A DNA stretch of 64,000 nucleotides from Eledone cirrhosa. Taxonomy: Eukaryota. Position numbers and translations under genes: made by a program. The stretch is taken from contig OZ024745.1 of assembly GCA_964016885.1 (NCBI GenBank), positions 54,932,001 through 54,996,000 on the forward strand, read 5' to 3'. Each line of letters starts with the position of its first letter. Position 1 is the first letter of the stretch. Positions 1-64,000 of the stretch are shown here, one piece after another. The notes beneath the pieces are model-generated. The model was given only the letters and a program-made list of their open reading frames with translations, made no database searches and was not told where the DNA came from.

Positions 1-85
1 ATCCTTACGGGGTCGATAAGATAAAGTACCAGTAATGTACTGGATAATTGCTGGCCTTGTGCCTAAAGTAGAAACAATTATATTT
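1..85 (+). mobile_element. 3' part of tRNA-derived SINE (octopus-type), truncated by window edge
   Basis: atccttacggggtcgataagataaagtaccagtaatgtactgg...gctggccttgtgcc...gtagaaacaattat matches the 3' half of the full copy at 23458-23642. Confidence 0.8.
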
Positions 86-337
86 TATTACTGATGTTAT
101 TGTTTTGATTCTACTCAGTATCTATATATACCATTGCCATATGTGAGTTCTCTAGTATTCTGAGGATTTTATCAGAGGTAAACACTGTATTTAAGGTCGT
201 TCTCATATACATATATATATATAGGAACGATCGACTTTCGTCAAATCGGACCGAGGAAACAATGTTTCCATTGGTCTTTCCAATTTCTAATACTATCTAT
301 CGGTCGCAACTATAAATATATATACATGATATATATG

Positions 338-370
<33 letters not shown>

Positions 371-461
371 CTCTCCTTACTATCCTACTATCCTTGCTGT
401 CATATTTCTCCTTGCTCCCTTCTTCTCATTGTATTTGTATATAAACAAGTACATAGATACC

Positions 462-930
462 AGGAGAAAGGGAGCGCAAGGTGAAATGGAAAATAAGTGG
501 AAAAGGAGAGCAAGGAAAGCAAGGAGAGCAAAGAGAAAATGAGAGCAAGGAGAGCAAGCAGACCAAGGAGAAAAGGTGAGCAAGAAGAACAAGGAGAGCA
601 AGGAGAAAAGGAGAGCAAGGAGAGGAAGGAGGACAGGAGAGCAAGGAGAGCAATGGGAAAAGGAAAGCAATGAGAGGAATGAGAACAGGGGAGCAAGGGG
701 ATCAATGAGAAAATGAGAGCAAGGAGAGAAATGAGACAAGGAGACCAAGGAAAGCAAGGAGAGCAAGGATAATGGAGAGGAAGGAGAGGGAGGAGAAAGA
801 GAGACCAAGGAAAGGGGCGGGGCAGGCAGGTAAGGTTGGAAATGGAGGTAGGAGATGAATGGCGGGAAGGTGAGGAGGGGAGAGGTGAGGTAGAGGATGA
901 ATCGGAAGTGGAGGAGTTGGATGATGAGGC
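462..930. repeat. Purine-rich low-complexity tract, degenerate (GAGCAAGGA)n grading into G-rich sequence
   Basis: Repeated gagagcaagga words and strong purine strand bias; explains the L/S/P/F-rich ORFs at 380-1048. Confidence 0.8.
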
Positions 931-963
931 GGCGATGAGCATAAACACACATATCAGTATGAG

Positions 964-1008
<45 letters not shown>

Positions 1009-1550
1009 TGTATATAAATACATTCTGACGTTGCCTGAATGTTTCCATATAAATTTCTCTAAGAAAAGAGAAAATGGAACAGTATACCGCTTTTGAACAG
1101 AATTAATCGTTGCGTATACTATGTTCCAACATCAAGACGTTTGAGGGTCGCCTAACTGTTGTCCGATTGCGATGAAATGTGTTGTAGATTGAAACAGGAT
1201 TAGCGCGAGGGAGCTGCAAAATTTTCACTTTCGGACAATTACCTATTTTAAGGGCAACGCTAATATATGATAGCTGCAAATCGATTTCGAGTAAATTCAA
1301 CGCTTAATAATTAATCATGAGCATCAGGGAAACGGCATCTTAATCCTGCTAGGGACTTGCCTATGGCCAGCAATACCATGCATCGCAAAATTCATCACTT
1401 ATCAAGCGATGCCTTTGCCTGAAGCTTTATTAAGTGAGGAAAGTCTTTGCATGGAGCCAATCCCACTATCAGAACACCAACTTCATTTGCCCCAAAAGAA
1501 GGACTGTTCTACTACATTGGATAGCGACCTGATATATATATATATATATA

Positions 1551-1747
1551 TGAAGATAGACATAGAATATTCGAAAATATTCTGTATGTTTATAATAAAC
1601 ATTTTGAAGACCTAATCGCTATAGAATAGAATACGTCACGTATTACAATTAGATTCTCGTGACGTATTCTATTCTATAGCGATTAGGTCTTCAAAATGTT
1701 TATTATAAACATACAGAATATTTTCGAATATTCTATGTCTATCTTCA
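1551..1747. repeat. Perfect 90-bp inverted repeat with 17-bp spacer, between (TA)n tracts
   Basis: 1551-1640 (tgaagataga...atacgtcacg) is the reverse complement of 1658-1747. Confidence 0.9.
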
Positions 1748-1849
1748 CATATATATCGCTATTTCAGAGCATTTAATCCAATATATATATATATATATAT
1801 ATAAAATAAAATATATAAATCAAATGTTTAAAATTTGGCTTCGTTTATT

Positions 1850-1904
1850 ACTGCTATATATATTTCGGTGACAGCCATCTTTGGCTGTGACTTCTTCAGG
1901 CAGT
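1850..1904 (-). ncRNA. Type I hammerhead ribozyme motif
   Basis: Minus strand: actgc CTGAAGA agtcacagcc-aaagat-ggctgtcacc GAAA tatata TA gcagt. Confidence 0.75.
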
Positions 1905-2076
1905 CCGAATTAGTGTGGTAGAGACGAGTACACATGTTGTTGAGGTGTATAACTTTGTCTTATGATTCCAGTTCCTCAGTGAAACAACAACCCAACCAGA
2001 AACTGGGCATATCAGAGTATTGACAAAGTTAAACACCTCAACAACATGTGTACTCGTCTCTACCACACTAATTCGG

Positions 2077-2131
2077 ACTGCCTGAAGAGGTCACAGTCAA
2101 AGATGGCTGCCACCGAAATATATATAGCAGT
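2077..2131 (+). ncRNA. Type I hammerhead ribozyme motif
   Basis: actgc CTGAAGA ggtcacagtc-aaagat-ggctgccacc GAAA tatata TA gcagt, then AATAAA at 2132-2137. Confidence 0.8.
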
Positions 2132-2622
2132 AATAAACGAAGCCAAATTTTAAACATTTGACTTATTTATTTTATTTTATTTTACATTACTCCAGAGTAA
2201 CCAAACCAACCTGCGCACCTCGTCGGGTGCTCGAATCTGCATACTAGGGTGTTGGTATACAACGAACATATACTCAAAATTTATATATATATATATATAT
2301 ATCATTTTGTAAAAAAACCCTCACTTTCAAATATATATATATATATATATATATGTAGATAAATCTACCAAGAGTTTACGGTAGTGTCCAATCCGTATGA
2401 AGAACTCAATGTAATCCGGATATCATGGAAAGAAGAGATGCAAGTGTTGGTATGTATATTTAATTTTGATAGTTTGTATAATTTTGTATAATTTTGTACA
2501 TAGATCTGTTGAATATGCATGCCAATTCTAACACATATATATCCTAGAAATGATCGTTAAATAATGAACTTTTTTTGTTTAATATAAGGAACTGTTTCAT
2601 TGTTTTATTCATTATTTTTTAA

Positions 2623-2688
<66 letters not shown>

Positions 2689-2701
2689 TATATACATATA
2701 T

Positions 2702-2912
2702 TCGAAAGTGAGGTGTTTTTTTTACAAAATGAAAAATAACCGAGGTGTCCTACACGAGTGAAAGTATAAAGAAAAAAAAATGAAATCGAAAATGCAACTG
2801 GAGTCTTATTTTAAAAAAAATATATATATTTATTTCGCTCCTTTACCGGTTTCGCAGTTCTTCTGCTTTTCAAAAGTAGAGTTGAGATGGAAGGTCTGTG
2901 GTTTTTCTCACA
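2702..2912 (-). mobile_element. Short dispersed repeat (probable Penelope pLTR fragment); second copy at 56760-56970
   Basis: Near-identical to 56760-56970, abuts (TA)n, contains a hammerhead variant; a short inverted piece of its end lies at ~2303-2330. Confidence 0.75.
2841..2876 (-). ncRNA. Type I hammerhead, U3-A8 core variant (3-bp helix I)
   Basis: Minus: ctt TTGAAAA gcag-aagaa-ctgc GAAA ccgg TA aag. Confidence 0.6.
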
Positions 2913-4924
2913 ATTTTATATATATTCATATGATGGCTGTCCCGTCGTTATCGAGTATGGCCATTACACGGTACAAAATTATTAACAATTTTTGATTAAT
3001 GCTATCGTACAATGCCTGTGCTTGGGTGAAGATTTTTTTTTAAAGCGAGGAAAGACTGTGCACTGAGCCAATCCCACACTCTGAGCCACAGTAGCTATAA
3101 CCCGAAAAGAAGAAAAGATCAACATCATCGGTAACTACTGAACCGCAGGTTTTATGTCGCTGTTATACCGGTTTCCTGGCTGCCTTCTCTTAGAGGAATA
3201 CCCTGACAAAGGCTAGGGGTCCTTCACTTCCAGTGGTTTAACCGCGCATATATATACACATGTATACATGCATATATAAACATATACATGCATATACATA
3301 TATATACATATGTATATATATATATAAACATATACACATATATACATATGTATATATAGACATATCTGTATATATATATGCACACATATATATGCAAACA
3401 TATAATATGTAAACATATATATATATATAGAAACATATATATACAAATATATATATATATACAAACATATATAGGTTAAATCTATATATATATAACCAAC
3501 TCTTACCCACCCTGTCGTCCTGGGACACACTTCTAAACACATACAGTCATTGATATTTTCTATTTCTCTTTCTGTGATACTCGCTGTTTTTTGTATTCAT
3601 TTACTTTTCACTCTCGAATGCAGCCTCCCTCTAGTTTTCTCTATACCATAGTTTTCAATCTTTCTCGCCCTTTACTACTTACACCCTAAATATCACCTTT
3701 TCTAATATCTTCTGCTCCATGACTCCATCTATGACGCATTCTCAACAGTCCCAATATTTCTTCCTCTTTATCTGTCTATCTAACTCCTTCATCTTTCTTC
3801 CTTCACAACTACTTTTACTTTCATATTCCCCTAGATTTTTTTACCCCATATTCACCATTTATTCATTTATTCATTCATTCACTCAATGCGTCCATTTTTT
3901 TATTTTCATTATATATTTCATACTTTTATTATTTCCTCATTTATTCAATTCTTTATTTATTTTCCCTCCTGCCCTCCGTGTAGTTAGAACTCATTTATCA
4001 TTGAAGCAGCAAAAATTGTCTGAGACATATGTCAGTATAGCTAGAAGTTAAAACTAAGTTGTTTGATTAGATGTTAACTGTCAAAATGTTTTTTTTTCTT
4101 TCATGTTTTTCAATCTCTTATCTCTATCTGTTTGTAGGTGCACGTGTGCGTATGCATGTACTTGCCTATATATAGAGAGAGAGTGTGTTTGTGCGTGTGT
4201 ATCTTTGTGTGTGTGCGTACATATGTCTCCGCGTTTCTCTGTATGTATGCATATCGGGGAAATATAAAATAGGACTGTCTGAGTATATGCCTTAAATTGT
4301 GCTTGTTTTCTGTTGTTTCTTTTAAATTTATAATATTAGTGTGCGTGTTTGAGACTGGTAGTCTGTATATTGTGATGAGATTTGATAGCGTTTAGGTACT
4401 TTTGCTATTCGCTATATTATTTTGATTGATTCATAATAAGCAATATTTTCCTGTATGTTTTTTTTTTTATTTTGGTTTCAAAACGATGTCTTTAATCATT
4501 TCTATATTATATTTAGTTTGGACGAGTTTTATACCTATGTTTTGTTATGTGGTACATTTTGACAAATTGTACGTTTCTTAAAATGTCCAGTCATACATTT
4601 AGACACGCTCACACATGTAAACAAATATGAATATATGCGGGAAAATGGCTGACTTGATTGTCGGATAAAATGGTTTAGCGTATGTACCTTCTCTTGGATT
4701 TCTCAGTTCTGTCTCTACTGTGTCCAACGGACTCATCATAATTCTAGTGATAAGAAATTACCACTCAAACACCGAGACAACTTTTTTATCTGCTCTGAGG
4801 CAGTTACTTTGGCCCAGCTTTGGTCTTGCTTGAAGAGTTTCAGGCCTGAGGCAAATTGTATCTCTTTTCAGTGAGGTCCATGGTGAAACATGGCCACTTT
4901 TTGTCTGCTGCAGCATCGAACGTG

Positions 4925-5142
4925 TTCTAACTGCTGTCCGTGTTGCTGTTGACGGTTCTGTTGCTGGTCAAATTGTTGTTGGTGCTACTGTTGCTGGTGG
5001 TGGTGTTGTCGTTGTTGTGACAGGTGTTGTTATTGTTGCAGTTGCAGTTGGCGTTGTTCTTGGTGCACTTATTGTTACTGTTTTCGTTGTTGTAGTTAGT
5101 GTTGTTGATTTTAATTACCTTGGATTTGTTGCTGTTGTTTTC
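4925..5142. repeat. Degenerate (GTT/GCT)n low-complexity tract
   Basis: Imperfect trinucleotide repeat giving poly-N and poly-V ORFs. Confidence 0.75.
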
Positions 5143-7436
5143 TTCATAAAGGCTCAAACATTATGGGGTCGCCTTTTCACAAGGCAAATACGGGTGTCTT
5201 ATGAACGCTTTGTAACAAAATTACAACAATTATTTCAATGCAAAAACTTGAAAAATAACTAACTCACGCAGCTCTAAAAAACATGCCATCTCAGTCCGAA
5301 AACCAATGATAATAATTAAAACTACTTATACTAGTGCCATTAGATCTCAATCCAGTCACATTTACCTAGGATATTACAACATAGAATAAAGTGCCAACTA
5401 AACTGATAGTTTGACGTGATTATCATTATCAATATCGAATGTATTTTATCAATACTATGCGATTTAATAATTAAAATATGATTTTGGGTATTAATGACAC
5501 AGGTTTGAATGAAATTTATTAAGAAATATGGGAGAGAGTAGATGAGTTGACCATGAAAATAGTTCAGCAGATTGATGTTTAAGGTAAGATGTAACACACT
5601 TTGGTACGTTATAGCAAATTGATGTTATATAATTTGTTTTCGATGGGTGGTGGGTGTGCAACAAAACTAATGTCCTGATAGGGATATATTTACGTCTCTT
5701 TGTAGAGTGTTTTGATCATTCCAATGTCAGCCTTCACCTACTTGTCGAAATCGAAGAATAATATATTATTTGGATGCTGATGTACCTATATTCATGGAAC
5801 TGTGCTGATATGTGTATTTACTGTTATCATTGTTAGTGTATATAGATACAGTTTCAATTGTTAATATGAGTACTAATAATATTTTTCTATAGTTTAAAGA
5901 ATATGGATTTTCGAGAGACAGAACACCATTCAGCATATATTCAGAGAAAATATATATCTGACACAGCATCAGTTCCTGAATGCATGAGAAATATAAGAGA
6001 AACAAAATATGTTCTTAATGATTACAACTTGTGCTAGAAACAGTTTAACAATTCCCTGCGGCAGGGAATATGTTATTTACTACGATAATTTTGTCATTTT
6101 TTCATGGACATGATTATTAAAATAACAGTAGCCTTACAAGAAAGAAGAACTAAAGAGACAATCAGATTATTAAATCCAACGGTATCTGCTGCTATATAAA
6201 TACTGTCACGAGTTGTAAAATGAAAATACGAATAGGTATGAAAGATAACATACAGCACATACAAACCGGCAGTGATAAACATCTTCAATTAAAAATGAGA
6301 ACGGACTTATATCATCCATTTGGTCCTGTATGTAACATTTCTAAATATCGATTATAGTATATAGATATTATGAGAATCTCTACTGAGTGACGACATCTGC
6401 ATGAATATCATAATTTAATTTAATATCTACATCATTTCAACACATGAAATGTTCATGTGTCTAGAAAACAAAAGCAGAATCATTAGGCTGAACATGACGA
6501 ATATTATTTATTTAAAACTATTTTGCACGGGAGACAGATGTGTACACAAATAATTACTGTACATTGGTTGTGGGAGAAATGATAACTCAGTTACCCAAAC
6601 ATTTTGCTCAGAGTCCACCACCGGGTTTCCTGCCGACTGGTTTTTGCCCGAAACATTCTTTCTCCAGACCACATGTCCGTAATATCGGGGCTACTATTTC
6701 TCTATTCGGTGAAGTGAGGACTCTACCTGGAACAATGCTCTGCTTTCCGAGCTACGCAATCTATCGAGAAAAAATACTCCAGAGACCCTTCGGAAGAAGC
6801 CCGTTTGGGTCGCTTGTATTTTCGATTGTATTCCCTGGTCATTACCTAAGATTCATGATCATTGTCATGAATAACAATTTGAAATAGCATGTTTGCCTCT
6901 TACACCTATATCCTTTATTCTGATTAATGAATGCTAAATCTGGCGCATTACAGCCATAGTTACCACAATTCCTACACATAATTCAGTATTCTATGCTTTT
7001 TTTAGAGGCAGCCTTTACTTACCTCGAGGTAGATACATGACTCAAATGTGAGAATTTGGGGGAGGGCGAACAGTGTCACACATAGCGCTATCTCCTCAAG
7101 TAGATTGCCGCTGTCGGTACGGAGTTTTCTTATTCATCAGACAAGAGTTCTATTTTATCACAACAAACCATTGTATGCGGTGGCTGTACACCTATCCCTC
7201 ACATGCAACGCGTTCCCTAACAAGACAGATCTGCTGATAAATAGCGGACAATGAAATACATAATTCCTCTAATGGTTGTATTCGTTCTTTATATGGTTGA
7301 AAACGTATATGGGACCGCATCGAAACACAATATTGTCATGATATGATTCTACAACGGTTCTGTCACAAGCATAAATAACTGCGATAACTGTGCATAAACA
7401 CAGCTTAACATTTATAGCGAAAATTATATATGTATA

Positions 7437-8216
7437 CTAGCAGAATAGCCCGGTGTTGCTCGGGATTATAAACATAGATTGGCATGTTTATCCCTCATTT
7501 CTGAAACAGTATAGAGAAGTACGGAATACATTGGCCTGGGGATGGTGTCTACATTTTGTGCTTATAAAAAAGATTCGTCGTAGATTACCAGGGGTTTAAT
7601 TCGGTGCCTGAGAGTAAAATGTTCAACCCACAAAGCCAAGACGATAGGATTAAGTAAAAAGGCATTCGACAAACCGAACATGTATCTGTTGTGCTATGGT
7701 ACAATGAAAGCAATAGTTACAGAGCAGTAAGCATGTGGGACTGCAGTGGTGGAGAGCATGAAAGAATTTAGTTGGATACTTTTAAGGTTACAGGCCAAAA
7801 TGCTAAACAATGCATATGCAAAGTTAAAAAAAAAATCGGTTGGGTACTTCTCGAGTTACAGGCCCTAACGCAACCAAAATCCTTTAAAAAATCGGTTTTT
7901 GACCTAATGCTGTCCCTGGGGCAAAACATGAGAAAATCATGTTTTGCTCAAAACACTTTAAACGACATAAGTAATGCAAATATTGAAGAAATCGCCGGGT
8001 TTATTGTTCCGTTATATCTCAAAAAAGCCTTTAAAACCTAAAATATGCGGCTTTTCGCCTAATTTGGTCCCTAGGGCATTGAAAATTTGAAATACCTTTT
8101 GCTCTAAACACGCACACAACCATAAGTATTACATGTGTAAAGTTTGAAAAAAGAGGTTGGGTGGTTCTCGAGTTTTAGGAGGGACAGACAGACATTCTCT
8201 GTTTTAGATATATAGA
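7437..8216 (-). mobile_element. Non-autonomous Helitron (~780 bp)
   Basis: Minus strand starts a|TCtatatatc...(gtct)n and ends with hairpin cccgagcaacaccggg followed by CTAG|t; inserted between A and T with no TSD, the canonical Helitron termini. Confidence 0.8.
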
Positions 8217-9062
8217 TTATATATAAATATATTGTATATGCCTACATATACACATATGTTATGAATCATGATCTATTAGTGTTACTAATAATTAATCCCA
8301 GCCTAGTGTATGTAAATGGAATTCTTCAGTAGATGTTTTATATGGAAAAAAGTATAGAAGTTATAGCGAATTGGTTTCTCATTAAAACGCTAGAAAACCT
8401 CATTAATTATGACTACTAAACGGAAAAAAACAAAAACTAAAAAAAAAAAAACATATTTACAATCGTGGATTTGTGCCAATAACAATGTTTTCTCTGAAGA
8501 TGAATACTCACTCGAAACATTATATACTTGACAAATCAACTATCAATAATTACACCTACGAAAGTTTCCAAAATATGCGAACAAACACTGTTTTCCTTGA
8601 TTCTTAAACCTGCATTTGAAGGTTGTAAATTGTTTGGTATCGACAAAATGCAATGCATAGCAACATATGACAACTTCTTAAATATACCAAATATAATATG
8701 TTTCGCTATAACATTTTAGTCAACACACTCAAACTACTGTTTAATCTACTTAGAAATTTCATTCGCAAGTGTCAAAATATAGTTAGAGATTAAAAATGAT
8801 TATTGAACATTGAAACAAGTTAACATAACTTCAAACACACGATCATTTACTGAACTGACGGTTATTCCATGTTTTCGTACAGGAGATACGTTTGGTATTG
8901 TTGGAAGACTGTTATTAGAAAGGAAAGAGTCACATTTTTCTCTCTTCCTCCATCCGATATGAATGCGTGTTCTAATTTAAACTAGACTTCTAATAGAACT
9001 TACACGGCAGTCTATATGACAACTTACAATACCATCACTCGTGCAAATGCACACATATGCAG

Positions 9063-9067
<5 letters not shown>

Positions 9068-9118
<51 letters not shown>

Positions 9119-9125
9119 CGCGCGC

Positions 9126-9184
<59 letters not shown>
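9068..9184. repeat. (TG)n-(CG)n-(TG)n alternating purine-pyrimidine microsatellite
   Basis: Directly visible. Confidence 0.95.
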
Positions 9185-9186
<2 letters not shown>

Positions 9187-10642
9187 ATTAACATACATTG
9201 GGAACAGAGAAGAAAGGCTGGCAAATGGATTGAGTAAATGGGAGGGATACAGACAATTAAGGAAACAAGAAATGGGTTTCGCATATATAATTCGGTGGCT
9301 AATTCTTCTGGTTAGGTTATTAAATGGTGGTTTTTCTGTTTTATTGTTCGGCACGGATTAGTTTAGGCCGCAAATTAGTATACAATCATTTACTGCGGTC
9401 TAAAAGTAATTTATAACGTGTTCTTAAAGAAAATCTACAATTAATATATATATTTCAAATTGATGACGATACTGAAGCATTAATTCTTATTACAGGAAAC
9501 GCAGGCGTAACTTACAAATATAAATAAGCATATATATATATCGATTATTATCCAGATGCAAAAATGTCACCTTCTTGACAATCTATTTAACAGACATTTT
9601 CTTGAGAAATCCTGCAGATACGATATAATATTAATCTTACCATTATTTGAATATATTTATATTCAAACAACGTTTCATGAAAAGTTTTCTATTTAATTAT
9701 TTATCAAAAATAATCTTCATTAGTATACCGAGAACATGAGAGACATGTTGTCGCCTTTCGAGTTATTTGATTTTATATGTCTAGGTCTGTTTATTGTTGC
9801 TTCTATTTTTCTGAAAATATAATGGAAATAATTCCCAGCTTACGTAGCTGCTTAAATAGGATAAATTTGTTTACGTTTTTCCGTTTTCGTTTTCGTTCAC
9901 ATTCATTTCGTCCTATGCTACATTTTTCTTACCGTAAAAAGTCCTAATTTCTATATATTATTTGTTTCTTTGATAATGTTCTCACTCGTTTAAATGTTTG
10001 TGCTGTGTACTGAACTGATTAATTACCCGTAAATTGTGAGATTTGAACATTTTATGGAGGCAGAAATGTGCGTAGTTAAAAACGAATGTTTCGGTTGAGT
10101 ACATAAAATTAGAAATAAACTTTCAAATAAGTGGTTTCCCATGTGGCTGAAAAAAATCACTTCATTATTTAAATTAGGAAATATGTGATTATTCTCCCTA
10201 GGAGAGGCTTAAGTTTTACAATATCTAATTAGATCTCAAGTAATATCCTACACCATTAATACTCGAGGGAACTATATATATTTCCTGAGATTTAATTTAC
10301 ACTTCTTCAAAAGTAGAAGATTTTTATATATATAACTTCTCACTTGCAAATACTTATTGATAAAGGCTTTTGGATAAGATGAACGACGATTTCGGTTTGT
10401 AGGTACAATATACAATTTGAGAAAATTCAATGTCCTTGATTACGGAAAGTCCAGGTGTCGAGCATTTAATGCAGCAATGCACCATTGTGAGCAGCATTAA
10501 TTAGCAGCCTACCAGTGCGGCTCGCCACAGCAAATTACACAAGAAATACGCTCAAAGGGGTGTGGACCTCGCGCACACTAATCCCACTACTATGAGCTGG
10601 CTGCAGCGCATGAGGATGTCATGCGATTACAGTCTCACATGC

Positions 10643-10665
10643 AAGAAGAAGAAGAAGAAGAAGAA

Positions 10666-10696
<31 letters not shown>

Positions 10697-10729
10697 AAGA
10701 AGAAGAAGAAGAAGAAGAAGAAGAAGAAG
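10643..10729. repeat. (AAG)n microsatellite
   Basis: Directly visible; similar tracts at 48218-48303 and 55079-55154. Confidence 0.95.
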
Positions 10730-10956
10730 ACAATACTTTATTAGTATATAATTGAAATGAACATACATTGTTTTCCAATGGATAGCATATACCGAATATT
10801 ATACGAAAGAAACAAACGCCAAAGCGGAGGTCGGAATAACTCCTTAAACTTGGAAGCATACCTTTAAGATGTGTGATCCTGTCTATGTGTATGACTATGT
10901 TCATGTCAACGTGGATATTTTATCCAATTCTCTCAACTACTAACTATATTGTTGGA

Positions 10957-10995
10957 ACGTTACCGGTTTCAGCATTTTTATGCATTATCAAATGA
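10957..10995 (-). ncRNA. Degenerate hammerhead, U3-A8 core
   Basis: Minus: tcat TTGATAA t-gcat-aaaa-atgc-t GAAA ccgg TA acgt; helix I poorly paired. Confidence 0.45.
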
Positions 10996-11699
10996 TAATA
11001 ATATGTATTGGTGTAGAATGGTGGTTTTGGACATGTTAAACAAATGGTGCAGAAAGAATAATGTTATTAACAAACAAGGTTTATGAAGTGAAAAGAAAAA
11101 AGAAAAAAATGGACGTAATGTGGACGACAATAAGGCAATGTGAAAGAAAAAATTATGTTATTTACAGGCATACTTCTTGAAGATAAGCAGATCAAATGCG
11201 TTAATATAGCAAAAGTGGTTAGTTGATCCATGATGTGTGTGTATATGGGTGTGTGTGTAGCTCTTCCTTATTCCCTTTTGAACCATAGACCACTAGATTA
11301 AACAATACATTCACAGAATATTTTTCAAATCAACTTCCTCCCTTACAAAAAAAACAACTACTGTTCTCTTTTCCAAGCAACTTTTCAACAAGCAGGATGG
11401 AAAAAAAATTATTCAAACATTCGGTTTTGATTTTTATTTTTATTTTAAACCATTCTTCTTTTTTTACTCCTGTCAACTCTTTTTAATTTTTTACATTACA
11501 TTTCATAAGATAGATTTTAATACATCGAAACCGGTAATTTTTTCATATACTTTATATACTTCATAAAAAAAATTTAAAAAAAGATTTGGCCCACTCTTTT
11601 TTAATAACATTATCTTTTCAATAATTTCACTCTGACGAAAAGAAAAACAGACCCTTAAATATATCTCCCGTGATATTTCAAACTTCATCTCCCCCCTCC

Positions 11700-11734
11700 C
11701 CTCTCTCTATGTCTCTTTTTCTCTCTATGTCTCA

Positions 11735-11785
<51 letters not shown>

Positions 11786-11786
11786 A

Positions 11787-11879
<93 letters not shown>

Positions 11880-11885
11880 TATATA
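11700..11885. repeat. (CT)n(TA)n compound microsatellite
   Basis: Directly visible. Confidence 0.95.
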
Positions 11886-12368
11886 TAAACGGAATAAATG
11901 AAACGAAATTTCATTTCCCACTCTTAGTACGGCTGTTACTTAAATATAAGTACGTACACGTACATAAATATATGTATACAGACGTACAGTAGTATGTATA
12001 TATATATATACATACATGCACACATATATATATGTACGTATGGATTCACCGAACATTTATTATAATGCTCGGTGTGTTTGTAAACAAACATCCCGTATTA
12101 AGCCGCAGTGTCCAGCAACCATCGTTGCTCGTTTGTTCAACACTGACAAAGGAACGCTGTACTAGTTTCAAGCTTATTAGCTATCGTCAGCAACGTATAC
12201 CTTCCTGCCAGATTGTTGAACGTATATACTTACCTTATGCATATTAACAGCTGAGATATAAATGGGAAATGAAATTTCGTTTCATTTTTTCCGTTTATCG
12301 TTTTCGGTGCACCCGGTCCATTAACCCACTCGATATGCAAATTGGGCTTCTCAGCGGTTAATATGCAT

Positions 12369-12370
<2 letters not shown>
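11886..12370 (-). mobile_element. Diverged copy of the ~460-bp octamer+hammerhead repeat; octamer-bearing segment 12262-12370 is inverted
   Basis: Homologous to 17890-18720 (tttgttcaacactgac...tactagtttcaagct...); ATGCAAAT at 12335-12342. Confidence 0.8.
12154..12196 (-). ncRNA. Minimal type I hammerhead ribozyme
   Basis: Minus: acgttg CTGACGA t-agc-taataa-gct-t GAAA ctag TA cagcgt. Confidence 0.85.
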
Positions 12371-14314
<1,944 letters not shown>

Positions 14315-16001
14315 TGGCAGCTATTGATAATCTGGAACCAGCAAGTTGTAATTTTCATTCCGTAGTCACTCCCTGTTCTCCATTTTTTTTCCAAAGTAGA
14401 GCGTGTACATTCTTCTGTATTTGTAAGAGTGTGAATTCATATCAATTTTAGTTGCTTTTCTGTTAAGTGACCTTGTAAAATTGTCTTCCTTTGGTCAGTA
14501 AATGTAAGGGTTGCCAGTATTTATGGATGAATGGTAGTTCATTGAACATAATATTAGAGCATTGTCCCATCTAAGTAATACCGTCATTGATTCATCGAGT
14601 AAAAACATCAGTCATTTTATGAATGAAAAAACAAAACAAAAAAACAAAAACAAAAAAAAAAATCGTCTTTCATATCATTACACAATATGTTTTCTATTAT
14701 AATTTACATGGCGAAAAGTGTTCACTTCATTTCACCTGTCTAGTATATAGCATATAGCTCCAGTAAATGGCCAGTTAAATCATGATTGTCATATTTGTAT
14801 TCACTTTTATCTTTGCATTTGTACGCATCTCATTATGTTTTTGTTTTTTTCAGCATGATACGTCAGCTGTCATTGTCTAGCTCACAGCAATTTTAATTTA
14901 CGTTTGAATGGGCACATATACAACATGTTATGTATATTGGTATTATGATATTTTAACAGTGCATAGGTTAAGTTCAGTATCTAGGAGTAAGATATCAGGT
15001 CTGAAAAAAATATAAGATCTAAGATAAATATTAATCTGAAAACCTATTAGTTATGCACACAATCAAATAATTTGCCCTAATCATCCGCTGGTGTATAAAC
15101 ACAACATTAATTCTTATTAGGTTAGGAAAGTTCACTGAAGACACACAAATCATAACCATCACCTGACGCAGCATATTAGCTACGTACACAATTTGAATGT
15201 CACATTACCAGCCTAAATAAACTGAATTCGTTTCCAACCTGAATATCTAATTGATACCAACGTCTTCTTTAAATGAGGAACTTACATATTTTGGCAGATT
15301 ATTCTCAGACATATACACCTTCTCTAGGCTAAGCATAGTTTCAGGTTTCTAGAGCCACATATATATCTTTCAGATATATATTTCCGTGGATACGAACGTG
15401 GCTTAACGCTAAGCGTTTTCCTCTTCACTGGAATCTATAACAAAATACTTGATATTTCGCATGTCAGCTGCCATTTATATTGATTTAATGCTTATTTAGA
15501 TATAGACTGTTTCACTTGTTGATAATTAAATGTTTTGGTTTTGTAGAATATGCTGTAGTAGTATTGACATCATACAGACAGTTATACTATCTTCTTATTG
15601 AGCAACATCTGTGTATATTAAATTTACATATAATGATTTTTTCGGCTTCACAGTTCATAGTTGTTTCATTATCGCTTGTTCAGGCCATCTCTGTTCACAA
15701 GGAAAATGAACATGACGCCAGAGTAATATATCTACCCGGCATTGGATTATAGTGAAGTACAATAGTACAACACGTATGGCACACAGTAATTAAATAGCTA
15801 ATGACAAGTACGATCAGAAATTACTTCAAGCTGAAGATTTATAACAGAGGGACATCTCAACGTTTCCAATAAAAGATTAATGGCAAATCAGTAGGGATTT
15901 GATTTTGTGTATTTCTTTTGCAAGTATCTTATGCAGTGCTGTGCATATCCCCTGTTTATTTCAACTCCAAAATATGTGTGTGCGCAGAGAGACAAATAAA
16001 A

Positions 16002-16128
<127 letters not shown>

Positions 16129-16475
16129 AAACTCTAGAGACAGATGGATATATTAACACAGAAAATTTCTTTCAAAGAGATCCATTTCCTAAAATAAATA
16201 TTCTCCATCGAGTTCGTTTGCCCGGTAACAGGAAATACGATACGACCCCTATTTCCTTTAAATTACACTCTACGGTCTCAAAAGAGACTTTTATATAAAA
16301 AATATATTTGCGATATCATAACTAAAAAAAGTAGAAAATACTATAATTATGCATGCACCTAGAACGCATTCACTGATATATTTTGACTCAGTCTATCTTA
16401 TAGGGTTTTATTTGAAACTATAGGTGTAAAATAAATATTCTGTTCATTTCTTTTTTTATGTTTTTTCACTGGTCA

Positions 16476-17030
16476 CTTTAACTTAATTGTTTAAGCGTCA
16501 GTCATACAAAAGTGAGTTACAAACGAAACGAAATTTAATTTCGTTTCGTTATTTGTTTTTATCGTCTCCGTTGAACCGGTACTTACTCACACTCTATGCA
16601 AATTAGTCTGCCCACTACTAATTATCATAGAAAAAGCATATAACGATATGTGCTTTTACGATTCTCTAGAGAGGCCGGAAGATAGGTAAATATTGCTGAT
16701 GAGTTGTAACAACAACGAAACTAGTTCAATATTCCTTGTCTGGCTTTCTGGAGAATAGAGGAAAGGTGTTTCCTCAAAAACCAGTATGACTCTAAAAACC
16801 GGTTTGTCTGTGTGTTTACATACAGAATAGCTGGCCACTCACAGTAAAGTGACCAGTGAAAAAACTTGGTACATCTACATATGTATACGTGTGTGTATTC
16901 ATATACATACTAGTATTTCAGTATACATATATGGATGTACATCTTTAACTTAATTGTTTAAGCGTCAGTCATACAAAAGTGAGTTACAAACGAAACGAAA
17001 TTTAATTTCGTTTCGTTATTTGTTTTTATA
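16476..17030 (+). mobile_element. ~467-bp non-coding unit plus ~85-bp terminal direct repeat, with octamer and hammerhead (retrozyme/pLTR-like)
   Basis: 16476-16562 repeated at 16943-17029; hairpin aacgaaacgaaatttaatttcgtttcgtt; ATGCAAAT at 16596-16603; hammerhead at 16689-16733. Confidence 0.8.
16689..16733 (+). ncRNA. Minimal type I hammerhead ribozyme, fully canonical
   Basis: aatattg CTGATGA gttgt-aaca-acaac GAAA ctag TT caatatt: 7-bp helix I, 5-bp helix II, palindromic helix III, GUU cleavage triplet. Confidence 0.9.
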
Positions 17031-17437
17031 TATATATATATATATATATATCATGTCTCACTCGTTTCACCCTATTTTACTTGTCCCAATAACTTTATTT
17101 GTTATTGCTCGCACTAACTAGAGGTACATTATTTTTAAAGCGATGAAATACCAATGAAAGTTGGAAGATCACTGATGAAGGACTAATTTTATTCATATAT
17201 AGCCTATGCGCAGCGCTCCATTTTTCTCATATATATATATGTATATATATACAATACATAAACAGACAAAGCCTTAAGCGATATCCCGACCAACTCCATC
17301 TCACTCAACAAACATTAGGATATACTTAAGTATTATCCCAATTTAGTGTTTGGGGTGCTAACTAACTTATCAGTATTTCGTGAAAAATTGGTTGTATTAT
17401 TTTATATGAGACATTATTAAATAAATATCTCTTTCCT

Positions 17438-17561
17438 TCCAGACGGCCGTTTCGTTATAAGATTTCTACAATTTGGGATAAATAAGTTCCAGGTTATGTA
17501 GAAACTTGTATATAATCCGTAGTTTTATACACAAGCGGGCTCTTATAAACTCATCAGTGGA
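17438..17561 (-). ncRNA. Type I hammerhead with ~97-nt branched stem II
   Basis: Minus: tcca CTGATGA gtttataaga...[two hairpins]...tcttataac GAAA cggccg TC tgga. Confidence 0.8.
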
Positions 17562-17614
17562 TGCCCAAATTAATATCGATATAAGAATTATATTGACATT
17601 AATAGAATGGTGAT

Positions 17615-17690
<76 letters not shown>

Positions 17691-17803
17691 TATATATATA
17701 AAATATATATATGTATGTATATATATATATATATGTATATATATATAAATGTAAGTATGTATGTACACGTACATACATATATGTATACAGATGTACAGTA
17801 GCA

Positions 17804-17871
<68 letters not shown>

Positions 17872-18020
17872 CAGGTACACATATATATATGTACGTATCA
17901 GTTTAGCGAACGTTTATTATAACGTTCGCTTTGTCCGTTTGTAAACAAACGGACAGCCTGATTTATGCCGTACGGTGTTAAGGCAACCACGTCACCTTTT
18001 TGTTCAACACTGACACAGGA

Positions 18021-18062
18021 ACGATGTACTAGTTTCAAGCTTGTTAGCTATCGTCAGCTCAG
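18021..18062 (-). ncRNA. Hammerhead motif with intact core but damaged helix I
   Basis: Minus: ctgag CTGACGA tagctaacaagctt GAAA ctag TA catcgt. Confidence 0.6.
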
Positions 18063-18479
18063 TATACCCTTCTGCCAGATGGTTGAACGGTCGAAAGTAT
18101 ATAGTTTCCTTATGAAAATTAACGGCTGAGCAGCCCAATTTGCATATCGAGTGAGTTCAGTCAGCCAGGCGCACCAAAAACGATAAATTGGAATAGAATG
18201 AAACGAAATTTAATTTCTCACTCTTAGTACGACACTTACTTAAATGTAAGTATATATGTACACGTACATACATATATGTATACATACGTACAGTAGCATG
18301 CATATATATATATATATATATATATACAGACAGGCACACATATATATATGTACGTATCAATTTAGCGAACGTTTATTATAACGTTCGCTTTGTCCGTTTG
18401 TAAACAAACGGACACCCTGATTTGTGCCGTATGGTGTTAAGGCAACCACGTCACCTTTTTGTTCAACACTGACACAGGA

Positions 18480-18522
18480 ACGATGTACTAGTTTCAAGCT
18501 TGTTAGCTATCGTCAGCACCGT
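18480..18522 (-). ncRNA. Minimal type I hammerhead ribozyme
   Basis: Minus: acggtg CTGACGA t-agc-taacaa-gct-t GAAA ctag TA catcgt. Confidence 0.85.
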
Positions 18523-18641
18523 ATACCCTTCTGCCAGATGGTTGAACGTTCGAAAGTATATACTTTCCTTATGAAAATTAACGGCTGAGCAGCCTAATTT
18601 GCATATCGAGTGAGTTCAGTCGGCCAGGCGCACCGATAACG

Positions 18642-18824
18642 ATAAATTGGAATAGAATGAAACGAAATTTAATTTCTCACTCTTAGTACGGCACTTACTT
18701 AAATGTAAGTATGTATGTACACGTCTGTATACATATATGTATGTACGTGTACATACATACTTACATTTAAGTAAGTGCCGTACTAAGAGTGAGAAATTAA
18801 ATTTCGTTTCATTCTATTCCAATT

Positions 18825-18827
<3 letters not shown>
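18642..18827. repeat. Perfect 83-bp inverted repeat (20-bp spacer) capping the tandem dimer
   Basis: 18642-18724 is the reverse complement of 18745-18827; followed by (TA)n. Confidence 0.9.
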
Positions 18828-18886
<59 letters not shown>

Positions 18887-18887
18887 T

Positions 18888-19048
18888 ATAACAAAGGAAT
18901 TGTGGTAAGGAACCAGATGGACCATAACGCACCAGAGTAATCAATACTTAGGGTAGTAGAGTGGGAAATAGGAAAAAGTATGACCCCGACAGAGTCCAGA
19001 AATAGCAGTCGAAACGGCTTGAGCTCTGCCGTCGGGGTCATACATTTT

Positions 19049-19050
<2 letters not shown>
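18888..19050 (+). mobile_element. Solo pLTR-like fragment of the Penelope-like family at 57372-59535, with hammerhead-like 3' half
   Basis: Reverse-complement match to 59400-59535; GAAAcggc-ttgagctct-gccgTC flanked by gtatgacccc/ggggtcatac. Confidence 0.7.
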
Positions 19051-19087
<37 letters not shown>

Positions 19088-19115
19088 ATATATATATATA
19101 CATATATATACATAT

Positions 19116-20496
19116 TGTCGTAGAACACTGGAAGGTACTATCCGTAGTGGTCGAGCACTCAGTCCATGGGACGAAGATTCCCGGACTTCCACGCGGGAAT
19201 ATACCGCGACGGTGGACTGACTTTATCGAGCCATAAAAGTGGTCACGACTTCGACCGGTTTAAAAAAGACTTAGCATCTACCTTCAATGAGTTAAGACTT
19301 AGAATAACAGTAGCTACCAACCTCTCTAGCCTTAGACATTAATTTAGACCTTCGCGCACACACCTACAGACACTTCCATAAGCTTAACGAAGACTCAATT
19401 ACATTCACAATGACAGATGCCACCCTCCCACTGTTTTTAGAAACTTCGTAATTAATATCTGTACTAGAATCTCAAACCTCTCTTCTAATAAGGCTATCAT
19501 AAACAGAGCGCCACACGGCGTTAGCTAACAGCGGCTTCTCGCAACCTATCACTTACTCTCCCACTAACAACAATAGCAATAAGAAAACAAAGCGTAACAA
19601 TAGACGAACTATCCGGTTCCCTACTCTCTTCTCATTTAACGTTAAAACCAATGTATGCAAAAAATATCTAGCCCTCTTAGATAGACACTTTTCCATAGGT
19701 CAAATATACCGCTCCATCTTTAACCGACACAAAGTAAAATTAGGATACTCATGCGCTAAGAACATGAAGGCCCACATCACCAACAGCCCTAAGAGCAACA
19801 CCCCACCAGGATGCTCTTGCCGTAAGCTCGAAGCTTGTCCCCTTCAACAGCAATGCAACACACCCGCTGTAGTTTATGAAGCTGTGGTCACTTCCAACCG
19901 CCAAATCAACCACAGGAGGTCAAATCCTATGTGGGTATGGCGGAGACCGATTTAAGGAAAGCTTCCTGAACCACCAGTCGACCTTTAGGTACCCGGACAG
20001 ACGTTCATCCAGGAAACTCGCGAGCCTCGTATGGTGGCTCAAGAACTCAAGTATAGACTACTCCATTTAATAGAAAGCCATCACTAAGTCCAAGCCATAC
20101 GCAAAGGTAAATCCGTCGTGTGGACTATGTATTGATGAACGAATAAATATTCTAAAGAGATTACGCAATAGCGATTGCCTACGCTCAATAATTGAATTCT
20201 TCACACGTTGTCACGACATCTGGAAACACCTCTTACATAACTACAAAGCTCCGATTGAATTCAACAACATCCTAATTTTTCTTATCAACTAGAAACTTTC
20301 GGACTTTCGCAGTTATCTCCCTTACACCTCTCGCACGCAATTTAGTATTGCCTGAGGGAAATGACCGTTTCTGCGCGTGCGCGTTCGTACGGTTGTCCTT
20401 CCTGTTCCGTATAACCATGTCCATTACGAGCTGAGGATCCGCTAAGGTGAAACAATTGTTCTCGGTATGGTGAACTAACTGTTGTGTAACCACTTC
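19116..20496 (+). mobile_element. 5'-truncated, frameshifted Penelope-like element (Naiad-type RT end, linker, GIY-YIG, 3' pLTR)
   Basis: Manual translation: GIYRDGGL (19196-19219, cf. GLYRDDGL), LDINLDL, YIH...HPP, FNRHKVKLGYSC, CSC...CPL...C..PAVVYEAVV, SYVGMAET, CGLCIDE...FFTRC; hammerhead in 3' UTR; (TA)n flanks. Confidence 0.9.
20427..20464 (+). ncRNA. Minimal type I hammerhead in Penelope pLTR
   Basis: cgag CTGAGGA t-cc-gctaa-gg-t GAAA caattg TT ctcg. Confidence 0.75.
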
Positions 20497-23457
20497 TATA
20501 TATACATATATATACACACATACACACACAAACACACACATATATATATGTATATATATCATATAGATATAGATATATAATATTAACATTTGGTTAGCTT
20601 TCAAATTAAAAACTGTAACGATAATTGACAGTGAAGTAGAGTTAAAGCTAAAATTCAACCTAACTGGAAAGACATAACATTTATCCCGCATAAGATATGT
20701 GATAAAATGGCTAAAACAACGTGAGTTGAAAAATTTTCCCCGTAGATTCAATCATAGAGAACTAAAATTAAAATAATTACACTAGAAGACGATCTACGAA
20801 CACGCGCATCGAAGCATAGAGTAAATATGCTCAATGGTTTAATCAATAGATTGATCGCTGTTGCTATCATATACCGAAATACCGTTATCGTATCAACTTC
20901 GTCATCGAGGCATTATACTGTTCTGAAAAGACTTGTACATCGTTATAGCAGATACCTTTCGGTTTGCAAATAGTACAAAACTCACAAATAGTAAATGAAT
21001 GTATGCACAAGATTGTAGGAACCGCTATATAAGATTATTGAGCAACATGTCTACATTTCTGATGTAACCTCTAGTGATTTCCACTTTTCTTCATATTGGA
21101 GCCTCTGTAATTGGATGTAACGACAATGAAGTGAAGGACATAGTTTATCATTGATTAGTTTCGTGATGTGGACAGTATATTCTATACCGAGTGTCTTGAG
21201 AAAAACCAATATTGAATTGGTAAATATATGTTGACAGAGGAGAGAATTACAGAAGAAATCTCTATTCATGAACTCAAAACCATTATTTTATCGCTTACTA
21301 GGTTTACATTTTAACGGCAAATACAACGCTACTATATCTTAGAAAAAGAAAGTAAACCAAGAATACAGAAGTAAATTACTGACTTTATCGAATTGACAGG
21401 AATAAAAAATAAATCTTGCAAAAGTGGAATTTGAGCTCAGCAACATGATGCAACTTAGCTGCATTTCTGCCATTTTCATTTCTGTAACATACAACGCTTT
21501 TTTTTCTTTGTTTTCTGATTTCTGAAAACAATCTGATTAGTATATTTCTAATTAAAGATAAATTCCTGTAAATTAAATCAGACTATATAGAATTGAGAAA
21601 CTCGAGTGAATATGGAATTTGATTTGAAGTCTATATGTTAGGATTTCGAATATGCGGTTGGGCTTTTGTTGTGTTTAAGCATAAATCACGCCATTTCATA
21701 TAAATTCATATCATCTAGGTTTTTATAATTTGAAAATAGATATTCAACGTAAAAAAATCTCACTTATTTAACGGAAATTACTCATACTATGCAATAATTT
21801 GGCAACAATATTAGACATCTGATTTCGTCCCCTAGGAATGTCAGGTCCCACATCACGTTATTATGCTAGGTCACCTCTGTGGGTATTATTAAGAGAGAAA
21901 GTTATTATTAAGACAATGATACAGCCACAAACCCTGCAAAAGAATGAATATGGGTAAATACTCATTTTGAGCTGTTAAACAGATCGACGTGTATCAAGTA
22001 AAAACCGCAACGCATAAAATAATTTATATCATTCGCCGTTCAGACTTTTACTATCTTAGATTAGTAATTCACTCTATAGCGACTGGAAAATGGAAGTCAA
22101 AATTGAGCTCTTTGGGATTTGAACACAGTATGCAGAGAACTGGAACAACCATATGAAGTTATTTTGACAAGTCTTCGCGGGGTTAGAATCTTTTTACTAA
22201 GAGCAATTTACTTTAACCTGAGCTGAGGTAACTACATATAACATATTAATTAGCTGAAACTTCAGGCAACTTTGGTATCTCGATTAAAGCAATTTCCTAT
22301 CAAGTTCAACGTTACAAAATCATACAAACCGTAACTATACATTTGAATAGCACGAAGTAAACCCAAGCTAACCACACAATAAGAAAGCAGTCTGTTTCTG
22401 AGCGCTTGATCGTTTATATATAACAGCCAAATCGGTTTCAGATCACACCTTCATTTGGTAGGAAATAAATAAAAATAATATGAATTGGAAACAAAATACA
22501 TGGAAATTATTTAACTATCATAGCCGCGAAGCATTTGATAGTATGTCTGCTAGAGGAGTACCAACTTATAGACATAAGCCTACAGTAACGCAACAAATCC
22601 AGGGTAATCAAAATGTGAACTCCTTTGTATCAAGGTCTACTAAAACAGTGCTGATCTTAAATACCGATAACAGCTTAGCTGATCGATAATCTAAATATAT
22701 AATGGATTAATGCTCAGAGAAACCAGACAATATATATACATTACACATCACTTCTCATACTTTATTCTAAGAGTTATCATTCTAATAGCACTGCCTGAAA
22801 TATCAAATATGTCACATTGTGAACACTTTCTATTATTTGTTGAGGTATACTATCCTATCTGCGCTACTGCCTCACTTCCAATATATTTTGTTAGTCAGTT
22901 GCTATATATTTATATTAGTCTTCCAAGCCTGCAATATAATGAATTAAAAATCATTGATTTACAATGTTCATGCATTAAAAAGGGTAAATCGTATTCCAAA
23001 TGTGTTTTAAATCTAAAAAGAAAACAAAAGTGAAAAGAAAACTCTAACCAAATGATTTAATGCTGATAATATATTCATATCAATTTTGTTTTCGAAAACT
23101 GAAGACTGTGATTATGCGAGTGAATCGTCTCCGTAAAGTTAGATTGTGAATCATTATATGTCCCTATATGCATCATTTTCTTTTACTGTAGAATATCTTC
23201 GCTGCCTTTATCTGAGGCATTTTCCTTGATTGTTGTTAGGTTGAAACAGAGCTGTGGGATACAGTTCTACTAATTGCATGGATAATCTTGATTAATTAAA
23301 GATTATAATGTTTCTATTTACAAATCGGAGATTCTACTTTATGATAGATTTGTTTACTATGCGAAAAACCAGAGTTTCATCCCATTCAGAATGACAAAGA
23401 TCCATGCAGGTGTAGATTACTTTGCTTTTCAGTTAATATTATATTTATTGTCTTTAT

Positions 23458-23642
23458 GGGTGGTGGATTGGCAGTATCGCTAGAGAGTCGTACACCATGT
23501 TTTCCAGCATTGTTACGTCCCTTTACGATCTGATTTCAAATCCCGCCGAGGTTAACTTTGCGTTTCATCCTTACAGGGTCGATAAAATAAAGTACCAGTA
23601 ATGTACTGGGTAATTGCTGGCCTTGTGCCAAATGTAGAAACA
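23458..23642 (+). mobile_element. Full-length tRNA-derived SINE with 20-bp target-site duplication
   Basis: A-box-like tggcagtatcgc, B-box-like atttcaaatcc; TSD attatatttattgtctttat at 23438-23457 and 23643-23662. Confidence 0.85.
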
Positions 23643-25876
23643 ATTATATTTATTGTCTTTATTTCATGACTAATCAAGGTACTTTAAACCAACGTATTAG
23701 TCGTTAAATTCTATAGTTTTTTTGTTTTTGCTACTTACGCACTAAATGCTCCTATAGTATTCGATTTAACAAAAGAGCCTTTAAAGTGTAGATTAATATG
23801 CCAGAAACGATAGCAAAATCTTCATAAATTCATATGTTTTAAAAAAAGAATGAGATGTTTGATATTGTAGAGTTAAATTCACTAAAAAGGCATCGCATAT
23901 TCCTGATTCATATGCATTCGATTATAGAACTACTCTGTGGATGTCCGCCCAGGAATATAGAATAACAAAAATCAGTCATCCTCATCGAAAAAACTTGGGA
24001 TTCTCTAAAAATTACTCTATCCCTAAGAAAGATGTCAATTGTACCTTGTGTCAAACCATGACCTCTTACAAAAGAAGCCCTATATATACTATGACTGAGA
24101 AGTTTGATTAATCATGACTAACCAATATTTAAACAGCAGCAACATTCCATATGACTGCTACCGTTTACAGTGGCTTGATTCTATCAATTTACTCTATGAT
24201 TTTCTTGGAGTATGATATATTACACTAACACGAAATAGCAGATTCACATAAATGGGCACACGAACACTAGATTAGTAGTTACTTTGTTAACGTATAATAG
24301 GCCATATGACATTTACCGACACATGATGATTTAAAATGAAAATATTTTCACCGATCTTGAAACCTATTCGACGCCTCCGTTTACCTGTATTATTGTGTTT
24401 AACATATGACCGGCGCAACTTGAAAGTGTGCTAATAATACTATTACTTATTTGCATGATCTGCTTTCAATTTAGACATTTCACATTCAATATCACTTTGA
24501 ATTTCTAGAAATTGAAAACGAACATACATCCTTTTCTCGATTCACCTCACTGCAATAAATTCCAAACAATTATTATTTGTGTGAATTAATTTATCTTTAG
24601 GAAGAGTAGGGCTATGCTTTACAGGAGAGATTTAATAAAATCTGTAACATGTCTGGAGGTTTAACTCAACTGCTAAGGATGAGCTACATTCAAAGATGCA
24701 TTTCATGATTAATTAGATTTAATAAGTTAATATCGCGAAGTTATCATCCATGCGTTAATGGACAAGTCATCCACAAGTTAATGGTTTGATTTTATTATTC
24801 ATAGTTTGCATTTCTTAATACATGGAGCAAAGAAGCCTACACTAAATATACAATTTTCTTCCAGCAGGTGGTCCTTATGGCTTTCGTTTATTATAATATT
24901 CCGTATATCGACCCAGCAGCTGCTATATAAAGATAGCAATACCGGAAAGTGTTGACGCATTCTATTAATATACAAATATTATATACGAAATACATTACAT
25001 GAGTGTTGTGGATTTTTTAATGTGCCTTTAGTGTTTTATTTTTCATAACTGTATAAGCTAAATGTCTGCATAACAATATAAATCTCATGTCAAAGTCGAA
25101 ATTCTTTGTAGATATTCTCTCTCTCCGTGCTCTTCTTTCTTTCTTCCTTTCATTTTTCTTATTTCCCTTGTCCAATCTCTCCCCTTACTCAGGATGTTTT
25201 TGAACACTAGTTATTGTTGGTGAAGGAAATTCTTGTAAACTATACAGTATGGTCATGGTGTTTAGCAGTTACGAGTACACTTGTCCCAAGCAAATCCATT
25301 GTGCGGATGGCCATATTCTTCTATGTAAATTGACTTATTTTTGAAGAAAGGCTTCAGTCAATTTTAAGTCTAATCAACATAGCAAGGAGCAATATTATTC
25401 CGGGGATACGTTACGAACCTCCGAAGTATTTTCTGTCAAAATCGCTGAAACTCGCTGAAACCTTTGGACCGAAATTGCAAGAGGGTTCCGATATATTCAA
25501 GTTTCAATTAATGTTCACACAATCTTAATGAGACAATATATTAATTAGTGTGCTTCACGTGGTAAACAGCTATGATTTAGAAAATCGCAAATCTACAGTA
25601 GCTAAATAGTTGCGGCAAATTTCAAAAGCTGCTTCTTAATTTTAGATGGGCGAAGAGATGTTAGATTGCTTCGAATATTATTCTATATTTTATATTTTAC
25701 TACTTTCATTCAGTTGACTGAAGGCATGATTATATATTTTCAGAGAGACAGAGATCAATACACATCCATACACACACAGACACGAACACACACAACCAAG
25801 CACTCGCACATATACACTCCATGGACTGAGTCCTCTATCACTACGGATATTACCTTACAGTGTTCTACCTCTCTCA

Positions 25877-25909
<33 letters not shown>

Positions 25910-27081
25910 CATATATATATACACATATATGGGTGTGTCTTTGTGTGTGGGTGTGAGTGTGTGTGTGAATGTGTGTGTACATATATATATATATAGATTG
26001 TCTCGTGATATTATTTCACTCAGAAGGAATTATTCATCGAAGCGGAACTAGAGTAGAGTGCACTTTCCCAAATTTCAACTCGTGAGAATCAAACGTAACG
26101 ACACAGATTCTAAGACATGGCCATGACAACGATTATTTACTTATTATATATATATAAAACTGAGGTCATGTATCTTTTAAGACGGAGTCTGCTACTCTAG
26201 CTATGGCATTTGTCATGCATTTAGTGTTGGCTATACGTAAATGTTGTGATTACATTGGGCATTAAAGAACAGTTGCCCGATTAACTCATTCAAGACGATA
26301 ATGGACACATGAAATCACACATCTTTTCTATTAATATAGGAAACACAGAATAGGTAGTACATATTCGTTAGAATCTCTTTATATGCAGTTGTTAGTGCAA
26401 CGTAATAGAAACTTTTAGAATCCAGGAGTTTCTATGACCTAGATAATACAACCGACAGTGAATAAATGATGTATATATATAATTATTTTTCAAAGCGGAT
26501 ATACTTGAAACTATTTCTCGCCCAAAATTCCTGATATATATGGAGAAATGGCTTTAGTAATATTAACTAATATAACATTCGATAGTTGCATACTAGCTAA
26601 ATCGAATATAAATGTGGACATACATTTCAATGAAAGAGAATTTAAAAGTCCTTGCCAATCACACGTTGCGCTGCCGCTGGTAGAATATATGAATATAAAC
26701 ATATATTGTTTAGCCAAAAGATTTGGCAAACCAACCGCATATCTCTTCAAACAGTATTTAAAAAAAACTACTATGGAATTGTGACCTATAAATAACTATG
26801 AAAGATTGTTTTTGCACCGAACAGTCCCTTCCCAATATTATTAAAAATACATGCAAACAATCATACAAAGAGAAGCAAGAACACATTCAACTCGTGGAAG
26901 TCGATAACATAAATATGTCTATCAAATTTCGTTAAGAAATTGTATAAACATCCATGCGTAGCAATAGATAAACCCAATCAATAACTGACAACCTGCACTT
27001 ATTAGTACACAACTCATCCTTCTCTCTTTCTCTCTTTCCTTCTGACTCTCCTACACACGAATATACCCTAACACACTCATA

Positions 27082-27131
<50 letters not shown>

Positions 27132-27230
27132 AATTAGTAACATACTTATGTGTATATGTGTGTGCCTACATATATGTTTGAACATACATTATGCGTATAT
27201 ATTTAAAAACAATTACACACACACACACAG

Positions 27231-27305
<75 letters not shown>

Positions 27306-30300
27306 TATATGTGTATGTATCGGTGTGTCAAATTTCATATTTGTCTAATGTATAATCTCTTCAAAATAGTGCAGACTTTCAGGACATACTACCTGGGCGA
27401 GAAATGAAGTATTTAACTAGTGCATCAGTGCCGGTAAGCTTCTCATTATTTATAGCTATACATACATCACGCAGTCACTTTCGTCATCTAACAATGAAAA
27501 TATCAATATTGCTTTAGATATACGTAATTTACTTTTTGGTCATTTAAGTCACGTTTTGTAACAATCATTTATAGCAAATCCCTAGGATAGGGTTGCAGCT
27601 CAGAAAGCTTTTTTTTTTTTAATTATGCGTCTATGGAAACTCCCATTTCAATGAGCCGTCCAATGGTATTCTTAGTCCATATCAATGAGTCGAACGTTTG
27701 CTGCAGAGAGAGGCCATATTCAGTACTACTGACATTGTAATTGCTGTATTCAGAAGGTGAAAACATCACAGCAAAATGCATCCAAGCCGATGTTTTGAAT
27801 TTCCCTTCCATCGACAGCCCTTCACATACATCTTATTTATTGATGTATGTTTCTGCTAAATTTAGGGTAGAGTGGAGCCTGAGTCAACCTGCTAACAGGC
27901 AAATATTATAGATATACGCGCTTCTGGGTGGAAAATAATCTAACATAATTCTGGTGAAAATAATATAATTGAGGGGAAATTTAGTTGTGACAAAATTATA
28001 AAGCGCATCTAGTCAAACGAAACACAAATACAACAGTTGCAACAACAATGGATATACAATTATGATGACGACAAACGTGGCCATGCCTCTGCTGCTATTA
28101 CAACTGATGCTGCTTATGATCGCCAACTGGCAAAAACAAAGCTGTTCTTGGTAGTATTTGAACTTACTTTGGCAGGGTGCCGGAAAGACTAAAATCAAAA
28201 TTGTACCTCAAAATATAGAAGCAATGTAATGTTTGCCAATAGAATATGTTATCTAGATGTGATCATTTATACTTGCACGCCACCTACCTATAACAGAATG
28301 TATGAACTTGTTGTGACTGATATAGAATATGGTATTTCATGAACAATACTAACTAAAATATTAGAAAGGTTTCTTTGTAATGGAAATAAACCAAGAATAA
28401 ATAATCTCAAATATATCTTCGGAATAAAGCACACGATTCATCTGCAGCTCTGTGAAAATGTCCATATATCCCTGAGGAAATAGAAATATTAGTATTTGTT
28501 ACATAAGTATACGTTAAACGACCCCCCCCCCCCCCGAAGCAACAATACAAGTATTGGACACTAGTTATATATATAATTGAAAGGATACACAGAGAAAGTA
28601 TAACCATTCATTAGTCCAGTAAAAAATCTGCATGAAATATTTATTTACTAATTTTGACTATTTCGGCTAAATCATGCACTATGTATTTACTTATACTATA
28701 TTTTAGCCGCTTAGTGGACGATTTAACGCCTAGTTGAATTAGATATTCGCGTAAGTAGAAATATTTCGCAAATTAGATTTTTCAATTAGCAGAAACTATG
28801 ACATTTGGTTGTCAAAAATAACAATTAGATTTTATTTTGGTCGGTAAGATATTAACGATATATAAACATGAAGTTCTTATATTCTTATATAAACTAATTA
28901 TATACATCTATATAGATTGAGCTAAGACCTTTAGAGCCCATTACACATGTCAAATATTTGAGATAAAATTACGAACATGTATTCTGATTTATTTATAGAT
29001 ATATATATGCAATTCCAAATCAAAGTTTAGAAATATGCCCGCCCAAACTCACACGCGCTATTCGGTGTGTAAAATGGAGAAACAAAATAAATACAGAAAT
29101 AGAAAGCTGACAACTAGATTTATTTTTCATTTTATTAATTTTCTTTGAACCGTAAGACCATTGATGAAAGAATCATAGCAATCACAAAGATAAGGAATTC
29201 CCTTGAAATATTCCGCTTCCTGACCAAACATAGGTGTTTATTTCCAACATACAGTTTTGTCTTCATCAAAGGCGCTCGAGACTCCATTATATTAAAACCA
29301 TAGTCTGCTATTCTAAACATTCTCAAACATTGAGTAACCATGAATACGGTGCCATGATCGCATTGCCAACTAAAAAATGGTTTTGATTACCACTTCTGCT
29401 CGACTTTTCGCATCTTATTCTGACACAGGCGATCATACATTTTGCTGCTAAGATGCCAGTCAAGACATTCGAAAGCAAATTGAAGCAAACAACCGTAAAA
29501 ATCTATGCGTATGCAACTCTCTACCTGGAGAAGCAAATCCATGTAGTTCAGCAACGTCAACGGAAGCTGATCGGATGGACCCGTGAATTTGCTAGTGATC
29601 TGGTGTGAACCACACCTCCATCTGCATTAGAACTAGGCGGAGGTAACAAATAGAGCAATCATGCTCACTTAAAAATGGGTTAAGTGAAGCTATCCCTGAA
29701 AGGTCGAGCGGAGGCGGCGAACGGGTACATCACATACGTCATCTATAACTACCTTACCAATGACTGTACATGTGTTGGTTGAAGATACGAGTTGAGACTG
29801 GGTGCCTGGCATCTGAAATGTTGCCAGGCAATGCAGTCAGTCGAAATTCCACTCTGGAGTGCTATAAAGACTAGAGATGGGAAAATGCGGACCAGAAAAC
29901 TCCTGATATATTCATAAAGCCTCGTTTAGCCATCCGTTATATATGTGCGCTTCTAAAGCCTGCAATGAACGACTATATTATTTCGAAGAATTAGCAATGA
30001 AATGTGTTTTCGTACCTGAGGAACAGTCCAAAGCGCATAGCCAAATATATGGAGTTTCAAAAAATTAAAAATATCAGTCCTCAGAAAATTCTTCATATTA
30101 GCTAAAATTATTCATATTAGAAAGAAGTACAAATAATTTTGGAGCAGTGGCCAGCACTTTTGTCATATTTCACAATGGTGGGAGGTGGTATCCCAATGAT
30201 GACTTCCTAAATATCAAAGAAATTACAAAGACTAATGTCAAAATGCATTGTTTTACTGGATAGTGATAAGGTGAGTTTGCAGAACATACAGAATTCAAAA

Positions 30301-31310
30301 TTTAAGAAGGTATATTAACACCGGAATTAAATCTATTCAAATGAAATATTGAAACTGAATGATATCAGTAAAGTAAATATGAAGGATCCTTCTACATACA
30401 TGAAAATAGAAAACACCTATTATGGTGCAACTGGAGAATGTATTTTGATAGAAAACACTGCCACCTTTTCTCAAAAGGAGTTACAAGACTTTAAGATCCC
30501 AAATGGATGGGATTTATCGGGTGCTGCACTGTGCCATACGTCACAGTGGACATTCAACCTTATAATGAAATCATCGAACAAAATCCCAATGAAGGGGTTC
30601 CTTGACTACAACTACACGTGAGATTACTCCAGGCAAAAGCTATAAGTAAAGATGCAAAGAACGGGTTAAACATTGCAGAATAAAACTGTTCAGAACAACG
30701 ATAACGACAGAGGGAAAGAAACAGTGACAGATCTAACACACTGGCACTACGAATAGTGATGTACAATATTAATTCGAAAACGTAAACAACTTTAAATATA
30801 GTTGGGAAAAAGTTAAAATTTATGGACGACTAATCGCACAAATTAAAATTTATTAGTAATACATATATTATGTAGTGGTTTGGTTGACTGTTAATCTTAA
30901 TATATGTATATTGACTCAAATAAATATTATAAGAATAAAACAGGAGCTTATGAATTTAATAACACTTATTATTTAAAGTTATGGCCAATTTTCATATTGG
31001 CTATATAGTATTGTAAGAAAAAGACAATATGAAAATCAGGGAAGCTTAAATTAGTAATAATGTATTTATCAGTAGGAGGATTTCTAATTAAGAAATATTG
31101 GCGTAAACATTGCTATGTATGTGTGAACATTGCTATGTATGTGCACACGCCCATACATATATACATACATACAGACACGTGTGTGGGTACATGTGTACCC
31201 ATACAAACACATAGACTATTGTATATGTCTAACTACATATATGTTTGTATATGTCGATGCATATGTGTATGCATGCATATATGTATATTATATAATGTTC
31301 ATAATGTAAC

Positions 31311-31497
31311 AATTATTTCTATTTTTGGCACAAGGCCAGACATTATCCCAGTGTATCATGGTACATTATTTTATCGACCCCGTAAGGATGAAAGGCAAAG
31401 TTAACCTTGGCGGGATTTGAACTCAGACCTTAAAGGGCCGTAACTCTTTGGTGCAAAGCATGGCGTCCGACCCTCTACCGATACTGCCAATCCACCT
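31311..31497 (-). mobile_element. tRNA-derived SINE, same family
   Basis: Reverse complement of the 23458 copy (ttatcgaccccgtaaggatgaaaggcaaagttaacc...gggatttgaactcag). Confidence 0.85.
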
Positions 31498-31519
31498 AAT
31501 AATATTATCTTGGTATACA

Positions 31520-32185
31520 TCTGCTCGAATCCTTAGGGAAAATCGTATCGAAGGTCTTTCTGAATCCACTAATAAAATGGATCTGCCCATCCTTGAGACT
31601 CAAATTGGATTCAGAGCTGGGCGGTATATTATTGACATGATTTCTTAGTCCGTCACCTTATGGAGAAATGCGTTGAGCAGCCAGTGCCATTTTACCAAGT
31701 ATTTATGGCCCTTAACGAATGATTTGATAAAGTTAATCGTGGTACATTGTGGGTCATATTAAGGAAACTTGTATGCTCTCCTGAGTGTGCTGAAAATTTC
31801 AGAAAACTCCATCAAAATATGAAAGAAAAAATGAACTTCAATGGGACATTTTCAGAGGCAATTTCAGTGGAAAACTATATCAAGCAATGCGACATACGTG
31901 CATCCATACTGTTTTGCATCTACTTCCCCGTGCTGCTAACATATGTCTTCTAAGACTTCGAAATTGGTTTATACTTGCCAAATAGAACTTGACACTTTCT
32001 TTAGGGATGTCCTGTCTGCTGATGATACAGTTTCTGTGGCTCACACAGTAGAGGACATGTAGTTCATACTGGATACCTTCTCTAATGCATGCACTGTGTT
32101 TGGGTTAAATATTACTATAATATAGACACAGGTCATGTACACTGCACCAGTTGAGAAAATGTATGTGAAGCCACAGATTTTCAAA
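31520..32185 (+). mobile_element. Decayed RTE-clade LINE reverse transcriptase fragment
   Basis: ETQIGFRAGRYIIDMI, EKCVEQ, FDKVNRGTLW, IKQCDIRASILFCIYF, RDVLSADD, ACTVFGLNI across stops and frameshifts. Confidence 0.85.
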
Positions 32186-32716
32186 ATGTGATAATAATTA
32201 ATTTTATTGTGACACAAGGAAACTCTTATGGTATTTCGTATTTTCTATATTACCATGTTAAAATATATTTCTGCTGTGTCGTATATTAATATATGATATA
32301 TGAAATAGAATTGTGTTTTAATATTGCCTTACCATCAATATGTTTAATGTGAGAGGTATAATTCTGCGGTTGCTTGTCAACCATAAAACACGAGTATGCA
32401 GCATAGCGCTGACCATAAATTAAGTATAAATTAATGATGTCAACACCAACAACTGTAAGTGATCCATTCTAGACCTTGTTGAATGTGAGAGGAATTGACA
32501 TTATCACTGGAAAAAGAAATTCCTAGAAATGAGAAACCGTACCTGTTGCGGTGAGGTGAACCACTGGAATAAAAGAAGCTCCTTTGGTACACGCCATCAG
32601 AAGAGTGTCTTCAAAGCATAGACCATACAGGATCTGACAGTATCGTAAACATCACCTATTTGAATAAACAATAATGAATTGTACTACGCACCCAGAGTAA
32701 CACGCACACTCATACT

Positions 32717-32790
<74 letters not shown>

Positions 32791-32983
32791 ATACATATGT
32801 AATTATGTATGTCTTTTATGTGTATACATAAGTGCATCTGTGTGTATATATACATATATATACATGTATATATACGCCTTCATATGTTACTATACATACA
32901 TCCTATATATATATGTAAGATGCCCCACAGAGGCATACACACACACACACACGCACGCACACGCACACACAGAACCCCCACCC

Positions 32984-33016
<33 letters not shown>

Positions 33017-35655
33017 ACATATTCATTTATATCTCACCACGGGTTCTACATTTGTTCAATCTCAAATTTGATTAATATCTCTCAATAAGGTGGCTGCTTC
33101 TTGTTTATTGAATTGTCGAGACAATTCATCTATATCACACTGAGCATCCACTGATAATAATTTTGTACAATACATATAGATTATTTGTCCACTAGTTATT
33201 ACACTGCTCAACGTTTTGAATCTGTGGTTTAACTATCGGGAGATGTAAAAATCAATGTGTATGTTGGGGTATAATCAGAAGAAATAAAAAAAAAATATTG
33301 AATTATGTCTGTGAGAAATATTCCATATTACCTACCACACAAAATAAATTCGATAACCAGAGCTAGTAAACTATGGAGCCGCTACGTTCATTACAGTAAT
33401 TCTAGTAGAAGCAGCTAATCTCCCTCATATCACATTACTATACGAAAAAGCAGAGAGCATAGACAATATAGTCCTTGACATCCATTAAATACTGGTTTTG
33501 TAGGATTTAGCTCAATTATGAATAGCGCATACCATATAAAATGATTCATAACGAAGATAATGTATTTGGGAACAAATTGGTAAATATTATCTGATTAACA
33601 GGTCGAAATACAAAATCCATCTAAATCCTGGCTACTTTTAAAGATATCTAAGATCATATATCAAGTGGCCAATCATACTTTACTACAATACACACAAGAT
33701 TTAAGTATATCAAAATGGACATCTTATACACGTGTGCCTAGTTCAAGGTATCAGGCTTAAATGTTAATTCTTGTTTCGATGTAATGGAGGATAATATTTT
33801 ATACAGTTCCCAGATAACATCAAACGTGCCTATATTTCTTTCTCTGTTCCTCTCTTTACCTTACTGCTAATGTATACTTGTATGTACCTAATCGCTTTCT
33901 CTCACACACTCATAGATTTCTTTAGGTTTCTATGTTTACGTTTCTATATGTACATTTATTGTGTCTGTTATCGAAAGAAAATGTCAAATATTAAAGTACC
34001 ACAATATAACATGAAAATCCGTAATGTAGCAAAATAACATCACTATATAACTTATATCAATATGATAAAAGTAAATCAAGTGATGAGTAAATTGAAAGCA
34101 AATGATATTTTGAGCGTGTTGCTAAGCTAATTTTCTTCTTGGTAGTAAATTTTCAGTAATTAATGAAAAATTAACAATCTACACCCATGGTATTGTAAAT
34201 GAGATGAAAATCACTTGATAAAATGCTTATATCTACCAGTATCGCATCTAGAAAGCTGAGTATGTTAGACATCGACAATATGGCGGCGAAGTAAAAAAAT
34301 GATATTTGCTCAGATTTAAATGAACAAAGAGGTATGTGTTCACAAATTTGTAAACTTTCAATAATTGTAATTGCCTATGTTGATGTTACAAAATATGACG
34401 ACAATGCGCTACTATAAATTATCCTCTCGTTATTTAATTCTCTACATTGGTGAAGGAATTCTGCATAGATAATCTGAGAGTACAAATGCTCCATGTGTTC
34501 CACCTGAAGCAAGATGAAACCTAATTAAACTGACTTCTCTAGGAGAAGCACTCATCATAAATATTTAAAATAATTCACAGTTGCATTTCCATTAAACTAA
34601 TACATGCCAAAACATTTCTATGAGTGGTAGACTGTTCGGAATCAGTGATAATCCCTTTAAAAACTAGCTTGACGAACATTATGGTTCTATTTAAGAATAA
34701 GAGATTAAGGAATGTCTACAAAATATCTAATGAAGAATAAAAACGCGTGAGATTTCAATCTTCCCGCTGTGAGAGAAAATGCCGATTGTTACATAATGAT
34801 GTAGAAGACAACCCTCACATCACCAGGAATTGCACCAAATTACATGAATTTCTATCTTTCAACGATAAGATATGATATAGAAAATAATTTGCAATGCTAC
34901 CATGCAATTAGAAATAAGACGTGTATGTGGAATACCTCTCTAAGGATTTGTAACTGATGCAGAAAGAACAGTGATGATATAGTTCTATATGACTGAAACC
35001 GAATTCCTGCCCTGTTGTAAGTGTTCAACAAAGTAAATGCCTAGCCTACGTTTGAAGGTAAATTGTATAGCCTGCTAATGCAGAATATACAGATCTTTTA
35101 TGCTGGATATAGATATTCATTTGAATCTATTATCATAGATGTGTTGGGCATTGTAACTACATATTTGCTTGAAATCCTGAGAATGTTGGGTGTTTCCAAT
35201 AAGAACAAAGAATCGTAGTCACAATCTAAAAAATTAATGTTACAGTGCATGCAAAAGCTTCTCCATACAGAATGCTCGTATGCGAAAATACTTTGTTCGT
35301 AGTGTATTCAAACATATACATAATTAGTAATGAGGCATGTTTGCCATGGATGTTAGGTGATACACTTATATACGTGCTCCGGTGACTCATTCCCATATTT
35401 ACAAATCCATGGAATTTCCTTAACTCGAACAAAAACCTATTCCCTTTTTATTAGTAAGAGGTTAAGGCCCAAACATACATAAATGCATACATACATACAT
35501 ACATAAATGCATACATACACATATAAACTAAAGGTGAAGTTAATTACATTCGAAAGAAATTCATCATACAATATGTTGAGCTTATATATATTTTACAAAA
35601 ATGAATAGATTCTGTCGAAATGTCATTAACGTAGTGAATAAACGTCAGTAAAGGC

Positions 35656-35759
<104 letters not shown>

Positions 35760-36559
35760 ATGGTTATGTGGGGTTAGGACAAGGGATTTAGGAGCAATTT
35801 ATGAAATAACATTTTCTCTAATGTGTGCCAACCAAAGAACAATTGTTACAATTTAATTATTAGGTGATAGATGTCTCGAAAGTTTGATGGATTTTACACA
35901 GATTAATTTTCGTTTTGTTTATTTTTTTTATTTCATCCCATTGAACGACTGATTTTATATTTAAGATGTAACACTTGGATATCTTTGTTTTTATGCTGCA
36001 TCTTTATCTTCTTTCATATGTCAATCAACATTTCATAATCTCGCCTTTCTCTCTTATTTGAAGAAAATGCATACAAATAATTATCCCTGGAATATTTTAC
36101 AATCGTGCTACCTGCTTGAGAAAGGTTGCATTAAGCCCATAAAACACTTCACGAGGTACGTAAATAATCTATTTGAAATTCTAAACGTAATCGAGCAAAA
36201 ACAGTCAGTTATCATTTCAATGGATTACATATTTTTCAGGTTGATAACATGAAATCAGTTAGCATAAAATTGAATACATTCCTATAATCACAAGAGAAAT
36301 GCACACCACAGCATGCATGCATGCAGAATATATATATATTCGACGTTCTAATGCCTTAGCCATCTCGCCACCATTTTCAACATGTCACAATGAGTTAATC
36401 ATGTTCTATTCTGAACCAAATGGGTGATGCAACATAACGCAATATTGATTATTTTAACAATTGAAATATAGGGTATTTATCGGGAATAAGAAAGGACATT
36501 CTGTGATCAATTTTCTTCAACTGATCTACGATACTGAACAAACGAAGCGGTTAATATAT

Positions 36560-37230
36560 AAAGTATCCGAATTGCTAGAAACAGCAGCCGAATCTCATAC
36601 ACATCACAAGCTCCTATTTCAGATGAAGAACGATACTTTAGAAACCTGTCAAAGCAGCCTTGACCCACCAGGGGATATTCTATCCTATATGCTATTGGTG
36701 ACGTTTGTAGACTCGCGTATGTAATATCTCCGAGAACCACTGACGTGAAGGGTGCAAACCCTTCCAGGAAGCCTGCTGCTGAGGACTACAGAGAAGCCCA
36801 AGGCATGATCAGCCTACGTAACAAGGTACGCTTTACTAGACGTTGTGCTGGTTCACCTAAAAATGGAACAATGTTGTATTTGCATTCTTTGTGTTGCGGC
36901 GACCCATTGAACACATCAACATCACGTAAGGTGAAATGGTCATACATGTAGATGATCTTTACACGGCTGGCGAAGGAGCTATTTTTTTAAAACAATTCAC
37001 AGCAGTCAAAGCCAGATTGTAGTATGTGTAGACCAGTAGCATCATCTTTCAACATCTTCTTGATCCCAACGCAAATGCCCATGGGCACGACATGGATACG
37101 TTCTCCAAAAACATAAAACAGACAAAAGGAAGATCCAAGACCAGATGTTTCGCTGGTTGAATGAAACTTCAACGCCAAGGTTGGTGTCAACTTACATGGA
37201 GTCTTTCACCTCAGTGGCTGGTACGTCCGA
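36560..37230 (+). mobile_element. Possible highly decayed Copia-type RT remnant
   Basis: Ordered motif fragments VKAALTHQG, YALLD, MVIHVDDLYTAG, VDQ, VG/QLTW in shifting frames. Confidence 0.35.
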
Positions 37231-40200
37231 AACAAGAAACTCTGCCCTCTATTCATAACGAGAAATGGATTTATACGTCGTAGCATTCACCTGATGCATT
37301 TAGATAAACCTGATCAATGTCATCGTACTCACGAAATGTTTACTAGGAAAGGGCTACTATTTGTTTTCTTTAAGCAATTTGCGTTATTAAAGTCTTACGC
37401 GCATTTAAAATAACGGCAACTTCAACATCGTTTATTTCTCTTAATGTTTTAGCGACATAAACATCTCTACAAAGCATGGCAAGGTAATTAAAGAATAATA
37501 GTTGTTTATGCCAAATTAGATAAACAATGAAAATATGATTTATTTTTATGCCCATAAACCAATGAATCAAAGTGAAGTTATTATCCCCAAAAGCTGAAGG
37601 CTTCATTTCACTAATTTGTAGTATATTACTATCTAAGGTTTTTGGCTAAGTCTGCCTATATCCCACTTTGTATGGTTAATATGCCGAAACGATGGGCTAC
37701 AATTAGTTGGATAGCGATCCTTCATTTCTGTTATTACTATATATATATTAATATATATAGAATCTAGTCATTTATAGAGATCGGTCCAATAAATAATACT
37801 GAAACGCTACATATTTTCCCCGCGTCCAAAACATTTATATTAAGATATAGGGAGAGGGCCAACAATTTTTTTAGATGAGCGAGAAGGAACTTTGGTCGAA
37901 GACAAACAAACATTGTAGTATCTACATGAGTTATGAAGGAGAGACGTTTCACTCATAAATACATTCCCATCGTCTTACAACAGAAACAGCACACTGGATA
38001 ATGTAAACCTACATGCATGCACCGTTAAATATAGAAAGGACATTGGTTAATGCTTTTAAACCTAGGCTTGTTGAATCATTGATGACCGTTGTTGTGAGCT
38101 TAAGTAAAATACAGAACGAATGAATGGGTTTTCTTGCTTCTATCAACATTAATTTGAAATATTAATATACTTATATAATATTGAAACCATTTAGATTTGC
38201 ATTAACCGGGAATTATTTTCTATTACGTGTTTGATAACTTTCCTATGAGAAAAATAATTATCAAAAGCAATTGAAAGTAGACTTTGTCAAATTAGTATAC
38301 ACTCCATTTAAAATAAATCAGTTTTGTTTTCGAAATACAATAATATATTTACAATAAATATTTTCGTTAAGTTTGATTTCGTAAGACGTCAAGTGGAAAC
38401 TAGTTTATATAGGAAAACCTAATAAACACTAATATATCATCGGCTCTTAATATGATAAATATATTCAATTGCCTGATATTTTATGAACGAATGCATCTAT
38501 TATTGGATGGTCAGCACTTATACCGACATCTAAAGGAACTGAAGCAAGTAAAATCACCTGTTCTAATCAGAAATATAACTAAACACAATCAATGATGTAG
38601 AAGGTGTGATCAATGTACTGGTTTTATTATAGATAATCAATTCAACCATTTTACCTCTATAGTCTATGATATGTGATAAATATACGTTTCATTGTCATTT
38701 AATAAACATTAGCTTTAGAAAGTTTTTTTTTCAAGCTGAGTATAAAGTTAGCATCATTACTATTCTTGCTATATTTGTGTCTCTATTATAGTAGTTTAGT
38801 AGTTTTTACCGGAAATTAAACATGGAAGAATCAATGGCATTGCATTTCTTTAGTTCTATAGAAAGTTTAAATCACAAGGCTAATCCGAGTTTGGATAGAT
38901 GTGTTCTCAACAATATCCTGCTGTATATAATTTGGTTTTATTTTATATTACTATTCAATTGTGACATGCTATTTAGATTATTTTATGTTATAATATAATT
39001 TTTGGCGTTTGTAACAGTCTGTAAGGTTATGCGGCGTGGTATATTGATTTCGTACATAGCAAAATACTTTATATGTGCTGTGTTGTTAGAGTCACTTATA
39101 GCAAAACGATTGAAACTTATTTTAACGAGGTTGGATTGATGATTGACGAAATTAGATTTAAATGTATTAAGATGTAATATATATGATACAATATCTAATA
39201 CAATTTTGATTGGACGTTTGTTGAATGTAGTTTAGTATAATGACATGTCCATATAATATTGCTTAATAGTTTAACTGTACACATTACTTTTGTCATTTGA
39301 ATAAATAACATTCTCTGCATTCTAAATTTAATATAGATTTCACTCAAGAGAATAAATGAGAAATGAACAAACTGTCATGGTATTACGCTCCCCTTCTCTG
39401 AGATATACAGGGTGACATATGGGTAGATACCATGAAATAAAACAATGAATTTAACCTAAAAGAAACTGCCTCAGTATGGTGGATGAGGATTATCCATCAC
39501 CACTTGAATGATTTGTTGGTGAAACTAATTTGAAAACAATTTCATCTGTTGCAATCACTTAATTTTTAAAGGCGCTCTAACATATATAACAATTAATACA
39601 GATATTAGTGGTTTACTTAATATTTATCATTCATCTTTTAATAAGGCAATCATTACCTTAATCCACATCACTGACAAGGCTAGAGAAATGGGTAAACCGA
39701 CAGTGAGTTCAGCAATGTATTTGATAGTTTCGATTTGGTAGTAGTCTGGAATGATATTCCATAAGTTCACAACATCCAATGGAACTATGTAAGACTTTTG
39801 TTTTGAGGATAGTCTTCAAATGTCTAAGGTATTATTTATGAGAGGCCTCGGATGCCTAAGGAATGATTTACGCAATTTGTCTCGCAAATCGGTCCTACTC
39901 TGATGGGATTTAGTTATCAGTCGATTGATGTTGGTATATTCACACAATTGGTGTTAGTCTTTTTGCATGCCGCAGTAATTCGCTTATTTTTGTGTATTGC
40001 ACTTATTTCTATGTGCGTTAACGGTTCAGTTTCTTGCGACTGAAGAACACCCCTTGTCTCTCTATATATGTGTATTCTCTAAAAACGATTACTAGAATGG
40101 AGTTCCTTTACATTATTCCTATTCCCTATTCCCATGCTGCTTCTTTATTAATCTGTTCCTTGTGTATGTTCTTTATATGTTAACTTTAGTTCAGTCAGGC

Positions 40201-40858
40201 TATTTCTGTAATTCCGATTGTAGTATATGTTCTCTTTGATTTATGTTTGCTGATCTCTCTTCATACATATGTTCTTTTATTTTTTTTTCTTTTGATATGA
40301 TTTCGGCTTCCTCTGGAATTATTATAGTTTGATCTTACTCGGCATTCGATATATATATATATATACATAGCGGAGGCTGTGTCTTTACATATTTTTATTT
40401 TTTAAATCAATTTGAATTTAATATTCTCATGACATTACTAAGTTACTCGGGTCGAAACGCCATGTAGAATGTCTCATTTTGGATCGAACTATTCATGATA
40501 TAATTTGTGGTTCCATATATTCATCTGTACCACCTACACATAATTATCATCGAAGTTCATACAGTTATTATTAAATGGTTTCAAAACACCCTCCATCACA
40601 TGTTTATATCATTTAAAAAACCAAGAATGTTAGCTAATTCTTTCGTCTGTATATATGAATAATCGTATTTGCTCAAAAAGAAAGATTTAAATACAGTACC
40701 CTATCCTATATTCTTGGATATAATATGGTATCGATTTTTTATTGCGATATTTGTTTTAAAGGCTGTTCAGACATGCGGAGTGTTAGAAGCAACAAAGAAG
40801 AAATTAAAGGGGAATAGCTTTTCAACTAACTACATAGATGAGATCGCTGTTCATTCGG

Positions 40859-40892
<34 letters not shown>

Positions 40893-40896
40893 GATG

Positions 40897-40936
<40 letters not shown>

Positions 40937-40970
40937 CATGCGCAAACACACATGCACACAGACACACACG

Positions 40971-41045
<75 letters not shown>

Positions 41046-41388
41046 GATGAATGTATATAGTTCCAGTCGTAAATTCTGATTATCAACCAAACAATATCCA
41101 TTCTCTGTTCAACCAACCATTCGCCCGGTCACGTTGCCAACCTACAATGCACATCTCTATCCTAAATATATATTTCACCTCCTCTCTACCGTTACGATTT
41201 CTTTCTCACATAAATTCTTTGAATTATGTTCCATTGTGGATTAATCTCTGTAACCCTTTCCTTTCCCGTACTTATCTGTCTATATATCAACCTATCTATA
41301 TTTATATATTATTATACAGGCATACATGTATACACCATTTAATTTCACTCAAACATTAATTTATATATATATAAGTATATATATATAA

Positions 41389-41444
<56 letters not shown>

Positions 41445-42119
41445 ATATGCATCTATATTTCTGCCTACCTGTCAATTAATCGATATATTTGTAATGTATC
41501 TTTCTATTTAGGGGCATGGCTTTTGATCTATCTAGATATATTTCAGTATCTTTATATTTGCACGTAACTTGTAATTATGCATATATATGTATGTTGGTGT
41601 AAGATGATATATATCTCCTAAAACATGCACACGTCTACATATATATATATATATATATATGCATCTAGTTATTTACCTGTCACTCCATCGAATCCATCAA
41701 ATATTTTCCATATTATCTAATCCGCTCTTTCACCTTCACAATATATTCAATTTTCACTTGTTTCTCTCCCACGTGTATTTTCTATTTTGTTAATGTTTAA
41801 TAAAAACCCTCTCTTCTTTCAGTCCCTCACACATTTTATCTCTCTCTTGATGCGTTGCAATTTCCTTCGGTTACCCGCTTCCAAGCTCCAGTACTCTCAA
41901 ATCAATCATCCATTTCTATTGTTCTGAAACTTCTTCATACCAAACTTCCATTGATATTTTTTCATTGCTCTCCCTGGCAGCCTCAATCTCTTTTCTACAT
42001 CACAACTCTTAACGATACTTTCTATCTATCATTTTACATCATCACGGACTGAAAATATGAATATTCTACATACATAAATGCGCACACACATACATATATA
42101 CATACATATAATGTATATG

Positions 42120-42210
<91 letters not shown>

Positions 42211-42732
42211 CGATATATATATATATATGTATGTATATATATATATCCTGACCATGGACAAATGCTTTCAATTGTTTTGAAAAGAACCATGAAATAATAA
42301 TAGTGAAAGAATATTGATGCTTTATAGGAGTAACATGTCATCTGATTAAATTGACTCGTGTTGCAAGACTGATTTAATATTTGTATTTTTGTGGTGCGGT
42401 CCTGCTCGGTTTCAGACGTGCAATGAAATGTGTTCGCGTCTAATTCCTACTGCAATGGACTGAATACCTGAAACGACGATAAACGACTGTAATAGATATT
42501 GGGTCTAAAAATTGATTGTGAGACAAATATATTCCTTCGGTATTAAAATCGGGCAACAAACTTGATATAATAATATGACTGTCCATTATATACAATTAAG
42601 TTGTGTAGCTATTTATCTCTACGTATATCCTTTGCTCTATTATTATAGCTGCATATGTACAAGCCCCATAATATATATATATATAGGGAAAAACAGAGAA
42701 AGAGAGAGGGGGTGAGAGAGGGAGAGAGAGCG

Positions 42733-42775
<43 letters not shown>

Positions 42776-43959
42776 GATGGAATAAATTGAACGAGACGAT
42801 TTGAATGTACCAAAAACTATAAATCTAATTTTATTCATAGTTCATTGGTTTCTTGTAATTTAAGTTTCCCTACATATATACCCCAGGTTTACCCTTACCT
42901 TGAACGTGCCATATATACACCACTTTACCCATAGTTGTGTTGAGCTTGGAAACAAACGATTGGAACGTCTGTCTCCACTTGCATGTGACTTGCCATACAT
43001 TTACAATTTATAAGTTTTGTATTCATATACATTTTCATATAGAATTGTGCAAAGGACTAATTCAGAAGTGAACATGTTTATGTGTTATTCTCGCCTCCCA
43101 CATCAAGTTAACATCAGGAGTGTTATTTTTTTCTTACATACTGAAAGGATGAAATAATTAATAACATCCATTGATTATTGCTCTACCCTAGTAAATCTAG
43201 TTTTGAGTTGAGTCTTGACAAAAGAATCAAAATAATAACTTCATTTTCGAACTAGATAGAAATAAAATATGAGACATATGAAAGAAAAAAATTAACTATT
43301 ATCCTGCATAACCAGTTAAAATATTTCTAAAATTAGTCATTATGTCGAGGAAAGAAAATAATTATACATAGTGACTATGAGACAAGCTTCTACGCAAAAC
43401 AATTACTATTGAATTTCGTCTATATATAGAACTGAATACGTTATATCTGACCTAATGATGTGATTTCTTGCCATTAGACTAATTGATTAAAAAGGCATTC
43501 GTATATTACTGAAAGATTCGTATAAGATGTATCGATTGCTTTACTTCAAACGGCTACAATCGATCTTTACCACATAACCTGTTTTGAAATATATCACAAT
43601 ATTAACGAGGCAATCAAATATACTATCTATATATTACAAGGTCGAACGTCTGGAAGAAGAAAATTCCAAGCGAACACGTACAACAATATATTTTATACAT
43701 CACATACCGATCAGAATACTTGAAGCAAAAACTCACGTAAAAAATAAATATAGCATCATTATCGATATCAATGTTTGTAGCTCGTAGACATAAACATCTA
43801 GCGATAGAAATAATGTAGCTTGTCTACGGAAATTTTCTTATGGATATATGTATGTGTATATGTAGTGATGGATGCATGTGTATGTATATACGCAAAATAT
43901 GATGTATATAAATGTATACATACACACACATAGATATATGTATATAGATCACATTATCA

Positions 43960-45140
43960 TTTACTCGTCTCATAAGGGCAGAAGGGCTGTGGAGGTTCCA
44001 GATTCCCAGGATCCTGCCAGGACTGAACATATGTTGGCTATTGTGATGCTTGGTTGCGAAAGGCACCGATGGTACATTCCTAGACATACGAAAAACGTCA
44101 ATAGAAGACTGGGCCGAGATAAATATGGAGATTCTTCTCCAGATTGAACTGGACGAACTTAAAAACATCCTGCGCTATGTTCACTTTCATGAGGGGTCCG
44201 CGATACAAGTGATCACTGAGGGCAGGACACACTCCTAAGTCTGATCACAGCTGAAAAGTGCCAGGGGCCGGAAATATCCATTGCTGCAAACACCAGTGAG
44301 AGGACATAAAGCTGCAACAGCAACACTCGAAACAACAGCATCAGCAGCAGCAGCAACATAAGAAAAACGGAGACAAAAAAGAAAAACAAAAATAATTCAA
44401 AACATCACACACACACAACAGAAAAGGGAGACACCACACACGCGCAAAGACAGAGATATCCACACAATAATCTACACCACCGCCGCTACCACAACTACCC
44501 ATACGAAAACAATCAAACCCAAAAGAAAACACACGTGCTAGTAATGCGGGCCAACAAAACCTGATTGACCTCAGAGCACGTACGACTAGATTTCTCCAAT
44601 GCAACTGTATGGATATGGACCGACCGCATAACGTCATCTAGATCGTATATAGGTAGGGTTTTTTACGTTACGTTAGAAGACAAGGAGAGTATAAGTTGTC
44701 TACATTTAGAAACGGTCTCGTATGTATATCCCACATTTGTGATCTGCATGTCCTACCTAGATGGTTGATGTAGGCAAAGTCTTGTTAAAAGGTGGATGAA
44801 TGTTCTAAGGACGGCCCGTGTGAATGGTTCTACTCTGACGATGCGCTGGCAGGTTGGCTGATTCGGAGAGGAGAGGGGCTCCCTCTTTGGATGCTCTTAC
44901 AGCGTCGGGTAGTTGAGAATTGGTGAGGCTCCTGAGATGAACCTGGTGGTCCTCACCCTATTGGCAAATTTTCATTGTTGTGTAATTTCTTTTGTGTAAT
45001 TCTTTTGTTTATTGTTATTTATTACTTAGTTCTTACTCGATTTTATAGTAATCTCCCACTGTCCTTGTTTATAATATTATCCTCTCTATATATGCCCTTG
45101 CGCCCCAAAAAGAGATTATTGCTATTATTATTATTATTAT
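43960..45140 (+). mobile_element. Possible internally deleted non-LTR element (L1/Tx1-like) with (ATT)n tail
   Basis: ORF1-like VITEGR preceding a decayed knuckle region, an A/C-rich stretch, a VKRWMNVLR..RVNG-like terminal segment and an (ATT)n tail at ~45115-45140; weak. Confidence 0.3.
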
Positions 45141-45429
45141 CCTTATGTAGCACATTCAATTGTCAAGCAGCTTTCTGAGTCTCCTGGAATTTTGAAGAAA
45201 GGTTGTTGTTTTTTCTGACGTTGTCCCCAATTTTTAAAATACGAGTTTTTAATACTGGTCTTCACAGTAACTATCGCATCGATTACAACTGTGAACGCTA
45301 CCGGCACCATGTTCATAACAGGGGGGAATAGCATGGCCCAAAACATCCGTACTAGCACCAACATCACTGCTCCTACAACTACCATCGGCATAACAAGATC
45401 AGGTATAAAAATATTATGCCTACAAACAA

Positions 45430-46650
<1,221 letters not shown>

Positions 46651-46707
46651 AACACTGCGACAAACCGCACTCACATATACCGAGGTTCACAGACATGCTC
46701 TCGGTAA

Positions 46708-46876
46708 CGATTAAATCGACCTCAGTGTGTTACTTGTGTCTTATTTTATCGACCCTGCAAGTATGAGAGGCAAAGCTAAACCTCGGCGGGATTTGAACTC
46801 AGAACGCAAGGGGCCGTAACTTTCTGCTGTGAAGCATATTGTGCGACGCTCTATCGATGCTGCAAATTCACCGCCC
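46708..46876 (-). mobile_element. tRNA-derived SINE
   Basis: ttattttatcgaccc...ggcaaagc...cctcggcgggatttgaactcagaacg...tcaccgcc, same family as 23458. Confidence 0.8.
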
Positions 46877-47379
46877 TCGGTGTGTCTGTATTGCTTCTAA
46901 ATCTACCGCTGAACAATTGCATTGATACTGTCAAGTTAGACGATGAAGAGAAAAGGTAAGAATGACCACTTACCTCCAACGTTTGGAGGAAGGGCGTTTC
47001 GGTCGACCATCTGGTTAATTGCGGCCCACTCCACAAGAATATCGTTGCATAATCTTTAGAGAGACCAATATTTGATGAGAGAATTTCGTTTTCAAGTCAT
47101 GTTAGTGCACGTTTTTTTTTTGTCTTTCATTTCGCAATTTTACTTTCCGATCATGAGATGTAGTAATGTAATCTGCTTTCAGATTTTGTTTGGCGCATAA
47201 AGATTCGCTTATACAAAGTCTAACTACTCTATGGCTGTGATAACCAGAAAAAATAATGTCCTGGCAAAGCCTCATGGGCGGATGAAATTCGGCTTGAGAT
47301 GTTAATGCTGTAAATAGAGATTGTAATCAACACTGAAAAGACAACAAAGCAATAGGAAGTTTCAAAACGTGTCCGGCAA

Positions 47380-47905
47380 AGCCATTTGGGAATATATTCG
47401 TAAGTATTTGAAGTTTATGCTAGTTTCATAAATTTAAAAAGACGTTCCAAGTAACTTGTGGAAAGTTCTCTGGCAGAAAGGAATCGATGGACAGCGACTT
47501 GTTGCATTGAATCTTCTTTATGAATGTATTAGCATTTCAGTTCGAATAAATAAAGCTCAGTCGAAACCAATCAATATTTGTGTCGGTCTCCGCAAATGGA
47601 GACTATACTTACCTATCCACTTCATAATCTTCATGAACAGGATTGACATGCGGAGTCGGCTTGGACTTACAAATAACATGACACTATATAACTCGTCAAC
47701 AGTTATCTTTAATAATCACGGAGTAGGTTTGCTACAGAATGCTGCACAGCAGGAATAAAAATCAGTGCTGCAAAGACTGAGACATTCTTCCTCTCAAGTA
47801 AACTTAAGCATTCCACGCTTCATGCGGATGGATATTGACTGAAGAAGGTGGAAAGTTTCAAGTATTTCACGGCTGTTTTTACGAGTGCTGGAACGCAGGA
47901 GGCTG
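47380..47905 (+). mobile_element. Decayed RTE/RTE-X LINE RT fragment
   Basis: VYASFINL, LWKVLWQKGIDG..L..L..LY, SVRIN...SKPI.I.VGLRK, FIIFMNRI, AGIKISAAKTE, LKKVESFKYF. Confidence 0.75.
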
Positions 47906-48939
47906 ACTGAAGGAAATGTAATAATTCTTGGAGCTGACGCACTACATGCGACAGATTCAGTATTCAGTCATCAGCCAAACTCGCTAACTCCAGTTCTGCG
48001 TTCATGTCGAATATCAGCTAACATTGAATCTTGTGTAACCGATATAATACCCGCTTAGAGAGGGTGTATAGCGCAGGGGTCAGGGGTTCGTTCAAGTTAG
48101 AATCACTAATTATTTTAATCAAGAGGCCATACTACGTACATTTGTTTACAATGTCTAAAAGTCACTTATCAAATTTTACTTGCAAAACAAAGAAGCAGGA
48201 GCCACACAGGTACAACAAAGAAGAAGAAGAAGAAGAAGAAGAAGAAGAAGAAGAAGAAGAAGAAGAAGAAGAAGAAGAAGAAGAAGAAGAAGAAGAAGAA
48301 GAATTATAATAATATTTCTACAACAAATGATTATAAAACTAACATCTGCTGTTCTATGTTCCATGATATTCAAATTCTCTCCTGTAGCTGCTCATTAGGA
48401 CATAAAGTCACCTCAAAAAATAAATGCTGAATATATTTGAAAAACATGTCATGGCTGTAACAACTTTCCTTCGCTGTACATTAATCTGCTGGAAGCAAAT
48501 ATTCTAAAGATGGCACTGAAGGAAAGAAACAATCAATATTGCAGATTAGTTGAATGATATGATTTCAAACGACAGCCATAGATTATCTCATTTTAATCAA
48601 TTTTATTATCCTCAACATATTTTCTGGATCTCATAAAAACTAGAATATTGATGTTTCATCACTTTCAGCTGGACCCGATTTATTTTTATATATTTCATAC
48701 TCTCATTTTTCATCTGTTACCCAACATTATTAATTTCACTTAGTTCCTGTATACACCATGTATTGTAGCTTGTAAAAACGGAATGAGGAAATATGGGGCG
48801 CTTCCTATTATGCATTTAAAGGAAATAAATATATGAATTAACTTTTTATACTTAAATGCATATTCAGGGGGAGGAACACATACACACACATCTAAATATA
48901 GAAACACAGACACACATGCACAAACACAGATATAAAGAG

Positions 48940-49009
48940 AGATAGATAGATACAGATAGATAGATAGATATAGAGAGGGTGGAGAGAGAGAGGGAGGGAG
49001 AGAGAGAGA

Positions 49010-49081
<72 letters not shown>
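48940..49081. repeat. (GATA)n/(GA)n compound microsatellite
   Basis: Directly visible. Confidence 0.9.
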
Positions 49082-49085
<4 letters not shown>

Positions 49086-52000
49086 ACACAAGGATGCGCT
49101 CTATATTGAGCTGATACAGGGAAGCCTTCACAGAGGGTGGCAAAAACATGAGCATGTCATCAAACGACAGCTTAATGAAGCGCGTAGCCTAATTATGACT
49201 TCATAAAAGACAGGGACAGGGAGAAAGACATGGGGGAGAGTTGTAAAGAAAGATGTAATCGTTGGAGAATCAAACTGCTGGGAATAACAAGAACGGAAGA
49301 GAGACCGAGGTAGATAGAGAGATAGGGGGGAGGGGAGGGAGGGAGAGAGCTACAACAGTACCACAGCCTAACTGTGCCACTAGTCTACAGTTTCATGTAA
49401 ATCATAGCAACATTGATTGATATATTACATCATTTATCTGTTATATAATAATTGCATACAAACTAAAAAAAAGTCATAGTCTATTATTAAAGACTAGCTT
49501 GAAGGGAAAGACCCAAGTAATATATTACAAGATGCATGTAAACGAAATGTACAAATATTTAGATATTCCTATAAAAGAGGAAACCGTATATAAATAGGGG
49601 AATTGTAGTAATACATCTGCTACATTAGAACATGACTAATAGACGGTATTTTGAAATCAATGTTTGTGATGGCAAATAATAATGGTTCTGTATGTGGGTT
49701 GTTCAAACTTTCAGATGTATTCAATATATTCATCCTAATAAAAATGAATATAGAGTATATTAGCAAAGAATTAAAGAATCAAATATTTCTGTATTTTATG
49801 AGAAATACATTGTAGTTTTTACAGAAGGTTATGCACTTAATTTATGTTATCTCTATATTTAACGTTACCTCATTAAAAGTAATTAACTTCATATCAAATA
49901 ATCTCTGTAATAAACAACTATAACTATGTTTATGTGTGTATTTCTTTAAGCTACGTCACATTATATTTTTCACTGAACACCCGTATCTACTCTTTATCTG
50001 GACTCGTTTGGATGAAAATATAATTCTCAGTACAAATGTGAATTATTTATTTCCTTATGTTGTATAGTCAATCACTTTGTCGTGTTCATTATTATTTTAA
50101 ATTTGTTGACACCTTGCAGGTGAACATTTGGGTTTTGCTGAATTCCCTGCAGAAAATCGGCTATACATGCGATATATAAATAGATTCGTATACATTTAAA
50201 ATATTTCAAATCAATCAGGCCACTTATATATAATGTGTATTGAATTGAAAATACGACATGTCGTCTGGACTTTAGTTATAAACTGTGCATAATTTATCTT
50301 GACAAAGCCGTAATTTAATTTTAGTCTCCCTCAGGTTTAGGTGATTAATGTTCTTGATATATATTTTTTATTGAATACACACATAATAACAACTATTCAT
50401 AAACATACGCACGATCGTACATAAACATGTGCTTAGGACGTTAAAATATAAATTGAAAACCTAAATGACCACATCTTCTATGAAATTGTTTTAACATTTT
50501 CGAAGAAATTAAAGACTTTTGAAAACAAACAATATTCTTATACACTACAGAATTTCAATTTATATGAAAAAAATGTAATGTAGTCCTTTCTTCGTTGAAC
50601 ACATGTCTACGAAGATCTGAATATAAATGAATGGAAACTGTGGCGTGTTTGTGAATTTTATTCAAATTTGCAAATCGAAAATCAGTAGATTATTGATGTA
50701 AAAACGTTCTATGATGTCAAATAAAACTAAAATAGAGGCAAATAAAAGAGAATAATTATTCAGTACGATTTTTTAAATTAATATCACGATTCTCTGTGAT
50801 GTAGCCCTGGTAATAGAATTTACAACATTGTGGAAGTTAATATGTTTGTTTGAAAGGAAGCGGTTATTTAAATGCGAATCTGTATTACAAATTTTGCATT
50901 GACAATGATTGAGAGTAGTGTTATGTTACGTAGAAATTCTTTTGTAAAATTCACTGCAATAGAATGGCACATGTCATGCATCAATTGATATGATAATTAA
51001 AATGTTGTCTTTGCTCATTTCTATTAGTTGAAGATATTTTAAGTATATGTCAATCCATTTTCACACTGTTGACATAAATTCTCGCAAACTTATAAAAGTT
51101 TTTAGATAGCTCTTGTTTGGAAAGTTCATGTGATGCAGTAAATTGATATAAGGAATGATGAAGAGATAAAGCGAGTAAAACCTTCATTGTTGTACTTCCT
51201 TTCGACCATACTGATGCAGGTACAGACCTAATGCATTGGAGCTGCATAGTTTTAATGAAGACAATACTGGCTTAAAGGTAAATCTTTAAAGGACAAATTA
51301 CATTCAGCAATATTTTTTTTAAGTGAGGTGCAGTGCAATTAAAATACAAAAGGATCAATTTCTTACAAGTAAAAATAAAATAACAACTACACTGACAAAA
51401 ATACGGAAGGAATGATAAAAGAATTCGCGTTCATTTAAAAACATTCATTTGATGAAATTCTTTCTGAACCATTGAGCGTGTCCAGGTTACGTAAAATTTA
51501 GATTAATTTTAAATAGAATATCGACGGAGTTCTGCCTTTGATTTTTCTTCGTATTATATGTAGCAACACACTTAAAGGAAAGGATTCGTTTTCGTCATGC
51601 TAAGCGCTTGGAAAGATAAAAGAAAAATATCTGCTATATTATTATATCCTCTTCATTGTTACAATCAAAAGTAGAATACGCAATCCATATAATACTAAAA
51701 CGCTCGGAGAATCGATAATAACAAAAGTTATAACAACATATTTACGGGCTAATAACATAGAAATTCCTCGTTTTGGCTTACGTTTATACACACACACACA
51801 CACACACAGACAGACATATATGTATATATAATATGAACATGTATATTATACGAAATATACAAACACGAACAATACATTCTGTAGATTATAATTTCATTTA
51901 GTTTTTCATGACTTCTACATTTAATTTTTTACGAATGTTTGATCAAACAAATCGGCAAACTGCTTTCAATGTAAAACATTATTTATCGAACCTACCACTT

Positions 52001-52096
52001 CATCGGTTAAGTTAAACTGTACGAAGCACATTTAAAGAGCAATATTTCCTAAGTAACAATACATACATACACACATACATACACACATACTTAGAT

Positions 52097-52159
<63 letters not shown>

Positions 52160-55100
52160 TAGATATATTTAATAAAATATTAGTTTGGATCATGCGAAAA
52201 AAATTGATAGTATGTTGTTAGGTTTCTTTTGGTAAAGCCGTTACGAGGAAAGCTCGAAATACTGGAGCTAAATTGAAACAAAAACAATGTATCTACTGAT
52301 ATTTAGGTGTTAGGGCTCATTTTTTAAAGTGATAGATATGTATTTTCATTGTGATGTAGATATGGTAGCGGTGGAATTTGTAATGTGCAGGCTTGTTTAG
52401 TCGTAATAGACAAATTACTTCATGCAACTCATGTATGCACTACCCGACGCCTTTATATCATGATGAAAAAGAAACCAACACAAGTCTAACTCTGTTAAAA
52501 GAAACCTACATGTAGGTTACTCGCACGGGTAAACGCCGTCGAATAGGAAATCAGATATATGCATATGTTGGATATATTCGAACCTTCAGTGTGCTTGAAT
52601 GCTTAAAGTGAACCGTTCTCAGAAAATATGCGCGCCGCATCAAGCACATCATTTTAATTATACCAATATGTGTTGTAGCCTACGACTGGCGTAGTTAACC
52701 TCAAAAGAAATGTATAGGGCATCGCTTTACTATGATTTACCTCATAAGATTTTTCCTACATTCCTCGTCAACTCTAGGCACCACATGTAAAACAATATGA
52801 CCTGAAAACGACACACCTGGAATAAGATGCGATATTGGAATGATCCATCTGCAAATGTTGCCAAACTTTCTAGAAATGCTCTTAACATATTCAGAACCCG
52901 AGTCCTGGCATTTCCGTGGTAAAGATCATGCGGTCATATAACTTTGTACTTCAAACGATATCATTTTCTTTAATAGCATTCCTGAAAGAAGAATCATTCC
53001 CTATATCACAGTTGTAGAGTAAATGCATCGATGAATATTTCCCTTGTTTCCCATTCCAGTGGGAATACATATACTGTTTTAGATATGAACAAGTAAGCTT
53101 AATAAAATGCGAGAATTATCATACCTAAGACGTTGTTCCATTGTCAATCTGAAAGTTATGTTATATCGGAGAAATACTGTAAAATGCTTCAAATGTTCTT
53201 ATGAAATACGTCGATATTGTAATACAAAAGGCTAACAAATATGCCGACGACTTTGTTCTCCGTGGTGAGATTGGGGCTATTCACACCTGACAAGATCGTG
53301 GGCAATTATACTTTAAATTATTAATAAATCGCACATGGATTACGATGTCGTTCAATATCCTATTATATTCCGCAATGCAGAAAGTAGATATCACTACCGA
53401 GGAGAGAATTTCAGTTTTCATGAAAATCTGTCTACAAACATCCTTTTATTAACGTCCTAAGCCCTATTTTAAGCCCGGTGACATTAAGACATTAACAACT
53501 TTTATCATACCAATATGTTGTTTATATGCTTGCAAAAATAAATTACATTAGTACGTACCTGCTAGACAGGATTAATATTTATGCAGATACGGAATGTATG
53601 GAAGGTTATGCATTCTACAATACAATTACGAACATGCCCATGAAACATTCAGGAATAATACAGTAAGCATCTGTTTATAAACATCAATTGCAAACCTACA
53701 TTTAGAGTGATTAGATATGAATTATTCATGAGGTACTGATTCCTAATTTACCAGGTGTACATGGATGTTAAGTATGAAAAAAAAGAAAATTAAAATAACT
53801 TTATATTTCTCCTTTATAAGTGCCAAATATAAAAAATTAAAAAGCAGAAAAGAGGATTACAAAATGCTTCCAGTTTGGTGTGATTAAAATTAATTTTTCA
53901 TTCTAATGATATAGACCTGTTGATTTCAGTTGAACTCTTCTTCCCTTTACAAAATTCTAGGTTTGATAGAGAACATTAGGATGTAACAGGGGCAAGCGTT
54001 ATGGGGAAAATTAAGTCCAGAAATCCCTTGCAGAAACACGTCAAATAAGTATCCTCTGAAGTTCATGTAAGAGCCACAAAACTGTCATCATGGATATCGC
54101 TTATATTGACGAAGTAAAATCGTAGAAGGAGATAACAATAATGAGTATACTAAAAGTTTGTTCCATAGAAAGACAAATACATTGTTTGACCTGCGGAATA
54201 TGAGTGGAATATTCAGTGGTAGTCTTGAGTCGTTATAACGTCCGATTCCGATTGATTGCCTTGCATATTCTTTCAAGTTGCTTGCAACCATTATGCTCAC
54301 AATTCATACTGTCAACATGGGTATATCAAATAACAGTTAGGGGTACTGGATGAACGGAATCGTGAGTGCGCTTGGAGTGTCCGTCCTTTATATTTGCATT
54401 CTAATTTCAAAATTTCCCTACTTTCCTAATGCTTGTAGTAATTATTTCACCAACCGATAAAGTAAGCAAAACCAGATTTCACTTGTAAAGATTGTTAGGA
54501 TTAGATCCCTCTTAAATATACGATCATCGGCAATGTGAGGCTATTTCAAACGGTGAACCGAGACGAATTAAGCGAGGTGGAATAGAAATGTTCCACATAG
54601 AGGTAACCGATTATATACAAAGAAAAGGTAAGTGTTGATAAAACTTGGTACAAAATAGGATGTAGTACTTGTCACCAGTAATTTAATATTTGAATAATAT
54701 ACTTCAAAGATACACGTGCAACACCCTTCCTGTTGTACAGGTATGGCATTTTAAAATCAACACCAATTAGACCTTTGTAAAATGTCCACTTATGGCGCCA
54801 AGATCTGTAAGATGTAAAGCCACATAAACTCACCAATGCTCCAATGACTTCCAATTCGTCTTAAACAACAAGACTATATTAACAGCAACAATATACAGCA
54901 TTGCTAACGTAGTTAATGTATTTAATGTTAAAACAGTAAATGTGAGACGTAAATAACAGAGCCGAATTGTCTTGACTGATCACGGAAGCAATGTTACCGA
55001 ACGAAAACAATGTAGACAAAATGTTGAATAGGGACCCTGCGCCTAGGACCTTCTCAGGACTAAGAGGGTGAAAAAAAAAAGAAGAAGAAGAAGAAGAAGA

Positions 55101-55707
55101 AGAAGAAGAAGAAGAAGAAGAAGAAGAAGAAGAAGAAGAAGAAGAAGAAGAAGAAAATATATGAGCGTAGATGCAACACAACTTATAATAATAATCATAT
55201 ATACATCATCACCCGAAGAATATAAACGGAGCAACAACAAAAGCAAAAACATAGAGGGCAAATAATAAAATACTAGCAACATCAACGTGAATAATTTAAT
55301 CAATAATAGATACTGTAACGCCTTACAACATCAAACAAATTAATAGACAAGAAGACGCAGTAAATGGACATCATCAACAAATACTGTAAGATCAATAGTA
55401 CTCACAATACTTACCAAAAACACCAAACATATTGTCTTTCGTCTCTTAATCCACTGGACAGCGTTTGGCTTGTGCCATATGCTGTTACTCAGGGTGGAGC
55501 AGCTGTACCAGTCATAGGGGTCGAAACTACCAACGTCTATCTCAACGGCCGATGAACCTAGAGTTCTGAGTCTTTCTTCAGTATTATTATTTTTAAAAAT
55601 TAATATTTAAAGTTTCTCCTTGTTTTTTTCGTTTTGCTTGTTTTCGTTCGCCGTCTTGTACTCTATTTGTCAAGTTTCCTAAACTTATCATATATATATA
55701 TATATAT

Positions 55708-56082
55708 GAATTTTGGCAATCGGAATTGCGTAATCTCCTTAGAATATTATCCTTTACGCAATAAAATCAAGTAATGAAATTTTCTCACGTTGTTCACATG
55801 TCTGGAAACACCTCTTGCATAACTACAAAACTCCGGATTGAACAACAACAGCATTCTAATTTTCTAATCAACTCGAACATTTCATTCCGGACATTCGCAG
55901 TTATCTCACTCAAACCTTTCGCCCGTGGTTTTGTATCGCTTGGGTGAAGTGACCGTTTCTGCGCATGCGCGTCATACGGTTGTTCTTCCTGTTCCGTATA
56001 ACCATTACCAGTTCGAGCTGAAGATCCGCTTAAGGTGAAACAATTGTTCTCGGTATGGTGAACTAACTGTTGTGTTAATACT
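55708..56082 (+). mobile_element. 3' fragment of the Naiad-type family at 19116-20496, with short 5' inversion
   Basis: 55775-56075 aligns to 20190-20488; 55715-55748 is an inverted copy of ~20147-20180. Confidence 0.85.
56014..56052 (+). ncRNA. Minimal type I hammerhead in Penelope pLTR
   Basis: cgag CTGAAGA t-cc-gcttaa-gg-t GAAA caattg TT ctcg; differs from the 20427 copy only at variable N7 and loop 2. Confidence 0.75.
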
Positions 56083-56153
56083 TATAGTAATACATCTATA
56101 TATATGAGAGTGTTGAAGTTTGTTTGAAGTATTGTTGAATAATAAAATTGATT

Positions 56154-56692
56154 GTTTTGGAAGCCTCAACAATGCACACGTTTAAATCTCCGAGTAAGAG
56201 ACTGAGGTGGTAAGGAGAGAGATGTAAGAGGAAATGTTGAATGAGACGTATAGGGTGTAAAGGAACGTAGGAAAGAGTGTAAAAATAATAACACGAGATC
56301 GAGTTACCTTGGGGGTGATTTAATTGTCCTTATATTTCGGATTTCGCATCCCTCAGCTGGGAGTTTTCCGAGGGGAAAGCTTTTAGTCGGAGAGGGACCA
56401 CACGTGGCCTCTACTGTTTATCGTGTGTGTACAACTGAACTACTCTGTAGGGCACGCATGCGCGCGGAATAGCTGCGGTCAGACAAAGCACGAGACAGTT
56501 CTTCTATACTAGATTAGTGGGATGGTGCTGTGTCAGTGCGAACGCATCTTCGCTGTCAATTTCTTATATTCAGTCTTTCCTACGTTCCTCTACACCCTAT
56601 ACGTCTCATTCTACATTTCCTCTTACATCTCTCTCATTACCACCGGATTCTGTTACCCGGAGATACATCTGCATTGTTGAGGTTTCCAAAAC
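56154..56692. repeat. Imperfect ~125-bp inverted repeat with ~290-bp spacer
   Basis: 56154-56279 mirrors 56571-56692. Confidence 0.8.
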
Positions 56693-56694
56693 GA

Positions 56695-56765
<71 letters not shown>

Positions 56766-56896
56766 GGGAGGTTTTTTTTACAAAATGAAAAATAACCGAG
56801 GTGTCCTACACGAGTGAAAGTATAAAGAAAAAGAGATGAAATCGAAAATGCAACTGAAGTCTTATTTTTTTTAAAAATATATATATTTATTTGGTT

Positions 56897-56934
56897 CCTT
56901 TACCGGTTTCGCAGTTCTTCTGCTTTTCAAAAGG
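56897..56934 (-). ncRNA. Type I hammerhead, U3-A8 core variant
   Basis: Minus: cctt TTGAAAA gcag-aagaa-ctgc GAAA ccgg TA aagg. Confidence 0.7.
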
Positions 56935-57017
56935 TGAGTTGAGATGGAGGGTCTGTGGTTTTTCTCACATCTGTGAGAAAAATGTGAGAAAAACCACAGA
57001 CCCTCCATCTCAACTCA

Positions 57018-57055
57018 CCTTTTGAAAAGCAGAAGAACTGCGAAACCGGTAAAGG
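57018..57055 (+). ncRNA. Type I hammerhead, U3-A8 core variant
   Basis: cctt TTGAAAA gcag-aagaa-ctgc GAAA ccgg TA aagg, then AATAAA at 57061-57066. Confidence 0.7.
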
Positions 57056-57124
57056 AACCAAATAAATATATATATTTTTAAAAAAAATAAGACTTCAGTT
57101 GCATTTTCGATTTCATCTCTTTTT

Positions 57125-57212
<88 letters not shown>

Positions 57213-57313
57213 GCGTGTGCGAGTGTGTGTGTAATATAGAAATGGTTTCTATGGGAGGAGAACTGTCTCATTCGGATTAATGATGATTTTTCCCGAATGA
57301 AACTGTAGAACCC

Positions 57314-57347
<34 letters not shown>

Positions 57348-57808
57348 ATATATATATATATATATATATATAGGAGTAAGTAAGACCCCGACGGCTGAGC
57401 TCAAGCCGTTTCGACGGCTAATTCTGTACTGAATGAATAATCAGTTCTGGTATTTAAATAGCCGAACTTGTCAAGGGGCAATTCCATATATGGTCAAAGA
57501 GATAATCACCAGGATTGGTCATCCCACAAGGTAGTAGTAATTCTGCGATGGCAAGTTGGTGGGGGAGGTAGCCAAACCTGCCAGTAGGAGAAAAGGGGAG
57601 AGGGGGCGGAGTAGACCCACTCATGCGTTGGTGGTGCCAGCTACAGCTGGGTGTGAGGTCAAAGAGGACGCCGGGGAGAGGGAGGGGGGGGAGGTCAAAA
57701 CGGTAAGTAGAACGATGAAAATGTAAAACTGTAAAAAGTACTGAGAGAGAAAAGAAATATAAGCAGAATCTGGTTACTAAGACTTAATTCTCTCGCTATT
57801 GCTAGGCT

Positions 57809-58148
57809 GAAGAAATACATAAATAAGTAAATAAGAAATACATAAATAATATTCCACATAAGTAAATAAGAAATACAAAAATAATATTCCACATAAGTAA
57901 ATAAGAAATACATAAAGAATATTCCACATAAGTAAATAAGAAATACATAAGTAATATTCCACATAAGTAAATAAGAAATACATAAAGAATATTCCACATA
58001 AGTAAATAAGAAATACATAAGTAATATTCCACATAAGTAAATAAGAAATACGTAAATAATATTCCACATACTTAAGTAAGAAATACATAAGTAATATTCC
58101 ACATAAGTAAATAAGAAATAAGTAAATAATATTCCACAAGAAATACAT
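57809..58148. repeat. 35-bp minisatellite, about 9 copies
   Basis: Unit aagaaatacataa(a/g)taatattccacataagtaaat; attccac recurs every 35 bp from 57851 to 58131. Confidence 0.9.
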
Positions 58149-58206
58149 GAAAGAGTAAATAAACAAATAACTGAGTAAAAGGATGGATAGATAGATTTAA
58201 ACAAAC

Positions 58207-58238
<32 letters not shown>

Positions 58239-58740
58239 TGTAGAATAAAAAGAATAAGAAAACAAAAGATAATGATAGAAAAAAACCCCAGGTGTGACGG
58301 AGATAAAGGGACCCTTATGCGGGGTATAAGTGCGTGTATCGTACGGTGACGGGTCAACATAGGGGGGGGGGGGGTCGGAATACTACAGAGACCACCACGA
58401 AAAAAATAAATAAATAACGGTTTCTACCCCAAACACCGGGCCAGCAACCACCCAGTGCAAGAAAGTAGACTAGTACGAGAATGTAATTCAGGGTCCCGCA
58501 AACAAATACTGGTGCTAACTCTAAGGGTACCGCCACGAAACAAAATGTCTTATACAAGCTACATGAAAAGTCGTACGAGTTAAAAATAAAGAACGGAAAA
58601 TTAATACAGGAAAAGGGGAGAAAGGGGAAAAAGGGAAAAAGAAGAAAGAGATACTGGATCGATAAAAAAAGTGTAAAAGAAGATCTTACGTCTCCATAGG
58701 CAAGCAGGGGTTACCCATTACAAAATAGGCAAGTGGGGTG

Positions 58741-59298
58741 TTATAGGCTACCGCCCGGGTCATTATGGGGTTTGAGGGCGAGGTAAGTCCTACGTAATCG
58801 GTGTTTACATGCAGTAACCAGTTCATCTTTCTTGTTAAGGAGTTGGTCCGTCGAAAACAGCATTTGTAATGTTTCCTCCGAGCATAAATTGCACGGACGG
58901 CGTCCTCCCGTGTAGGAATTGGCTCTGGACAGTAATTTCCAAGTGAGATCATAGTTGATGTTGTTGTCCTTGAGGTCCCATATGTGGCCCGAAAGTGTAG
59001 TGGCGTGACGCCGGGCCGGGTTTCGGAAGGTATGTCTGTGTTGGTATAGCCGGGTCTTGAAGTCGCATGCGGTCAATCCTATATAAGCTTTGTTGGAGGT
59101 GTCCGTGCTCACGTTGCACTGGTAGATCCCATTACGGTCTCTGCATCTGTTATCGAGGGGGAAACCTGATCTATCAGGACAGTTGCACCTCCTGGTCGGC
59201 TCTCCACTGCTATTTGGGTTGTTTCTTCCATCGGGGTTGAGTTTTTTGTTGTTGGAGGAGACGATGTTTTGTGCGAAGTTAGGTGTTGTGCTGTAAGA
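58741..59298 (-). pseudogene. GIY-YIG endonuclease domain of a Penelope-like retroelement (open frame, N-terminally truncated)
   Basis: Frame extends upstream of the listed ORF without stops: SYSTTPN...CNCPDRSGFPLDNRC...GIYQCNV...AYIGLT..DFKTRLYQH..TF...TTLS.HIW.LK...CNLCSEE...LLNKKDELVTACKH. Confidence 0.9.
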
Positions 59299-59351
59299 TT
59301 GAGTACTTTGGTGCGTTATGGTCCACCTGGTTCCTTACCACTTTTCCTTCG

Positions 59352-59394
<43 letters not shown>

Positions 59395-59534
59395 GGAACG
59401 AGTAGGACCCCGACGGGTGTGCTCAAGCCGTTTCGACGGCTAATTCTGGACTCATATTACCCACTCTACTACCCTAAGTATTGAGTACTTTGGTGCGTTA
59501 TGGTCCATCTGGTTCCTTACCACATTTCCTTCGT

Positions 59535-59568
<34 letters not shown>

Positions 59569-60331
59569 CTGTACTATGTATTGAGTACCTTCCTTACTGT
59601 GGTTACCCCCCAACTGAACCCGTGATAAACTTATGTATATATATATATATTTTTTGACGCTATAGTCGCATATATGTTATGGAATACTGTTAGCTTCTCG
59701 CTACAACAATTTCTATACTTTTCATTTATATATATATATATATATATACACATAACTCTTCTATTCCTTAGCATTTAATATAAACTGGTATAGATAAAAT
59801 GAGATTTCTTAATTCAGTTCCTTAATGTATATACCAGCAGGCTACCAACATTGTTGTTATACAGTAGCAGTGAAAATCCCTCTCTTCCTTACTGGACATT
59901 TTATATCTGTGTTAATACTACTACACAAAACGACCAGCCCTGTCCATTTTTCAATTGGTCAAATATAGATTAAAATAGGCACTCCCAAAAATTCTTATTT
60001 AGATAAAATAAGCCATATACTCATTGTACTCTCATTAAAAACCTTCTATATACTTGTTCATCAGCAAATTGAATTGCCATCTGTCATATACTATCCCTTC
60101 TCTTCTTCCTTTCTTACAACTAATATAAATACTTTAATTTTTCTGATTTTTTCCAATTTATCCAATATCTCTGAAGAAGTGACAACTGATTATACATTTG
60201 CTATCGAATACTTGCTAACATTTTATGATTACGCAAGCAGCGATACATAGGTATTCCGTCTGTTACAGAAACATATGTCAATACCTAATAAATTCCTTTA
60301 TAAAAGCACTTTCACTTTATATTCATCTTTG

Positions 60332-60376
<45 letters not shown>

Positions 60377-61239
60377 GGTATGTAAATGTGTGCGTGTCTA
60401 TGTGTATGTGTACGATGTAGAAGATTTATTACAAATAATGCAAGAATAAGAGCCAAAATTTCAGACCACAATTTCTATAAAGTAGCCAGCAGAAGAAGAC
60501 TATGAATAATAATGAAAGTGATATTACCATCAAGAATATATCTCATACTTGGGCTTTTATTACACATAACAATGGTCACAAACACACACCATTATTTACG
60601 AAACAGAGCAAAAGAAATAAATGAATATACAATCGAATTAAAGTAATCTAAACGACGAAAATATAGCAAATAAATAGAATTAATATACTAGAAATATATT
60701 ACAAGAAAGAATAACAAATTTTAATTTATAACGCTGTCAAGTATAAGATTTTACGAATTTTCTATAAATTACAAACGTCGCAATTTGACTATAGAAATGA
60801 TGTAACTTTGAACATTCTAATTACGAACAAGAATGGGAAATATCTTAGGGAAAAAAGTGTTCTCGAATTGCTACAATTTAGTTCATTATTTTTCACGAAT
60901 AATCTACTAATCTCTCTTCACACCTTAAATATCCTTTTAAAAGAGCAGAATGATATACTGAATGGTACTACGGAGAAAAGGAGGACTCATCAATCAGCTT
61001 TAGAAAATATTGTGGCTGTTTTTTGTATTGATACATCATACAAATGCCGAGCCTGTTTCTCGTAAACTGAGTGTCACAACTACTGGCAAAGAAGTGGTTT
61101 GGCTCACTTCTGTCCTTGCTAAAAAAAAGGATGCAGCTGGTGATTTTGTCGTCGCCTTTGTGTAGAATAAGTATAATCTGTGACAACGGATGTAACTCTA
61201 CAATCATTTAGTATTGGAAAATTATGTTGCAAGTGATTT

Positions 61240-62210
61240 CAATCTTGGTTTAAGATTTCTGATAAATACTTTCTTTTTATTAATTAAACCTTGTATGATT
61301 TCATATATACTTTCATATAATGAGAAAACATCGAAGTTTTGCAGCGCATTCTTCTAAATGTTTGCTTAGTATACAGGGTTCTGATTTGCTGCCTATGAAC
61401 TTTTATTATTTGTTTGAATGTGAGCCACTTCTGTGTATATAATATTCGTTGGCAACCTTGGCAGGTTATGACACACACTATTTTTTCCGAGTTGCATGAG
61501 AAAGTGTTTCTGATTTTGAAGATTGGTCCAACCTGATATGAAATTCATGGCCTTCCAATAGATAGTTGCAAATTCCACTATGGTGTCGTTTGCATATTTT
61601 CACATGAGGTTATGGTTATGTGATTTGCATGTCTGCCCTTGTCAATATATTTTTTTTAATGATTTCAGGTGTCTTCAATCTTAATATTAGAATATTTTTG
61701 TTAGGGGTTTTTCATTTTTTTTGGCTTTCTTTAGTGTAGGTAGGTTTAATTGTGTCTGTATAGATTTCTCTATTTTGGGGTTTGAAGGTTGAGATATATA
61801 ACATCATTTCTTTTTATATTTTTGGTCTTGCTTCTCGAAGGACGTGAATATTATTATGTTTTTCTTTAAATGCTATCATTGATTAGATTTAGATGGTATC
61901 TTGATGGTATCATCTCCTCTATTCTGTGCTCCCTATTTGTTGTATTTGAAATTACTGTGCAGATTCGGTTAGCTAGGTTAAGTGGAATATCGGTGCATGA
62001 ATGAACTAGATGAGCAGATGTGTGTGGGGAGGGGGGAGGTATACCGTAGGGAGTCGGTGAGTTTGATAGATATGTCAGTCTCTAATATTCGCTTTCTTTT
62101 TTTTATTAATATATCTAAGAAAGGGATTTTTTCGTTGTTACATTCCATAGTGAATTGGATGTTAGAGCTTACCACATTAATGAAGGCTTGAAGATTCTTT
62201 AGTTCATAAG
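61240..62210 (-). mobile_element. Decayed Penelope-like element (Neptune/Penelope-type RT thumb plus GIY-YIG)
   Basis: NIQFTMECNNEKIPFLDILI...TD...K.TD (62175-62050) and CVITCQGCQ...KVHRQQIR (61478-61380). Confidence 0.75.
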
Positions 62211-62411
62211 GATATATATGTGTGGCTACGTGTGTGTTTGTGTATAAAAAGCGGGTAGTTGGTTCTGCAAAAACCAGATGAATAGGAACTCAGTACAATG
62301 AGATAAAATAAATCATAACCACAACCACACACGCACACACACGCCCCCCCCCCACACACATATATATATACATATATAATTTTAATATATACATATATAA
62401 TTTCGTCCGTA

Positions 62412-62492
<81 letters not shown>

Positions 62493-62589
62493 GAATATGT
62501 ATCTATTTATGTGTGTGTGTGTGTGTGCGTGTGGACATTTGTGGATATGCATTAAATTAGCTGCCGTAGTGATATCAGACTGGTGTTAG

Positions 62590-62720
62590 AATGAAACTGA
62601 TAATATCGAGAGTTCGGCAGCTGGGCCGTGTGGTGTTTCTGAGTCCATGTGCAAGACGATACATTTCAAGTTGCTCCAGTACACTCGGCTGAAAATAACT
62701 AGCCGATTTCAGCCAGCTCA
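62590..62720 (+). mobile_element. Possible decayed SINE (CORE-like central region)
   Basis: gtgtggtgtttctgag...gcaagacgatacatttcaagttgctccagtacactcggctg resembles CORE-type SINE bodies; recalled similarity only. Confidence 0.3.
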
Positions 62721-62884
62721 TGCTATAAGTTGTCACCCTGTACCGAATTTCATGACATGCATGCTCTCCCTATCATGAAAAGCACCAGAGAATCTTCCTA
62801 ATATCTGAAGATCTGTAGGAAGCCATGACACACACCGAGTTATCACATGTAATATTCATAAACACGAGTGCGTACTCGAACACT

Positions 62885-63628
<744 letters not shown>

Positions 63629-63690
63629 ATATATAATATATATATATACAAACACACACATATATATATATATATAATATATATATATAT

Positions 63691-63758
<68 letters not shown>

Positions 63759-63761
63759 GAC

Positions 63762-64000
63762 GTAAAATAAGAAAATATTTTTTAAAAAAAATTTTTTAAA
63801 AAAATTTTTTTTCTTACTTAAATTTTCACTCCAACTAATTAGTTTCTGCAATGGGATAAAGACAGTTACGTAATCCAACTGTTGGATTACGTAACTGTCT
63901 TTATCCCATTGCAGAAACTAATTAGTTGGAGTGAAAATTTAAGTAAGAAAAAAAAAAATTTTTTTTAAAATTTTTTAAAAAAAATATTTTCTTATTTTAC
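63762..64000. repeat. Near-perfect palindrome centred at 63880, running to the window end
   Basis: ...gttacgtaatccaac t gttggattacgtaac...; arms are a diverged copy of the 62991 repeat end (GAAActaattagTTgga half hammerhead). Confidence 0.9.

Follow-up and report, generated by a model that had tools for sequence, protein, structure and literature searches.

The stretch of Eledone cirrhosa DNA analysed here (64,000 nucleotides, hereafter the window) carries copies of a ~460-bp tandem unit which combines an octamer and a hammerhead ribozyme. This raises the question of what kind of element the unit is, whether it brings its own promoter and which enzyme moves it; the original prediction was a self-promoting, self-cleaving retroelement, probably mobilised by neighbouring Penelope-like elements (PLEs). 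We class the units as genuine non-LTR retrozymes, or non-autonomous PLEs, likely with a built-in snRNA-type promoter. Our preferred explanation, to which we give a probability of roughly 0.65, is a high-copy, protein-free retrozyme with Penelope-type ends which likely transcribes itself from that internal promoter.

Copies of the unit in the window

Family A is represented by an insertion at 16476–17029 on the forward strand, with 1.19 units of 467 bp (GC content of the unit 35%). It consists of one full 467-bp unit and an 87-bp repeat of the unit start, and thus contains one hammerhead only (core at 16696). Its 3′ end is at unit position 87 and runs into (TA)n, while a short inverted piece of a family A unit (unit positions 370–390) is found at its 5′ junction (16460–16480, reverse strand). 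The following features were found on its forward strand: a perfect hairpin in the 3′ tail (16522–16550, with a second occurrence at 16989–17017), which is a candidate recognition signal for the reverse transcriptase; a 15-nt octamer element (16595–16609, octamer at 16596–16603) resembling host U6, U6atac and MRP promoters; a TATA-like box (16636–16644), 41–43 nt past the octamer start; a start site predicted near 16669 from host geometry; and a minimal type I hammerhead (minimal part 16689–16733) within an extended stem I (16661–16756), with cleavage predicted after 16726 at a GUU triplet.

The family B copy is a two-armed insertion in which both arms end in (TA)n. The long arm (17746–18769, reverse strand) contains 2.24 units with a period of 459 bp as determined by TRF, and its 3′ end is at unit position 9; the inverted short arm with the tail (18761–18827, forward strand) is 67 bp long and has its 3′ end at unit position 67. 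On the reverse strand, the long arm contains a promoter-like block at 18556–18605 (octamer 18597–18604, TCAGC 18584–18588, TATA 18556–18564), a second octamer at 18138–18145, a hammerhead core at 18486–18516 with a GUA triplet and a U.U at the base of stem II, and a second core at 18027–18057, in which the alignment shows the 5′ strand of stem I to be damaged. The motifs and coordinates originally given for the A and B copies were confirmed (A end 17029, B arm 17746–18769), except that for B these covered the minus arm and had left out the inverted 67-bp arm. The spacing of 75–85 bp between octamer and hammerhead was also borne out, at 85 nt in A and 74 nt in B from octamer end to stem I.

Copy C (11886–12370) is also two-armed. 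One arm (11886–12262, reverse strand) contains the TATA box (12222–12230), the hammerhead (12160–12190) and the tailed 3′ end at 11886; the inverted arm (12263–12370, forward strand) contains the hairpin and the octamer (12335–12342) and is broken by another repeat. The octamer and hammerhead of C are therefore on opposite arms and strands, and the same order of modules, which had been proposed for all copies, holds for A and B and not for C. The A (467 bp) and B (459 bp) units were described as strongly diverged, which they are; their relationship is, however, not confined to the conserved modules, as they are colinear homologues with 50–54% identity over the whole unit, and A is colinear with B and C at the same identity in an alignment of nine units. 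As originally observed, there was no ORF of ≥ 90 aa at the units except for frames through (TA)n. Pfam named none of six ORFs compared from the window, and a search of the window with Rfam gave no match at gathering score.

The window also contains hammerhead elements of other families at 1820–2161, 55767–56102 and 63114 (reverse strand), including an inverted pair (1899/2082) and a pLTR (56018). A two-armed inverted element (12369–12497/14185–14314 and 13215–13476/13794–14055) surrounds long (TA)n runs at 12369–14314.

The hammerheads of A, B and C are of minimal type I, with CUGAyGA, a stem II of 4–5 bp, GAAA and a palindromic stem III of two pairs, and their stem I extends for ~20–30 pairs, with the ttcct..gtc segment forming its 3′ strand. 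For copy A, the hammerhead within its extended stem I gave a folding z of −4.95 (stem III palindromic, 2 bp). In the alignment of nine units we read five compensatory pair changes among A, A2-4, B and C, three in stem II and two in stem I. The deviations from this arrangement are the U.U at the base of stem II in B and C and the GUU triplet in A. Circular monomers were predicted to fold with z values of −16.5 and −10.3. It should be noted that 8 of 9 predicted retrozyme dimers from Xenopus were uncleaved in vitro according to the available text of Li et al. 2026 (10.64898/2026.07.22.740005), so that ribozyme activity is not to be assumed here.

Copy number, insertion ends and the template

We searched the 3.0 Gb genome which holds the window for an octamer-N70-100-hammerhead core pattern and found 33,421 matches, in comparison to 7 for the reversed control pattern; hammerhead cores ending GAAACTAGT numbered 40,666, with 28 for the control. 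The combination of octamer and hammerhead is thus not due to chance. Units range from 424 to 484 bp and were found on many contigs, in arrays of 2 to 30 units. The exact family A hammerhead had 5,072 matches in the genome, and the family A insertion at least 112 BLAST matches, most of which were 99–100% identical. These searches provide the genome-wide check of copy number and tandem arrangement that had been proposed for the units, and high copy number, tandem arrays and covarying hammerhead stems together uphold the identification as a retrozyme.

The pattern also surfaced a distant family D (438 bp; 4,034 first-look candidates), in which a 33-bp block with the octamer and TCAGT is present three times (L153:1200–1900) and up to about seven times in another locus (L172). 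A second retrozyme family, E, is without the octamer and has units of 310–311 bp, of which we found 17,440 in comparison to 0 for the control; two-armed arrays of this family are found at L096:2361–2981, L085:2420–2760 and G000:C1:1239881–1244260. Two degenerate loci (L103:1508–1650 and L105, reverse strand) contain a strong octamer element 104–107 nt before a hammerhead-like core and possibly belong to an older family.

Insertion ends were compared in 59 family A loci, a non-random sample drawn from the top BLAST matches and, on contig C1, from the first hits of the pattern search. The visible 3′ ends were found at unit positions 84–90 (48 of 95) or 9–21 (42 of 95), together accounting for 90 of the 95, and 30 of 35 two-armed insertions had one 3′ end of each kind, leaving a tail of ~70 bp on one arm. 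Family B 3′ ends likewise cluster at two unit positions, 9 and 67. The insertion target is (TA)n, the flanks of which would mask any target-site duplication. The 5′ ends of arms were variable with no fixed 5′ head, and Rfam gave no match at gathering score to a tRNA, 5S or 7SL RNA from which the head of a classical SINE would derive, so that the units do not look like classical SINEs. The insertions thus have a Penelope-type anatomy of variable 5′ ends, two fixed 3′ ends and a one-sided tail; the available text of Craig et al. 2021 describes the inverted arm and one-sided tail for PLEs, and (TA)n is given as the target of the Hydra and Naiad PLE clades in the source text available to us.

Long arrays show higher-order patterns of local expansion, as would be seen if the units were a satellite which had spread through recombination of DNA or as extrachromosomal circles and in which the likeness to a ribozyme was incidental. 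We consider this explanation barely credible, as the fixed 3′ and variable 5′ ends, the asymmetry of the tail, the targeting of (TA)n and the covariation of stems would all be unexpected under it. Dimer, trimer and higher periodicities were seen in the long arrays at L119, C1:56.39 Mb and C5:39.86 Mb and show local expansion or multimer templates.

The 5′ ends also bear on which RNA was copied. Only 1 of 95 was ≤ 5 nt from the cleavage site, against an expectation of 2.2, and of the 95 arms 79 extend > 30 nt past a cleavage site, which excludes the cleaved linear monomer as template and indicates that the template was a circle or an uncleaved multimer; a multimer transcript explains the read-through as well as a circle does. 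Private variants were common to both arms of an insertion (L118, and 20 units at C1:56.39 Mb), indicating that each event drew on a single lineage of template. A-to-I editing was considered as a possible mark of an RNA stage. Among the 35 youngest loci there were 11 private A>G changes and 2 T>C (p 0.013, for a post hoc choice of loci and with the changes clustered in few insertions); across all 59 loci the counts were 15 to 19, or 8 to 9 by locus. In the arrays L118 and L119, A>G clusters were common to all or to alternate units. A-to-I editing of the template is possible for these two arrays, without support across all loci.

If the ends are of Penelope type, it must be considered whether the units are simply parts of a PLE. 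The window contains a 5′-truncated, broken PLE at 19116–20499 (forward strand), assigned to the Hydra clade, with a CxCX5C linker and its own pLTR. It is not part of the unit, and we rule it out as parent of the units because its pLTR and its hammerhead (at 20431) are different from theirs. The idea that Penelope-type enzymes mobilise the units is therefore backed by the anatomy of the tail and inversion, and the part assigned to the neighbouring PLE is not. A two-armed 3′-end fragment of an abundant Hydra-clade element, also not part of the unit, is present at 18891–19043 in the same (TA)n hot spot. For this abundant element we found 62,806 first-look candidates, ORFs of up to about 800 aa and a tail of ~80 nt; further pieces in the window are at 59294–59533, 57379–57430 and 58744–59334, and in its hammerhead core U3:A8 appears to replace C3:G8. 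The best named relatives of one of the PLE reverse transcriptases of this genome are from Argonauta hians and Octopus bimaculoides, which fits an octopod host but is weak evidence for it.

Comparison of the unit 3′ end to 30 copies of the abundant Hydra-clade family gave no BLAST match outside low-complexity DNA, and the only resemblance to the Hydra-clade tail seen by eye was a short ATTTC..TTCGTTAT. No homology was seen by eye to about a dozen other PLE 3′ ends, which represent a minority of the families in the genome, and none of the PLEs examined was an autonomous element whose pLTR is homologous to the units. The units could still be solo or tandem pLTRs left by 5′-truncated copies of an autonomous PLE, without an independent RNA cycle: their anatomy is identical to that of PLEs, and Xenopus retrozymes are related to pLTRs in the available text of Li et al. 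2026. We nevertheless judge this very unlikely, given the tens of thousands of units and the other sequences present at the PLE 3′ ends examined. Furthermore, not one of 193 arms (some of them from overlapping loci and so counted repeatedly) was joined to a PLE ORF, though many span several whole units, so that the case in which the unit is always an ordinary pLTR was not found. Eight of the 193 arm rows had been flagged, of which 5 were separated from the ORF by (TA)n and 3 were matches inside the retrozyme. It should also be noted that retrocopies of U6atac were found in (TA)n or fused to hammerhead elements (L124, L125, L127 and L130, with family D in L127), which suggests that PLE enzymes copy small RNAs in trans.

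Host snRNA promoters and the promoter-like block

The reference set for the promoter comparison consisted of five host Pol III type-3 promoters (three distinct U6, U6atac and RNase MRP). All five contain TATG(C/G)(A/T)AAT(T/G)AG at −76 to −78 and a TATA box 46–48 nt past the octamer start, and a distal element near −260 is present in 3 of the 5 genes, with a variant in MRP. The 15 host U1, U2, U5 and RNase P promoters are without the octamer element (best score ≤ 2.9) and have YCAGT near −56, in most cases with AATTA 33 nt before it, and TATA 23–28 nt after it. In this animal the promoter of the RNase P RNA gene is of the U1/U2 type and that of RNase MRP of the U6 type (L177, L131), suggesting that Pol II transcribes RNase P RNA. 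Another Hydra-clade PLE (L017:2210–2858, reverse strand) has the distal element of host snRNA genes, TTACCTCCCTTGA, in its pLTR, together with a U3:A8-type hammerhead. As a by-product, these comparisons yield likely octopod promoter elements of the U6 and U1 classes, which would be useful for guide-RNA expression.

We built a 15-nt matrix from the five host Pol III promoters only, which scored 16.4 bits in family A, 20.7 in B, 16.7 in C and 14.6 in D, in comparison to 13.5–20.6 for the host promoters when each was left out in turn. The background comprised 573,288 positions after BLAST masking. Scores of ≥ 14.6 bits were reached at 3 of these positions, two of which were loci preselected for octamer and hammerhead, while the 12 background octamers which had not been preselected scored ≤ 14.0 bits. 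The match of families A–D (14.6–20.7 bits) thus reaches beyond the octamer itself. When hammerhead cores were found independently of the octamer, every absence of the octamer in the 20 regions read was due to 5′ truncation, a deletion or point changes private to the copy; in one family C array it was mutated in 8 of 9 units.

The block is not a complete copy of either host class. The distance from octamer to TATA is 41–43 nt in all four families (A–D), shorter than the 46–48 nt of the host, and at host spacing TATA is absent in A, B and D. The host distal element is absent from A–D, and the ttcct segment was ruled out as such an element since it lies at the wrong distance. As in host Pol II genes, YCAG is found 26–27 nt before TATA in B, C and D, and not in A; scores for the Pol II core (YCAGT) were 3.7 for B, 6.0 for C, 8.5 for D and −6.3 for A (host leave-one-out 4.6–15.7), and the AATTA element 33 nt before YCAGT had negative scores in B, C and D. 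The shorter spacing, the lack of YCAG in A and the lack of a distal element mean that the block fits neither class in full.

On this evidence the units likely carry a built-in snRNA-type promoter and would drive their own transcription. As to the polymerase, we lean slightly towards Pol II, hold Pol III to be a tentative second choice and think the lack of any working promoter improbable; the shorter TATA spacing and the T5–T6 runs inside most units make Pol II somewhat likelier than Pol III, and the position of YCAG in B, C and D and the Pol II snRNA promoter of newt satellite 2 also speak for Pol II. A possible if less favoured alternative is that the same retroelement has a true U6-type (type 3) promoter and is read by Pol III, which would terminate leakily at T-runs and so give dimer-length RNA. 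Its strength is that the 15-nt element matches the host Pol III class only, strongly so in B (20.7 bits), where the unit in the window contains only T4, and that in A, C and D a T5 or T6 run coincides with the tailed 3′ end or is close to it. These runs are, however, copied through by nearly all insertions of A, C and D and are lacking from the B 3′ end, the spacing to TATA is 4–5 nt shorter than in 5/5 host genes, and the distal element is absent.

A promoter-less retrozyme, transcribed by read-through from its flanks in line with the usual assumption of the field, is another alternative, in which the octamer and TATA would be a relic of an ancestral pLTR or part of an RNA structure. The octamer is indeed paired in the predicted fold of both monomers, and when A is compared with B/C, the run of conserved positions at the octamer does not significantly exceed the others in length (permutation p about 0.11). 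The promoter idea of the original prediction is therefore supported by the match to host U6, U6atac and MRP promoters and not by conservation, as the octamer does not stand significantly above other conserved blocks. A review (PMC7761336) also states, in its available text, that retrozymes seem to be without promoters. We nonetheless regard the promoter-less alternative as rather unlikely, because the element extends to a host-specific 15-mer and is triplicated in D, and because the independent family E has another host snRNA geometry at the same place before its hammerhead.

In two diverged subfamilies of E, AATT, YCAGY and TATA are found at host U1/U2 spacing, the AATTA-like element reading AATT(T), and in subfamily E1 the distal element of the host is also present, at the distance it has in U1. 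The composite has a background fraction of 1e−4 to 5e−4 per position, which is modest evidence when taken alone. We give about an even chance to the possibility that octopod retrozymes captured host external snRNA promoters at least twice (the U6/MRP type in A–D and the U1/U2 type in E) and kept them by circular permutation, in which ribozyme cleavage and rolling reverse transcription would make an internal promoter out of an upstream one. If this is true, the genome would contain > 50,000 self-promoting circular-RNA genes.

Under our preferred explanation, a self-transcribing retrozyme with Penelope-type ends, the cycle may be as follows. Start sites predicted by host geometry fall 8–27 nt before the hammerhead core in every family; transcription would start there and continue into the next unit, so that two hammerheads, probably paired via their palindromic stem III, would release a monomer of 424–484 nt, which a host ligase may close into a circle. 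A Penelope-like reverse transcriptase, likely of the Hydra clade, would then use cut (TA)n as primer, start at either of two fixed positions near the tail hairpin and copy round the circle from both target strands. As copying continues beyond the cleavage site, the promoter upstream would come to lie inside the new insertion, and the element would escape the loss of its external promoter that retrotransposition usually brings. Some long arrays may later have grown locally by unequal exchange.

Comparison with known systems

Non-LTR retrozymes are known from coral, mussel and axolotl, and PLEs have been proposed as their mobilisers, in the available text of Cervera and de la Pena 2020 (PMC7229834). 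Like these metazoan elements, the units described here are short, of low GC content (< 50%), without ORFs or LTRs, arranged in tandem with a type I hammerhead and dispersed in thousands of copies. Their length of 424–484 bp is at or just above the 150–450 bp of non-LTR retrozymes. With respect to consecutive hammerheads, copy A in the window has one and copy B two, of which one is damaged. Unlike known metazoan retrozymes, the mobilisation by PLEs is visible in the insertion ends and each unit contains an element of host snRNA promoters. In the sources available to us, the mobilisation of retrozymes by PLEs has so far rested on co-occurrence and pLTR similarity; the available text of Li et al. 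2026 (10.64898/2026.07.22.740005) links vertebrate retrozymes to pLTRs and contains no promoter analysis. In the literature searched, which included few subscription papers and no Repbase, there was no cephalopod retrozyme and no retrozyme promoter matched to host U6 or MRP. No cephalopod case was present in the main texts of the retrozyme papers searched, although the supplement of PMC7229834 may list some, and ribozymes go unmentioned in the available part of a 2026 Octopus vulgaris repeat annotation.

Non-autonomous PLEs and pLTRs (Hydra, Neptune, Naiad and MRC1 of Chlamydomonas), as described in the available text of Craig et al. 2021, share with the units 5′ truncation, partial tandems, inverted arms, a one-sided tail, the (TA)n target and a minimal hammerhead. 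The tail is 58–74 bp here in comparison to 30–40 in that description of PLEs, and the units differ from PLEs in their snRNA-like promoter and in having no homology to the autonomous 3′ ends examined. SINEU (Kojima 2015, PMC4494074) and a schistosome satellite with a Pol III promoter are similar in being non-autonomous with links to small-RNA genes; however, SINEU has an snRNA body and no promoter, whereas the unit has a promoter and no snRNA body. With the host promoters themselves the units share the 15-nt octamer element and TATA of the Pol III class and, in B, C and D, the YCAG of the Pol II class. They differ from host snRNA promoters in that A–D are without AATTA at −89 and in that the block is inside a mobile unit.

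This genome bears both on how animal retrozymes are transcribed and on which enzyme mobilises them, with young, near-identical families which have PLE-diagnostic ends and a promoter hypothesis which makes exact predictions (start site, mutations and polymerase). If the promoter is indeed carried, this would show how an external promoter may be kept through retrotransposition. The closest parallel is newt satellite 2, which, as far as its available descriptions go, is likewise a tandem repeat, the unit of which combines a hammerhead of short stem III with an internal promoter of the snRNA type. That promoter reportedly includes an octamer. According to the sentence citing it in PMC2220036, it is read by Pol II. 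Unlike in the vertebrate newt satellite 2, the element here matches the host Pol III class and has a shorter TATA spacing, two promoter classes are present in separate families and PLE-type ends are documented. If octopod retrozymes did capture host promoters at least twice, as considered above, then built-in snRNA promoters would be a design that animal retrozymes use generally, whereas so far newt satellite 2 is the only case described.
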